A stretch of 58,477 nt of DNA, filler included, from Sphacelaria rigidula (GCA_964200075.2; 7 parts of 7 records of this genome joined end to end with filler, not necessarily neighbours in it), one strand, 5' to 3'. Counted from the first letter of the whole stretch, positions 1-58,477 are shown. A program made the numbers and translations. The notes: generated by a model from the sequence alone, not told the origin.

Positions 1-92
1 TGGTGTAAGAAAAAATCCCAGATCACTCCGGGAATCGAACCCCACAACTCAACCATCAGGAGTTGAGGAGGTTACCAGCTGAGCCACCATGC
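1..92 (-). mobile_element. tRNA-derived SINE head, cut by contig start
   Basis: Reverse complement has A-box TGGCTCAGCTGG and B-box GGTTCGATTCC, then GATCTGGGATTTTTTCTTACACCA, matching the head of the SINE at 11275-11624. Confidence 0.75.
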
Positions 93-135
93 CCACCTGG
101 AGGTTACCGGCAAGTTAAATCATGTGTTGATGGAA

Positions 136-455
136 CACACGCCGCCATTTGGCTACCTACCTCTAAACTTCCTCCAGGTAGACAGACTTTTCGAGCCCCC
201 AGAGAAATTAAACGCCTCCGGGAGGAGTGCGCGGCCCTCCAGTGGAGATCGTTAGTTTCCCTCCAGAGGGGTTGAACGCCTGTTGAGGGCCGCGCATACC
301 TCCAAATCTCTCCGGAGGGGTGCGCGGCCCTCCGGATCGGTTGAGTTTGGTCTCCTCTAGAGGTATGGAAGGCCTCCGGAGGCTTGTTTTTCCCCCTGGA
401 GGGCCGCGCATCCCTTTGGAGGCATTTTAGGGGTGTAGCCAAATGGCCGCGTGTG
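136..455. mobile_element. Non-autonomous DNA transposon (MITE) with CAC...GTG 21-bp TIRs
   Basis: CACACGCCGCCATTTGGCTAC (136-156) and GTAGCCAAATGGCCGCGTGTG (435-455); AA on both flanks; repeated CCTCCGGAGG and TGCGCGGCCCTCC motifs; second copy inverted at 33996-34348. Confidence 0.8.
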
Positions 456-974
456 AATGTTCCAAGACTTTCATAGGGATACCCGATAGTTTTGTGACGA
501 CTCGACTGTCCTCCACATGATGCTTCGGATGATTACAGGTGATTTCGCTCTATCATGTATCCAGTTAGCCCAGAAGAAGTCAAGTTTTGGTGCTGCTGTA
601 TCGCGGATATCTTGTCGGGGGAGGCGAGAGAGCAGCGCTTTCGAGGGTACGGGTACTTACGCCAGCTTCTGCTTGCAATTGTTGTCGCGGAACTCCGCAG
701 CAGCAGTACCACACAGTAAAGAAAAATTGAGAGCAAGATGTGTACGATGGGAGGACAGCACCGGTTCGTTTTGTTGCGAAACACAAACCCACTTGGGCCT
801 GTGGGAATTAGGTTCGTCTGTTTTCGCCGACAGAAGGAAAACTTGTTGTCGGGAATAGGTCGGTAAGAGCCTTTCAAACAAGTCGTATCTTCAAATTTTG
901 ACCCAAAGAATGTAGTCGCGCATGGTTCTTCTGCCGTATCACCGAGCTCGGGGCTGACAACACTACCGTAGACT

Positions 975-1134
975 TCGCAGCTGACTGCAGTTTGGTGTTT
1001 TGTTTTATGGGAACTTGTCACATAGCGGTGCTACGTGAGGTGAAAGACGCGCGTTGATTTGCAGACTACCATGATGTCATCGTAGGCACAACTCGCGATA
1101 GATAAGTAGGACCGGCTGAACGAAAGTCTGCTTC
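975..1134 (+). repeat. ~160-bp dispersed repeat, inverted partner at 6377-6542
   Basis: Aligns by eye to the reverse complement of 6377-6542 (e.g. GTGAAAGACG-GCGTTGATTTGCAGA, GGCACAACTCGCGATAGAT). Confidence 0.8.
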
Positions 1135-1982
1135 GTGTGCGACCCGGGGCTGTAGTATTTCGAGTGCATGGCTGGGTGGCTGATCAATCCTCATCAGTGG
1201 TGTGCGTACTACTTACTATACGAGATCAAAATGCTATGTGATGACGCGTGTAATGCGTGAAAGGACCGCATCGGAATTCAAACATCCCCGTAATCAAGGT
1301 TAGGATTTGGATTAGGATAAGGAGCGTGGTCCCTGCAGGGACTGGCCCGAATGGTTATGGAAAACGTCGGTCCTCAGGTGTTCACACTACGATACGGTTC
1401 CATGGGCACGCGGTCCTCTCATGCATCACGGAGCGAACAGTGGAAACATCATCCCAGCGATATACTACGCTGCCTCAGCTTCTACCTGGGGTTTCGTACA
1501 CCTGGAGTCAACATGGTGTCGGTGTGCACTGGGAATAGCGCAGGAGACAAGCCAATCGCAGCCTCAACCGGCTAATCAGCGTCCACGAGAAGCTTTTTGG
1601 TTCACAGCGGACGCCCCCAGAAGAGGTACTTGAGCTGCATTCAAGCACGTGATGCATGTTAAGAAGGTGGGAAATTATTGGAAAAGACTCGGGCTCTACG
1701 CCGCGACCACCGCATTATACGAAATATCTCGAGGGCCAACGGTTGCCACAGCAATGCTACATGCCATCCCATGACGTGCACATTGCTCCTTCAGCACGGT
1801 ACACATCCGTCTGTAGGAAACATGGCCGAGGAAGCATTCCAACAAGTTTCCCCATCCTGCACCAGACCCCCCCCCGTCTTGCAAAATGAGAGCGCATAGT
1901 TGGCAAGAAATCTTGCGGGAGATTCCGCACTACTTCTGTCCCCACGGTCCCCAGCAACTCAGATCCATGCGTCGGGGGGAAG

Positions 1983-4900
1983 TTATTCCGCTGTCTCCTT
2001 AGATCGCTTGGTTCCGTTGTACTTCTTGGCGAAGCGCTGCACGAATCAAGGGGAGGCATGACGAATAGAAAACACGAGACGGCACGAAACAGAGGCAACA
2101 ATGGGACGTTTGTGAGTAAACCCAAGACAAAAATAAATTGCCTCGAAGGGTTTGCGTAGCATGTGCACAATATCATGACGATAGTCATCACAGGTCTCGC
2201 TCAACTTTGCTGAGCCGGTCAGAGCCTTAGTTTCATGCCACACGCACGCCTCCTCAGGGTGCCGTGGTCAAGGTAATCAAGATTGACGCCGCATAAAACT
2301 GTGCCGATCACATGCGTGCGAGCCAAGATAAACGTTACATCCATCATTACTTTGACCAGACTTGACGCTACACCGCATCACCCGGTCACCCGCAAGTTAT
2401 CGGCCTTCATAGACAACATGCCTATATTCAACGGAAAGTGTGACGTCAGACTACGGATCATCAAAACTAGGAGGATTTCACCCAGCTTGCAACGTTTCAA
2501 GTTTTGAGAAAAAATATACGAAAATTATAGGAACCACCAAGTGATAGATGTTTTCGCCAGTACAACTATCGCCACCATAGTGCGGTTTTATTCAGGTTTC
2601 ATCTCATGTACACTGGCCTCACCTGGTTCCGAAGGAACTTAGGGTCCATCTGGAAAACGGCCGAGATTTGTCGCGTAGCGAATCGCCATATTCCATGTTT
2701 GCGGCGCCCGCCGACCGAGAGTCGAATGATCGTGGTTCGGAAAAATATCATCAGGGGAAGCAGGGGGGGAAAAGGAGGGCATGTGGACGTGTTAGCTACC
2801 CTTCCTGGCATCTCTATACTCTTCAGACACCAGCGACTTCAAGCCGCAAACAAACGACTCCTCAATGTTTTCACCCCTGGTCACAAGCACCCCACTTTCC
2901 GTTGTATCAACACTCTTTCCTGGGTACAAATTGAAGTGCCGCCTGCCTGTGGTTTGTCCACGTTACTCGTAGATTTTTTCGACAAGAAGTTGCGATGGCA
3001 CACAGCTGTGACATGATGGGTATCGACTAAATGTTCTTCGAATCAAACGAACGCCAAATAATTATCCAAGAAAGACGTCCTCTCTCCACTCTTCAAAAGT
3101 TTGGCTGTGCACTCAAAAAGTGTCCCCGGCGCCAATAGGATTAGGAGCAGCAACAAGTGAGTTTGCCGCAACATAATTGACGTGGGGTAAACCGTGCGCT
3201 GCTATCAGACTTTTGTCACTTCACCCTAATCCCGGGAGAGCAATTACGGTCTAGTGGCAATACCCGTTGGCGGTTTGGTACAAGAAGAAATGTCGGGACT
3301 TGCGCCTAGCTTATGCTGACAGATGGTGAGCGTGCAGCTTACATCGGCGCGATAACAAATTACATCTTGTGGCTCCTAAACTCGTCTCCGTTCGAAAGTC
3401 ATTGCCAACACAAATATTGGGGACGTATGTACGATTATGGATAGGATTATCACGCCCACGTGGATTGATTTTTCATCTTTCGGATTCATCACTCGAGTTC
3501 AAGAGGCGACACCCAAAAAAACACAACAGGGGAAGGATCGACCATTCGATACTTCTCCAGAACATTATCACTCTTTTAAATTCCCCGCATTAATATCATC
3601 GAAGTATACCGCTGTGAAGTGCAAACCAACCTGATACTACATGATCTGCTGCTCAAATGCGAAAAATATGCTGCATAATGTATGGCCTCAAACGACGGAA
3701 CCACATTTTGAAAAAAAAACGACTGTCGGGATTCATATTTGTGAACTCCGTATCTAGAGTTATGTACCGCTTGGACCAACGCGGTGCAATAGTCCTATAA
3801 GAAGTGGAACGCCGCGGGCATTCCAAGTTTTTTTTTTCGAGCCGGAACCGGACGAGGACGTTCTGCACGCAAGTTGAGGATGTTTCACGCTAGAGTCATG
3901 GCATGTTCTCTCGACCGACGTGAAAAAAGAGACGGTTATGGCGGGATTCGAGCCCACGACCTGCCGCTTCATCGGGCGACATATCTGCGCCGTCATATAT
4001 CGACCAAAATGCACGGCACAGTGTATCGCGTCTCGAACTGATATTATTTTGTACGTCCTATACGCCAATACGCGTAGATGTTCTGCCTCAGCCAATATAT
4101 AAGTATATTTACATTGATGTGTTGAGTTTCTACATTCGAAAGTTTTGTCAAGAATCTCGACCCGGCTTTACTTTGTGCTACTTTGCCACGAGCTCGCCCA
4201 GCCGAGAAGCGAATTTGTAGTTCGCAAGCCACGGATACGGCCAATGTTCAAAGTTGGATTTTGAAATTTTGTGTGGACAATGAACAGGGCTACCAGTGCA
4301 CACAAGGGTTTTTTCGTCATGGGCTAGGGGCATTTTACTGACTGAACTGTCTGAAAACTCATCATTACCCTCAAGTCGTGAAAAGAAAAACATTGTGTGC
4401 ACTGGTATTTGTTTTCATTACACCCTGTTCAGTCCATACCAGATTTCAGGGTCCAACTCCAACTATTCGCCGTACAATGGGTCTTCTAGTTGCGATCAGA
4501 AGAAGTTCGGAACACGATTTTGCAAGTCACTTACCGGCCCACGTTTGGTGTTTCGTGTGTTGAAACTTCGTGTGGGCCGTGGCTAGGGCACAATCAATAA
4601 AATGATGTGGGTGAGGTCGTTCTTCTATTTCCTTGATTGTTCTCAGGCGTTCCAGTCTGGTAGAGAGCATTTGAGAAATAAATTACTGTGTTTCAAGTTA
4701 CAATTCTAAATTAAGATATGAAAAGTTGAGATAAGGCCCCAAGAGCAGTGTCATCTCTCTCGAAAACTGCCCTTGAATCCCCGAGAAAAAAAAATCGAGA
4801 GCGAATTTTTTTTTGACAAAAGCTGTTTTGTCAAGCTCTACTCTGCACTAGCGGTTATTCATACGAAATTTCATAGAATGACTCTCAAAAACTGAGACGC

Positions 4901-6112
4901 GATATCCAGACTTAGTTTATCTAGTGCCTCTGCTCGTAATTTCCTGATCTTAGTATGGAAATTATGTGCGCCTCATCTCGAGATAGATCACGAGTCAGGT
5001 GAAGGTGAGGGTATCTATCGTCTCCGCGTACTCCAGGGAATGACTACACCGGAATTCGTCGTCATCCGCTGAGTGCATCGATCGGGGGTTTCATCGAGAT
5101 TCTAGTATGGACGCTATCTCCGTTGCGTGTAGGAGTTACCAGACATGGGGATTAATAAGCAAGAAAACATGGGCCCAAACTTTTGAGCAGATGGGCACCT
5201 TCCCTTTGGACGATTAATACAATATGCGGATCATGGCCCAACTCGTCCGTGTCGACCAAATATTGTTCCAAGAGCTCAAATCCGTGTCCAGGCTGGCCCA
5301 GCACGTACTTGTTCTTTTGGCGAAGACAGACTTTTTCGCGTGTCCATCATTTCTGTCAAAATGTCAGCTTTCACCTCTCCAAAATGGGCCGCGGAAAGCT
5401 GTTTGAGCGCCAAAACTTTCTTCAAGCAAGCCCCGCGCGTACCATACTTTAGCTCTTGCGACAATGATGAAACGATGATGGTCGCACATTTCTCCCGAAA
5501 ACCTATTGCGAATGTGTTCTAGTACTCCGATCAGGACGTGTGTATCGATGTGTACCGACGTCCTACCCAAGCCTTGTCCGCTCTCTTACTGCAAGATCTG
5601 TTCATGAGATTTTTGAAGCCAGTGTGCCGGGCGAACATCTTGACAAAGAGCAAGGCATATTTTGTGTTCGAGTGTACCAGACTGTGTTCAATTTGGCTGT
5701 GATCCTTCCATATTTCGCTCGTGTCTCGAAAGGAAAGCGTGATATGTTCGTTTCTCGGAGTCGTTTGAAACGGGCCACAGTTTTCACCTGGGAAACGTCA
5801 ACGTCTCCGTGAAACCGTCACGTCTATCGGCACCACCAGGCATGCGGTCCTTCAGGGTTATCAGACAGCCGAAAAATCGCCATCTGTTTAGAACCCTGTC
5901 ATTGCCCATATTCTTCAAACGTGAACTTTTACGTGACCTTGTGGTTCGATGCTCAAAGATCGGGCCACCATGAGAGGATTACACTCGTGTGCACTACAGC
6001 AGATGCGCGCCTCGCTTACCCCCTTCATGCTCTTGAACTTGTGGTTCGGCGCCTTCTTGATACCATTGGCGTGGTCCTTGAAGGTGGCATTGCGCCCGGT
6101 GTGGTGCTTTTG
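1983..6112 (-). CDS. RPL29: 60S ribosomal protein L29 (eL29); exons 6112-6020, 2649-2623, 2036-1983; expected short first exon (MAK) not found on this contig
   Basis: Spliced product QKHHTGRNATFKDHANGIKKAPNHKFKSMKG|MDPKFLRNQ|RFAKKYNGTKRSKETAE* matches the eL29 pattern (K.HT..N...K.H.NGIKK.......KG.DPKFLRN.RFAKK.N). All junctions are phase 0 with CAG acceptors and GTAAGC/GTGAGG donors. Confidence 0.93.
3920..3992 (-). repeat. Degenerate tRNA-like/SINE-head fragment in RPL29 intron
   Basis: Minus strand reads GGTCGTGGGCTCGAATCCCGCC (T-arm/B-box-like) followed by a T run; no complete cloverleaf. Confidence 0.4.
5169..5307 (+). repeat. Unclassified dispersed repeat, also at 33638-33780
   Basis: ATGGGCCCAAAC-TTTGAGCAGATGGGCACCTTCCC...GCGGATCA-GGCCCAACTCGT is shared between two different contigs. 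Confidence 0.75.
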
Positions 6113-6376
6113 CTGCTCGATCATGGCCACGCGAGTCGAGTAAAGCAAATGCATTGCAGGATCAACACACAACGAACACATCCCAGCGACAAGCGGACGG
6201 CGATAAGAAGGGCGGGTGTGTTCAGAACGGGGATTGCTTCATACCGGATGACAGCACACGTCGCAGTCTCGGATGCTGTTGCCGCCTAGGAGTAGTAGCG
6301 AGCGGTACTTATGTTGCCGTGTCACGAAACACTCTGTATGAAATGTATAGGAACTGATACACGCTGGGCCGTCCGA

Positions 6377-6542
6377 GAAGCGGACTTTCCTTCAGCCGGG
6401 TCTAACTGACGATCTATCGCGAGTTGTGCCCACCATGACACATCGTGGTAATCTGCAAATCAACGCACGTCTTTCACTTCACGTAGCACTGCGATCTGAC
6501 AAGTTGTCATCAGACGAAATACCAAGCTGTAGTCAGCTGCGA
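6377..6542 (-). repeat. Inverted copy of 975-1134
   Basis: Direct comparison of the reverse complement. Confidence 0.8.
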
Positions 6543-6858
6543 CGTGCAGAGAGTGGAGACTAGCATGGGCGGCGGAATTAGGGAAAAAAAACGGCTGGAA
6601 TCGCACTCACGGTCACAGTCGGTTGTGCCGCGGCCGCAAAGTGATGGTGCTGCACTAGTTGTGGTTGTACAACATTTCATGTCGTACTGCACGCGCACAG
6701 TCTGAGGTGGCACGCAGACGAGACCTTGTAGAGAACGTCAACGTTCGGACTGAGGTTGTCCTCTACAGGCAAGTGAACCGGATCTCGACAGAAAAACGCG
6801 ATTTCACTGCTCAATTTCAAGTCGTCTTCCATGAAATCTTGACACGATATACATCAGT

Positions 6859-7017
6859 TATGTGTGAAGCTCCTACTGTTTCCCCTTCTATTATTTTCCT
6901 TTACCTCCTAAGTTATTTGTCATCTAAAATTCGGAACAGATTTTTCCGAGTTCAAGAGCGTCGACAACTCATCAAAAACAAAAATGTCAAGGGGGACAGT
7001 AGGGACTTCACGACATA
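6859..7017. mobile_element. Small MITE-like element with ~28-bp imperfect TIRs
   Basis: TATGTGTGAAGCTCCTACTGTTTCCCCTT ... AAGGGGGACAGTAGGGACTTCACGACATA. Confidence 0.5.
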
Positions 7018-7131
7018 CCTCATGCGCATCGTGTCGGAAGTTCGTGAAAGAATACTTGAAATTGAGCGGCCTAACCGCGTTTAATTTTTTCGTTGCTGGT
7101 CCATCTCCAAATAGGAGCCAGTCTTAAACAC

Positions 7132-7424
7132 GAACACGCGATTCAACAGCTTGATTTCAGGTCATTTTATGAAATTTTGACACCATGTACAGGATGTGTG
7201 TGCGAAGACGCCACTTTTTCTACTCTTCATTTTGTTTTTTCTTCGTGAATTATCGGGGACCAAACATTTCACGATAGTTTCTTTCGGAACAGAATCGTGA
7301 ATAACTCCAAAAAGACAAGGAACAAAATGTAGGGTGGAAAAGGTGGCGTACTCGCACATACATCCTATACATCGTGTCAAAATTTCATAGAAAACCTGAA
7401 ATTCAGCTGCTAATTGGCGTGTTC
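7132..7424. mobile_element. Foldback/MITE with ~110-bp inverted arms
   Basis: Left arm GAACACGC...TTTCAGGT...TATGAAATTTTGACAC...GCCACTTTTTC is mirrored by GAAAAGGTGGC...GTGTCAAAATTTCATA...ACCTGAAA...GCGTGTTC. Confidence 0.8.
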
Positions 7425-7950
7425 ACATCCCTGGCCGCGTCTTCGGCGGCCCAGCCTGTTTTGAACCGGATACGCGAAAGTTCCCTGCACCCTTCGATGG
7501 CGGAAAAATTGTATCTCCGCGGGAGGTACATTGGCATCTTGGAATCAAGTCAGAAACGTACGCATTTGGCAATACACAATGCTCAGCATCGCATTCCGAT
7601 GCCAAATGGAAAGCGTTCTTCGTGTGTAGGTCGTTGGTCCAAACCACTTGGACCTTGCATTTTGAACGGTGAAGTTCCGTTGCTGCTCTTTCCCTTTGGA
7701 TTCGAGTTATTGCGTAGATGACAATCTGCAAGCGCCAACGCCCAACTGGGGTCCACCGCGTAACACGACAATGTTGCCAGCAAAATGCCCGTGAACGAAA
7801 AAAATTTCAAGCCGGGAGACTTTCATATTCTTGACCAGAGATACCCCCGCCCCGTGCGCGCCCGCGCGCAATTATCAGCGCAAGATGATAGCTTTTGCGG
7901 TTGCTCTCAAGTTGACTTCCAGTTTCCACAACCCGGAGCTAGGGTATCTG

Positions 7951-8120
7951 CGTGTTTTCATTCCATTTATTTTGGACGCCAGTCTACACCTTCGGATGTA
8001 TCTGGGGGCAGTGTGTGACAAAAAAATCGAGGTCGTGAGTGTGACTGGACCAAGATTCGGCCCCACGACCCAACCGTCAAAAGGTTTCGAGATCACCAAC
8101 TAAGCCACCAAGGCGACAGG
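7951..8120 (-). mobile_element. Internally deleted tRNA-derived SINE
   Basis: Head (TGGCTTAGTTGG..CTCGAAACCTTTTGACGGTTGGGTCG) is joined directly to the 3' block AAGGTGTAGACTGGCGTCC; the middle seen in 11275-11624 is absent. Confidence 0.7.
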
Positions 8121-8269
8121 CCCTACAGCTCAGAAGTCGACGCAATTTTCACTTACTGTCACAGTTAGCTTTCATACAGGACTTCCAGCTCTACAAGCAT
8201 AGCCAGAGCGTATCCTACAGTAGTCAGCGTCAGAAGTATGCAGAATCCGTAATTTCCTAGTTTCTTAAA

Positions 8270-8369
8270 NNNNNNNNNNNNNNNNNNNNNNNNNNNNNNN
8301 NNNNNNNNNNNNNTTAATTAATTAANNNNNNNNNNNNNNNNNNNNNNNNNNNNNNNNNNNNNNNNNNNN
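8270..8369. other. Artificial contig spacer
   Basis: N44-TTAATTAATTAA-N44 (stops in all six frames). Confidence 0.99.
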
Positions 8370-10761
8370 TCTAGAATCGTTAGGAGCCCCTGAACCAGAC
8401 AAAATTTCGCGAAAAAAGTGCACCCCTGCCGTAGCATTGCTCAGATGGAACTCTCAAACCTCATGTTGTATGGTACAGGCTGTATGCAGCGCAATCTTGG
8501 TGAAAATACCGCAAGAAACGTCACTCAACGCCCATCAATTGTTCGAGTTGGGACCTGAATTTGTGACCCCTGGTTGGCAAGGTTTGGCCGGATAGGATTG
8601 GTCGTGTCTCGACGAAAATAAGATGAGAGGCTGCTTGGAATAGTTTTCGAACCTGGCACTTCATGTGTCAACGTTTCAGATGAGATGGTCAAATTGGATT
8701 TGTCGTGCTCGGCGGAAACGACAAGAAAAAAAAAGGATCAGCTTGATTGCCTCGGTGAGTACCACTATACCTTCCAAACGACGTCAATTTTTCACATCAT
8801 GACGCCAGATATTGAGTGATGAGGGTCGTCCATCTACGAATCACCTCTTCACATTGGCGACACCCATGAGAAACTCGTCCGCGTCATGAACATATTATGG
8901 TGTTGGATTCGAATCCCGGCTCCCACTTATACGACGAAAAAAGCTGAGCGGGGACAAAAAGCCCGTAAAATTGGTGGGGGACAAGACACCTGGTGGGTGA
9001 CTTCAAAGCAGACTCATACACTCACGGAAAGGTCTTCCGTGGACATCGTTGGCTTGGGGACTCAACACATATGAAACGTGCTACTCGTAAGGTGAAAACC
9101 TCACCGTTGGCCTGGAAAAAGAAGGCACTCCTCTACAAGCCATTTCTCTTTAAAAGACGTACGAGGACGCTCATAAAATGGGGGTGACGTCGGCACCATC
9201 ACATACGAGGGGAAGCCTCCCAAGGAGAGTGCGTCGAGGAGTAACCTTCACATAGTCATACACATCGCGGTTATCGCAAATTTCGCGGCTCCTGGCCAAC
9301 CCAGGTTGACAGCTGTCACCATCATGATATATAGACCCGCCGAATTTCCACGAGTATTGACTCGACCAGTTTGACCATCGGGGCTCGTCGGGAGCCGTGA
9401 TCGCCTGGCATGCTCAATTTTATTTTTCGCCACCACATTGAAGAGCGTTGAAACCAACTATCGTGCTCATGTAGTGCGTATTGCGCTCTTGAAAAAATGT
9501 CCTAGGCGTTGTGTAGTCACCTCTGGAGGAGGATACCCGTCTATAGTTTTGCATCGACGGTGAATCATGAGTTCATCCTGCGGCCGGCGAGCGACGTCTC
9601 TGGGGATGATCGTGTGAACGTTATCCACTCGTGTCGGAGGCCGAACCACAGGAGAAACCCAGTTACATCCACGAGGCAAGCCATGCTTTCACGTTCCAAA
9701 CCTCTCGACTGCGAAGTAATCTTGTGACACTCGCTCACGTACGTGATTCCTGTATTGAAGATCCAAAAGTGTTCCCAGTTACCGGCTTTACCATCCAACG
9801 ACCAAACGTCTACAGTCCGTTAATTTCTCCCGCGCATTGAACCTGCCCAACACATCGACAATTTTCCCATGCCTTTACAACAAAAATCGTCGTTAATACG
9901 AACGGCGTCATGACCAAGCGTCACGGTGTGATCTTCGAGGGGCGGTGTGGCTGACCCCACTGAAGAAGCGCCTAACATCTCGATCTACTGCCAGTTCATA
10001 AACTGCCACGACGGTGCCACATGATTCTACAACGCCCTCCGTTACACAATTTCACGCACTAACTCCCGACTCATGATCCAGGGCCCAACTCTCAACGGCC
10101 GTTCGACCCGAATCTACCCAACTATGCGAGCGTTTCGCGGAGGGACTTCGCGAGAACACCGATCGCAAGATCCATGACAGCAAGGAAAACATTTGTCACA
10201 TGGCTGTCAACTACAAGACAGCAGATCATCTAAATGTGGCGTCCTCAGGGGCAACGCCAAGATTCAACACGCTAGATCCGCTGAGCAACAGCTATGCAAG
10301 CATCTTTATGTACACGTCTAGGGAAGGGAGATTTCTCGACATCATATGTAGTATTCCCGATCATCGTTCCCGTCTTCACCCTCTTCTAGGCCCCCGTAGT
10401 GATACCGCCGACTCGCGGATAGCTCCGCGTCATCTTCGCCGCCATCCATATGCTCGGGCCTCTGCGATTCCGGCATTCTGTCGGCAACCTCCTGCACACG
10501 TGCGCATGCATTGTTTTAGGGAGAGATTTGAGCCGCAACGTTGACTGTACCGAGATAGGATATACTACAGCACTGAGAGCCTTGGGTAACTGATGGTTGG
10601 GAAGTCGATGAAGAAGAAAGTAAGTAGACCACACAGTGGTCATGCCACCTTGACCGTGTTCACTACAAAAACCACGCATTACAGCGCCCACATCGCCACC
10701 TGAGTCTTACGTAAAAGTTGCCGCAAGAGATCAAAGTTGCCACAGGAGAAACATGTCCTGA

Positions 10762-11227
10762 GGCTACTCATGTATCAAAAAATAAAAGTTGTTGAAAAGT
10801 GCGCTTTTGGCCCCTCTCCGTCGTTTTCCCTCCGAAAACAGGGCTAGGCGGATGTTGACACCTTGGAATGGCTTCCTCTACTCGCTGAGACCGTTCCAGG
10901 GCACCTTTGCGTTTCCAGTGGGTCACGATTCCGTTTTCGGCCTAACTTGCATTTCCAATAACAAACGGTAAAGTTACCAAAAAATGTCAGTTTTCCCCCA
11001 TTTCTTTTTTAGCTCGACCGTTTGTTATTGGAAATACAAGTTTGGCCAAAAACAAAACGGTGACCTACGGGAAACGCAAAGGTGCTCAGGAACCGTCTCA
11101 GCGAGTAGAGCAAGTCATTCCAACGTGTCAACATCCGCCTAGCCCTGTTTTCGGAGGGAAAACGACGGAGAGGGGCCAAAAGCGCACTTGTCAACAAGTT
11201 TCATTTTTTGATACATACGAAGTAGCC
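10762..11227. mobile_element. PIF/Harbinger(Tourist)-like foldback MITE with ~208-bp TIRs and TGA TSD
   Basis: Arms 10762-10969 and 11017-11227 are close reverse complements; termini GGCTAC...GTAGCC; TGA at both 10759-10761 and 11228-11230. Confidence 0.85.
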
Positions 11228-11274
11228 TGATGCTCACAAAGTCGTGCGTGTGTACCAATACTAGTGGTACCGTA

Positions 11275-11624
11275 AACCGGTGGCTCAGTTGGAGACCTCG
11301 AAACCTTCTGACGGCTGGGTCGCGGGTTCAATCCTCCGAGCGATCTGGGATTTTTCCTCACACCATGCCCAAGAGTGGAGAGCGACCATGTCGGGGGTAC
11401 ACAAAATTCGACTTGACGGTCGACGAGGGAGAGGGACTGCTGAACTCCTCTCGCGATAAAAAATAAAAGGCGAGCACTGCAGAAGGAAGGTGGGACACTG
11501 AAAACAAACAAAAAAGAAATATCCCCGTGTTGATCTCCCTCCTGTGTGACCCCGGCTGGTGCGCTCACATATACCGAAAGGTGTAGACCGGCGTCGAGAA
11601 AAGATGGGACGATACCACACACAC
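11275..11624 (+). mobile_element. Near full-length tRNA-derived SINE (~350 bp) with (CA)n tail
   Basis: A-box TGGCTCAGTTGG, B-box GGTTCAATCC, body shared with 58215-58477, CACACAC tail, and ACCGTA on both sides (possible TSD). Confidence 0.85.
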
Positions 11625-11958
11625 ACCGTACGGCAGTCAATTACCGACTGGCGGGTTCGCGCGGGAAATAAACGTCTCAAATAAAATACAGGCGTACAAG
11701 CCCGGTAAATGTTTACGTACTGTATTCGGGGAATGACGTGTTTCGTGGTGACGTTACAAGGGGATCCGCAGGCTAGAGTGGATGAGGACACTGACTGACC
11801 GCAATAGTGACTCCCGTAGGCGACAAACACACCACCCCAGTAGGAATTCATATGGCCTGGGCTACCGATGGGGAGAGAGTAGAACCAAAGAGAAATGCAT
11901 ACTTACTACTCCCGCGTCTCATCACTTGTTTCTCATGTGTCTTTTTTCAAATAGCACG

Positions 11959-14900
11959 TTATGAGACCCAAGATGAACGAGTGAACTTGTCGTCCATCTC
12001 GGCCGAGAGGTGCTCTGGGGTTCCCGCGAATTGACGCAAGAATTTGATATTCAAAACAACTCCACCAGAAGCCCCCCCTCTCCCCTCCCCCCAAAGTGAT
12101 GTGCGCAACGTGAACTTGAACGGCATCACGGCTGTGAGAGACAACACTGTACGGCGTGCTTGAAACGCCCTTAATAGCTTCTAAGACAAACGTACTTCTG
12201 CGTCTGTGGTGATTATTGTGCCGATGCGGATTGCAATACTCGATACTCTTGGGCATATACTTGCAACTTTTGACCATGTGGTGTCGAGGGTGTTGAATAT
12301 TGCCGCACTCTGAAGTCAATGTGGACCTGGCAACCGTTTCCCCGTATTTCAAAGATCCCAGATGTCTTTGGCGTAACATTCGGTACACATCCGACAAGAG
12401 GCAAAACTTCCACTGTGATCTGAACATTCGCTAGAAGCACACCGCTCTCGCAGCACTAGCCCTTGTCTGAGGATAATCGTGGTTGCGAATCTGTGAAGAT
12501 TTTTTGTATCACGGAGATTTCACCAGCGGAAATTTCAGTGGTGTACAGCAGTACTGTTGGTTATGCGGGCATGAAACTCCAGCGGACAAGAAGGAATATC
12601 ATTCTGGGCCCATAGCGTGCACACTTTGACGATAAACTCGGTGTTTATTTCGTGTCAAGGCAGCAACGAAAGACTAGTTTTTATTATTTGCCGTTCTTAT
12701 AGGAAGACGTATTTGGATATGTACCAATACCCGGCTCATGCAACTTTGCGAGCTGATCTAGGGATCGAAATTCTGACCCCAAAGTTCGAATATTTTCTTA
12801 CTTTTCAATCTCTTTTGATCGCGTGTTGTTTTGTGTTGTCGACCTGTGTCGTGGCGTCATTTAGTCCTTCCATGTCGACAACCTTTAGACCTCTCCACCT
12901 CCCTCGGGGCGAATGTATTTCCCCTGACCTTCAAGGGATTGATCAATCCATCTTCTGCTCGGGTACCGGCCCTTCAATTTCACTTCGATCTTTCGATAAG
13001 CTTTTTCGCAGCTCGTCGAATTAAATCGACTACTAGTTGCTGCTCGCCTCGTCACGCTTTCCGACGACGCACATCGGATTTGTCACCAGATTGACCGCAA
13101 GGGCTCGCTTGCGTGATCTCGTAGGGTGTTTCGTACTGCATGTTGGTTATCCGTTGCAGTGCCTGTGGGTTGCAGGTGGGTATCGTGGTATGTGTACAAG
13201 AACCAAGTCTCGCTGCGTTACCAGTATGTTGGAACATTTAGAAGGGTCGGACAAATAATGATTAGTCTGAAAATTACTTGGTTTTAGTGTAATGAGTCGA
13301 CTCGTGACGAATCAATCCCTAGGCTTTATTTCAGCGTTGCAACCCCACGCAGCCCAGGCACGTGGAATGGCGCAAAACTTGCGGGGGTACCCCTTGGACC
13401 AGCGATCATTTTTTTTCCCTTCTGGGCGATCAGGCCGAGGGAATCGTGGATTTGGTGATTTTGAGTCGTGATGACATGTCCTAACTGTGAACATTTACCT
13501 TTAGATTTGGTTGTGGTGTGTTAATCAAATTACCTGCAAATGCTGCGGAAACTTCACCACGAAGCACGAATGTACACACCAACATTTAGATTATCGAGTA
13601 CCAAAACCAGTACCGTCGTTCAGACAAGGATCAGAGCCCTAGACACGTTTGTCGGCGACAGCAGCAAATCAAATTATACATCCCGCACCTCCACATGACA
13701 GTTCATTTACGTCTGCATGATGACACGATTTGAGCAGTAAAATACAGTATATAGAGGAAATAGATTCAGATCGTTGTTTGTACCCACACTGTGGATCGAG
13801 GTGGATAGTAAGTCAACACGATTCAGTTTTCAAGACAACAAATCTGATCGAACGTGGGTGACTCCCACATGGATGAGGGAAGGTGACGGGGAAAGGTCCC
13901 CTAGCACAGCAGCCTACTGGCAAGGATGGACTCGTATGGTGCCAAATATAGCCTAAAACTCGTCACTCGAGGCTACTATTCGAAGGCTAGTATACTGCGT
14001 ACCGGGTTCATACACCGCAACCCACGATATGGTGAGAGAGATGTAGCCAAAAAATTCCCCCCGAGTGTCATTGGGGGCTGCTATGCACCGGATCAGCAAC
14101 TCCGCTCTGGTCACCATGCAGTCTCGAAAACTGCGGTGATAATCTACTACAAAAGTCGTAGCGCGGGCGAGGCCCTGGGAAGTTCTGTCGATTCAGAAAA
14201 CTATCTCCACCGAGCACTACCTTGGAGCACCGCCGTTCTTTTTGAGATACACGCGATCCCATTTTTAAAATGTTCACCATCCTGGCGCTACCGACTTTAG
14301 AGTTCCAAGACAAACCCCACAGGGATAAGATGGCTAACCTGGGCCAGGCCCATATCCGGGCGCTCCACCCCCGAAGGCTTCTCGGCATTCCCCAACCTCC
14401 ATAACCTTTCTGCCTTGCGCTCCGCTGTCTCCAAGTCCAAGCGGCCTGCCGTATAGGCTTTTGAACGCGACGGGATGGCGGTGCCAGCCATCATCTTGCA
14501 CCGCACATTCCTGTACACGTGGCCGCCTGTCATGAAACGAAGGCCGTACCAAAAAGTATGTTGGTTGTCTCCAAGGAAATGAGCGTGTGCGGACAGGACC
14601 TGACGTTGTATACTAGCGGGAGACACCTGTCGGTGGCTCAGTGTATGCTGCTCTAGTCTCAGTTGTTACGCCTTGCGGTGCGGGGATATATTCGTTCTTG
14701 CCTCTTTTTTGATGCCACAGGACTCTGGTGTGCTTGTCCCGATGGCATATGCCCATCTTCAACTTCGAGCGGTCGAAACTAGCGGCTTGGGGGTGATTAA
14801 CAGGTGTTGACCGCGCTCCTGTCTGTGTCTTTTGTGAGATTCAGTCCTCGCCTGCACTTACCCAGAGTTGATGGCACCAAGAAGCTCCACCCTGGCCGTA

Positions 14901-15889
14901 CCACCGCGGAGATAGCTGCGACCACCACCGCTCGCCCGCTGTTCATATGCATGCTTACAATTTCTGACTACTGTCGTCTCTGCTGTCCGCACTGCACGAA
15001 ACCCTGTCCAGAACAGCAGCTGAGGTGTCAGAGCGGAGTGCCGCAAAAAGCTCAAAGGCGCTGAGCTGGTGAACGATGTAGTCTCACCTGTTATATGAGT
15101 AGCATTCCAGTGATCGGTATAGATACCGCTTGTTTCTGCGGGGGAAAGTCTATTCCGTCGGTGGTCGGGCGTGGCCTGCTGCGTCTTTGTGTGCTCCTGA
15201 CTGACACCAGAGTCAGCGCAGCGCTAGATATCAAAGTTTGTATTAAAGTATGGCTATTTTGTAAGCGGTATATAGAAGCCGGGATATGATCATTCAAGAT
15301 ATAGTTAGGCAACCAGGGAAAACCAAGGCAAAGCCGCACGCAGCACGCATCCAAGCTGGCTGTGGCTGAACTGGTGGTGGACACACACAGAGAAGAGGGC
15401 AACGATAAGCTAAGAAGGTAACTGATTTCATTTTGTCAGTATTGGTGCCGAAGTTCGGAGTCAGGACGGATTCTAGCCTCAGACAAGATGCCATAGCAAA
15501 GGTTGTGCTGCAGTCCTACTGTGCACCAGATGGCTGGTGCTGTGTCCCTTGCACGGCCGCTGTCGACACGGCGGTACGGTCGCTAGGTTTGGGATTGGCT
15601 GCTTGAAAGCTTCTTGCTCGGGCGGTGTAACTCTGTCGTAATATTTTCCACATGATGGACAGGTGGTCCTTGGGCGTCACCGTTGCGCTATTTCTGGCGA
15701 AAGACGCCATGACAGTACAGACAGTATCAGTAACCGATCTCGGTGCAAAACGCTAACCTGCACGGAGCAGTTTAATAGCTCCACAGGATGATCACCGCAG
15801 ATATCGATTGTCTGTCGCGAGGTGCACCACTGCACGTCGTTGTCCTTATAGATCCCGGGCGGCCTGCTATTCGACGATAAATTTGCCAT
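11959..15889 (-). CDS. Candidate uncharacterised multi-exon gene (~265 aa); exons 15889-15758, 14599-14339, 13162-13073, 12419-12275, 12131-11959
   Basis: ATG, then stop-free segments bounded by CAG acceptors and GTTAGC, GTTAGC, GTGCGT and (weak) GTCAAA donors with compatible phases 0,0,0,1. Junctions read LLNCSVQ|VLSAHAH, MGLAQ|ALQRITNM, GDKSD|ITVEVLP, STPH|AVMPFKFTL. No homolog recognised. Confidence 0.5.
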
Positions 15890-16202
15890 GCTATATCACT
15901 AGATGGCCTGTACAACATAGACAGACTGGATAAATGCTGACGCCGTCAATGGTAGGTACAGTACCGTAACCACCTCGACTATCGCAAGACTCTGTTGGTA
16001 CTTGGTATCATTTTTCAAACTCGTTCTCCTCGGCAGGCACGGGAACTTGTCTCGTCGAAAGAGTAGGTCGGAAGATCTCGACGGACTATATCTAAGTATA
16101 CAGCTCTCGGTGTCCCTATTTAGCCTGTCCCACGCCTTTATCCAACCTGCCTTACTCTTCTGTAGACGCAGATCACAGCAAAGCCCGGAAGCGAATTTAA
16201 TC

Positions 16203-16319
16203 ATGCCGCTGGAGCAAATGGATTTCCCCGCGTCCTACGAGGCGTTGCGGCCGGTCGTGGAGCACGAGTATTTCGACCACCGAGCGGTACCGCAGCTGGA
16301 GGAATATCTTGACGAGCAG
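16203..16319 (+). CDS. EIF3K: First coding exon of probable translation initiation factor eIF3 subunit K; remainder is off the contig
   Basis: MPLEQMDFPASYEALRPVVEHEYFDHRAVPQLEEYLDEQ|GT resembles the eIF3k N-terminal (Y/F)(N/D)...LE.Y...Q pattern; GC-rich third positions; phase-0 donor. Only 39 aa are visible. Confidence 0.6.
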
Positions 16320-16563
16320 GTATCCTTGCCTTGTCTTGACGGGAGAAGGTGTGATACAACCACAGCTACAACAGACATCAATAGACAACACCAAGAAAAA
16401 CTGCCGAAACTATTGACGCAGCTGTAGGCCCTCGGTCCCTCTGCGCCCCACACACCCCACACCCTTCCTCCTCGATGAATTGCTGTGAGCGGGAGCTGTC
16501 ATATCCCCTCGGGTGGCGCAGTATATTGACGTTTGATATTACGCAGCCAGTACTGTTGTAGCC

Positions 16564-16638
16564 GTTGTGTGTTGTTGTTGTTGTTGTGTTGTCGTCCCAT
16601 TTATTCTGGACACCAGTCTACACCTTTCGGTGTATGTG
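16564..16638 (-). mobile_element. 3' tail of the same SINE family in the first eIF3k intron
   Basis: Reverse complement CACATACACCGAAAGGTGTAGACTGGTGTCCAGAATAAATGGGACGAC plus (AAC)n. Confidence 0.75.
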
Positions 16639-16738
16639 NNNNNNNNNNNNNNNNNNNNNNNNNNNNNNNNNNNNNNNNNNNNTTAATTAATTAANNNNNN
16701 NNNNNNNNNNNNNNNNNNNNNNNNNNNNNNNNNNNNNN
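16639..16738. other. Artificial contig spacer
   Basis: N44-TTAATTAATTAA-N44. Confidence 0.99.
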
Positions 16739-17801
16739 CTACGCTGAATACCGTCCACCCTACTTTTCGATTCTGGGGGCATATAGATGTTCCCTACGAA
16801 GAAGTTCTTAACCGTAACCCTAAGAAGGAGTCTTTTAGATCCAAGTATGGGAAAAGACGCAAGGGCGCAGGAATTGGCAAAACTCGTTGCACACCTATAT
16901 TTTTCCAGGGGCAATAAGCTACCCACGGCAATTGGCAGACTATCGGCAGTATAATATTTTGACAAACTGATAGGTATCGTGTTGCCACTGGCACACTATT
17001 CGGAAAGGGGAAGGGGCTCGCGTGAGACGCCCCTGACTTGGGTAATGCTGAGGCAAGGGCACAGCTGAATTCCCTCATGGGGTGAAGGAGGTACGGTACT
17101 GTGCTTATCTTCATGCGTCTCATATTTTTTTTCATGTAGGGCATCAAAATTGTTCGCGTACAGTAACGGGAAAATCCACGAGGAGTTTGGACTGACAAGC
17201 GGGGACATTGCATTCAAGAGGGACGGGACACAATTGCACAAGCACTCAGAATGGTAAACAGCCGACAGCGAAGAAGTACGTCTTAAGGCGCACAAAGGTG
17301 ACCGGAAAAGACGAGGGGCCGTATTGAGCAGAAATCGTTCCGCATCTCAGCCCAACAGGCAGGCAGGCATGCGACATTGGTCAGTCCTTGGGTGCGCAAG
17401 GGGGGTTGGAAATAATGACCGCGCTAGTGCTAGTTCACCCTAAATTGGACGCTAACGCCCCGCTCACCACTTACGCTTCACAATTAAACTGGAGAGTATG
17501 GACGCGCGAGCAGGCAATAACCGCTCTGCGGGAGTTAGTGCAACGACTTGGTGTGAACCCTTCAGAATATGCACTCCATTTGGGTCGTATCGGGGGAGCA
17601 ACGGGTTTGGCCGCGGCAGGCATTTTACGAGCAGTTATTCAGCGTGAAGGTCGTTGGCGTAGTGGACTTTTCATGGAATACGTTCGAGCTAACTTGGAAG
17701 ACTCAGGGGCAGTATCTCAGGCGCTCACAGAGAACGTATTAGCCGGTGGCATTCAACCCGGACAAGGAACTCAATGGGGAGCTGGCAGTAATCAGACTTG
17801 A
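16739..17801 (+). pseudogene. Tyrosine recombinase of a DIRS-order retrotransposon, disrupted
   Basis: Motifs YFFSCRASK, YALHLGRIGGAT, IQREGRWRS, FMEYVR; stops and frameshifts in the 5' half. Confidence 0.9.
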
Positions 17802-18653
17802 ATGTGGGGTAACGGCATTCTAAATAGCCAGGGAAGCGGTACGCAATAGGGAAGAGAAGATAAAAGGAGCGATGAACACGTCAAAAAATGGGGAAGTAGT
17901 ATCGTGGTAATCATGTAGGATAGCAGAATGCGTTCCTTGCACTTATACGCGTACAAGTGTCAGATGTTTTACGGGCGTGCGGTGCACAAGGGGCACCAGA
18001 ATGTAGAAATGCTACTCGAGAGGGAGCCCATCTACCGTCTCTATTTTAAGTTCGGGATTAGTAACATTTCGCACCGTTTCCTTGCATATGCTTGCCGAGG
18101 AAAATTTAATCAAATTATTCCAGATTCACAAGAAGAGCGAAGTAAAGGATCGGAGCGTAGCGGGATTTGCGGTTTGTGTATCGGTACGAATCGTTACATA
18201 GTGCAACGGATCAAGCTGCCGGATTACAGCGAAGCAGGGATCGGATTCAGCGTAGTCGGGAAAATGAGTGCTGCCATTTAAGAAGGAGAATAAGAAAGGC
18301 AGGCGCACGGGGATGTAGTAAAACAACAGGACAGTGCGGCATTTATTCAGCAACATCATCAAGCAGCGCAGCAGGCGATTTCGTTTCCCATCCCTCCCAC
18401 CCAGCGGGGAAGTAGTATCGTGGTAATCATGCAGGATAGCAGAATGCGTTTCTTGCAGTTATACGCGTACAAGTGTCAAATGCTATACGGGCATGCGGTG
18501 CACAAGGGGCACCAGAATGTAGAAATAAATGCTACTCGAGAGGGAGGCGATATACCGTCTCTATCTTTAGTTCGGGATTAGTAGCATTTCGCACCGTTTC
18601 CTTGCATATGCTTGCCAAGGAAAATTTAATCAAATGATTCCAGATTCACAAGA
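16739..18653 (+). mobile_element. 3' part of an Ngaro-type tyrosine-recombinase retrotransposon
   Basis: Decayed YR ORF followed by direct repeats 17890-18133 and 18406-18653 enclosing 272 bp (B1-A2-B2 layout). Confidence 0.85.
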
Positions 18654-19014
18654 GGACCAAACCACCGACACACGTCATGCTCGCACCAAAAATGTCACCC
18701 CGATGCGATCGGATTACTATTATCGCATGAGGGGACGCAACGGATCAAATAAATTCGACTTTGTGCGCACAGCAAAAACCAGCAATGCGGCCTCTAAATT
18801 TCATACAACAAAAATCAGCACCACCTTTATAGTTCCTATATACTTCGTCCCGTGTGGCACTGCGGCACACATCAATATAGGTGACGCATCCCACCGGAGT
18901 ATTGCTGTGGGGTAATCCGGAGGTCGTACCCGCGCAACACTTGGCAAGCGTGCTAAGCCACATCACAGAAACAAAGTAGCATGGCCGAGCACACAGAAAT
19001 CCCCTCTCCACACA

Positions 19015-19312
19015 ACAATGTTTTCGTGACATTGAAAGTAGATGATACGATTGAAAGTGAAGACCGGTCGATTAGTGAATGAATCGTTTCAGTTCCGAAA
19101 CGCTCCCGAACGACGCCCGACATGCTTTCTGTAGTAGATTGCCACTGACGTCCTCGATATCCCCGAGTAGTATATCGACGTGTAGCTGTAAGCACACGCT
19201 AGTGATGGAGGCAAAGAAAACCACACACGGAATACAAAATTGGCTAAGTCAAAGCGAATGATCAAAGTCAGTCTCAATCAGCGCTCAACCCTCGATCTCA
19301 CGAATACGTTGT
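19015..19312. mobile_element. ~300-bp MITE with ~40-bp TIRs (consensus ACAACGTTTTCGTGAGATTGAGAGTAGATGATACGATTGAGAGT), probably TA-flanked
   Basis: Colinear with 46139-46438; TIR fragments also at ~41616-41662 and 50038-50110. Confidence 0.8.
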
Positions 19313-19727
19313 TACGCGTGGAAGGGTTGAAGTGTGACCAGTATTCACGCGATCCAACGCCACTTGGAAACGGTCGCGGGTTTGAAAAATACGACTTGGG
19401 CAAAATAGTTGTCTTTGGAAGCTGCAAACAATCAACCATATTAGAGAGTTTCGAAAAATGGGTGTATTCTGCGAGAATACTAGGTTTATGTTGGCGGATG
19501 ACGAATTATAAGGGATGTACTCTGGCGTATGCCGAACTTGAAATGAAATGTATGGATTCGTGTAGCCAAGGCGCCACCGTCGCAGAGTGTTGTTCAAGCG
19601 AGCGAGACTGGTCTAGTGCAAGAGCATCAAAGAAGCAGACAGTATCACTCGAGACCAGTTGATCAAACAGCAACACGCCAGGAGTCTCAGTAGTACAGTA
19701 GCCTCTGGCACTTTATCGATTTTTACA

Positions 19728-21216
19728 ATGGACGGCACACCAGCATCGGGAACAGCAGCAGCAGCAGCAGCAGCAGCTCCGCAGGGCCAAGGCCACTACC
19801 AGTAGAGAGGCACACCAGGAGCTCGAGCAATGGCAGGAGCAAAATGGGGGAGGGCGGCAGGAGGGGTACCAGGTCGAGTTGCGGCACCAACGCGGAGGCA
19901 CGCACAACAACTCGATCTCAGTCAACCAACACGCTGGCCCGCGGGGTAGCGCAGGGGAGCCGAACACTGCCGCACCAGCGCCCCCATCACCCCCGCCCGG
20001 ACCCCCACCTGGCTCAAGCCAGCTGTCAGACATTCTGGCTCAAATCCTGCAGGCTTAGGTACAAACAAACATCAACATTGAACAGCAAAACCAGAAAAAT
20101 GTCCACAGACAGCAGCAGCAGAGCCAAGCGATATCGACTCTTCAACAGCAGGTGCACCTTCTCCAGTACGGACAAGCGCAACCGCAAGGCGGGGCCGGCC
20201 GTCAGCCGGCGAGCGCTGCACAGCAATCGCAGATGGCGGGAGGAAAGGCAGACGACGGGAATGGCGGAGCTGGGCCAGGCACCTGAGGGTGCGGGCGCTG
20301 CCAGTCGGCGGAGCCTACCAGTGTGGGGGGAGGCGGAGCACCGGTCACGGACTCGGTGAGGTCGGTGGGTATTGCCCAGGCCCCCCAATGGGGGTCGCTG
20401 GCGGCAAGCTTCTTCCACGGTGAGAAGAGAAGCCCTGACGCATGCAGCAACCCTTGAGTACGTCAAAGCGGTAGATCGCGTAGTCCCATTCCGCGTCGCC
20501 CACGCCCGACAGAAAAGCCGATGACCAACCCCACCAAGACATACTGTAACAAGCAAATTTGGACAGAGTACATTACATTGGACGGTAGAGCTCACACGCA
20601 TGAAATATCCGATGAGATATCCGTCCCGCCCAATAACATGAAAAACAACAAACACGCGAACAACGGCCCGAACGGCCACAGTAACCGGTCGACTCTGGGG
20701 TACAACGGAATGCACGAGCGTGCACAGGTAAGTCAGCAACAAGATCAGGTAACCTGCTCGTCCATGACGAACGAAGACAAGAGTAGTACACGCCGACACC
20801 ACGCCAAAACCACTTCGCACATTCTCACAGACAGGAGACGTGTAGAAGAAGATCAGGTGTTCGGCAGTTACGCACAGGTAACCCTGAATGTCGGTAGATC
20901 AGACAACAACAGAATTCATGCTCCCCGTGAAATTCGAACGACATCCGGTGCAGAACAAGACCCGGCGTTCGGCAGTTCCGAGGGAACCCGGGACAACGGC
21001 ACGTTCATGTTGACGAGCGCAAATCGTGCAAACTCGATAACCAGTAACACAAGGGGAACAAAAGAACATCGAGGTGCCGAAGAAGACCCGTTGTCTGGCA
21101 GTTCCGGGGGAACCCTGGACAACGGCAGGTCCATGTTGACGAGCGGGAAGCGTGCACGAGTTCAAAACAGCACCTGGTGCACTGAAACAAAACCGCGGAA
21201 CAATAGTTACACATAG
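19728..21216 (+). pseudogene. Ngaro ORF1 (gag-position), Q-rich, with degenerate internal repeats
   Basis: Long reading frame with a few stops (LSDILAQILQA*VQTNINIEQQNQ...) running into ORF 20521-21216; lies directly after repeat A1. Confidence 0.55.
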
Positions 21217-21401
21217 GTAGCCCCAGACAATGGGTCGTACACGTTGATGAGCGAGAAGCAGAAAAACAAAACTCACCTCCAGTTGGGACCATACGCCAAT
21301 AAAGCCCAACCGTACACATAGACCACCCAAGCAAAAACCTCTATACCCGGCGGGAACAGCAACAGCAAGAACTATCGAATACACACATAGATCTAACAGA
21401 A

Positions 21402-22685
21402 TTGAAACGCATCATCACAGATCTAGCCGTCACTTGCACGAGTCTCGTCCGACTCAACCACGGAAGAATCGGGGACGTAGCAAAGGGGCTCGGCGGTACG
21501 TTACTGTTACCGCCGATGAACCTGAGAGACATCCAGGAGTATTTCGGAAACCAAAAACACTTTCCTCGGATACGAGAACTCCTGCACATGATAGAGTACG
21601 GAGTTCCAATGAACACATCGTCCCGCGACCCCGATCCTCGAGGAGCGCTAAAATACGGTAATCACCACAGTATCAAAGAACATATGCCTCAAGTCTGAGA
21701 GAAGTTGGTAGAGGATGTACAAAGGAACAGATGTCTGGTGTTTGAAAAAAGGGCGGCGCTCGAAATCAGCGGCCTCAGAGTAGCCCCGCTTGAGGCAGTA
21801 GTAACTAGTAAAGTCAGGATTATCAACGATTTTTCGTTTGACCCCAACCTACCGAAGGGAGAGAAAGGCGGCTTCAACCGGAACACGATTGTGGACGAGG
21901 TGCCGCAGTTCCTGTGCGGGGAAGCACTCCCAAAATTACTGAATGAACTCTTGAAGGTACGCGTCAAGTTTGCGGATAGTAGAATCCTACTGTCAAAGGC
22001 GGACGTCTCGAATGCATCCAGAAATGCCAGGATCGCGCCCGACCAGGCGCAAAACTGCTGCTACGTGGTAGACGACGTTACAGTTGCAGACTTCCGTCTC
22101 ACGTTTGAATGGGCGGGGTCCCCCGGCTACTGGAGACTCTTATCACACGCCACTGAAGATGCACACTGCAATATCATAATACTCGACGCCGCAATACTCG
22201 AAGAAAGTAGAGAAATGATGAAACACGTGACCATAGTCGAGCACTGGGGAGAAGGGACGCCTACACAGGTTCCGCCCGACGCTGCTATTCCCCCGGCAAA
22301 CGGGGGGACTACTGTACACGACCCCTTTTTCGTTAGCGTGTATGTGACCGCCTGCGCTATGCAGATGTTTAAGGGCGAAATGCCCACAGAGAGAGGGGAT
22401 CCAATCCTGATGCGCGGCGAAAACTCGTCGGCCGTACACTGGGTAAATTAATGCGGGGGCTCGAAAGACAGACGCGCCGCCCTCCTGATGAGAATGATGG
22501 GTCGCATGGAAGTCGCAGCCGGGTGGTGTACCACCGCGAAACACATACCCGGCGTCGAAAACGAACTAGCAGGCGGCATCTCGAGACGGCCGCAGTCGGG
22601 AGTGGCCGAGAGGCTAGCACGGTTATCAGGGACCCTCAGTTGGAAGCAGCAAGATCTAGGAAATCGAGGCAGAGAGATACTCTAA
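21402..22685 (+). pseudogene. DIRS/Ngaro reverse transcriptase-RNase H, with in-frame stops and an internal deletion
   Basis: One frame: YGNH, KVRIINDFS, LSKADVSNASRN, DFRLTFEWAGSPG, VSVYV (DD missing), then RNase H MRGENSSAVHWVN and AKHIPGVENELAGGISR. Confidence 0.9.
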
Positions 22686-22800
22686 ATGATTCGGCGAGAA
22701 AAACCCCTGGAGCACAGCCTAGACGAACAGATCTGGAACATATTGTCCCGACAAGAAGACTGAACCCACACTGAACTTGTGATACCATTGCAGGACATAA

Positions 22801-23868
22801 GGGAGGCCCCACCGGAGACGAGGAGGGTGTTGCAAAGCTAGCAGAACTACTAACCCACGCGTCAATTAACGCCAGCACAAGAACCGGGTGCGAGACAAAG
22901 TTCGAAACGTGATCCGAGTGGAGGGCTCGCCGAGAAAAGCCCGTCTATATGTCAAGGACTGACGGCGAGGCTAGCGCGGTAATCGATATCACTGAATATA
23001 TTGCGTGGCGGCTTTTTACCCACAAAAACCAGAGGGGGACAGTGCGGGGGTATTTGTCAGCGATGAGCTTTTACCACAAGATGTGTGCCGGTTGGGAGCT
23101 ACCTATGAAACACTGTATTATAGCGGCCGTGTTCAAGGGAGTTGACCGAGCACACGGAAAATCGAAAGTAAGGCCCCGCGTGCGAAAACCGCTGACGCTA
23201 TCGCTGTTGGTAGAAGGGAGAATGCTAGAGATGAACACGACACAGAGCCGAGTCACATGAATAGGCCTAGCCCTATCATTTTTCCTCCTGTGTAGGGCCT
23301 CCGAAATCTGGGCATACAACGATTGTTCGGTACATCCAGACTTTTGCGTCCGGAGGGGAGACCTTACCTTCTTCAGAGAAAACTCCCAACTGATCTGGTC
23401 AGGCAGGGGCATGGCTGATAGGGTTGGGGTGCATATCGGAGCCTCCAAGGCGGACCAAAAACGCCTAGGGGCGGTTGTATCTCGGACAAGAGTAGGGGGA
23501 AGTGCGCGGGGCGCCGAAAGATGTAAAGACATAGAGACGCTAGAGCTCCTACTCAAGCTGCTTGACTACCACTCAGAGTTGGGAGCAGAAGCTCCACTGA
23601 TGCAAACCGTAAGACCCGATAGGTATCAGTCACTCGGGCGCGCGCGACGAGCGCGCTCAGGCAAATAATTTCCAGTACGTGGAGGGACCCCACGCAGAAA
23701 GCGCTACTCTCCGGTAGGATCGAGGCGGCGACACATCTAGCGGCGCAGGGGGCGTCGCAACTGCAAATTCAGAGGGCGGGGAGGTCAAAATCGCTGGCCT
23801 TCATGACGTACGTAAGAGCGGGGGGCGAAGGAGCGAAATTCGTATCGCAGGCACTCGCTGGGGAGTAA
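22801..23868 (+). pseudogene. Tyrosine recombinase of the Ngaro element, disrupted
   Basis: TVRGYLSA, RKPLT, FFLLCRASEI, ASKADQ, LLSGRIEAAT, IQRAGRSKS, FMTYVR; stops and a frameshift. Start is approximate. Confidence 0.9.
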
Positions 23869-25007
23869 AGTACAAACAAAGAAAAAAAATGAAAAATGAA
23901 GTGAAACAAAAGAGGAGATGGAAAAAGGGAACAGATCGGGCTGCCCAACGGGGTAAGAGTGACCAAACGCAAGGGCGGTCCAATATCAAGTACAGTAGTC
24001 TTGGGTTAGCCCGATAGTTTCCCAACTGCGAGAACGCGGTCTTGTCTCGCAGTTTTGTTTGTATTAGTTTTCCGTTTTTTCTACATCCCAATTAATCCAA
24101 AATACTTGAGTCAAAAGCAAATGGGTGTATTCTGCAAGAATACGAGGTTTGTGTGGGCGGGTGACGAATTGTAAGGGATGTACTTTGGCGTATGCCGAAC
24201 TTGAAATGAAATATATGGGTTCGTGTAGCCAAGGCGCCACCGTCGCAGAGTGTTCTTCAAGGGAGCGAGACAGGTCTGGTGCAAGACCATCAAAGAAGCA
24301 GACAGTATCACTCGAGACCAGTTGACCAGACAGCGACACGCCAGCAGTCTCAGTATTCCGGTAGTCCCTAGCACTTGATCGATTTTTCATGCCCACGACC
24401 CTATCGCTCACGGGAGGGAGGGAGGGAGGGAGGGAGGCACCAGGCTTCAGATTACATGGATGAAGTGATGGGGGGGGGGGGGGGGGACCAAACGCAAGGG
24501 CGGGCCAACATCAAGTACAGTAGTCTCGGGTTAGCCCGATAGTTCCCCAACTGCGAGAACGTTTTTGTCTCGCAGTTCTGTTTGTAATAGTTTTCCGTCT
24601 TTGCTACATCCCGAATAATCCATGATACTTGAGCCAGAAGAAAACACTTTTTCCCATCTTAGAGTCAGAGTGGAAGGAAAAATAGTCGGTGACGGTGCAC
24701 TTTCCGCTATGAAGTATTATTGAGAGCGATTATTTCAGAGTGAGGGCATATCTTAGCACACTAGTTTTTTATACAAATTGTGCGGTGGAAAATCAAAAGG
24801 ACAATGGCCTAGAAAAGGTATACCATCTCGTTTTTTGCCTAAAAAAGGTACAGAAAAAAGCCAGAAACGCGAAAACTGCAAAACGCGCCATTTTGACCGT
24901 TTTCGCTCCTAATTTTTCACGCACATCATTCGGAGGGGGGCGTATTCATTTGTTGCTTGCCTTAGTCGTGTGACCATTGATCACGCATCCCTTTAGAGAC
25001 AGATCAC

Positions 25008-25107
25008 NNNNNNNNNNNNNNNNNNNNNNNNNNNNNNNNNNNNNNNNNNNNTTAATTAATTAANNNNNNNNNNNNNNNNNNNNNNNNNNNNNNNNNNNNN
25101 NNNNNNN
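25008..25107. other. Artificial contig spacer
   Basis: N44-TTAATTAATTAA-N44. Confidence 0.99.
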
Positions 25108-25203
25108 TCATTGGGCACCATCGCTGAAAGTGTAGGGAAAGCACTTTTTTAGGCATGAACCTCATCTCGGAGTTAATCCTCAATTCGCACAATTTGTTGT
25201 TCA

Positions 25204-25932
25204 ATGGTGAGGGAGAGTGACAGCTCCACGTATCGAGATTGCAGGGGCACGAAGCTGCAGCACGACAGGTATACAGGACCTTGGATGGTGAAAAAGGTAC
25301 TGGTGGTCGAACACAGTCTCGAGATAGTGATGCAAGGACGAAAACTACGTACTCTCACTGTAGCCCCGTCTGATGTCAAACCGTACCATGTACGGTCGCC
25401 GCACTTGAGACACTCCATTGCCGACGAGTTCGCCCAGTTTGCATGGGGGTCGGACTTCAAGATATCGTCTTCGCCTAACTCCACACCCCGCCTCCTTACC
25501 CTAGCGAACCGCCGCGAGTGCAAATCAGGGAAAGGAAGTGCACGTTGGGAGTACCAAGGAAGGACTCAGGAGGGGGCGACGTCAGAGTGGCTTCCAGAGA
25601 GCAAAGCCCTGGAAAGCTTCACACCTCTGCAACTGGATGGGTTTCACGCACTCTGGTGCCTTTACCACCCGGCCAAGACACCAAGTACGCCGTCTCGCCC
25701 GAGCATCCGCCATGCCCCCCTGTCATGCAGTGATGTCCTGAACTTGCTCCCCATAGATTTCACCTTCTGGAAGAATTTCGGTGGGGTCAAGCAGAAGGGA
25801 CAAGTGTTCGACTACGGGAAGCGTTTCTGGAGAGTGCGATACGACAACGGGGACTGGGAGGAGTTGTCACGGAGAGAATTCCAACGGCTAGCGCAGTCGA
25901 GCGAGACGGCAACACCGCCAGTCAAGAACTAG
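25204..25932 (+). CDS. C-terminal tail of a Ty3/Gypsy Pol (integrase GPY/F region, chromo-like and Tudor-like modules), 5' truncated
   Basis: KLQHDRYTGPWMV...VKPYH (GPY/F motif); WEYQGR...SEWLPE; FWKNFGG...GQVFDY...WRVRYDNGDWEEL; lies upstream of a PPT and LTR. Confidence 0.75.
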   Translation: MVRESDSSTYRDCRGTKLQHDRYTGPWMVKKVLVVEHSLEIVMQGRKLRTLTVAPSDVKPYHVRSPHLRHSIADEFAQFAWGSDFKISSSPNSTPRLLTLANRRECKSGKGSARWEYQGRTQEGATSEWLPESKALESFTPLQLDGFHALWCLYHPAKTPSTPSRPSIRHAPLSCSDVLNLLPIDFTFWKNFGGVKQKGQVFDYGKRFWRVRYDNGDWEELSRREFQRLAQSSETATPPVKN

Positions 25933-27086
25933 GAAGCGGCAAAATTGAAAAAAAAAAGAAAAAAGAAGAGAAGGGCACCAGAGGGACAAAGTGTAAAGTA
26001 TGAACCCTCTAACACGGTACCTTAAGCGTGTGCAGTCTGCATCCTTTTTATTTATTTACATATATAGTTTTGGGAAGCAGGTACGAGTCGTTTCTTGAGT
26101 ATCCTTTTTTTTCTCTTCCTTTCTTCGCTCCCTCCCCTTCCTTTTTTATATGGATATAAACTTCTGACGGATGGATCTTGTTGGATTCGCCGTTTTTTCG
26201 TCTTCCCTGGGTTCCATAGCCTTTTTTCCTTGTTTTCTACAGCCCTTTTTTGTCCTATAATGACTATACGGCTCCTCTGTTTCTTCACAGCTTGTTTTTC
26301 TCGTCCTGAATGAATGCGGAGTTGTGGTGCCCTTTTCCTCGCTGTGTACTTTTGCTTTTATATATATCTTTTTTCTCTATTTTCCTTTTTTTTCCCCTCT
26401 GTGGTCAGTCCTAGTTCCGATTCATGTTTTTTCTTTTTTGTCTCCGTGAATGCGGATCCGACTTCAGGGTGCCCCACCCTTTTCGAGTAGACAAAATTTA
26501 TGTCGTAGAATTAGCATTGTGCAAGAAGGGTGGGCACCGAGCACCGTCCTGGACACTGTATCATGACAGAACCCTTGATCAAGATGCAAGAGCCCCCGGT
26601 GTCCAGTACGTCAGCCGTTGCTGGTCGACGGAAGAAGAGCCTACGCACTTGCATCCGCCAGAAAACGTATTGTTTTTTTCTAGTGGGTCAACGTTTTGCG
26701 AGTCTCACACTACCCAGGATTGGTGTAATCAATCAGGGGTGTCTAAGCGCCGTTACCACCTTACCTGAAAATAGTTTTTGACTAGTCTCAGTGGTTTCTG
26801 TTCCCAGTGAAACTGGGATCCCGGGACGACATAGCACATGCAAAAGCACTCGCTATGATCCGAAAGGGCGTGAGAGATTATCTTCCCAAGCGATGAGGTT
26901 TTCTCCCCTGAAAACCAGGTTTGACCTATCTTTTGATTTCATGACGAGTTTTTTCCGTGGTCATCGCTAGCCCTGAAATTCCGCGGTTTTCTCGTCGATA
27001 TAAGGCTGATGGCATGTATTTGAGTGGATTTTCCCCGGTATGAAATAAGCCGTGATACTCTCTACTTTGCATTGTGCAGCGCGCAC

Positions 27087-27103
27087 AAAGCAAGAAAGGG
27101 GAA
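27087..27103 (+). other. Polypurine tract
   Basis: AAAGCAAGAAAGGGGAA immediately before TGTTACGG. Confidence 0.7.
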
Positions 27104-27530
27104 TGTTACGGCGGATATCAGTCGCTTATATAGAAGGCGTTCTCGATGTGTGTGATATGGGTGATGGGTCGTATTCCAGCGTTACTTTAGTCGGGCTGTA
27201 TTCCAGTCAGGTCTTGCAGTACGGTATCACCCCCCGCCCCGTCAATCGTTTCTAGCTACCTCGCAAGCCTAATAACAAAGCTATCAGCCACCACCTGGAG
27301 ACATCTCGCTTGCAAACAAGTCAAGAGCACTCTTCTGCACGTGAAAGTGAGTTCCTGCTTGGCCTTACGATGCAGTGGTGGTTGGACTCAAAGGTCTGTT
27401 GGTCACGAGTTCGAGGGTCGCTCCTCTACTGCGATCGTTCGTTGCGGCCAGCCGCTGGCTTCGTGTCACCCCTGGCCTGGTATGTTCCTTGAGAGTGACA
27501 CCAGTATCACCTCATGACCAGACCATTACA
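27104..27530 (+). repeat. Single 427-bp LTR
   Basis: TGTTACGG...CCATTACA termini (imperfect inverted repeat), PPT directly 5' and PBS directly 3'. No second copy in the window. Confidence 0.75.
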
Positions 27531-27561
27531 TGGTGTCCGATCCGAAAATCGAACTCGGGTT
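27531..27561 (+). other. tRNA primer-binding site
   Basis: TGGTGTCCGATCCGAAAATCGAACTCGGGTT is complementary to a tRNA 3' end from CCA through the TTCGA loop; isotype not determined. Confidence 0.75.
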
Positions 27562-28148
27562 TCCATAGCTACTGTAGTGTTCCGTCGCGTTTGATTCCTT
27601 CCTTCACAGTGACCCATGTTTTATTTTGTTTCTACTTCCATATTTTGGGGTGGGTGGGTTGGGAATGATTTCATGTATCTCATTCGGATTTGCACAACGA
27701 CCCTTATTCATTTAGTTGATGGGATATTTGATTCGTTACGCCATGCTAGATTTTCCCGTTTTTTTCCCGTTACTGTTACAGCAGTGTCTCCTATCCCTGT
27801 GTGCCTCGTTTCGCTACAGCACTTTTGAAAGCAGCAACTTCCGTGTGGCACATAAAACATCAGACGATTCCACACTAATACTACGTTTCGTCGTCCGCCC
27901 CTGCCGCTTTTGCTGTTCGAGTTTGCTTGCCCCGAACGCACCTGCGCAATGCCCCGACACATATCATGGTCGTCGGTGTCGCACCATACCATGTCGATGA
28001 CAGGGGACTTCCTCCCCCATCGCAATTTCGCATGTGCGGGCACCCACGTGTCTCTTATAACCATTCTTATTATATTTTTCCTCACTACCTATTCATATTT
28101 TACTGCCTCCGCCCGTTATCGCATGCCGCTCTTCGACGATTGATAAAG

Positions 28149-30399
28149 ATGTCTGCTCCCAACAACCACTACGACAACTACGGTAGAAGCGCCAATGCCG
28201 CCTCTGCAAACAATCTACGGGGCAGCGACTCCCGCCGCCCATCAGCGGGTCGAGCAGGTGATCTAGGGGCTGCTGCGCCCCATCACCCCTATCACCTACG
28301 CAGCGGCGTGCTCTCCGACATCGAGGGGAGTGGCAGTAGCGGTGGCGCTGCCGGGGATCTCGACCCCCGGGCGCCCCCCCCTAGCACCGTGCACCACAAA
28401 AGCCACGAGGATCTCGACCGTCGCTCCCCATCGAGGCACCACAGGCAGGACAACCGAGACATCAGGCTCTCGACCTCCCGCTCTCGGAGCCGCCACCGCT
28501 CTCGTTCCTGATCACGGACAGAGCGCCCTTCTCGCTCTCGCCCCCGCCGCCACCGCTCCCGCTCCCGCTCTTGCTCTTGCTCTTGCTCTCGCTCTTGCCG
28601 CCGCCGCTACCGCCGAAAATTTCGCTTGCCCTCCCGCAGCAGGCGTCAACACCGTGCCATGAGGTGGGGGTCCTGGGAACGTCGCCACCACCGGGAGGAG
28701 CACAGGGCGTACCGGCAGCAGGCGGATACCGGGTGGATAAGACGCTAGAGTTGTGAAGCACCAGGAGCAGCAGCTGGAGCTGCGGTTCAACGTCTGGAAT
28801 CTAACCAGCTAGCGAAGGGGAGCGAACGGGTACGTAGGCGTATTTCGCGCGGTCGACCATGCCCAGTGTACGTAGGACCAAGTGCGGGGGAACTATCGTT
28901 TGTTAACAGCGCTGTCGTGCTGCAACACCAGATATGGTCGACGCTGCGTGCAATGGACCAGGGGATCTTGAAAGTGTCGGAGGATGAATACGTCAACGAT
29001 AAGTGGATAACACAGAGAGATCAGTACTCCGCCCGCCGGTGCGAACTCCTAATTCAGCTGCTGGCAGAAACTAGTGTTACGTTCACGTCCCTAATCGCAG
29101 CGGATCGAGTAGACGTTTATCGTATCACGGGCGAAACCGATACCGTCCCACATGAATCCGTGACTATTGCCGACTGGCTACGGATCCTCGTCCGTGAGGA
29201 AGTAATGACGAACGGCGCCACTAAGTTCATACACGCTGCACTCGACTCCATCACCTTAGGACCCAACGAGTCGTGGAGTGCGGTAACGAAACGGGTGTTG
29301 CTAGCATTTCACGCGAGTTTAGCAAACCCGGACCGACCATACAGTATCGAAGCCGCGTATTTCTGGCGATTCATCTCCACCCGGCAGCTAAGCGAGCTTT
29401 ACGATCGTACTATCCGAGTCGTTTTACCTAACCCGGTTGATAGGCTAGGTCTAGTGTCGATCCTCCATGAAAAGACACGCGCAATCTGGGCCAGACTGCA
29501 GCCTCTGAGGAGCGAGTGGCATCATCCAATGGGGTAAGCAATGCAACGAAGGGAAGATGTGGCCAAGAGTCTTTAGCAGAACTTCATACGTATCGTGTGC
29601 GCCCATAACGTGGCATATACAGCGACGACAGTCACGCCCGCCCCCAAACGCGTACTAGCAACCGCGGCGCGGGACCTGACAGGTTATTTTCACTTGAGAA
29701 AGGAACTTGCTACAGTCGCCCCCGGAGGGCGCCGCAATGCTCCAGGAAGCTATCCCGGGGTCACTTCCCTCCTCCGAAGTGCCGCCCGCCCTGTCAGCCC
29801 CTGCTGCGTCCTCTAGACCCCACGCGTAAGCCGGCCACCACTCGGCAGCACCTTCCGTCGCGGCGTTCAACAACCACCTGGCGGCCTCACCGGGCATATA
29901 CGACGTGCCCTTCATGCAGCAAGCCTCGACGCCCATCAACCCCGGTCCTCGCGCCACGACTCCGGGCCATGCCACCGCACCCCGCGCGGGAGATTTGTAG
30001 CACAAACCCCCGGCACCGCCGTCTGGGAGCGCTTCGCCGTCACCGATACCCGTCGCATCCGCTCAGCCAGTTGGTCCGGCCTCGACTCCCGAGCCATCCA
30101 TACCGTTAATTGCGGCGGGACGCGACGCAGTGGTCACCTTCGTACGTGATCGTAAAATCTGCTTCGGTTACGCATTCTCCGGCTCGTGCCGTCACCGGGG
30201 CAACACTCCTTGTCCTTGGACGCACGGTATCATCCCGGTCGCACACTACAGTGGCCTACCGGCCCGCCGCAAGACGGCCATTCCCCAACGCCGGCTGGCC
30301 GCGCTCACGGAGGCACAATACTTGGCAGCAATCGACCTGGGTCTCATCGGCGAAGACCACGACGACGACGTCGAGGATATGCTGAGCGCATCCGGGTGA
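28149..30399 (+). pseudogene. Gag-position ORF of the Ty3/Gypsy element: RS-rich N-terminus, helical core, CCCH zinc finger; disrupted
   Basis: Lies between PBS and protease; ORFs 28149-28511, 28866-29537 and 29595-29816 share a frame; CFGYAFSGSCRHRGNTPCPWTH at 30160-30225. Confidence 0.7.
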
Positions 30400-30737
30400 G
30401 GCCGCCGCTAGCGACACTCGATCCGACGCGTGGAGACGCGCCCCAGGTTCAATTGATCTGGGGAGCCTTCGCCGACCCAGCGCCACCACAATATCCCAGC
30501 ATCGCGGAAGGCAGCTTTGGAGGACGGTCAAGATCTGGCTCCGACGGCGTCTCCGTCGGCCGTGGCCGACAGAAGTCTTGTTGGATATGGGATTGGGAGT
30601 TGGCAACTACATGTCAGGAGCGTTATGGCGCAGCTTGCGCAAGGCCAACATCTTGGACGATACGCCATACCCTGAGGCGGCAGGTTTTCTCTGTGCGACT
30701 AATCCATCCCAGAGTAAGGTCCCCCCAATGCGCATGA

Positions 30738-31434
30738 AACACGGGATCTTACAAATTCGGGATGGGTATTTTATTGGGATGAAAAACCCGGAGAATTAAT
30801 ATCTTCGTATCTACACCAAATCTTCGAAATACTGTCCCATTTCTTCACCTACTGGACACTGTCTAGAATAGCCCCCCCCCAAAAGTGCATGGTTTTGGGA
30901 GGCAGAATCTTCACGTATATCGAAATGTGAAAAACCGAGAACAACAAGAAGCTGGGAATTCCCACGCTTGGGTTCGTTCTAGGCAATGTCGCCAATATGA
31001 GGCGCTTCATGTAGCCTGAACCCGAACATCAGGCGCTGTATGGTCCTCTTTTTCGTGTCACTTTTGAGCTGGTTTTGAGGGGGGGGGCTATCGTAAAAAG
31101 TGTCACTGATAGCTACTGACAAGTGCTACACGCCATAGAAAATTGAATTCCGATCACCAAAATGTTGAGGTCCTAGGTGAAAAACCAATTTTGGGGAATT
31201 TCGGGTGTCCGAACGGACGCCAGCATGGTTCCGAAATGGGTCTTTCACCTAGGATCCCAACATTTCGGTGATCGAAATCCGAGTTTCTGTGGCGTGTAGT
31301 AGTTGTCAGTAGCTATCAGAAGGTGAAGAAATGGAACAGTATTTCGAAGATTTGGTGTGGATACGAAGATTTTGATTCTCCGGGTTTCTCATCCCCAATA
31401 AAAGATCCATCCCCAATTTGTAAGATCCCTTGTT
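30738..31434. mobile_element. Foldback element (~440 bp without its insert, ~200-bp arms) inserted in the protease
   Basis: AACACGGGATCTTACAAATT...AATTTGTAAGATCCCTTGTT; the arms mirror each other once 30855-31108 is removed. Confidence 0.85.
30855..31104. mobile_element. 250-bp MITE (GACAC...GTGTC TIRs, ACTG TSD) nested in the foldback element
   Basis: ACTG at 30851-30854 and 31105-31108; removing it restores the host palindrome. Confidence 0.9.
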
Positions 31435-32565
31435 ATAATCGGTTCCGTAACTGTGCCCTTGCTTTTAACCTCCGACTCATGGGTCTGTAATGTAACATTA
31501 CGAGTAGTGGAGGGCGTGCCGTGCGGCTTCATTTTAGGTGTAGATTATTTACGGTACAACAACAGTATCCTAGATTTCGCCCAAGGAAAAGGGTCCCGCC
31601 CCTCGCTAGCGGCGCCGTGGATCCCGTTCCTGACGAGCGAAAATCCCACCTACCACATTCAAGACATATTTGTAGCTCTGTACACCACGACGGAAACCAC
31701 CGCCTCCCTAGCGGCGCCCGCTTGCCCGTCCCTTCACAACTACCCCAGCTACCGTGACATAGCTTGGAAAGACGACAGCACCCGAGAGTGAAAGCTGCGC
31801 TTGGTCGGACAAACGATCATGCTCAGCGGCTTCGTCAGCGCTATGGTAGAAACAGCCGCGATCGGTCCTCAACCACAGGATAGGCAGCTTGTGCTTGTAC
31901 TTCCACAGGCAAAGTTTGATCTAGACAAGGGGGCAGAGGTGGGGATCGCGAAGGGAGTATCGTGGTGGCAGCCGGGGTCGCCGGTGTACTGCAAACTTGT
32001 AAATAGAAGTAAGGAGCAGGTAGTGCTGTAGCGTACTGGTACTGTCGCGTGTATGATAGCACTGAACGTACGCGACCCCGCTGGGTTTCACTCACTGTTT
32101 GACCCACATCCGTCTACAACAGACCCCCCCGTGGACCCCCTACCCCGCGCCTCACGTTCAGACAGTAGTTGCTCGGCCCAACCAGACCCCAAGGTCAACG
32201 TGACGGACGCCAACATGGGCCAGCTTGGAGCAGCGGAAAAGGGAGAGCTGGTAGATACGCTGTTGAGCTTTATCGAAGCTGAATTGTTCCCCACAGACCC
32301 CAAGCGGGTTCCCGCTTGTATGAACGGTGAGCTCGAGCTCCCCCTCACTAACGAGTCATGTATGCCATTCGCAGCTAAGCAACGTCGATTTTCCCCGGAG
32401 AAACGTCACATGATCCGCGAAGAGATACACAAGCTTCTTCATCGCGGGATCATTCGACCCTCAACCTCCCCGTGAGCAGCCCAATGCCTATGCGTGAAAA
32501 AAAAGACGGCACCTTGCGCTTGTGCATTGATTGGCGTGAACTCAACAAACTCTTTATGTCGGACA

Positions 32566-32730
32566 GACACTTTCTACGACAGCCCCCCCCAAAACCAGCT
32601 CAAAGTGTCACGAAAAAAATGACCATACAGCGCCTGATGTTCGGGTTCAGGCTGCACGAAGCNNNNNNNNNNGAAGATTTTGCCTCCCAAAACCATGCAC
32701 TTTTTTGGGGGGGCTATCGTAGAAAGTGTC
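32566..32730. mobile_element. Same MITE family, opposite orientation, GACA TSD, inserted in RT (contains a 10-N gap)
   Basis: GACACTTTCTACGA...TCGTAGAAAGTGTC; removing it gives in-frame LNKLFMSDSRDLGDVQSILDGL. Confidence 0.92.
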
Positions 32731-33230
32731 GACAGCAGGGATCTCGGGGATGTGCAATCCATTTTAGACGGCCTCGAAGGTAAGCGCTACTTCACCCAAC
32801 TCGACCTGGCCTCTGGTATTCACCAAATCGAGATCGCGGAGAAATACCGCTTCGAAATGGCGTTCGAGATGCAGGTGGCCTCTTATACGAGTTTACACGA
32901 GCAGGTTTCGGTCAACAGTTCGACCCGCCGCGTTCACCCGTCGGGTAAAAGGTACGGTAGGACAGTTCGATGGGGTGTTCACCTGGCTTGATGATATCCT
33001 TATCGCGACCGCATCCTGGGACGAGCATCTAGCTCTACTCGTGATCGTATTACAACGCTTGTTGGTCGCGGGATCCTCGGTGAACTTCGTCAAGTGCATT
33101 TTTGCATCGGTGTCGCAAGAGGTTCTGAGCATGCTGGTAGATAGCTGTGGCCTTCAACCTGCGCCATCCAAGCTCGCCGCCATCGCCGAAAGGCCCAGAC
33201 CATCCACCGTCGAGAAAACTACGTACTTTC

Positions 33231-33375
33231 GACACTTTCTACGATAGCCCCCCCCCCAAACGTGCATGGTTTTGGGAGGCGAAATCTTCACGTATATCGA
33301 AATGAGAAATGCCGAGCACAACGAGAAGCTGAGAATGCCCCCGCTTGGGTTCGTTCTAGCCATTGTCGCCAATAT
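33231..33375. mobile_element. Third copy of the GACAC MITE, cut by contig end
   Basis: GACACTTTCTACGATAGCCCCC...; body colinear with 30855-31000. Confidence 0.88.
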
Positions 33376-33475
33376 NNNNNNNNNNNNNNNNNNNNNNNNN
33401 NNNNNNNNNNNNNNNNNNNTTAATTAATTAANNNNNNNNNNNNNNNNNNNNNNNNNNNNNNNNNNNNNNNNNNNN
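33376..33475. other. Artificial contig spacer
   Basis: N44-TTAATTAATTAA-N44. Confidence 0.99.
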
Positions 33476-33637
33476 TGCACTGGGTCTGGATACATGTGTG
33501 ACATCAGTCTCTGATATGTCACTGCAAAGGGATATCTCCCACAATAATATATAATAATTAGTTATTAAAATATCGATTGAGGATGGATGGTTGGATGGTT
33601 GGTTGAATTTTATTTTTGGAGAAGGGAAGGACAATAT

Positions 33638-33780
33638 ATGGGCCCAAACGTTTGAGCAGATGGGCACCTTCCCCTTGATGAGGCGATTAATACGATATGC
33701 GGATCACGGCCCAACTCGTTTGTGTCGATGAGATATTGCTTCTAGAGCTTAAATCCGTTTTAAGGCTGACCCAGCTCGTA
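33638..33780 (+). repeat. Copy of the dispersed repeat at 5169-5307
   Basis: Direct sequence match. Confidence 0.75.
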
Positions 33781-33995
33781 GCGTTTCAGCAAATAGCATA
33801 ATTTCCACATTATTAGGAGCATAGTTGAGCATACGTTTTCACTGTAGGGAGGGGAAACGGGTCTAAGTGCTGGCCTGCTCTGATATTTTGGGCGAAAAAC
33901 TCTGCTATCATCGACCGCGGGTCTGGAATACGTGTATGATCTGGAACCAGGTATTCAAACTGCCAGTCTGATTGATTGCAGGTCTGAAAAGCGTT

Positions 33996-34348
33996 CACAC
34001 GCGGCCATTTGGCTACCACCCAAAATTCCCCCGGAGGGATGCGCAGCCCCCCAGAGGCAAAACAAGCCTCCGGAGGCCTTCGATCCCTCTGGAGGAAACC
34101 AAACTCTACCGACCTGGAGGGCCGCGCACCCCTTCGGAGGGATTCGGGGATAGCAAAATGCCTCCGGAGAGATGCGCGGCCCTCCAGAGGCAAAACTAGC
34201 TTCCGGAGGCGTTTTAATTCCTTTAGAGGTAACCAAAGGATATTCTCTGGAGGACCGCGCACCCCTCCGGAGGCATTTCATTCCTCTGGAGGCTCGAAAA
34301 GTTGACCGACCTGGAGGAATTTTGGGGGTAGCCAAATGGCCGCGTGTG
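33996..34348. mobile_element. CAC-terminal MITE, same family as 136-455, inverted
   Basis: Perfect 21-bp TIR CACACGCGGCCATTTGGCTAC; TT on both flanks. Confidence 0.85.
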
Positions 34349-34607
34349 TTTTCATGAAAGCACCCGACACAAAACATGAACACGTACAACGTACTCTACA
34401 GTCTGTAGTAGGTAGTACAAAGCGCACGGCGCAGAGCACGCAGCACGCAGCACAACAGCACAGCAGTATATCTTGGCTTCCCATCTTTTTTCTTGCGTGT
34501 TTTGGTTTTGTACTCTGGCTACTTAAATCTTCTGGTCTACTCTGGTATTTTCCCCAATTTCTACCACTTTGTGTGTTTCCATTCATGCCTCTTGTTTCCT
34601 GGGTTGT

Positions 34608-34687
34608 ACCCATCTTGCGACCTCGGCTGGATTAGAAGCGGCATCGGTTCATGCAAGATAATCAATCTAATCATCATTCATCAATCG
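34608..34687 (+). repeat. Non-LTR-type 3' tail (CATCTTGYGACCWCGGCTGGATT ... (ATCA)n)
   Basis: Related motif plus tetranucleotide tail also at ~54550-54612 (+), ~55736-55792 (-) and ~56461-56590 (+). Confidence 0.6.
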
Positions 34688-35574
34688 AATGTAAGCTTTT
34701 CGTTTGTCGTTGTCCTTGGACACGAGTTTCTCGACATGGGACAGGCGGCGAGTGAAGACATCATGCGATTTCGTGACTTGTCAATTTGAGTGTGGTGACC
34801 AGCTGCGTACAACGTACACTCATTGTGCCAGATTGTGATGTATATCCGAATCAGCAGATTGCCTGTCATATGTCTTGTCTAGACGGCACTTAGGAGGCGG
34901 CATATAGCCCAAGATGCAGCACAGAGAGTGCGCGATGATATTCAATGATGCACCGTGTACGACAACCGGAAAATAAGGCATTCAATCGTACTAATGCAGG
35001 TATAGGTAGTACTTCGTATATATAAAACATGCATACACAGTAGCATGTCATGAAGATGCATACTAACCTGTTGTCTTGCCGCTTCAGACCCGTTGTCGAA
35101 GTCTGGCTTTCGTTGTCAAAGTCTGGCTTTCGGTAATATTGGGAATCCCGGTATATGAGGAACCCCGGTAGACAAGACTACAGGTCTGTTCAGAGTTGGT
35201 CGGATACGAATGTGAACCTGTATAATTACGGGGATGGCTTGTCTTTGATCGTGCTTCACGATCAAAGCCCCCCCCCACCAACCACTATCAACTGCTCCCA
35301 TCTGCTAGCCAGCAAAAGGAAGTCTAACCATCGGTGAGAGATGTTGGCTGGTCTGGGTTGGATTGATTGAGGGTATCGGAGTTAGAATCAAGATAATTAA
35401 GAGAGAAGTCAAGAACCTATTTGCGTGAACCTCGGCTAACATCTGGATATTGACCAGGTTACACGGCATCTGCAAGTTGTAACAGTCTGACGGTTGTACA
35501 CTTGCCTGCCAAGCTTGTGCCTTGGGTTGTAAGCTGTGTCCTTGCATTATACTGCCGCTTGCTCTTTATCACAT

Positions 35575-35592
35575 TGGCGTCTGACTAAGGAA
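35575..35592 (+). other. Possible primer-binding site after an LTR end (...ATCACA)
   Basis: TCACA-T-TGGCGTCTGACTAAGGA about 1.6 kb upstream of a Gag-like ORF; LTR start not confirmed. Confidence 0.4.
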
Positions 35593-37533
35593 CTTCCTCT
35601 TTGGCTGTTGCGTTTCTTTCTTGTACCGATTTGTATCCCTGGCTGCCAGCTGTGTACTCCAGCTTTTTGATCATTTGCCCCCTTTTCCCCTTCAGGACGG
35701 CTTTAGTCAAACCTACCGCCAGGTAGTCAGTAGCTCTACAAGCTTCTGCCCCGCGTGTCTTTCGATAAAGTATTTGTGCCCAGCTACTTGCAAGTGCTGT
35801 AGCGCTCGACGACACATCTAGTGTGGCCAACGTGGGGTCAACGCGCACTGCTTGCTATTCCGCCGTGCTGTCAATTTGACATCACCTGCACAAGGCTCCA
35901 CGGTATCAGGTCCGCCTGTACGTCTACGATCTTTCGTGATTCACCAGCCCGGTACGACCACCGCACCAAGCCATCGTTGGCTCGTTTATTTGGCCTTGTG
36001 GCCCCCTTTCCTTCTACAGAATAAGCCTTCCACTACAGGTTTGTACAGAACACCAGTGCACAAAGGCGCACTGTTGTTCATCGCCAGCCGCTGTTCCTAA
36101 TCTGAGCTCCTGCCAAGCCGGCACGCTGCTGCTTTTTTTTCCGTATCGATTGTACGCGACTGTTGTATCTTTTCTTCACGAAATTACTGAACAAGTACAA
36201 ACCGTGCTCACACAGTGTGATAACGGACATCTGTACACGAACGTTGGATTGTTCTGGCACTTTACCTTCGTTGCTCGTAGAAACCTTTTGTTGTTGTAGC
36301 TTTAGCTTCATTGCTGGTGGCTACTTTGTTCTTGTTGTTCTCTTGTGCACTTCGCACAACCGTAAGGCAACGCGGTACATCACCGTCGTAAGTAACAATA
36401 CACAGCATAACGTACTGTGAGTTTTTCCTCCTTTGACCCCTTCTCGAACGAACAAATTTATTGTTCCGAAACGGTTTCGTTGAAATACTACTAGTTGAAA
36501 CATTTCAACCTCCGTTACGTGCTTATTTGAACAAACAGCACCTGAAATCGGTGCCCCTTTGCCTGTGCACTACATTTTTTGGCACCGCCCTCAGCGTTGT
36601 CCTTGCTGCGCAACTTTTGTGTGCATCATACGTTGCCTCGACTTCGTTGGATAACTAGCCTTCGCTCTGCACTACGCAGCCAGATTTCGCAGCCCCATAC
36701 CCAAGCTTTGTAAAAGCTTTTGTGTTGCATCGCACTGTGCAACTTTCGTGCGCATCTGAAAGCGAAAAGTTTCAGTTGCACACCGCCAGTTGCCCCTCAG
36801 TCTATCCCGTGATAATATAGTTGTAGTCTGCCTGTGACGCACACCCGGAACACGTATAGGTTTTACGACTTCCACGTACCAAAGTTGCTGCAGAAAATCG
36901 GGTCCTCGTTTTTTCTTCGACGACATACGTCTGTCCTGTGCACAATTCCGAGCTCCGTTGATAGCCCTAACCGCCACAACCTTAATAAAGTTGTACTAAC
37001 CAGACCCCGGACATAGTTGTTACATACAGCAATTCGCTTTAATAAATTACTCAAGCACATCGGGTCCCACGGTCCCCCCAAGCGCTATTAGGCTTTATTA
37101 TCCAGCAATTTCGGATATAAGCTCCGACTTTTGCACGTAGCAGCTCGTTTGTCACGCTCCTTTAATTAGAGCTCACAGACCAGACATACTGCACCTGCCT
37201 TTTTGAAATAAAGGTTGAGCACTAATATCATGTCGCACAACAATATCGCTGGCTCTTCCCCTCAATTGAGAAACCAACTGCTTCGCCGGACCCGAAGTCA
37301 AACTACTGGCGGTTCAAAATCTTTCAAGATGACCGGCACGCCACCTTCAACACATCGCCGCACGTATGCGAGCGCTGTTCGCTCTTCGGGATCTGAAGAC
37401 CAACATTCGAGCGAAGCTCATTCTTCAACACTTGAAGACCAGACTTCGAGGCCGAGACCTGTTCTTTCACGTTCCGACTTGAACTCAGAGAACATGGTAG
37501 TGCACCCGGCCGAGTCATTGGTTCCTGACGCGC

Positions 37534-40266
37534 ATGTCAGTGCATAACGGTGGATTCCGTCGCACACCCTCGCTGGCCCCTGTTCCCCCGAATCCCAATG
37601 TGGAATCCGGAGTTAGGATTGTGCCCTCAGTCGAGTCAATGCCCCTGGACAAACGTGTCCAGCTCGGCCCTGCCACGGTTGCTTCAACCATGGCACCCCG
37701 TCGCCTGACAGTTGACAACTCTCGAGACAATCCTGTCCCGACGAAGCGCATCGCTTCTGGAGAAAGAGACTTTGTCACACGGGCTGCTTCCGTTACGGAC
37801 CCCCTTCGCACGACTCTTGATAGTCCCATGAGCCCTACTGCGCAGTCCAATGTCGGACCTGCAGTTGCGACCATGCATGCTGCCATGCAAACTCTGCATC
37901 GCACCTCCTCGGCGTCATCGCTATCGCCAGCGCCAGCTCTCATCAAGACATTTACGGCTTTTTGCCACGCCAAGCTCCAAGACCAGTCGAAGTCTGCTCA
38001 TGTGCAATTCAATGATGATTCTGCACCTGCCACGCCCAAACTCGTATGTCTAGCGACCCGTTCGGCGACATCGCGTCCTCCGTTCGTCACTCATGATAAA
38101 TTCAACGAACATGAGTCCAGCCCTTCCTCAACGTCGCAACAGAGCCATACTCGTGCTTCTGACCGGCGCCGCACACCGAGACTTGGTCATGACCATGTCT
38201 CTCGTTCTAGCAGTTCTAAGGGCCACTCCCAGCAAAGCTTGAATTCATCGCGCGCTTCCACACGCCCGAAGAATATCGGTTATAGACACAAATATGAAGG
38301 TAGTTCACGCCATACTTTCAATTCATCTCGCGCTCCAAAGCGCCCGGTGAATGCTAACCATGGCCGTACTCACGAGGATGCCTTGCAGCCCAGATCAAGT
38401 TCTTCGCGCGTGAACTCGCGTTCGAACAACTCCGATCATGCACCTCCGCGCATCTCTACTGCTCAGCCTTTGTCACACAACCGTTATGTACGCAATGATA
38501 ACACGGTACATGCTGACGATATCCAAAACATATTTTCGTACATGTCACCGACCCCGGAATCCTCACTTGCAGGATCCGACCGCACCTCATCGCACAAACG
38601 ACGACAACGCACTGACCGCGAACCACCGTCTCGTTCCGATGCTGCGCTTATTCGCTCTCTGCAACAACGTTTGACAGATCTTGAACGACAACTGCCAACA
38701 GCAACAATGGACACCAAGGGTACTACCGCTGCGGCGAAGCCTACGAGGGAGACCACCAACGCCGCTCCCACTACCACCGCAGCCGCCACTACCGTGGTCA
38801 CTGCGCTTTCTGCAGTAGCCACTGCAGCCACGACCCCAACTCCTGCTGCCGCCCAGCTTTCAGTAGACACTGATGCGGACAGTGGTCCCACCACTGCCCC
38901 TATCGGGGACGTCTCCGTGCGCTCGCCTCCTTCGGTGGAGGATCTTCCTCCGTTCGGCGTCGAGCATTGCCCCGCCGGGCTTCTCTTGCGATTGTTCCAG
39001 GACCGCCCCCACGCGGAACAAGAACACCTCATCCAAGACTACAAGCGCCAAGCCCCGGCGCTAATTCGCAGTCTACTCGACCAGCAACGCAGTGCTGACG
39101 AGGCTGCCGCCCGCCTCCTTTTGGAGGAACATGCTGCCAAGCTGGAGGATTTTCAGCGACAGGCTTCACTCGCCCAAGCCACCAAGACGGTGGCACACAG
39201 AGCATTGCACGAAGGAGAGACTGCAGCCTTGACGGCACAAAGGAGGGTTCGCGAGCTACAAGAGCATGTTCGGCGAACTACGCAAGAAGCTGATTCGTCG
39301 ATGGCGCGAGTGATTCACCATCAAGCCTCCCCGCCGCCTTCCGCCGACCACTTGCTTGAAGCTCGACATCCTCTACAGTCCACGCCCACCAGGTCAGACT
39401 ACGTGATGCCACGTAAGTCCGACAGGGCGTCCTCTGGAGCAACCGCCGCCGCCCCCACGCCGTCTCGTGTACCTGGCCCGGCGGTCACTGCCAGCCCCAC
39501 CACACGCTTGCAACTTGCTTCACACGAACAAGTATGGCTTTCTCGGTCTGCGGCTGATTATACCGGCCCCTTTCACCGAAACAATCACCTGCACTGTTCC
39601 CGCCACGCTTGGAACATCATCTCGCAACGTATGTTAGCCGTTATTGGCGGCTACGTGGAACAGGGTGGCTTCTTCCCTGATGACGGCGTGTCGGCGATCA
39701 CCTTGGGCCAACTGGTCCTCCAGGCGACAATCGGCGATAGTCCGAATCTCAACCGGTACGTCGACACTGTCACCAAGCTTTTTGCGGCGCTACGCGCCGC
39801 TTCTAGCTCTGAACCCGCTGCGCCTCTTCGCGACGACGACGAAGATGAGGATGGGTGGACCACCACGACCTCCAATTTCCGGGGTCACAAGAAGAATCAC
39901 CGTCGCGATGACGATGATAACGATGGAGGGAATTCACGCCGCCGCCATGGTGGTGGAGGATCCTCTTCGGGCGGCTCCGGATCGAACCACCCGCCCCGCA
40001 AGCCGAAAGGCAAGCACACCGGAGGTAACTCTTCCGGCTCATCCGCATCGGCCTGGAACCGGTCCGGTGCAGCTCTTCCCGCCTCGGGCTCGGAGACCTC
40101 CAGGCAAGTAATTCCTAGGTTGGCTGATGTTTCGGCCCGCATTTTAGGTTTGTCCGATATGGATACACCTGACCGTCCTTTGTCTTCTACTGCAGCCCGC
40201 GCTTTAGCAACCGCCGCGGCTGACAAAGAACGTTCCGAAGCTAGCAAAAAAAGCAGCTTTCGATAG
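37534..40266 (+). CDS. 910-aa low-complexity ORF, N-terminal part of a giant Gag-like protein
   Basis: Intronless, S/T/A/R/P-rich with coiled-coil-like segments; continues after a stop and frameshift into a CCHC-containing ORF. Confidence 0.6.
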   Translation: MSVHNGGFRRTPSLAPVPPNPNVESGVRIVPSVESMPLDKRVQLGPATVASTMAPRRLTVDNSRDNPVPTKRIASGERDFVTRAASVTDPLRTTLDSPMSPTAQSNVGPAVATMHAAMQTLHRTSSASSLSPAPALIKTFTAFCHAKLQDQSKSAHVQFNDDSAPATPKLVCLATRSATSRPPFVTHDKFNEHESSPSSTSQQSHTRASDRRRTPRLGHDHVSRSSSSKGHSQQSLNSSRASTRPKNIGYRHKYEGSSRHTFNSSRAPKRPVNANHGRTHEDALQPRSSSSRVNSRSNNSDHAPPRISTAQPLSHNRYVRNDNTVHADDIQNIFSYMSPTPESSLAGSDRTSSHKRRQRTDREPPSRSDAALIRSLQQRLTDLERQLPTATMDTKGTTAAAKPTRETTNAAPTTTAAATTVVTALSAVATAATTPTPAAAQLSVDTDADSGPTTAPIGDVSVRSPPSVEDLPPFGVEHCPAGLLLRLFQDRPHAEQEHLIQDYKRQAPALIRSLLDQQRSADEAAARLLLEEHAAKLEDFQRQASLAQATKTVAHRALHEGETAALTAQRRVRELQEHVRRTTQEADSSMARVIHHQASPPPSADHLLEARHPLQSTPTRSDYVMPRKSDRASSGATAAAPTPSRVPGPAVTASPTTRLQLASHEQVWLSRSAADYTGPFHRNNHLHCSRHAWNIISQRMLAVIGGYVEQGGFFPDDGVSAITLGQLVLQATIGDSPNLNRYVDTVTKLFAALRAASSSEPAAPLRDDDEDEDGWTTTTSNFRGHKKNHRRDDDDNDGGNSRRRHGGGGSSSGGSGSNHPPRKPKGKHTGGNSSGSSASAWNRSGAALPASGSETSRQVIPRLADVSARILGLSDMDTPDRPLSSTAARALATAAADKERSEASKKSSFR

Positions 40267-41577
40267 GGCTGAGTCTGCCCGACTAGCTGCAATACAGAGA
40301 CAGTATATTCAGATGGATGTGAAAAAAACTCTGGCACATCAAGACTATGCCTGCCGCGGATAGCGAAGATTCGGGCCAGTTTACTTCTGACCTTATCACG
40401 TCCATCCGCCGCACTGTTTGTAACATCCTTCACTTGGCGGATGTGACTGGCACACAACGTTTCGAAGACTCAGACTGGGTATAGGGCTGGCAGACTCCCT
40501 TGCACGAAGCAATGCATCGATCGATCAGCCGCCGCTCTCCCGACCTCACTGCTTCTTTGACGCAGGTGCTCGACGGATTCCTCGCCGAGATGGATCCGGA
40601 TCGTTCCCAAGGGAAGACAGGCCCGCAATTACTCTCTGATTTGGAACGGCGTCTCATTGGTTACTTTGACAAAAGTGATCAAGCCAGCCTCATCCAGAGG
40701 CTGAGTTCTTTTGTCGTCGCATCTGATATCCCCTTCGCGGATTATCTCTGCGAGTTTAAGCTTTTGGTTTCGGGTACGACGGGTGTCGGGCGCCAGAATG
40801 GACCGAGCGATGCAATGTGTCAGACTTATTACGTTCGCAATAGCGTTGCTCAACAGTATCCGGCTCTGATGCCGTCGTTATTTCCGGGTGTCTTGGCGCA
40901 TCGTGAGGTGCTTTTCGCCTGCCTTGATGCTATGTGGTCTGATTTTGTACACCAGGAGAGTAATCTAACACCTGCCATACGTGGCAAACCTTCAATGTCT
41001 GCGCGTTCACAACCTACGGTTGTGTCCCCTGCTCATGCCCAAGGGGCTCGCGGCAGGAATTCGAGTTCGTCTCGCGCTTCATGGACCCCCGACTCAGTCG
41101 CCGGTTCAGCTATGCATGTTCAGAGTACCAGAGATGCATTTAGCGCGAGTTTTGACGGTTTGCCGTTTTCCGAGGAAACTTGGGATTATGTTTATCTGAC
41201 TTCAACCTTGGCATTCATAACCGATGACCCCCATTCGTGGAAACCCCTTCTTTCGTCTTCGGCTAGACGCAATGCCTTCAGCAGTCATTCCAACAGTTGC
41301 ATCAACTGTAGTGTTCGAGGTCACAGCATGCGCGACTGTGACAGTCCATGCATCGACGCCTTTGATCTCATGAACCCTGAATTGCAGGACAATGAACCCG
41401 CGTGACGCCGATGGCAAAAAACGCATGCGCGATTATCGTCCACCAACTAAAAATTACCGCAGCAATTCGAACCAACGTGGCAAAAAAAGCTCTAACCGCG
41501 GTCGCCGACACAACAACAATCACGGAAACCCTCGACAGAACGACAAACAATTCTCGCGACAACAAACGCCCCGCTGA
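40267..41577 (+). pseudogene. Gag core with CCHC zinc knuckle, disrupted
   Basis: CINCSVRGHSMRDC (CX2CX4HX4C) at 41298-41339; PFADYLCEFKLLV resembles the Gag major homology region. Confidence 0.75.
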
Positions 41578-41743
41578 TAGACACCAGCGGACGGGACCGA
41601 CACGAAGTTCTAATAACAACGTTTTCGTGAGATTGAGAATCTACGATACGATAGAGAGTAGGCTTTTCATGGCTTTCAGCGGCCGGAAGTGTCTGCATCA
41701 TTAATGGACAAAACGCTTACCTCGCACATTGGTGCAAAATCCT

Positions 41744-41843
41744 NNNNNNNNNNNNNNNNNNNNNNNNNNNNNNNNNNNNNNNNNNNNTTAATTAATTAAN
41801 NNNNNNNNNNNNNNNNNNNNNNNNNNNNNNNNNNNNNNNNNNN
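41744..41843. other. Artificial contig spacer
   Basis: N44-TTAATTAATTAA-N44. Confidence 0.99.
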
Positions 41844-41869
41844 CACGGTGGAAATCATACATATCGAAG

Positions 41870-41949
41870 AAAAACCCCAACGCATCGGGAATCGAACCCC
41901 CGTTCTCTTCACCCTAATGGCGACAGTCGGACCATTGCGCCACCGGGGC
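41870..41949 (-). mobile_element. tRNA-derived element (second SINE-type head or tRNA pseudogene)
   Basis: GCCCCGG, A-box TGGCGCAATGG, B-box GGTTCGATTCC, then a T run; acceptor stem does not close. Confidence 0.6.
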
Positions 41950-44088
41950 GCAGCAATGACACACTGAATAGTTTTCGGTCGGTGAATATGAATTTTCGTT
42001 CTGCAATATACGGTGTAGCTCCTCATGGCGTATGTTGTAGTCTGCAGTTATCTCTTCATCCCGTATGCACGTCCATCGGTGTGTATGTGTGTTTAGGGCT
42101 GTGAACTAGCGGCTCTGGTCTATTGGGTTTAATTTGACCGCGTTAGCGGGCCGTGCATCGATGTTTTCCCAGTTCATCAGTCGGCGATAAACTGAAAAAG
42201 TAACGATAGCGGGCGTCGAAGCCGCAAGCCTCAACGGCCGTCTCCGGCTGGTGAGGGGGCTCCGCGGGAGGGCCGCCGAAGGCCAAAAAAATGCGAGATG
42301 CGACTGATTTTCCCATCAGAAATCTTCTTCGTGGTCACTGTAACCCTGTTGAGAAAACGTCATGAATCGTCATTACTTACGGCAGATTGTACGCTTTGTA
42401 TCAGTATAGGTCACGAGTTCAGGTTTATTGTTGTCCGACCGCAAATGGCTCAAACGTCGGATAACACTCCTCCCTTTTTTTCGCCGAGATCGTTCAGGGA
42501 GGAGATGCGTTTGTTTTATCCCTGAAGGCGGGAGGAGGGAGTTATAAGGGAATAGTTTGTAATTGATACATTCTGACCATGCTCCCCGCGTATTTGGGGG
42601 CATCCCTATTTGTGTGTGTGTTGCCGTCCCACCTATTCTATTCGGGTGTGAGTGCTTATGTAACTAGCGAAAACAGTAGATAACACCCCCATCGTGTCTG
42701 GGGACGAGATGAAGCGATTTCATCCCCGAATTGGGAGAAATGGGGGAGCGAGGAAAAATACTTCAATCGTTCACGCGTTCTATCGATGTGCCCGGGTGTT
42801 TAGGTGCATTGCCATTCGTGTGTGTAGCAGGCCAATACGGTAGAGACCACCCGGGTGACAATTGATTTGAGGAGGGGATGCGTACATCAAATCTCCGGGT
42901 TAGGGAAGATTTATTTATATTTGATATTTTCCATTGATTTCATTTATATTTGATATTTTCCATTTTCCAGAGATTCCGGAAGAATTTCGTGTCATCCAAA
43001 CGTATTGCCATTTGCACGGTATACGCCAAAACGGTGGATGCCACCCATGAACTCACGGTAGAAAAGCACCCCCCCAGGGACGGCTGTTTCCTGTCTCGTG
43101 CGCTACCATGCATCCCTCGCCCAAATTCGACTCAAGAATGTCGTTTATACATCATTATGCGTTATCCGTCAAATTTATGAGTTAGTTTCGTGACGTATGG
43201 AACATGAATATCTCAGAAACGTGGCCTGGAATAGCGCGGAACTGCCCTATACTAAAATTGAGTCAAACATGTAGAACATAGACTGACGGCAAACTTCATA
43301 ATTAACAGGACAACTGGCGTTCTCGTCGCGAGGTCCAGTTCAACCGACAGTATTAACTGGTTCAGTTCACAGCCCTATGTATTTTCGTTTTTTGCATCAT
43401 TCCATCCGCTTTTTTTCCGTGTGTGTGGGCTTCACCGAACACCCCTACCTGACCCATCAGGAGACGCGCTCGGGGTTCCTCCTGTATCACGGACGCAACG
43501 CATACCAAATACGCAGGTCAAGTTGCGAGCGGTGCGTGTTTTGGTCGACACATTCAAAGTTTCCAAACACCACGCGAACTAGCCGTGAACCTGACCCAAG
43601 GTCTCACCGTATTGAGCTGCAAGTTAACTTGGAGGCGTTGTATATCCAACCGTAGCCCGAACTCGGACGATATCCCCGAATCCAAACCGGAACACCTTGA
43701 CCCCAAGGCTGACGGTGTTGTTGGCAATTTGGTGACCCTTTCGACCGTGAAATATCATGTTTTTCTCTCTACGCAAACATTTGCTGTTTTTTACGCCGCG
43801 TGCAGTGAAATGCTCGCATCGCTCGTGGGGGAAAAAATCGTTTACCGCTAGAAGTCTCTCCTTGATGCAAACACTAGCGAAATATTTCACAAGAAAGACG
43901 ACGAGATGGTGTGGAGAAACCCCACAGAAGAAGGAAATGATCACGCATGTTTGCTAAAGAACAAAGCCTCCCTATCGGTAAACTCTGCGTCATAACGCGC
44001 TACCTCTGAACCCTTACCATATCCCTTGGCGCGGCTTTTGTTGTGGTGGTGGTGCTATTCATGCATGATGGGTTTCCATAATGTTCAG

Positions 44089-46691
44089 ATTAAGGCCGGG
44101 TTGCTTCGACTTCGCAACGTACAGGGGTTTTACGTGAAACCCCTGTCTTGCGACGACATCGCTCAGGGATCGAGAGCGTCCCTGAACCCCAACTTTAGCC
44201 ACAAGCGACAACGCGTGAAGATCAACATCGTCGATCATTCCAGACAGCCGCTCAAGGAGGCGAAGCCCACCACGGAGACCATCCAGGTGTGTGTGACGTG
44301 TGTCGCCATTTTTTTTCTCTTAATTCTCGTCGTACTTTTGTTTTTCTTCAACTCCTTGCTGGGTTGTTTTGATATTGTAATATTCAACAACTCGAGAACA
44401 AGTAACGCAATCAAGTAGGCGTCTGGTGTAATCAGGAGTCCCAGTAAAATAATCACAAATACAAATTATCTTTTCTTGGCGGTTATAAATGTCGAAGTAT
44501 ATTTCGATTCCGCTGTGCATCGTTCATCTCGCCGTTGTTGTTCTTGCTGCTGATGTGTTCGTGTTGTGGCCGACACTGGCTGAGCTGCACGCAACAAGGT
44601 CGTGATGTTTTTGCCCGATGTCCTTTTATTTTGGTCAAGCATCTAGCGCGGCATTCTTTTTTTGTTGGGAGTGCTTTTGTCTTCTTGCGTGTGTTGCGTG
44701 TCTCTTTCAGCACCGTTTTTCGAAGAGCGCAGAGTAAGTGCGCGCATGACGTGAAATCAAAACCACTCGTGCACTCAACCCCATGGTTGCCCTCGCTAAA
44801 CGTGTGCAACACTAGGTAGAATCCAAGAGATGGAGATGAACTTCGTCCGGCCGAAAAAATGTGTCCAATAGCATGAAGATATCGTGTGTTGAGGAACATG
44901 CAGGGCCCGTTCTGACCACCTTTCTCGAACTGTTCCCCAGTCGAAGCCCCCCTTCTCTCTACTCTCTGCTATGGCTTGATACAGGACCGGAAGATGTCGG
45001 TCCAGGCGGCTCTCTGCCGAGTTATGAAGATCCGCAAGGAGTGCGGACATCGTGATCTTGTCTCACAGGTACCAATGAATAACATTTACTCCTAAGTTAC
45101 ATTTCATACCCGCCTTGTTGTATGTAAGTACACCTTGATCTTGTATCACGTAAACACCAGTATGATGCGAGGATACAGAGATGTGCTGAGTTTTCTTCCA
45201 GCCAGACTGGACATGCCCCCCTTCCCCCACAAAAAATGAAATATTGACGTGAAACCCCAAAAGTAGACCCCAGCTTCCCTGTTGAAGCCGACAACCGGGG
45301 AGCAGGGGGAGGGGGATCGCTCACTCGGTATTTGGTCGTCTTCGGAAAGCGGTGTGCTGTTTTAGCGCGGCCTTCGATGGTCGGTGGGAGCGAAGCCTAA
45401 GGATTCGTTCTCGTTGCTGCGACACGTGTACTATAGATACGACCATCACACTCCTAGAACCTCTTGGACCAAAGCTGCGGTTGCCTTTTGGCGTCTCTTC
45501 GCAGGCCCGTTACTCATGTTTTGTTCGCCTTCCGCGATTCATCACGATCACGCACAAGTAGGCTGCCAGGATTACGCCACTGGGATGTTTCATCACCACG
45601 CATGAGTGAGTCAATGTGTTGATGAGTGACCCATCGATGCTTGGTGGTGTATAATAATGCTCATCATCTGCGTGGTGATGTTTCGATGTTGTCTTGACAT
45701 CCGCGGTGAACTTCTGTTCGAGACTGGGCATGCCACCGTTTTCGTTTCAAATTGGCGGTGAAGAAAGCTGCCACTCCCGCATTTGCAACGCCGATGTGTA
45801 AGACCGAAGCTCGCAGCCTCACTCCTCCCTTTAACGGCATGCTCATAGTGCGGGGCCTAATCCGAGGCCTGAGTTGTGATGTGGGCGGCCTGTGTTCCCC
45901 TTCTGTAAGATAATGGCGATACTCAAGATGGTCCGTCGATTGGCTGGTCTTGCATGAGGTCTTACATTACTTCAAACATGTCACGGCAACTTCGATGAGG
46001 TGGTTGATGTGTTTCCATTGCAGGTCTGAATGACACAAACAACATACGGAAAATCGTTTCGAACAGGATCGTCCCTCATCACGGACCCGATACAACAACA
46101 TATGTTCCCGTGTGTGTCGTGTATGTTGTGCATGAGTAAAAATGTTTACGTGAGATTGAGAGTAGAGGATACGATTGAGAGTGGAAGGCGGTCAATCAAT
46201 GAATGAATCGTTTCAGTTCCGAAATGCCCCCTCCACGTGGCCCGTTATTTTTTCTGTAGTAGCTCACCTCTGAGGCGCTTGATATCCCTGAGTAGGATAT
46301 CGACGTGTAGCTGTAAGCACACGGCAATGATGGAGGCAAAGAAGAGCACACACGGCAATGGAAGATTGGCTAAGTTGAAGCAAATGATCACAGCCGCTCT
46401 CAATCCGCGCTCTATTCTCAAAATTACGAACACGTTGTTGAGTGTGTTCATGTGTGCTTTTTCGTTGTGGTTTTTCCAGCGCTGATTTCAACTGTAGAAC
46501 CACGCACTTTTTCGTGCTCACTCCGTTCACGTGTGTGCTGCCCCTGTCAGGTCCAGCTACAACTGAAGCACTTGTTCGACGTGGACTACGCGTTCGTAAA
46601 GCGGAACATTGAGGAGTTGATCAACAAGGACTACCTGCACCGCTTGGAAGGAAGGGAACCAGGGAAAGAGGGCTATAAATACGTTGCTTGA
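44089..46691 (+). CDS. Cullin-family protein, 3' exons 44089-44286, 44985-45068, 46551-46691 (possible further exon 43461-43531)
   Basis: IKAGLL...LNPNFSHKRQRVKIN...TTETIQ|DRKMSVQAALCRVMKIRKECGHRDLVSQ|VQLQLKHLF...VKRNIEELINKDYLHR...YKYVA* is a cullin neddylation/winged-helix C-terminus; all junctions phase 0, AG/GT. Confidence 0.93.
46139..46438. mobile_element. MITE in the last cullin intron, same family as 19015-19312
   Basis: Colinear match including ATATCGACGTGTAGCTGTAAGCACACG. Confidence 0.8.
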
Positions 46692-47996
46692 AACATCCCC
46701 TATTTTGATGTCCCCACAGCGACCCAAGTCCCCGCAGCATCGCTGTACATTCGTGACGTTGCTCGCTATGCAGATATAGTAGTTGTACATAGGATGTTGA
46801 TGCGGCCGGCGTGGAATGGAATGTGGTGGGGGACACGGAGTGACGTGAACCATTGATGTTTCTTTTTTCAAGGATGGTCGCCGATATCATGGACGCATAG
46901 CTGGAGGAGTGCGTTTATCGCGTTGTTCCGGTGGACGACTGTAGCACATGCGACGGGTGTTTTTAGGGTGACTTAGGCTTGATTATTACTTTGCTCCTTG
47001 TACTTTTGCTGTTTTTGCTGCTTATCTTGACGGATTGTCTCGACAGATTTAACCCGAATGCGGGATTGTTGTTTCAAGTGTTTCGTTTCACAGGGTCAGT
47101 ACAGCATAACCGGATTCTCCTCGCCCTAAGGGTTTTGGCTCAGCCGCAATTTAGTGTGCGTCTTTTCTTCCCGCAGGCCAACCACATTCAGCTTCACGCT
47201 ACTTTCTGGGGCCTCGGCGCCGCACCACTTGAGGTTGGGGAAGATAGGTGCCGGGTGCTCTTCAGTGCGTTTTCCATTTCTTGACAGGGAGGGGGAGGGA
47301 GGTTGTGAAGAAAAGCGTTTTTTCTTGGGGTTACGTTTACACCTTTGTACATAGCCACGTGACTACTCGGGGGTGGCGGCTTATAGCGCCAAAGGTCAGC
47401 ATGTGCGTCCCTCGCGGCATGCGAGAGTTGCAGTGGAGGGTGAGAGAGAGGCTAGGAACAAATAGCCGATCGTAGGCCCGGGAAGCCACCGTACCCAGCT
47501 GAACACCCTTTGCGGGTTCGTTCGGTTAGCCGCTCAGAGTTCCACGTCAGATGTGGACGTGGTGTCATTTCGAGGGTTACTAAATTGTGCCATGCACGAC
47601 CGCCGCGCTACTGAAGGCGAAGCGTATGTTCGTTTAGAGTATGGATTGGATCATAGTGTCGACGGGGAGGGGAAGGGGTAAAGGGTGGAAAGAGTATCCA
47701 TTTCGTGCTTCGTTGATTGCTTTGTTCGATGTGTTGTGTTTTTTGTCGCGTTTGCTTACACGCTCTTTCGCCCGTCTACCTGTTCAATTCAGAAGGAAGG
47801 GGCGCTGCGTTTTTTCCGAGCAGCCGTTCTGTGTTGTTGCAGTGGAGCAGACCCCTCCAGCCTAACTTGTGGGTATATTAATGTAAATATGATTCAAAAG
47901 CAAGAATGTGCTCTCTTTCTTTCTCTCTCCCCCCTGTATTGGCGCGACACTCGGTGATACTGACCCTCTCCTCCTTCACCGATACTCGTTTTTTTT

Positions 47997-48300
47997 CAGG
48001 GGTTTACACGTTATACGCGCCACAGCGTTATACGTACGTTTTGTCCAAAACGTAACGTGAATTTTCGAAAACTTCACGTGATGACCGTAACGTGAATGTA
48101 ACATTAAATTTTCAAATGAAACGTTGACGTAACGCTAAATTGCCCAAACTTTCAAATCACGTAACATGAAACGTTTCATGTAACGTGTAACGTCTATTAC
48201 ACGTTTTACGTGCATTTGACGTTACACGTTACACGTAACGTTACATGAAACGTTACACAGTATATGAAACTTCATGAACACGTCACATGAAGTGGTGAAA
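47997..48300 (+). mobile_element. Possible hAT-like transposon end with a dense subterminal motif array
   Basis: Starts CAGGGGTTTACACG, followed by many CGTAAC/GTTACAC/AACGT motifs in both orientations; matching right end not found. Confidence 0.45.
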
Positions 48301-48910
48301 CTTCAAGTTTGCAATGAATTTTAAAATCCTAGAAGACTGCTTAAATAAACACGAGTGAGTTTGAATGACCATGGTATAGGTATGGTACTATTGCAGCAAT
48401 GTCGCGCTCTCCACACCGCACCTCACATTCCAAGTTATCGTTGCAGCACTGCATCATAACATCATGATCATCTCTCGACCACATTCAAGGCTACTTATGT
48501 ATAAAAAACGCGTTGCCAGACAAGTTGTTTTTCAACAGCGCGATTTTCCACATAATTTTTCAAAGTAGCCCTTCTGACGTGATCGACGCATAGTGAAAAT
48601 TGGAAACGCAGTGTTCAGTGTTTTCTATGAGGTGTGCAGGCATAATTTCAAATCCCGGGGCGCGCGAGAGCGACGCAGCACTCTGGTGTCGTGAGGTGGT
48701 GTACGGCCCGTAGTTACTGACTGTATTACTGCAATACATTGCCTGAGCAATACGTGGTGGGCTGCGTGACGCGAGACGATCAATACGAATACCACCTTGC
48801 CGTACTAACTGGCTGTAGAAGTGACGGCTGTTCTTTTCCACTGCACGGTAGTACTTGACTGAACGGACAGCACGCGGACAACAGTACTGCATTGTGTGCG
48901 TTGGCTGTAG

Positions 48911-49505
48911 TGATGGCTTAGTCATCACCACTGCTGTCGCTGGTGCTCGCGGGCACTCAGCGTGTTGCTTTATTGTCCTTCGCTCGCCAGTAGCGTGATG
49001 GCCTTTACCCTCATGAGAACAGAACAGGGCAGGGTCAATGACGAGTGCTGTACAGACACTCTATCTATGTAGTTTTCACAGTATTGTAGCTCAGTTCAGG
49101 TATCTGCATGTAGCGTGCTGCGAACAATACTCGAATACAGTACATACTGCCCAAGCACCCAAGCCCTCTAAACACTACCGCAGTAGCACTGCTTATACTG
49201 TGGTCTTGTGTGTACGGTCAGTGCGTCCTGTCTCTCCAAGTCTTGGGGTGCGTGGGCAGTCTGTACTGCATTACGCGACTGCTGTTCGCAACACGCTGCA
49301 TGCACAGACCTGAACTGCGAGCTACAATACTGTCTGTGCAAACTACATGCAGAGTATTGTACAGCACTCGTCATCGACCCTGCTCTGTGCTCTTCTCATG
49401 GGGGTAAAGGGCCACCATGATACTGGCGAGCGAAGGACAATGAAGCAACACACTCACTGCCCGCGAGCACCAGCGACAGCAGTGATGATGGCAACCAAGC
49501 CACCA
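48911..49505. repeat. Long inverted repeat (arms 48911-49163 and 49242-49505, ~78-bp loop)
   Basis: CACTGCTGTCGCTGGTGCTCGCGGGCA is mirrored by TGCCCGCGAGCACCAGCGACAGCAGTG; similarity continues along both arms. Confidence 0.85.
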
Positions 49506-49656
49506 TGGCTGCTGTCGTGGGCTGGAGGATGTGCTAGCGTGCGGCGGGATTTCAAACGCGTTTTCCATAGCATTTTTCGATAGCCCAAAGCTTTTAGAAA
49601 AATCAGGATCTTCTCGTAGCTTTGTGCTATCGGAAAACGTTATCAGAATATTTTTT

Positions 49657-50028
49657 ATCAAATAGATTGCTCTACTTTGCATCGCAATTCCAGTTTTATT
49701 TTCCTCTGTTACGATGGAAAAGGAGCATATCGGCATACAAGTAGAAGCACGGAAAGAAACACTTGAAATTCATGCGAGTATAAATCCACTGGAGCTCCCG
49801 CGTTTGTACACGTCATCATAGATGAAATCACGAAATACCCGCTCGCCGTACATCAAATGGATTGCTCTACTTTGCATCGCAATTCCAATTTTCTTTTCCT
49901 CTGTTATGATGGAAAAGGAGCATAATCGGCATACAAGTAGAAGCACGGAAACAAACACTTGAAATTCATGCAAGTTTAAATCCACTGAAGCTCCCGCGTC
50001 TGTGCACGTCTATCATACATGAAACCAC
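49657..50028 (+). repeat. Tandem duplication, period 195 bp
   Basis: 49657-49831 and 49852-50028 are near identical. Confidence 0.9.
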
Positions 50029-50110
50029 AAACAAGAGTGTTTTCGTGAGATTGAGAGTAGATGATACGATTGAGAGTGGCTTTGATCATTCGCTTTAAGT
50101 CAGTCATTTT

Positions 50111-50210
50111 NNNNNNNNNNNNNNNNNNNNNNNNNNNNNNNNNNNNNNNNNNNNTTAATTAATTAANNNNNNNNNNNNNNNNNNNNNNNNNNNNNNNNNN
50201 NNNNNNNNNN
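50111..50210. other. Artificial contig spacer
   Basis: N44-TTAATTAATTAA-N44. Confidence 0.99.
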
Positions 50211-50336
50211 TTTTTTTCGTTGGATGAATCTTCCTATATTTTTTCAAACTCCCCCCCCCCCTTCCCTCCCGTCCCTCCCGTCCCTCCCGTTTCTCATCCG
50301 GGGGTTGCGGGTTGTGGGGGCAAACCACATATATAG

Positions 50337-53300
50337 GGGTTTCCGCCGCTGGCAAGCGAGGAGATGAAGAAGGTGGAGACGCCCTACAGGGGTCGGGAAT
50401 ACCTGGTCCGCTGGGAAGGGAAGGCCTTTTGGCACTGTACGTGGCTGGTGCCGTATTTGCTGCAGCGGAAGTCTGCGATGAAGCTCAACAATTTCGCCGT
50501 GAGAAAAGCTTTGCCCGAAACGAAACAGTACACTTTGAGTTCGGTTCATAGATCATTTCAGTTTGGATGCTCTCACTGTAGACCGGTTCAGTATGGATCA
50601 GTTCAGCTCAGGCAGGTTTAGTCAGGTTAAGATCAGTTCAGCCAAATTCAGCTTGGTTTGGACCGTGGTAACTCGATGTGGACCATCTTTGCTCAGTTCA
50701 TGTCGGTTTACTTAGTTTTGGTCCAGTTTGGATCGGCATATGCACAAATAAGTTTGGTTCATATCAGGGTAGTTCACTCTTAATCAATGCAGGTTAGTAC
50801 GGTCCAGTCCAGTCCAGTTCACTTCAGTTTAGTGCGTCGTGTGCGGCTACATCGTTTCTAGTGTCGACTTGTGCCAACACAGCGCGCCCGGCGGGTCCAG
50901 CTGAAACGTCTGAAAAAATGGTTAGGGCTGAGTAGGGGGCGCGGGGGTGTACTCAGGATCATGCATGCCGTATTCGTAGGAGCATTGACCTCGCATCCCT
51001 ACAAAGCCGGGACGGCGCACGCTGGATTTTCGCCGGACCAGGTGGGGAGTAGGGGGGTCGATTTCCTGTACATCAGTACTGAGCGTTTGTTTTTCCTGAC
51101 TCAGGAGCAGGAGTATGTGATTTCCCGGCTTTGGAAACAGATGAGGACGCCAGTTACAAGAAGAAAATTGACACAGAAAAATCGACGCGGCTCAAGAGTG
51201 CTGATTCACTGAGTCGATTACCCCCAGATACCCAGATACCTGGCGTGTACCGTACGGAGGGAGATAGATGGGTCAATTCCTCACTTCACCAGCTATCAAA
51301 GCTTAAGTAAGCAAATTGTTTCTTTTCTTGTTATGCTCAACGGAAAAATCGAGTCCCCCCCCCCCCCGTCTCCACAGCGTTAGAGAGTAAAACTCATACA
51401 GTGGAATAAATTGAAACATATGAGAACGGATGGGACAGGTTAGAGAGAAAAATGTGGGAAGTAGACGAGTGTAAGGTGGCATGAAGTCGTTTGGTACTTC
51501 TGATTGATTTCGGTGTCGGTTTCGATTTTGATTTTGATTTTGATGGCCGCACATAACCTGATCCCTGAGGGACCCAGCCGAGATGACAGGATGGGTGTAC
51601 CCAAGGTGAAAAAAAACGGAAACGCTCGCGACTAGACATGAATAGAGAGAAAAAAAACAGATAAGACGAACAAACGAATTAAGCTGAAGAAACAGAAACA
51701 GTAGCACAAAACAAAAAACAAGCAGAAAAAATGAAACAGGTACTTGGTGCGCCCCCCCCCCCCCTTTTTTTCGCTGCTCTCGCTACTGAAGTACCACAAT
51801 CCCTTCCCCCCCGCCCTGACCTACCCCGAGTCCTTTTTCGAGATGATTTTCGCTGTTTTATTCCAGTACTGTAGTCATTTGCCACAAGATCGCATGGGAA
51901 AAGAAAAAAACATAGGGAAGTTGAATCCCTAGGAAGGATACATATATAAATGAGTAATGCCACGGAAGGGGTGCACTTGTCAGCCCAGAAGGTTTCCTGA
52001 GGCTGCAAACCAAGGCGCGGATATTTGTCATCGAGAGGTACCTACAGTAAACAGCCTCATCAAAAAGAGTGCACCCTTACCGTGGCATTGCTCAAATACA
52101 TGTATATGTATATAAGTTTACAAGCATCGCAAAATTTACACTCAAGAGGTGTGATGATGGATTTCTCGAAAATACGGACTTGAGTGTGACGACAATAAAT
52201 AAATGACCTGTCAAATTCGCTCGAAACGACTGTGTCACGCACTGTGGACGATTTCCCTTTCGCCTCTCGTTTTGATACCTTTGCATATCACCTATGTACC
52301 CTCAGCAAGCATATCCGCCTGACCTCCTTGATACCCCTCCACCCCCTTGGCTCCCTCTGTCATCCTCCATTGTCGTCGTTTTCCCAGAAAAAGACGCACG
52401 GCGCTCTCACGGCGTCCGCTCGGTCCTCGGATGAGGATCTGCTGAACGACTTTAAGCCCAAGTGTACCATTCCCCATCGTGCTATCGCGCGCAGCACCAA
52501 GTGCATGGACGGTGTAAACGGACAGAGCTTGTACCTCGTGAGTAAACGTATTCACAATACTGACTCACTTACGCATCTTCTTATGAACCTATACTTGTTT
52601 CGTTTTGTCTCATGATCCCTGGGACACTCTCACTCACTTCATCAATGAATCAATGACTCCATGAATCAATGAGTCAACGAATGAATGAATGAATGAATGA
52701 ATGAACGAATGAATCAACGTGACTCCTTTTTTTCATTTGTTCGACGAAAGAAAGTCCTTCTTCCAAAATAATAGTCGTGCTAATCGTGCTTACTCATATA
52801 TCATCTATCAGTCGTTGCTGAAGGGACGTTGCGAAGATGATAGTTCTCAGGAAAAACTCTGTCTACCACAATTTTGTCATGTTCTTGTGTAATTCACCTG
52901 ACAGACTGCCATTAGCACGGCACGTTTATGTTCGTGTTTTGTCGTGACTTCTTTTTCTCTTCTTTTTCTCTTGGTCTTACTTTCCGCTTCGTTGTTACCG
53001 TTGTTGTCCTCAACTTGATGAAAACATTCCGACATCTGCGCAGTATTGTGACTTCCGTACTGGGCATCTGATGCGGACGCATTCCGTGGTCACAGGCTGA
53101 ATTGCTGTGACTTACTTTATTTACACCACAACTTTTCACAGGGTAATTGGCCCTTACTCCTACGTGGTTGATGATGGCCAGGAGTTGACTCGTACTGCAG
53201 TTTGGTCATGATTCGATGTGATTCGATTCAGTCAGTCATATTCGTCTTGTGTTGCACTTTTTTTTTCGAAAATGAAAGGCGTTGCTGTATTATTAGGTTT

Positions 53301-56300
53301 CTGCAGTACCGTGTAAGACCACAAGCATAAAATTTCTAGCAAGATAACCAACCTGCTGTACAATTATCGCCCACACTGCACCACAGAGAAGTTGGCCCAC
53401 CCAGCTATTTTCATGCGTTGTCGTTGTCATCTTCACAATCGCTGATGTCTCTTGTTCCCCGGAGCGATCATGTGATCTTTGAACCAATGAGCGAACCCGC
53501 CTTGGCTTAGAGGAATATTTGCCCTCATTGAGTACACAACAATCTTTGGGTCCCAGTATGGCGGTTGGCTCTTCCCATAGTCCGGGCCTTGAACGGGTCG
53601 CAAGGGTAGGGGTATTATCGACTGTTTGCTGCTGTAGTATTGTCTCCTTCTCTTCTACCTTCCTAGTCTTCCCACTCCCTCTCTTTCTTCCTCTTCCTCC
53701 CCCCCTTCATCTTTATCTCTCTTTGCCCGTCGTGCCGTTACACGAAGTGGCGAGTGGCATGAACTCGTACGTAGTCCGCCACGTGACGATGCTCTTCGCT
53801 GTTGCTGCGGAGGGCCCCCCTGTTGATTTTGTATCTCATCCTAAAATCCAGGTCATTCTCTTGCCTTTTCTTCTTTTCTTCACCTGCTTTTCTCCACCTA
53901 TTCATTTGTTGATTTATTCATGAACGTATCCGTTCATTCAGTTGTTCATGCATTTTTCATTTTTTCATTTTTTCATTGATGCATTCATTCATTCATTTTC
54001 GTTTGTCCGTTTTCATTCATTCATATTCTCTCATTCATGTTCACTCATTCATTTTCATTTATTCATTTTCATTTATTCATTTTCATTCATTATATTCATT
54101 CATTCATTTTCATTTTTTCATTTTTTCATTTTCATATATTCATTTTTCATTTATTCATCTTCATTAATTCATTAAATCATTTACATACATTCACTTGTCT
54201 ACATTCATTTTCACTTACTCAATCAATTATTCATTCACTCATTCATTCATTCATCACTGATTCATCCTTTCATTCATCCACTCATCATACACATTTTTTT
54301 CTTTCGTTTCCTTCCCGTTTCCCGTTTCCCCTCCCCCCCTTCTTTCCTTTCCCGTTGCCTTTCTCTAGGTGAAATGGCGCGGGTTAGAGTACGAAGAGGC
54401 CACGTGGGAGATGGAGGGGGACTTGGAAGACTGGATGCATCTAGTCGAGGAATTCAAAGAGAGGGAGGAACATGGTAAGGGCGACCAAACAGAGCAGGCG
54501 CACACAAGCTATTCTGCACGTCACCTTCTGTATCAATATCATATCATCATGCGACGACGGCTGGACCCGCGGGTGGTCAGTTAAATTGCGACAATGAATC
54601 AATCAATCAAATCATCACGTTAGTGGTGAATAACATTCAAGAAGGAATGGACCCTATTCATTAGGAAAAACTTGAAATAAAAGTACAGTACATACAATCT
54701 GTGCCCGACAGATCGTTTCTGTTTTTGTTGCTGTTTCTGTTTCCGTGAGCAAGTGCATACCTACGTAAAGCCAAGCATGTTACGTTTGTTCGTCGGTCCG
54801 ACTGTTGATGCATGATGGGCTATTTGCTCCGTGGCGAGTGTGCGTCTACCTTTTGTTTTGTTACTGTTTCTGTAGGAATAATAGCGTTTAGCTGGACGTG
54901 ATACACATGTAACCTCGAGTGTAACAGTAATTGATTGATTTATTCGATCGACTGTCGCAAGTGAACTTAACACACATTTCTATGCATATATTCTGGGGGT
55001 TCCGGTATTTTCATCACCAGACCAACCGTTTACCTCCGTTTGATCTAGATATGCTTTCCCTCCATTCATTGAAGGGGGGTGTGGGTGGGGGGTGAGGGGG
55101 CGTGGCAGCAGGCGTTCTTTGCAGTAGGCGCAACTGCAGGGCGTAATTCTTCCGCGATTCATAACAGCGGTGCGTTCGTCTTCGCCTGTGCGTTGTCATA
55201 ATTTGGCCTTGTACCTTTTCCTTACCAGAACAGAGATGTGCTCAATTTTTCATGTTTTTTTTGTGTCTGCCTTTCCGACCACCACAACAAGATCGAGGCA
55301 TGTGTGTGTGTGTGTTCGTGCTTTCCACGTGATTTCGATCTTATGGCCTCCGGGAATCGGTCTTCTTTATTGCTTTACAAATTGACTGCGGGTCTGTGAT
55401 GTGTCTCGGCAAGAAAAATGCTTTTAGACGAGTGCTGCCAAATGTAGAAAGTAATTGACAAAAGAAAGGGGGCCGTTGTTTTGGTCGATTTTTATTTTCC
55501 CTAGGCCCTGTAAAGGAGATGCTGGGCAACTTGCACCCCCCAGAGGATTGGGATGGCGAGACACCGTTGCCGAAGCCCGCGCGGTTCGAGATGCTCATGG
55601 AGCAACCTTGGGGATTGAGTCGGGGGCCCATGTATCCGTACCAGCTAGAGGGCCTTAACTTCTTGCGCCAGAGGTGCGTGCGTGTGTGCGTGTCATACCC
55701 CAGTGTGTCTTTGTTCATACTCTTGTGCATTGAGTTTGGTTGATTATCGCTCATTGACTTGTCCGCCGCGAATCCAGGCGTGGTTACAAGATGAACGTAC
55801 GTGCTCGAGACAAAATTCACGGCCTTTTTTCTCCGAACGAAAGTCGAGAAAGGCGTGTGTGTTGTGCAAAGCCTGGGTTGTATATATATATATATATTTA
55901 TATATATACTTGATTCGAAATATGGCTTTGTGTCTGTTTGCTCTGTTGACTGTTAAGGTCATGTAATGAAGCTTGTTGTTTTTTTCGTTCCATTGATTTT
56001 CTCTTGTCGTGTTGGATCGTGGATCATGTGCTGGCACTGAGTTCCATGCTTCCGGAAGTGTTATGCAAAAACGTGGCGTGTCCGCGCATTTGTCACAGAA
56101 AATGAGCAGTAGTTGAACATTAATGCAGGTCAGACGTTTTTTTCGCAAATTCGCAGCCTGTTCGTTTGTCTTCCTGTCTTCCTGTTTCCCGGTGTAGTCA
56201 CCTCTTTGTGTCTTATCACCATAGCCCTCTTCATACCCCCCGTTTCAGATGAACACCTCTTGTTTGCTCATGTTTGCGCAAGACCTCGTCCGCTGAAGCC

Positions 56301-56536
56301 ATGTGGCAGAGGCTGGCCATTCCTTTTTTCTTTTCTTTTTCAAAATTTCAAAATTTAATTTTGTTACATCTCAGTCTACTATGTTGTTCTGTTTTATCTT
56401 TTCTGTTTCTTATTTCTTCTTCAGTGATTGTTGAAGTTTTGCTTTGTCTCGGGTACGTCTACCATGTGACCACGGCTGGATTCCGGGGGGTGAGTGAAAG
56501 TACGACAATCAACCAACCAATCAATCAATCAGTCAG

Positions 56537-56569
<33 letters not shown>

Positions 56570-57115
56570 TAATTAATCAATCAATCAAATCTCATTTTTT
56601 TTTCATTTTTCTTCAACCCCTCCCCCTCCCGCGCCCTCCCCACAGTATGTTTATTTCAGTTCTAATTTCATTTTTTCAAACCTTTCATTCCACCTCCTGT
56701 GAATTGTTTTTGCTTCTATCACTCTGTCTCGGTCTCTCTGCCTCTGTTCTTCTTCCAGTTGTCCTTGTTTTCGTTCCACAAATGCCACTTTTTCGTGGTT
56801 CGTTTTTTGCGTCCGCTCCCAACCCCAACCCCAGCCCTAACCCAAAGCCCCAAAACCGAAAATCCCGCCCTCAGTTGGTGGTCGAATACCAATGTCATCC
56901 TCGCCGACGAGATGGGGCTGGGCAAGACCATCCAGACCATCGCATTCGTGCGGAGCATCCTGTTGGAGCGACCCTTGGAAGAGCACCGCCCGTGCCTCGT
57001 CATCTGCCCGCTGTCGACCACGGAGAACTGGGAGAGGGAAATGGAGGGCTGGTGCCCGGAGCTCAACTGCATACGATTTGTGGGCAACGTCAAGTCTCGC
57101 ACGGTGGCCCTCGAG
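50337..57115 (+). CDS. CHD-family chromatin remodeler (tandem chromodomains and SNF2 N-terminus), internal exons 50337-50498, 52388-52537, 54369-54474, 55505-55673, 56875-57115
   Basis: EYLVRWEGKAFWHCTW..KLNNF; HRAIAR..LYL|VKWRGLEYEEATWE; MYPYQLEGLNFL; VILADEMGLGKTIQ; LVICPLSTTENWERE. Exon phases 0,0,1,2 are all compatible. Confidence 0.95.
50584..50832 (+). repeat. Degenerate pentanucleotide repeat (CAGTT/CGGTT/CAGTC) in CHD intron
   Basis: Repeated GTTCA/GTCCA units. Confidence 0.7.
53900..54290 (+). repeat. Degenerate (CATT)n microsatellite in CHD intron
   Basis: Visible TTCA/CATT array; a complementary (GAAT)n tract lies at ~52641-52715. Confidence 0.9.
56461..56590 (+). repeat. Non-LTR-type 3' tail with long (TCAA)n
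   Basis: ACCATGTGACCACGGCTGGATT followed by a TCAA array. Confidence 0.65.
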
Positions 57116-58214
57116 GTGAGGCACACGTGGCGTCATCCCGAAAAATGAATTGTATTCTGTGGCAGTCATATTGTTTGGCTTTCGTGGGCAAAGGAGTGCG
57201 GGGGTGCGGAGGTGTGGAGATGGCTCATGTTTCTGGTGGATGACTATTTTGTGTGTAGACTTGTCCGTGATTTAATTTTTTTTTTTCGCGCTTTTTGCTC
57301 ACGTGTTTTCTCCTCTTTTCCATGTCTTGAGCATATATATATATGTATATATGTTATTTTTCGGTAGGTTCCATACATACGCGATCGTTTTTGTTCGTTT
57401 TTATGAGGGGTTGTGTCCACCCCCTCCACCCCTCTTTTGTTTCCTCTTCTACTAGAGTTGGTGATGACTCTGTAATGTTTGTAACACATGCGCTTTCCAC
57501 CAGGAGTAAAGGGAAGGGTGCGAAATTGAAACTCTGGTTCAAAACTGACGCACTTCACCCCCTTGGTTTAAATAGTACTGCTGTACTGCTGTCAATCCAT
57601 TTCATCGACGCGTCCAGGACATAACAAATACAAAATAAAAATGAGAGGATGTGAATTGGAAGACACGTGGCGGATTGCCGAAACAAAAGAAACGAAACCA
57701 AACGTTGATTAAATGTTTAGTATTGGTTGCTCACGGTAGTGAACCCCCTTTTGCTTTAAGGGTGAAGTGACAAAATCCGTGGGTGTCATGCTCCATCACC
57801 GTTGCAGAAACATTACCCAGGGTTAGATACGGAACGATTCGCCGCAAAGTTGATTGCTTTTAGTATGATTGATTCGTCCCCTACAGAGCAATCCTTGGGT
57901 TTTGTTCCCAGCGTTGCACCGGACCCCAGGTGCGTGCAGCCTAGGCACGTGGAGCAGCGCAGAGTTTGCGTAGAGACGCTTTTGATCTGCGGCCAACTTT
58001 TGTCTCTCTTTCGAACGAGCAGGCCTCAGGGATCGTAGATTTGGTAGTTTGAGCCGTCAATGATTTCTCTTATCCTTGAAAATTAGCTGTGACTGGTTGA
58101 CTTGAATGTTACCTTAAATGTGGTGGAGCATGATCCCCATGGTTGGGGGTTTTCCAACGGGTATGTTTTTTTTTTTCTGTCGGGATTTGAGTTCGTCAGG
58201 GTCATGTAGTGGTA

Positions 58215-58477
58215 GTGTGTGTTGTCGTTCCACTATTCCTGGACGTCGGTCCACACCTTTCGATATATGTGGAGACACCAGCCGGGGTCACACAAGAGGA
58301 AGGCCAACACAGGAGTGTTCTTTTTTGTTTGTTTTAGTTCCTCATCTTCCTTCTGTGTTGCTGGCCTTTATTTTTCATCGCGAGAGGGGTTCAGCAGTCC
58401 CTTTCCCTCGTCGACCATTAAGTCGAATTTTGTGTACCCACGACATAGTCGCTCACCACTGTTGGACATTGTTTGAG
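58215..58477 (-). mobile_element. SINE body and tail (family of 11275-11624), head cut by contig end
   Basis: Reverse complement matches GTACACAAAATTCGACTT..GGTCGACGAGGGA..GGGACTGCTGAAC..CTCTCGCGAT..GTGTGACCCCGGCTGGTG. Confidence 0.85.

Follow-up and report, generated by a model that had tools for sequence, protein, structure and literature searches.

Structure of the locus

The window, that is the whole stretch of 58,477 nucleotides that was analysed, is composed of seven pieces of about 8.27 kb with N44-TTAATTAATTAA-N44 linkers between them, and neighbouring pieces are not necessarily adjacent in the genome. An integrase tail is located right at the beginning of piece 4 (25108-33375), so that the sequence upstream of 25108 is not visible. 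It belongs to an open reading frame on the plus strand, from 25177 to 25929 (protein P0001, 251 open codons), which is closed by a TAG at 25930-25932. The initial annotation had described a series of motifs in one uninterrupted frame, and all of them were found in this frame in the order given: YTGPW, LANRR, WEYQGR, SEWLPE, a Pro/Ser-rich linker, FWKNFGG and GQVFDYGKRFWRVRYDNGDWEELSRREF. In the following, "tail" designates the product of 25384-25929, and tail residues are counted from 25384. The features of the locus, together with the linkers of the window, are listed here.

8270-8369, 16639-16738, 25008-25107, 33376-33475, 41744-41843 and 50111-50210: linkers between the pieces
25108-25203, strand not given: unrelated and far more abundant repeat, not Pol, which abuts and cuts the Gypsy copy (tblastn, contig ends)
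25204-25383, plus strand: remnant of the integrase C-terminal SH3-like/GPY/F domain (..VRESDSS..KLQHDRYTGPW..VKPYH), which aligns to relatives
25267-25281, plus strand: GPY/F-type motif, here YTGPW (ORF translation)
25384-25488, plus strand: conserved segment before module 1 (LRH..ADEFA..AW..D), one helix predicted (conservation, AlphaFold2)
25489-25671, plus strand: module 1, predicted chromodomain fold of three strands and a C-terminal helix, tail residues ~36-96 (AlphaFold2, VIA-align)
from 25498, plus strand: LANRR (ORF translation)
25672-25725, plus strand: Pro/Ser-rich flexible linker of 18 residues, tail residues 97-114 (AlphaFold2, identity)
25726-25908, plus strand: module 2, predicted PTM/DIR17-type Tudor spanning tail residues 115-175, its four strands lying between a first helix and a C-terminal one (PF21743, AlphaFold2)
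25930-25932, plus strand: stop codon TAG of Pol (sequence)
25933-25992, plus strand: purine-rich run after the stop codon, candidate polypurine tract (read from the sequence)
30509-33244, plus strand: degenerate second copy of such a Gypsy element, 5' half from protease to RT (tblastn)

Using full-length relatives as tblastn queries, homology to Pol was found from 25204 onward only, because a different high-copy repeat occupies 25108-25203. Among public contigs, 55 of run X1 and 54 of run X4 lose the match at 25201 and go on with unlike sequences. Contig depth summed over the repeat, which does not measure copy number, exceeds that over the Gypsy tail about 100-fold, and the repeat has a sharp end at 25201-25203. 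It contains stops in all three frames, and in-frame stops lie upstream of 25177. A reading of 25109-25200 as frameshifted Pol was rejected, the public contigs identifying this stretch as a separate high-copy repeat that ends at 25201-25203. In view of the junction at 25204, the locus is a dead 0.73-kb fragment of a multi-copy Gypsy family. One X1 contig end just before 25204 reads VTEGDLV, which indicates that other copies extend further upstream and there contain the Pol motif GDLV(L)VRESDSS, common to all relatives.

At a likeness of at least 90%, a 1.9-kb stretch received 3,343 pieces of X1 contigs and 2,592 pieces of X4 contigs. The cover at this threshold drops sharply at 25940, just past the stop codon, which reflects either a divergence of more than 10% in the non-coding 3' part or a second cut of the copy at this place. 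The contigs of two runs, which are only guessed to be RNA and are indistinguishable from DNA, tile 25204-25939 at about 90-95% likeness. None of the runs in which the stretch occurs is listed as RNA, and the one descriptive label among them is 'algae metagenome'. Ty3/gypsy elements carry long terminal repeats (LTRs) on both sides, with a polypurine tract ahead of the 3' LTR. An LTR pair could not be delimited, since the piece starts inside the element and contains no long direct repeat between 25108 and 33375.

The second copy in the same piece (30509-33244) shows 37-61% identity, in several frames, to Pol residues ~1-680 of the relatives P0002, P0004, P0006 and P0009. Three MITE-like copies of about 165-250 bp (30855-31104, 32566-32730 and 33231-33375) all lie inside its decayed Pol, one of them in the opposite orientation. 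They have terminal inverted repeats of 24-25 bp that end in C/G runs, and apparent flanking duplications of 4 bp.

Other parts of the window were also inspected. Two near-identical stretches, 19298-19612 and 24111-24386, are about 4.8 kb apart and flank ORFs (21699-23868) that resemble, by eye, a tyrosine-recombinase-type retroelement and have no Pfam match. An open frame of 921 codons (37501-40263, plus strand) gave only RRP7 in Pfam (E 0.083, 13.4 bits) and no usable Atlas match. It is followed by a frame of 306 codons (40485-41402, plus strand) with only a weak CCHC zinc-knuckle match (E 0.09). A Pfam search of 29 other ORFs of the window returned one weak RVT_1 match only, a laxer scan of six ORFs nothing usable, and an Rfam scan of the window 0 matches. 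The dinoflagellate spliced-leader motif also has 0 matches in the window, and none of these scans yielded a marker of the host.

The tail as the C-terminus of Gypsy Pol

The Pol polyprotein of Ty3/gypsy elements comprises RT, RNase H and an integrase made up of an H2C2 zinc finger, an rve core and a GPY/F C-terminal domain. At the window locus itself only the GPY/F remnant and the tail are present. A search among longer proteins yielded eight homologues with E-values from 2e-71 to 3e-42 and 37-52% identity over 91-95% of the query, all eight of which carry integrase domains in Pfam. In P0002 (1647 aa), P0004 (1521), P0006 (1559) and P0009 (1978) the domains RVT_1, RT_RNaseH, Integrase_H2C2 and rve are followed by the tail, with the RT-RNase H-integrase order of Ty3/gypsy. 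The stretch 25204-25383 aligns downstream of the rve core, with residues ~1416-1475 in P0002 and with the corresponding position in P0004, P0006 and P0009. P0009 also contains, between RNase H and integrase, an insertion (residues ~870-1430, about 550 in all) that has no Pfam match at E<=5 and includes a glycine-rich stretch resembling, by eye, motif I of SAM-dependent methyltransferases.

A phmmer search with the tail against 1.84 billion cluster representatives gave 248 hits at E<=1e-3 and 96 at E<=1e-10, mostly short fragments; RT and/or integrase domains were found in six of the nine listed representatives of at least 400 aa. Given the E-values of the eight homologues and the 248 representatives, the motifs of the frame stand far above chance. 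The match to the tail ends 1-14 residues before the protein end in 11 of 17 relatives of at least 400 aa, 22-56 residues before it in 4/17 and 132-152 residues before it in the remaining 2/17. A degenerate copy at a metagenome locus (L001) reads H2C2-rve-GPY/F-module 1-Tudor, with a stop directly after the Tudor. The tail therefore belongs to Pol and is joined, in intact relatives, to the rve core of the integrase, a fusion that the initial annotation had named as a check and that P0002, P0004, P0006 and P0009, which all end in the tail, bear out.

Mean pairwise identities among these four full Pols were 0.68 for RT, 0.67 for RNase H and 0.63 for the rve core; 0.51 for the GPY/F domain, 0.49 for the chromo-fold module and 0.51 for the Tudor. 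The Pro/Ser linker reached 0.27 and the linker between RNase H and integrase 0.38. By these values both modules are kept like a functional integrase subdomain, above the level of the linkers. The segment preceding module 1 is conserved as well: each of the tail residues R4, L8, H10, D14, E15, W21 and L27 is kept in 81-92% of the cluster representatives, and its predicted helix (residues 12-20) has a pLDDT of 59-79 in AlphaFold2.

A predicted chromodomain fold in module 1

The tail was modelled with AlphaFold2 from an alignment of 82 sequences (A1), with a mean pLDDT of 84 and a pTM of 0.50, a value at which no fixed mutual orientation is predicted for the two modules. The linker between them has a pLDDT of 64 over residues 101-110. 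A chromodomain folds as a three-stranded antiparallel sheet packed on a C-terminal helix, in about 50-60 residues. Module 1 is predicted to form strands at residues 38-47, 53-61 and, shorter, 66-70, followed by a helix at 81-94, with a pLDDT of 90-95 over residues 41-90. It was also modelled alone, from a second alignment (A2, mean pLDDT 81).

Both models were compared with 48,161 PDB chains using VIA-align, whose Z-scores below 8 can, as the tool warns, reflect a common arrangement. For the whole tail, 13 of the best 50 rows fall on module 1, and all 13 are of chromo type. Twelve of these are so by entry title or residue range, and the thirteenth is a ribosome chain that we take to be eEF3, carrying a chromo-like insert. 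The best match was the Oxpecker chromodomain 7vrf_A (Z 5.8, rmsd 2.5, 58/61 residues), and further matches included Chp1 (Z 5.3, 53/55 residues) and HP1 (Z 5.1, rmsd 2.1, 51/53 residues). With module 1 alone, the top 24 of the best 50 rows, and 36 of the 50 overall, were chromo or chromoshadow domains (best Z 4.8); 31 of the 36 were assigned by title, and in the other five the matched stretch is presumably their chromodomain. Chromoshadow domains of Chp2, HP1alpha, Swi6 and Rhino were among the structural matches of module 1.

At the sequence level, Pfam gave no chromo family at E<=10 on the window ORF, and at E<=0.1 in none of the 57 alignment members spanning module 1. Profile searches of PDB sequences returned chance-level rows only and no chromodomain. 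Foldseek against the PDB found nothing at E<=1e-3 for either model, the sole rows covering nearly the full domain of module 1 being chromo or chromoshadow domains of CHD1, CHD6, Swi6 and HP1; against BFVD it gave nothing informative for module 1. A homodimer test with two copies of residues 30-100 scored 0.00, which is no answer either way. The chromo-like module proposed by the initial annotation is thus borne out by the predicted fold and by the ranking of its matches, and lacks a counterpart in sequence, with Z-scores of at most 5.8. We read module 1, from the models, as a real chromodomain fold, homology not being proven.

Two motifs of the module, W-x-Y-x-G and S-x-W-x-x-E, presumably occupy strands on which the conserved aromatic and Trp residues of chromodomains are found; W55 is conserved in 96% and Y57 in 86% of the representatives. 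From the predicted strands, we tentatively take tail residues 38, 57 and 61 to correspond to the HP1 cage. The window has L, Y and T there. All three positions are aromatic in 50 of 94 representatives, and the pattern of the window, with one of the three, occurs in 18. The one-aromatic subgroup of the window includes P0002, P0004 and P0006; P0003, P0007, P0008 and P0009 look complete. With one of three aromatics kept, this subgroup looks like a group-II-type or degenerate reader. As described in the accessible part of PMC3605345, group I chromovirus chromodomains keep the Y-W-Y cage of HP1 and group II chromodomains are without the first and third aromatics, so that only the middle one is kept, as in the window's subgroup.

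A predicted Tudor barrel in module 2

The Tudor is a small SH3-like beta-barrel of four to five strands. Module 2 matches PF21743, the PTM/DIR17-type Tudor family, with E 5.8e-6 and 26.4 bits in the whole ORF and 27.1 bits in the tail alone, against a Pfam gathering cut-off of 27.2; the relative P0018 reaches 29.8 bits. The family was also found at E<=0.1 in 38 of 63 alignment members spanning the module and at E<=0.01 in 10 of 13 further representatives. In the ESM Atlas the tail fell to PF21743 clusters (0.81) and to a Chromo cluster (0.75), both below the trust level of the tool.

The AlphaFold2 model places strands at tail residues 127-132, 135-144, 149-153 and 158-161 (pLDDT 84-96). Module 2 takes 37 of the best 50 VIA-align rows of the whole tail, all of them SH3-like barrels. 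Ten of the 37 are named Tudor, among them those of SETDB1, SMN, FXR1, LBR and RDM15 (Z 4.5-5.6, with SETDB1 at 5.6, SMN at 5.1 and RDM15 at 4.5); the remainder comprise KOW domains, biotin-ligase C-domains, CarD and further SH3-like barrels. The fold alone indicates a small SH3-like barrel, and it is the PF21743 match that identifies the module as a Tudor. On both lines, sequence and model, we conclude that the last module is a predicted Tudor barrel, in agreement with the PTM/DIR17-like module of the initial annotation.

The window copy has aromatic residues at positions 132, 144, 153 and 158. Of 77 representatives, 24 are aromatic at all four and another 26 at the last three, and W149 and W158 are conserved in 87% and 86% of the representatives, respectively. 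AlphaFold had been suggested as a check of both segments, and it predicts a chromo-type fold for one and a Tudor/SH3-like fold for the other, so that the structural interpretation of the tail is supported, as far as models and sequence matches go.

Comparison with known systems

Among transposons, the choice of landing sites by chromatin state is clearest where the integrase is fused to a reader domain. To our knowledge, such readers have so far been almost only chromodomains, plus one Tudor reported in 2025. Gypsy integrase chromodomains recognise H3K9 methylation and guide insertion, according to the available portions of two sources (10.1101/2021.11.30.470311; PMC3605345). The first of these describes, in the same portion, the targeting of H3K9me by the integrase chromodomain of MAGGY, and the targeting role is also summarised in the accessible part of 10.64898/2026.05.21.726589. 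Chromoviruses (e.g. MAGGY, of group I) and the lineage of the window have the same order of domains in Pol, with a module of chromodomain fold directly after the GPY/F domain of the integrase. They differ in that the window lineage gives no Pfam chromo match (PF00385 or similar) and has a second predicted reader, the Tudor, as its true C-terminus.

A Tudor at the C-terminus of a Gypsy element was published in 2025 for Gypsy-10_Ec32 of Ectocarpus (Repbase synonym Gypsy-10_ES), which has a homologue in Tribonema minus (Genome Biol 2025, PMC12477816). In the part of that paper available to us it is called the first transposable element with a Tudor, the authors propose the acquisition of a chromatin reader, and chromodomain-bearing Gypsy lineages of the Ectocarpus genome are separate from Gypsy-10_Ec32. 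Gypsy-10_Ec32 and the window lineage share a Gypsy Pol that ends in a Tudor, a likeness known from the architecture alone, and an algal host, which for the window lineage is probable. Only the Tudor of Gypsy-10_Ec32 is annotated, and a chromo-fold module goes unmentioned in the accessible text; the comparison is one of descriptions and not of sequences. In the available part of de Mendoza et al. 2018 (PMC5890265), which deals with DIRS and LINE elements of Symbiodinium that carry a DNMT, a Tudor is not mentioned. Our full-text literature search found no description of a chromo-fold and Tudor pair on an integrase. Of the earlier suggestion that the architecture was undescribed, the part concerning this pair stands, and the part concerning a C-terminal Tudor on a Gypsy element had been anticipated by the 2025 report, as far as its accessible text goes.

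Module 2 resembles the PTM/DIR17-like Tudor (PF21743) in sequence, at or near the cut-off. RDM15, in its H3K4me1-bound structure (PDB 7de9), matched it with Z 4.5 and rmsd 3.1 over 54/58 residues at 24% identity. These Tudors belong to host regulators, whereas module 2 sits in a retrotransposon polyprotein. Two small reader folds in a row are also found in the tandem readers of the Royal family, such as the triple Tudor of SETDB1, the double chromodomain of CHD1, the SAWADEE domains of SHH1/SHH2 and the tandem Tudor of 53BP1, which were weak Foldseek matches of the whole model (E 0.007-0.15). In contrast to these, the two modules of the tail differ in type and are joined by an 18-residue linker of low confidence.

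Discussion

We consider it fairly probable that the divergent chromo-fold module and the terminal Tudor that follow the GPY/F domain constitute a chromatin-docking tail which biases insertion. Such a targeting role would be suggested by the position at the integrase's C-terminal end, by the known role of integrase chromodomains and by the reader nature of Tudors. In the proposed arrangement, the GPY/F domain would be followed by the chromo-fold module, a flexible Pro/Ser linker and the Tudor that closes the polyprotein. The pair of modules might then tie the integration complex to nucleosomes, or to chromatin proteins, carrying particular methyl marks, and this docking could bias the choice of insertion sites as the chromodomains of chromoviruses do. 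The contribution of the two modules may vary between relatives. In the subgroup of the window the Tudor would be the likelier active methyl-lysine reader; the chromo-fold module would be fully able to read in the relatives with three aromatics (50 of 94), and weakened or repurposed in the window's subgroup.

Alternatively, the Tudor may alone read chromatin, module 1 being either structural, as a chromoshadow-like multimerisation domain or a spacer, or nucleic-acid-binding, so that the tail would have a single reader like that of Gypsy-10_Ec32. The presence of chromoshadow domains (Chp2, HP1alpha, Swi6 and Rhino) among the matches of module 1, the single cage-like aromatic of the window's subgroup and of 18/94 representatives, and the absence of a chromo signal in Pfam all fit this account. 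We nevertheless hold it to be unlikely, since half of the representatives and more (50/94) are aromatic at all three positions, module 1 is as conserved as the Tudor, and group II chromodomains are, in the accessible part of PMC3605345, still kept on integrases without their first and third aromatics. Far less probable again, and in our view barely credible, is that the chromo likeness results from chance or from convergence on a small sheet-plus-helix, within a lineage-specific integrase extension that has no reader ancestry. It would agree with Z-scores of at most 5.8, with Foldseek E-values of at least 0.2 and with the lack of sequence similarity to any chromodomain in the PDB profile and Pfam searches, but the ranking is specific, the top 24 of the best 50 rows from 48,161 chains being of chromo type over whole domains, and W-x-Y-x-G and S-x-W-x-x-E are conserved on strands that presumably match the aromatic and Trp sites of chromodomains.

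The ligand, too, may be other than a histone. The tail could dock to a host protein carrying methyl-arginine or methyl-lysine, or to DNA/RNA, and act in targeting, nuclear import or particle assembly via a host factor. SMN-type Tudors, KOW domains, CarD and SH3-like barrels with non-histone ligands are indeed among the fold matches of module 2, and the conserved upstream LRH..DEF..W segment is without known fold or role. The sole family matched at the sequence level, however, is PF21743, a Tudor family of chromatin-associated plant proteins, and the integrase C-terminus is the site of known chromatin-targeting domains, which makes this account quite improbable.

The docking tail that we favour might be part of a larger picture, which is possible but rather doubtful at this stage: a probably algal, widespread Gypsy lineage with a bivalent reader, made of a cryptic chromodomain and a Tudor, that would choose its sites by combined marks or by one mark and a second chromatin feature. 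It would be the first two-reader integrase, and the brown-algal Tudor-Gypsy could be the same older and broader lineage, its chromo module having been overlooked.

A Gypsy integrase that bears a reader is already known; what is new is the presence of two putative readers, one of them cryptic. Surveys of fusions between transposable elements and readers that are based on Pfam miss divergent chromo folds. Relatives of the lineage described here number in the hundreds in databases, and at least one organism contains many copies of it. With two serial reader folds it would be a natural system in which to study how the combinatorial reading of marks steers integration, and its three-aromatic and one-aromatic subgroups may show how reader modules are captured and then degenerate. 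The tail lineage could also inform on the marks present in the chromatin of poorly studied algae.
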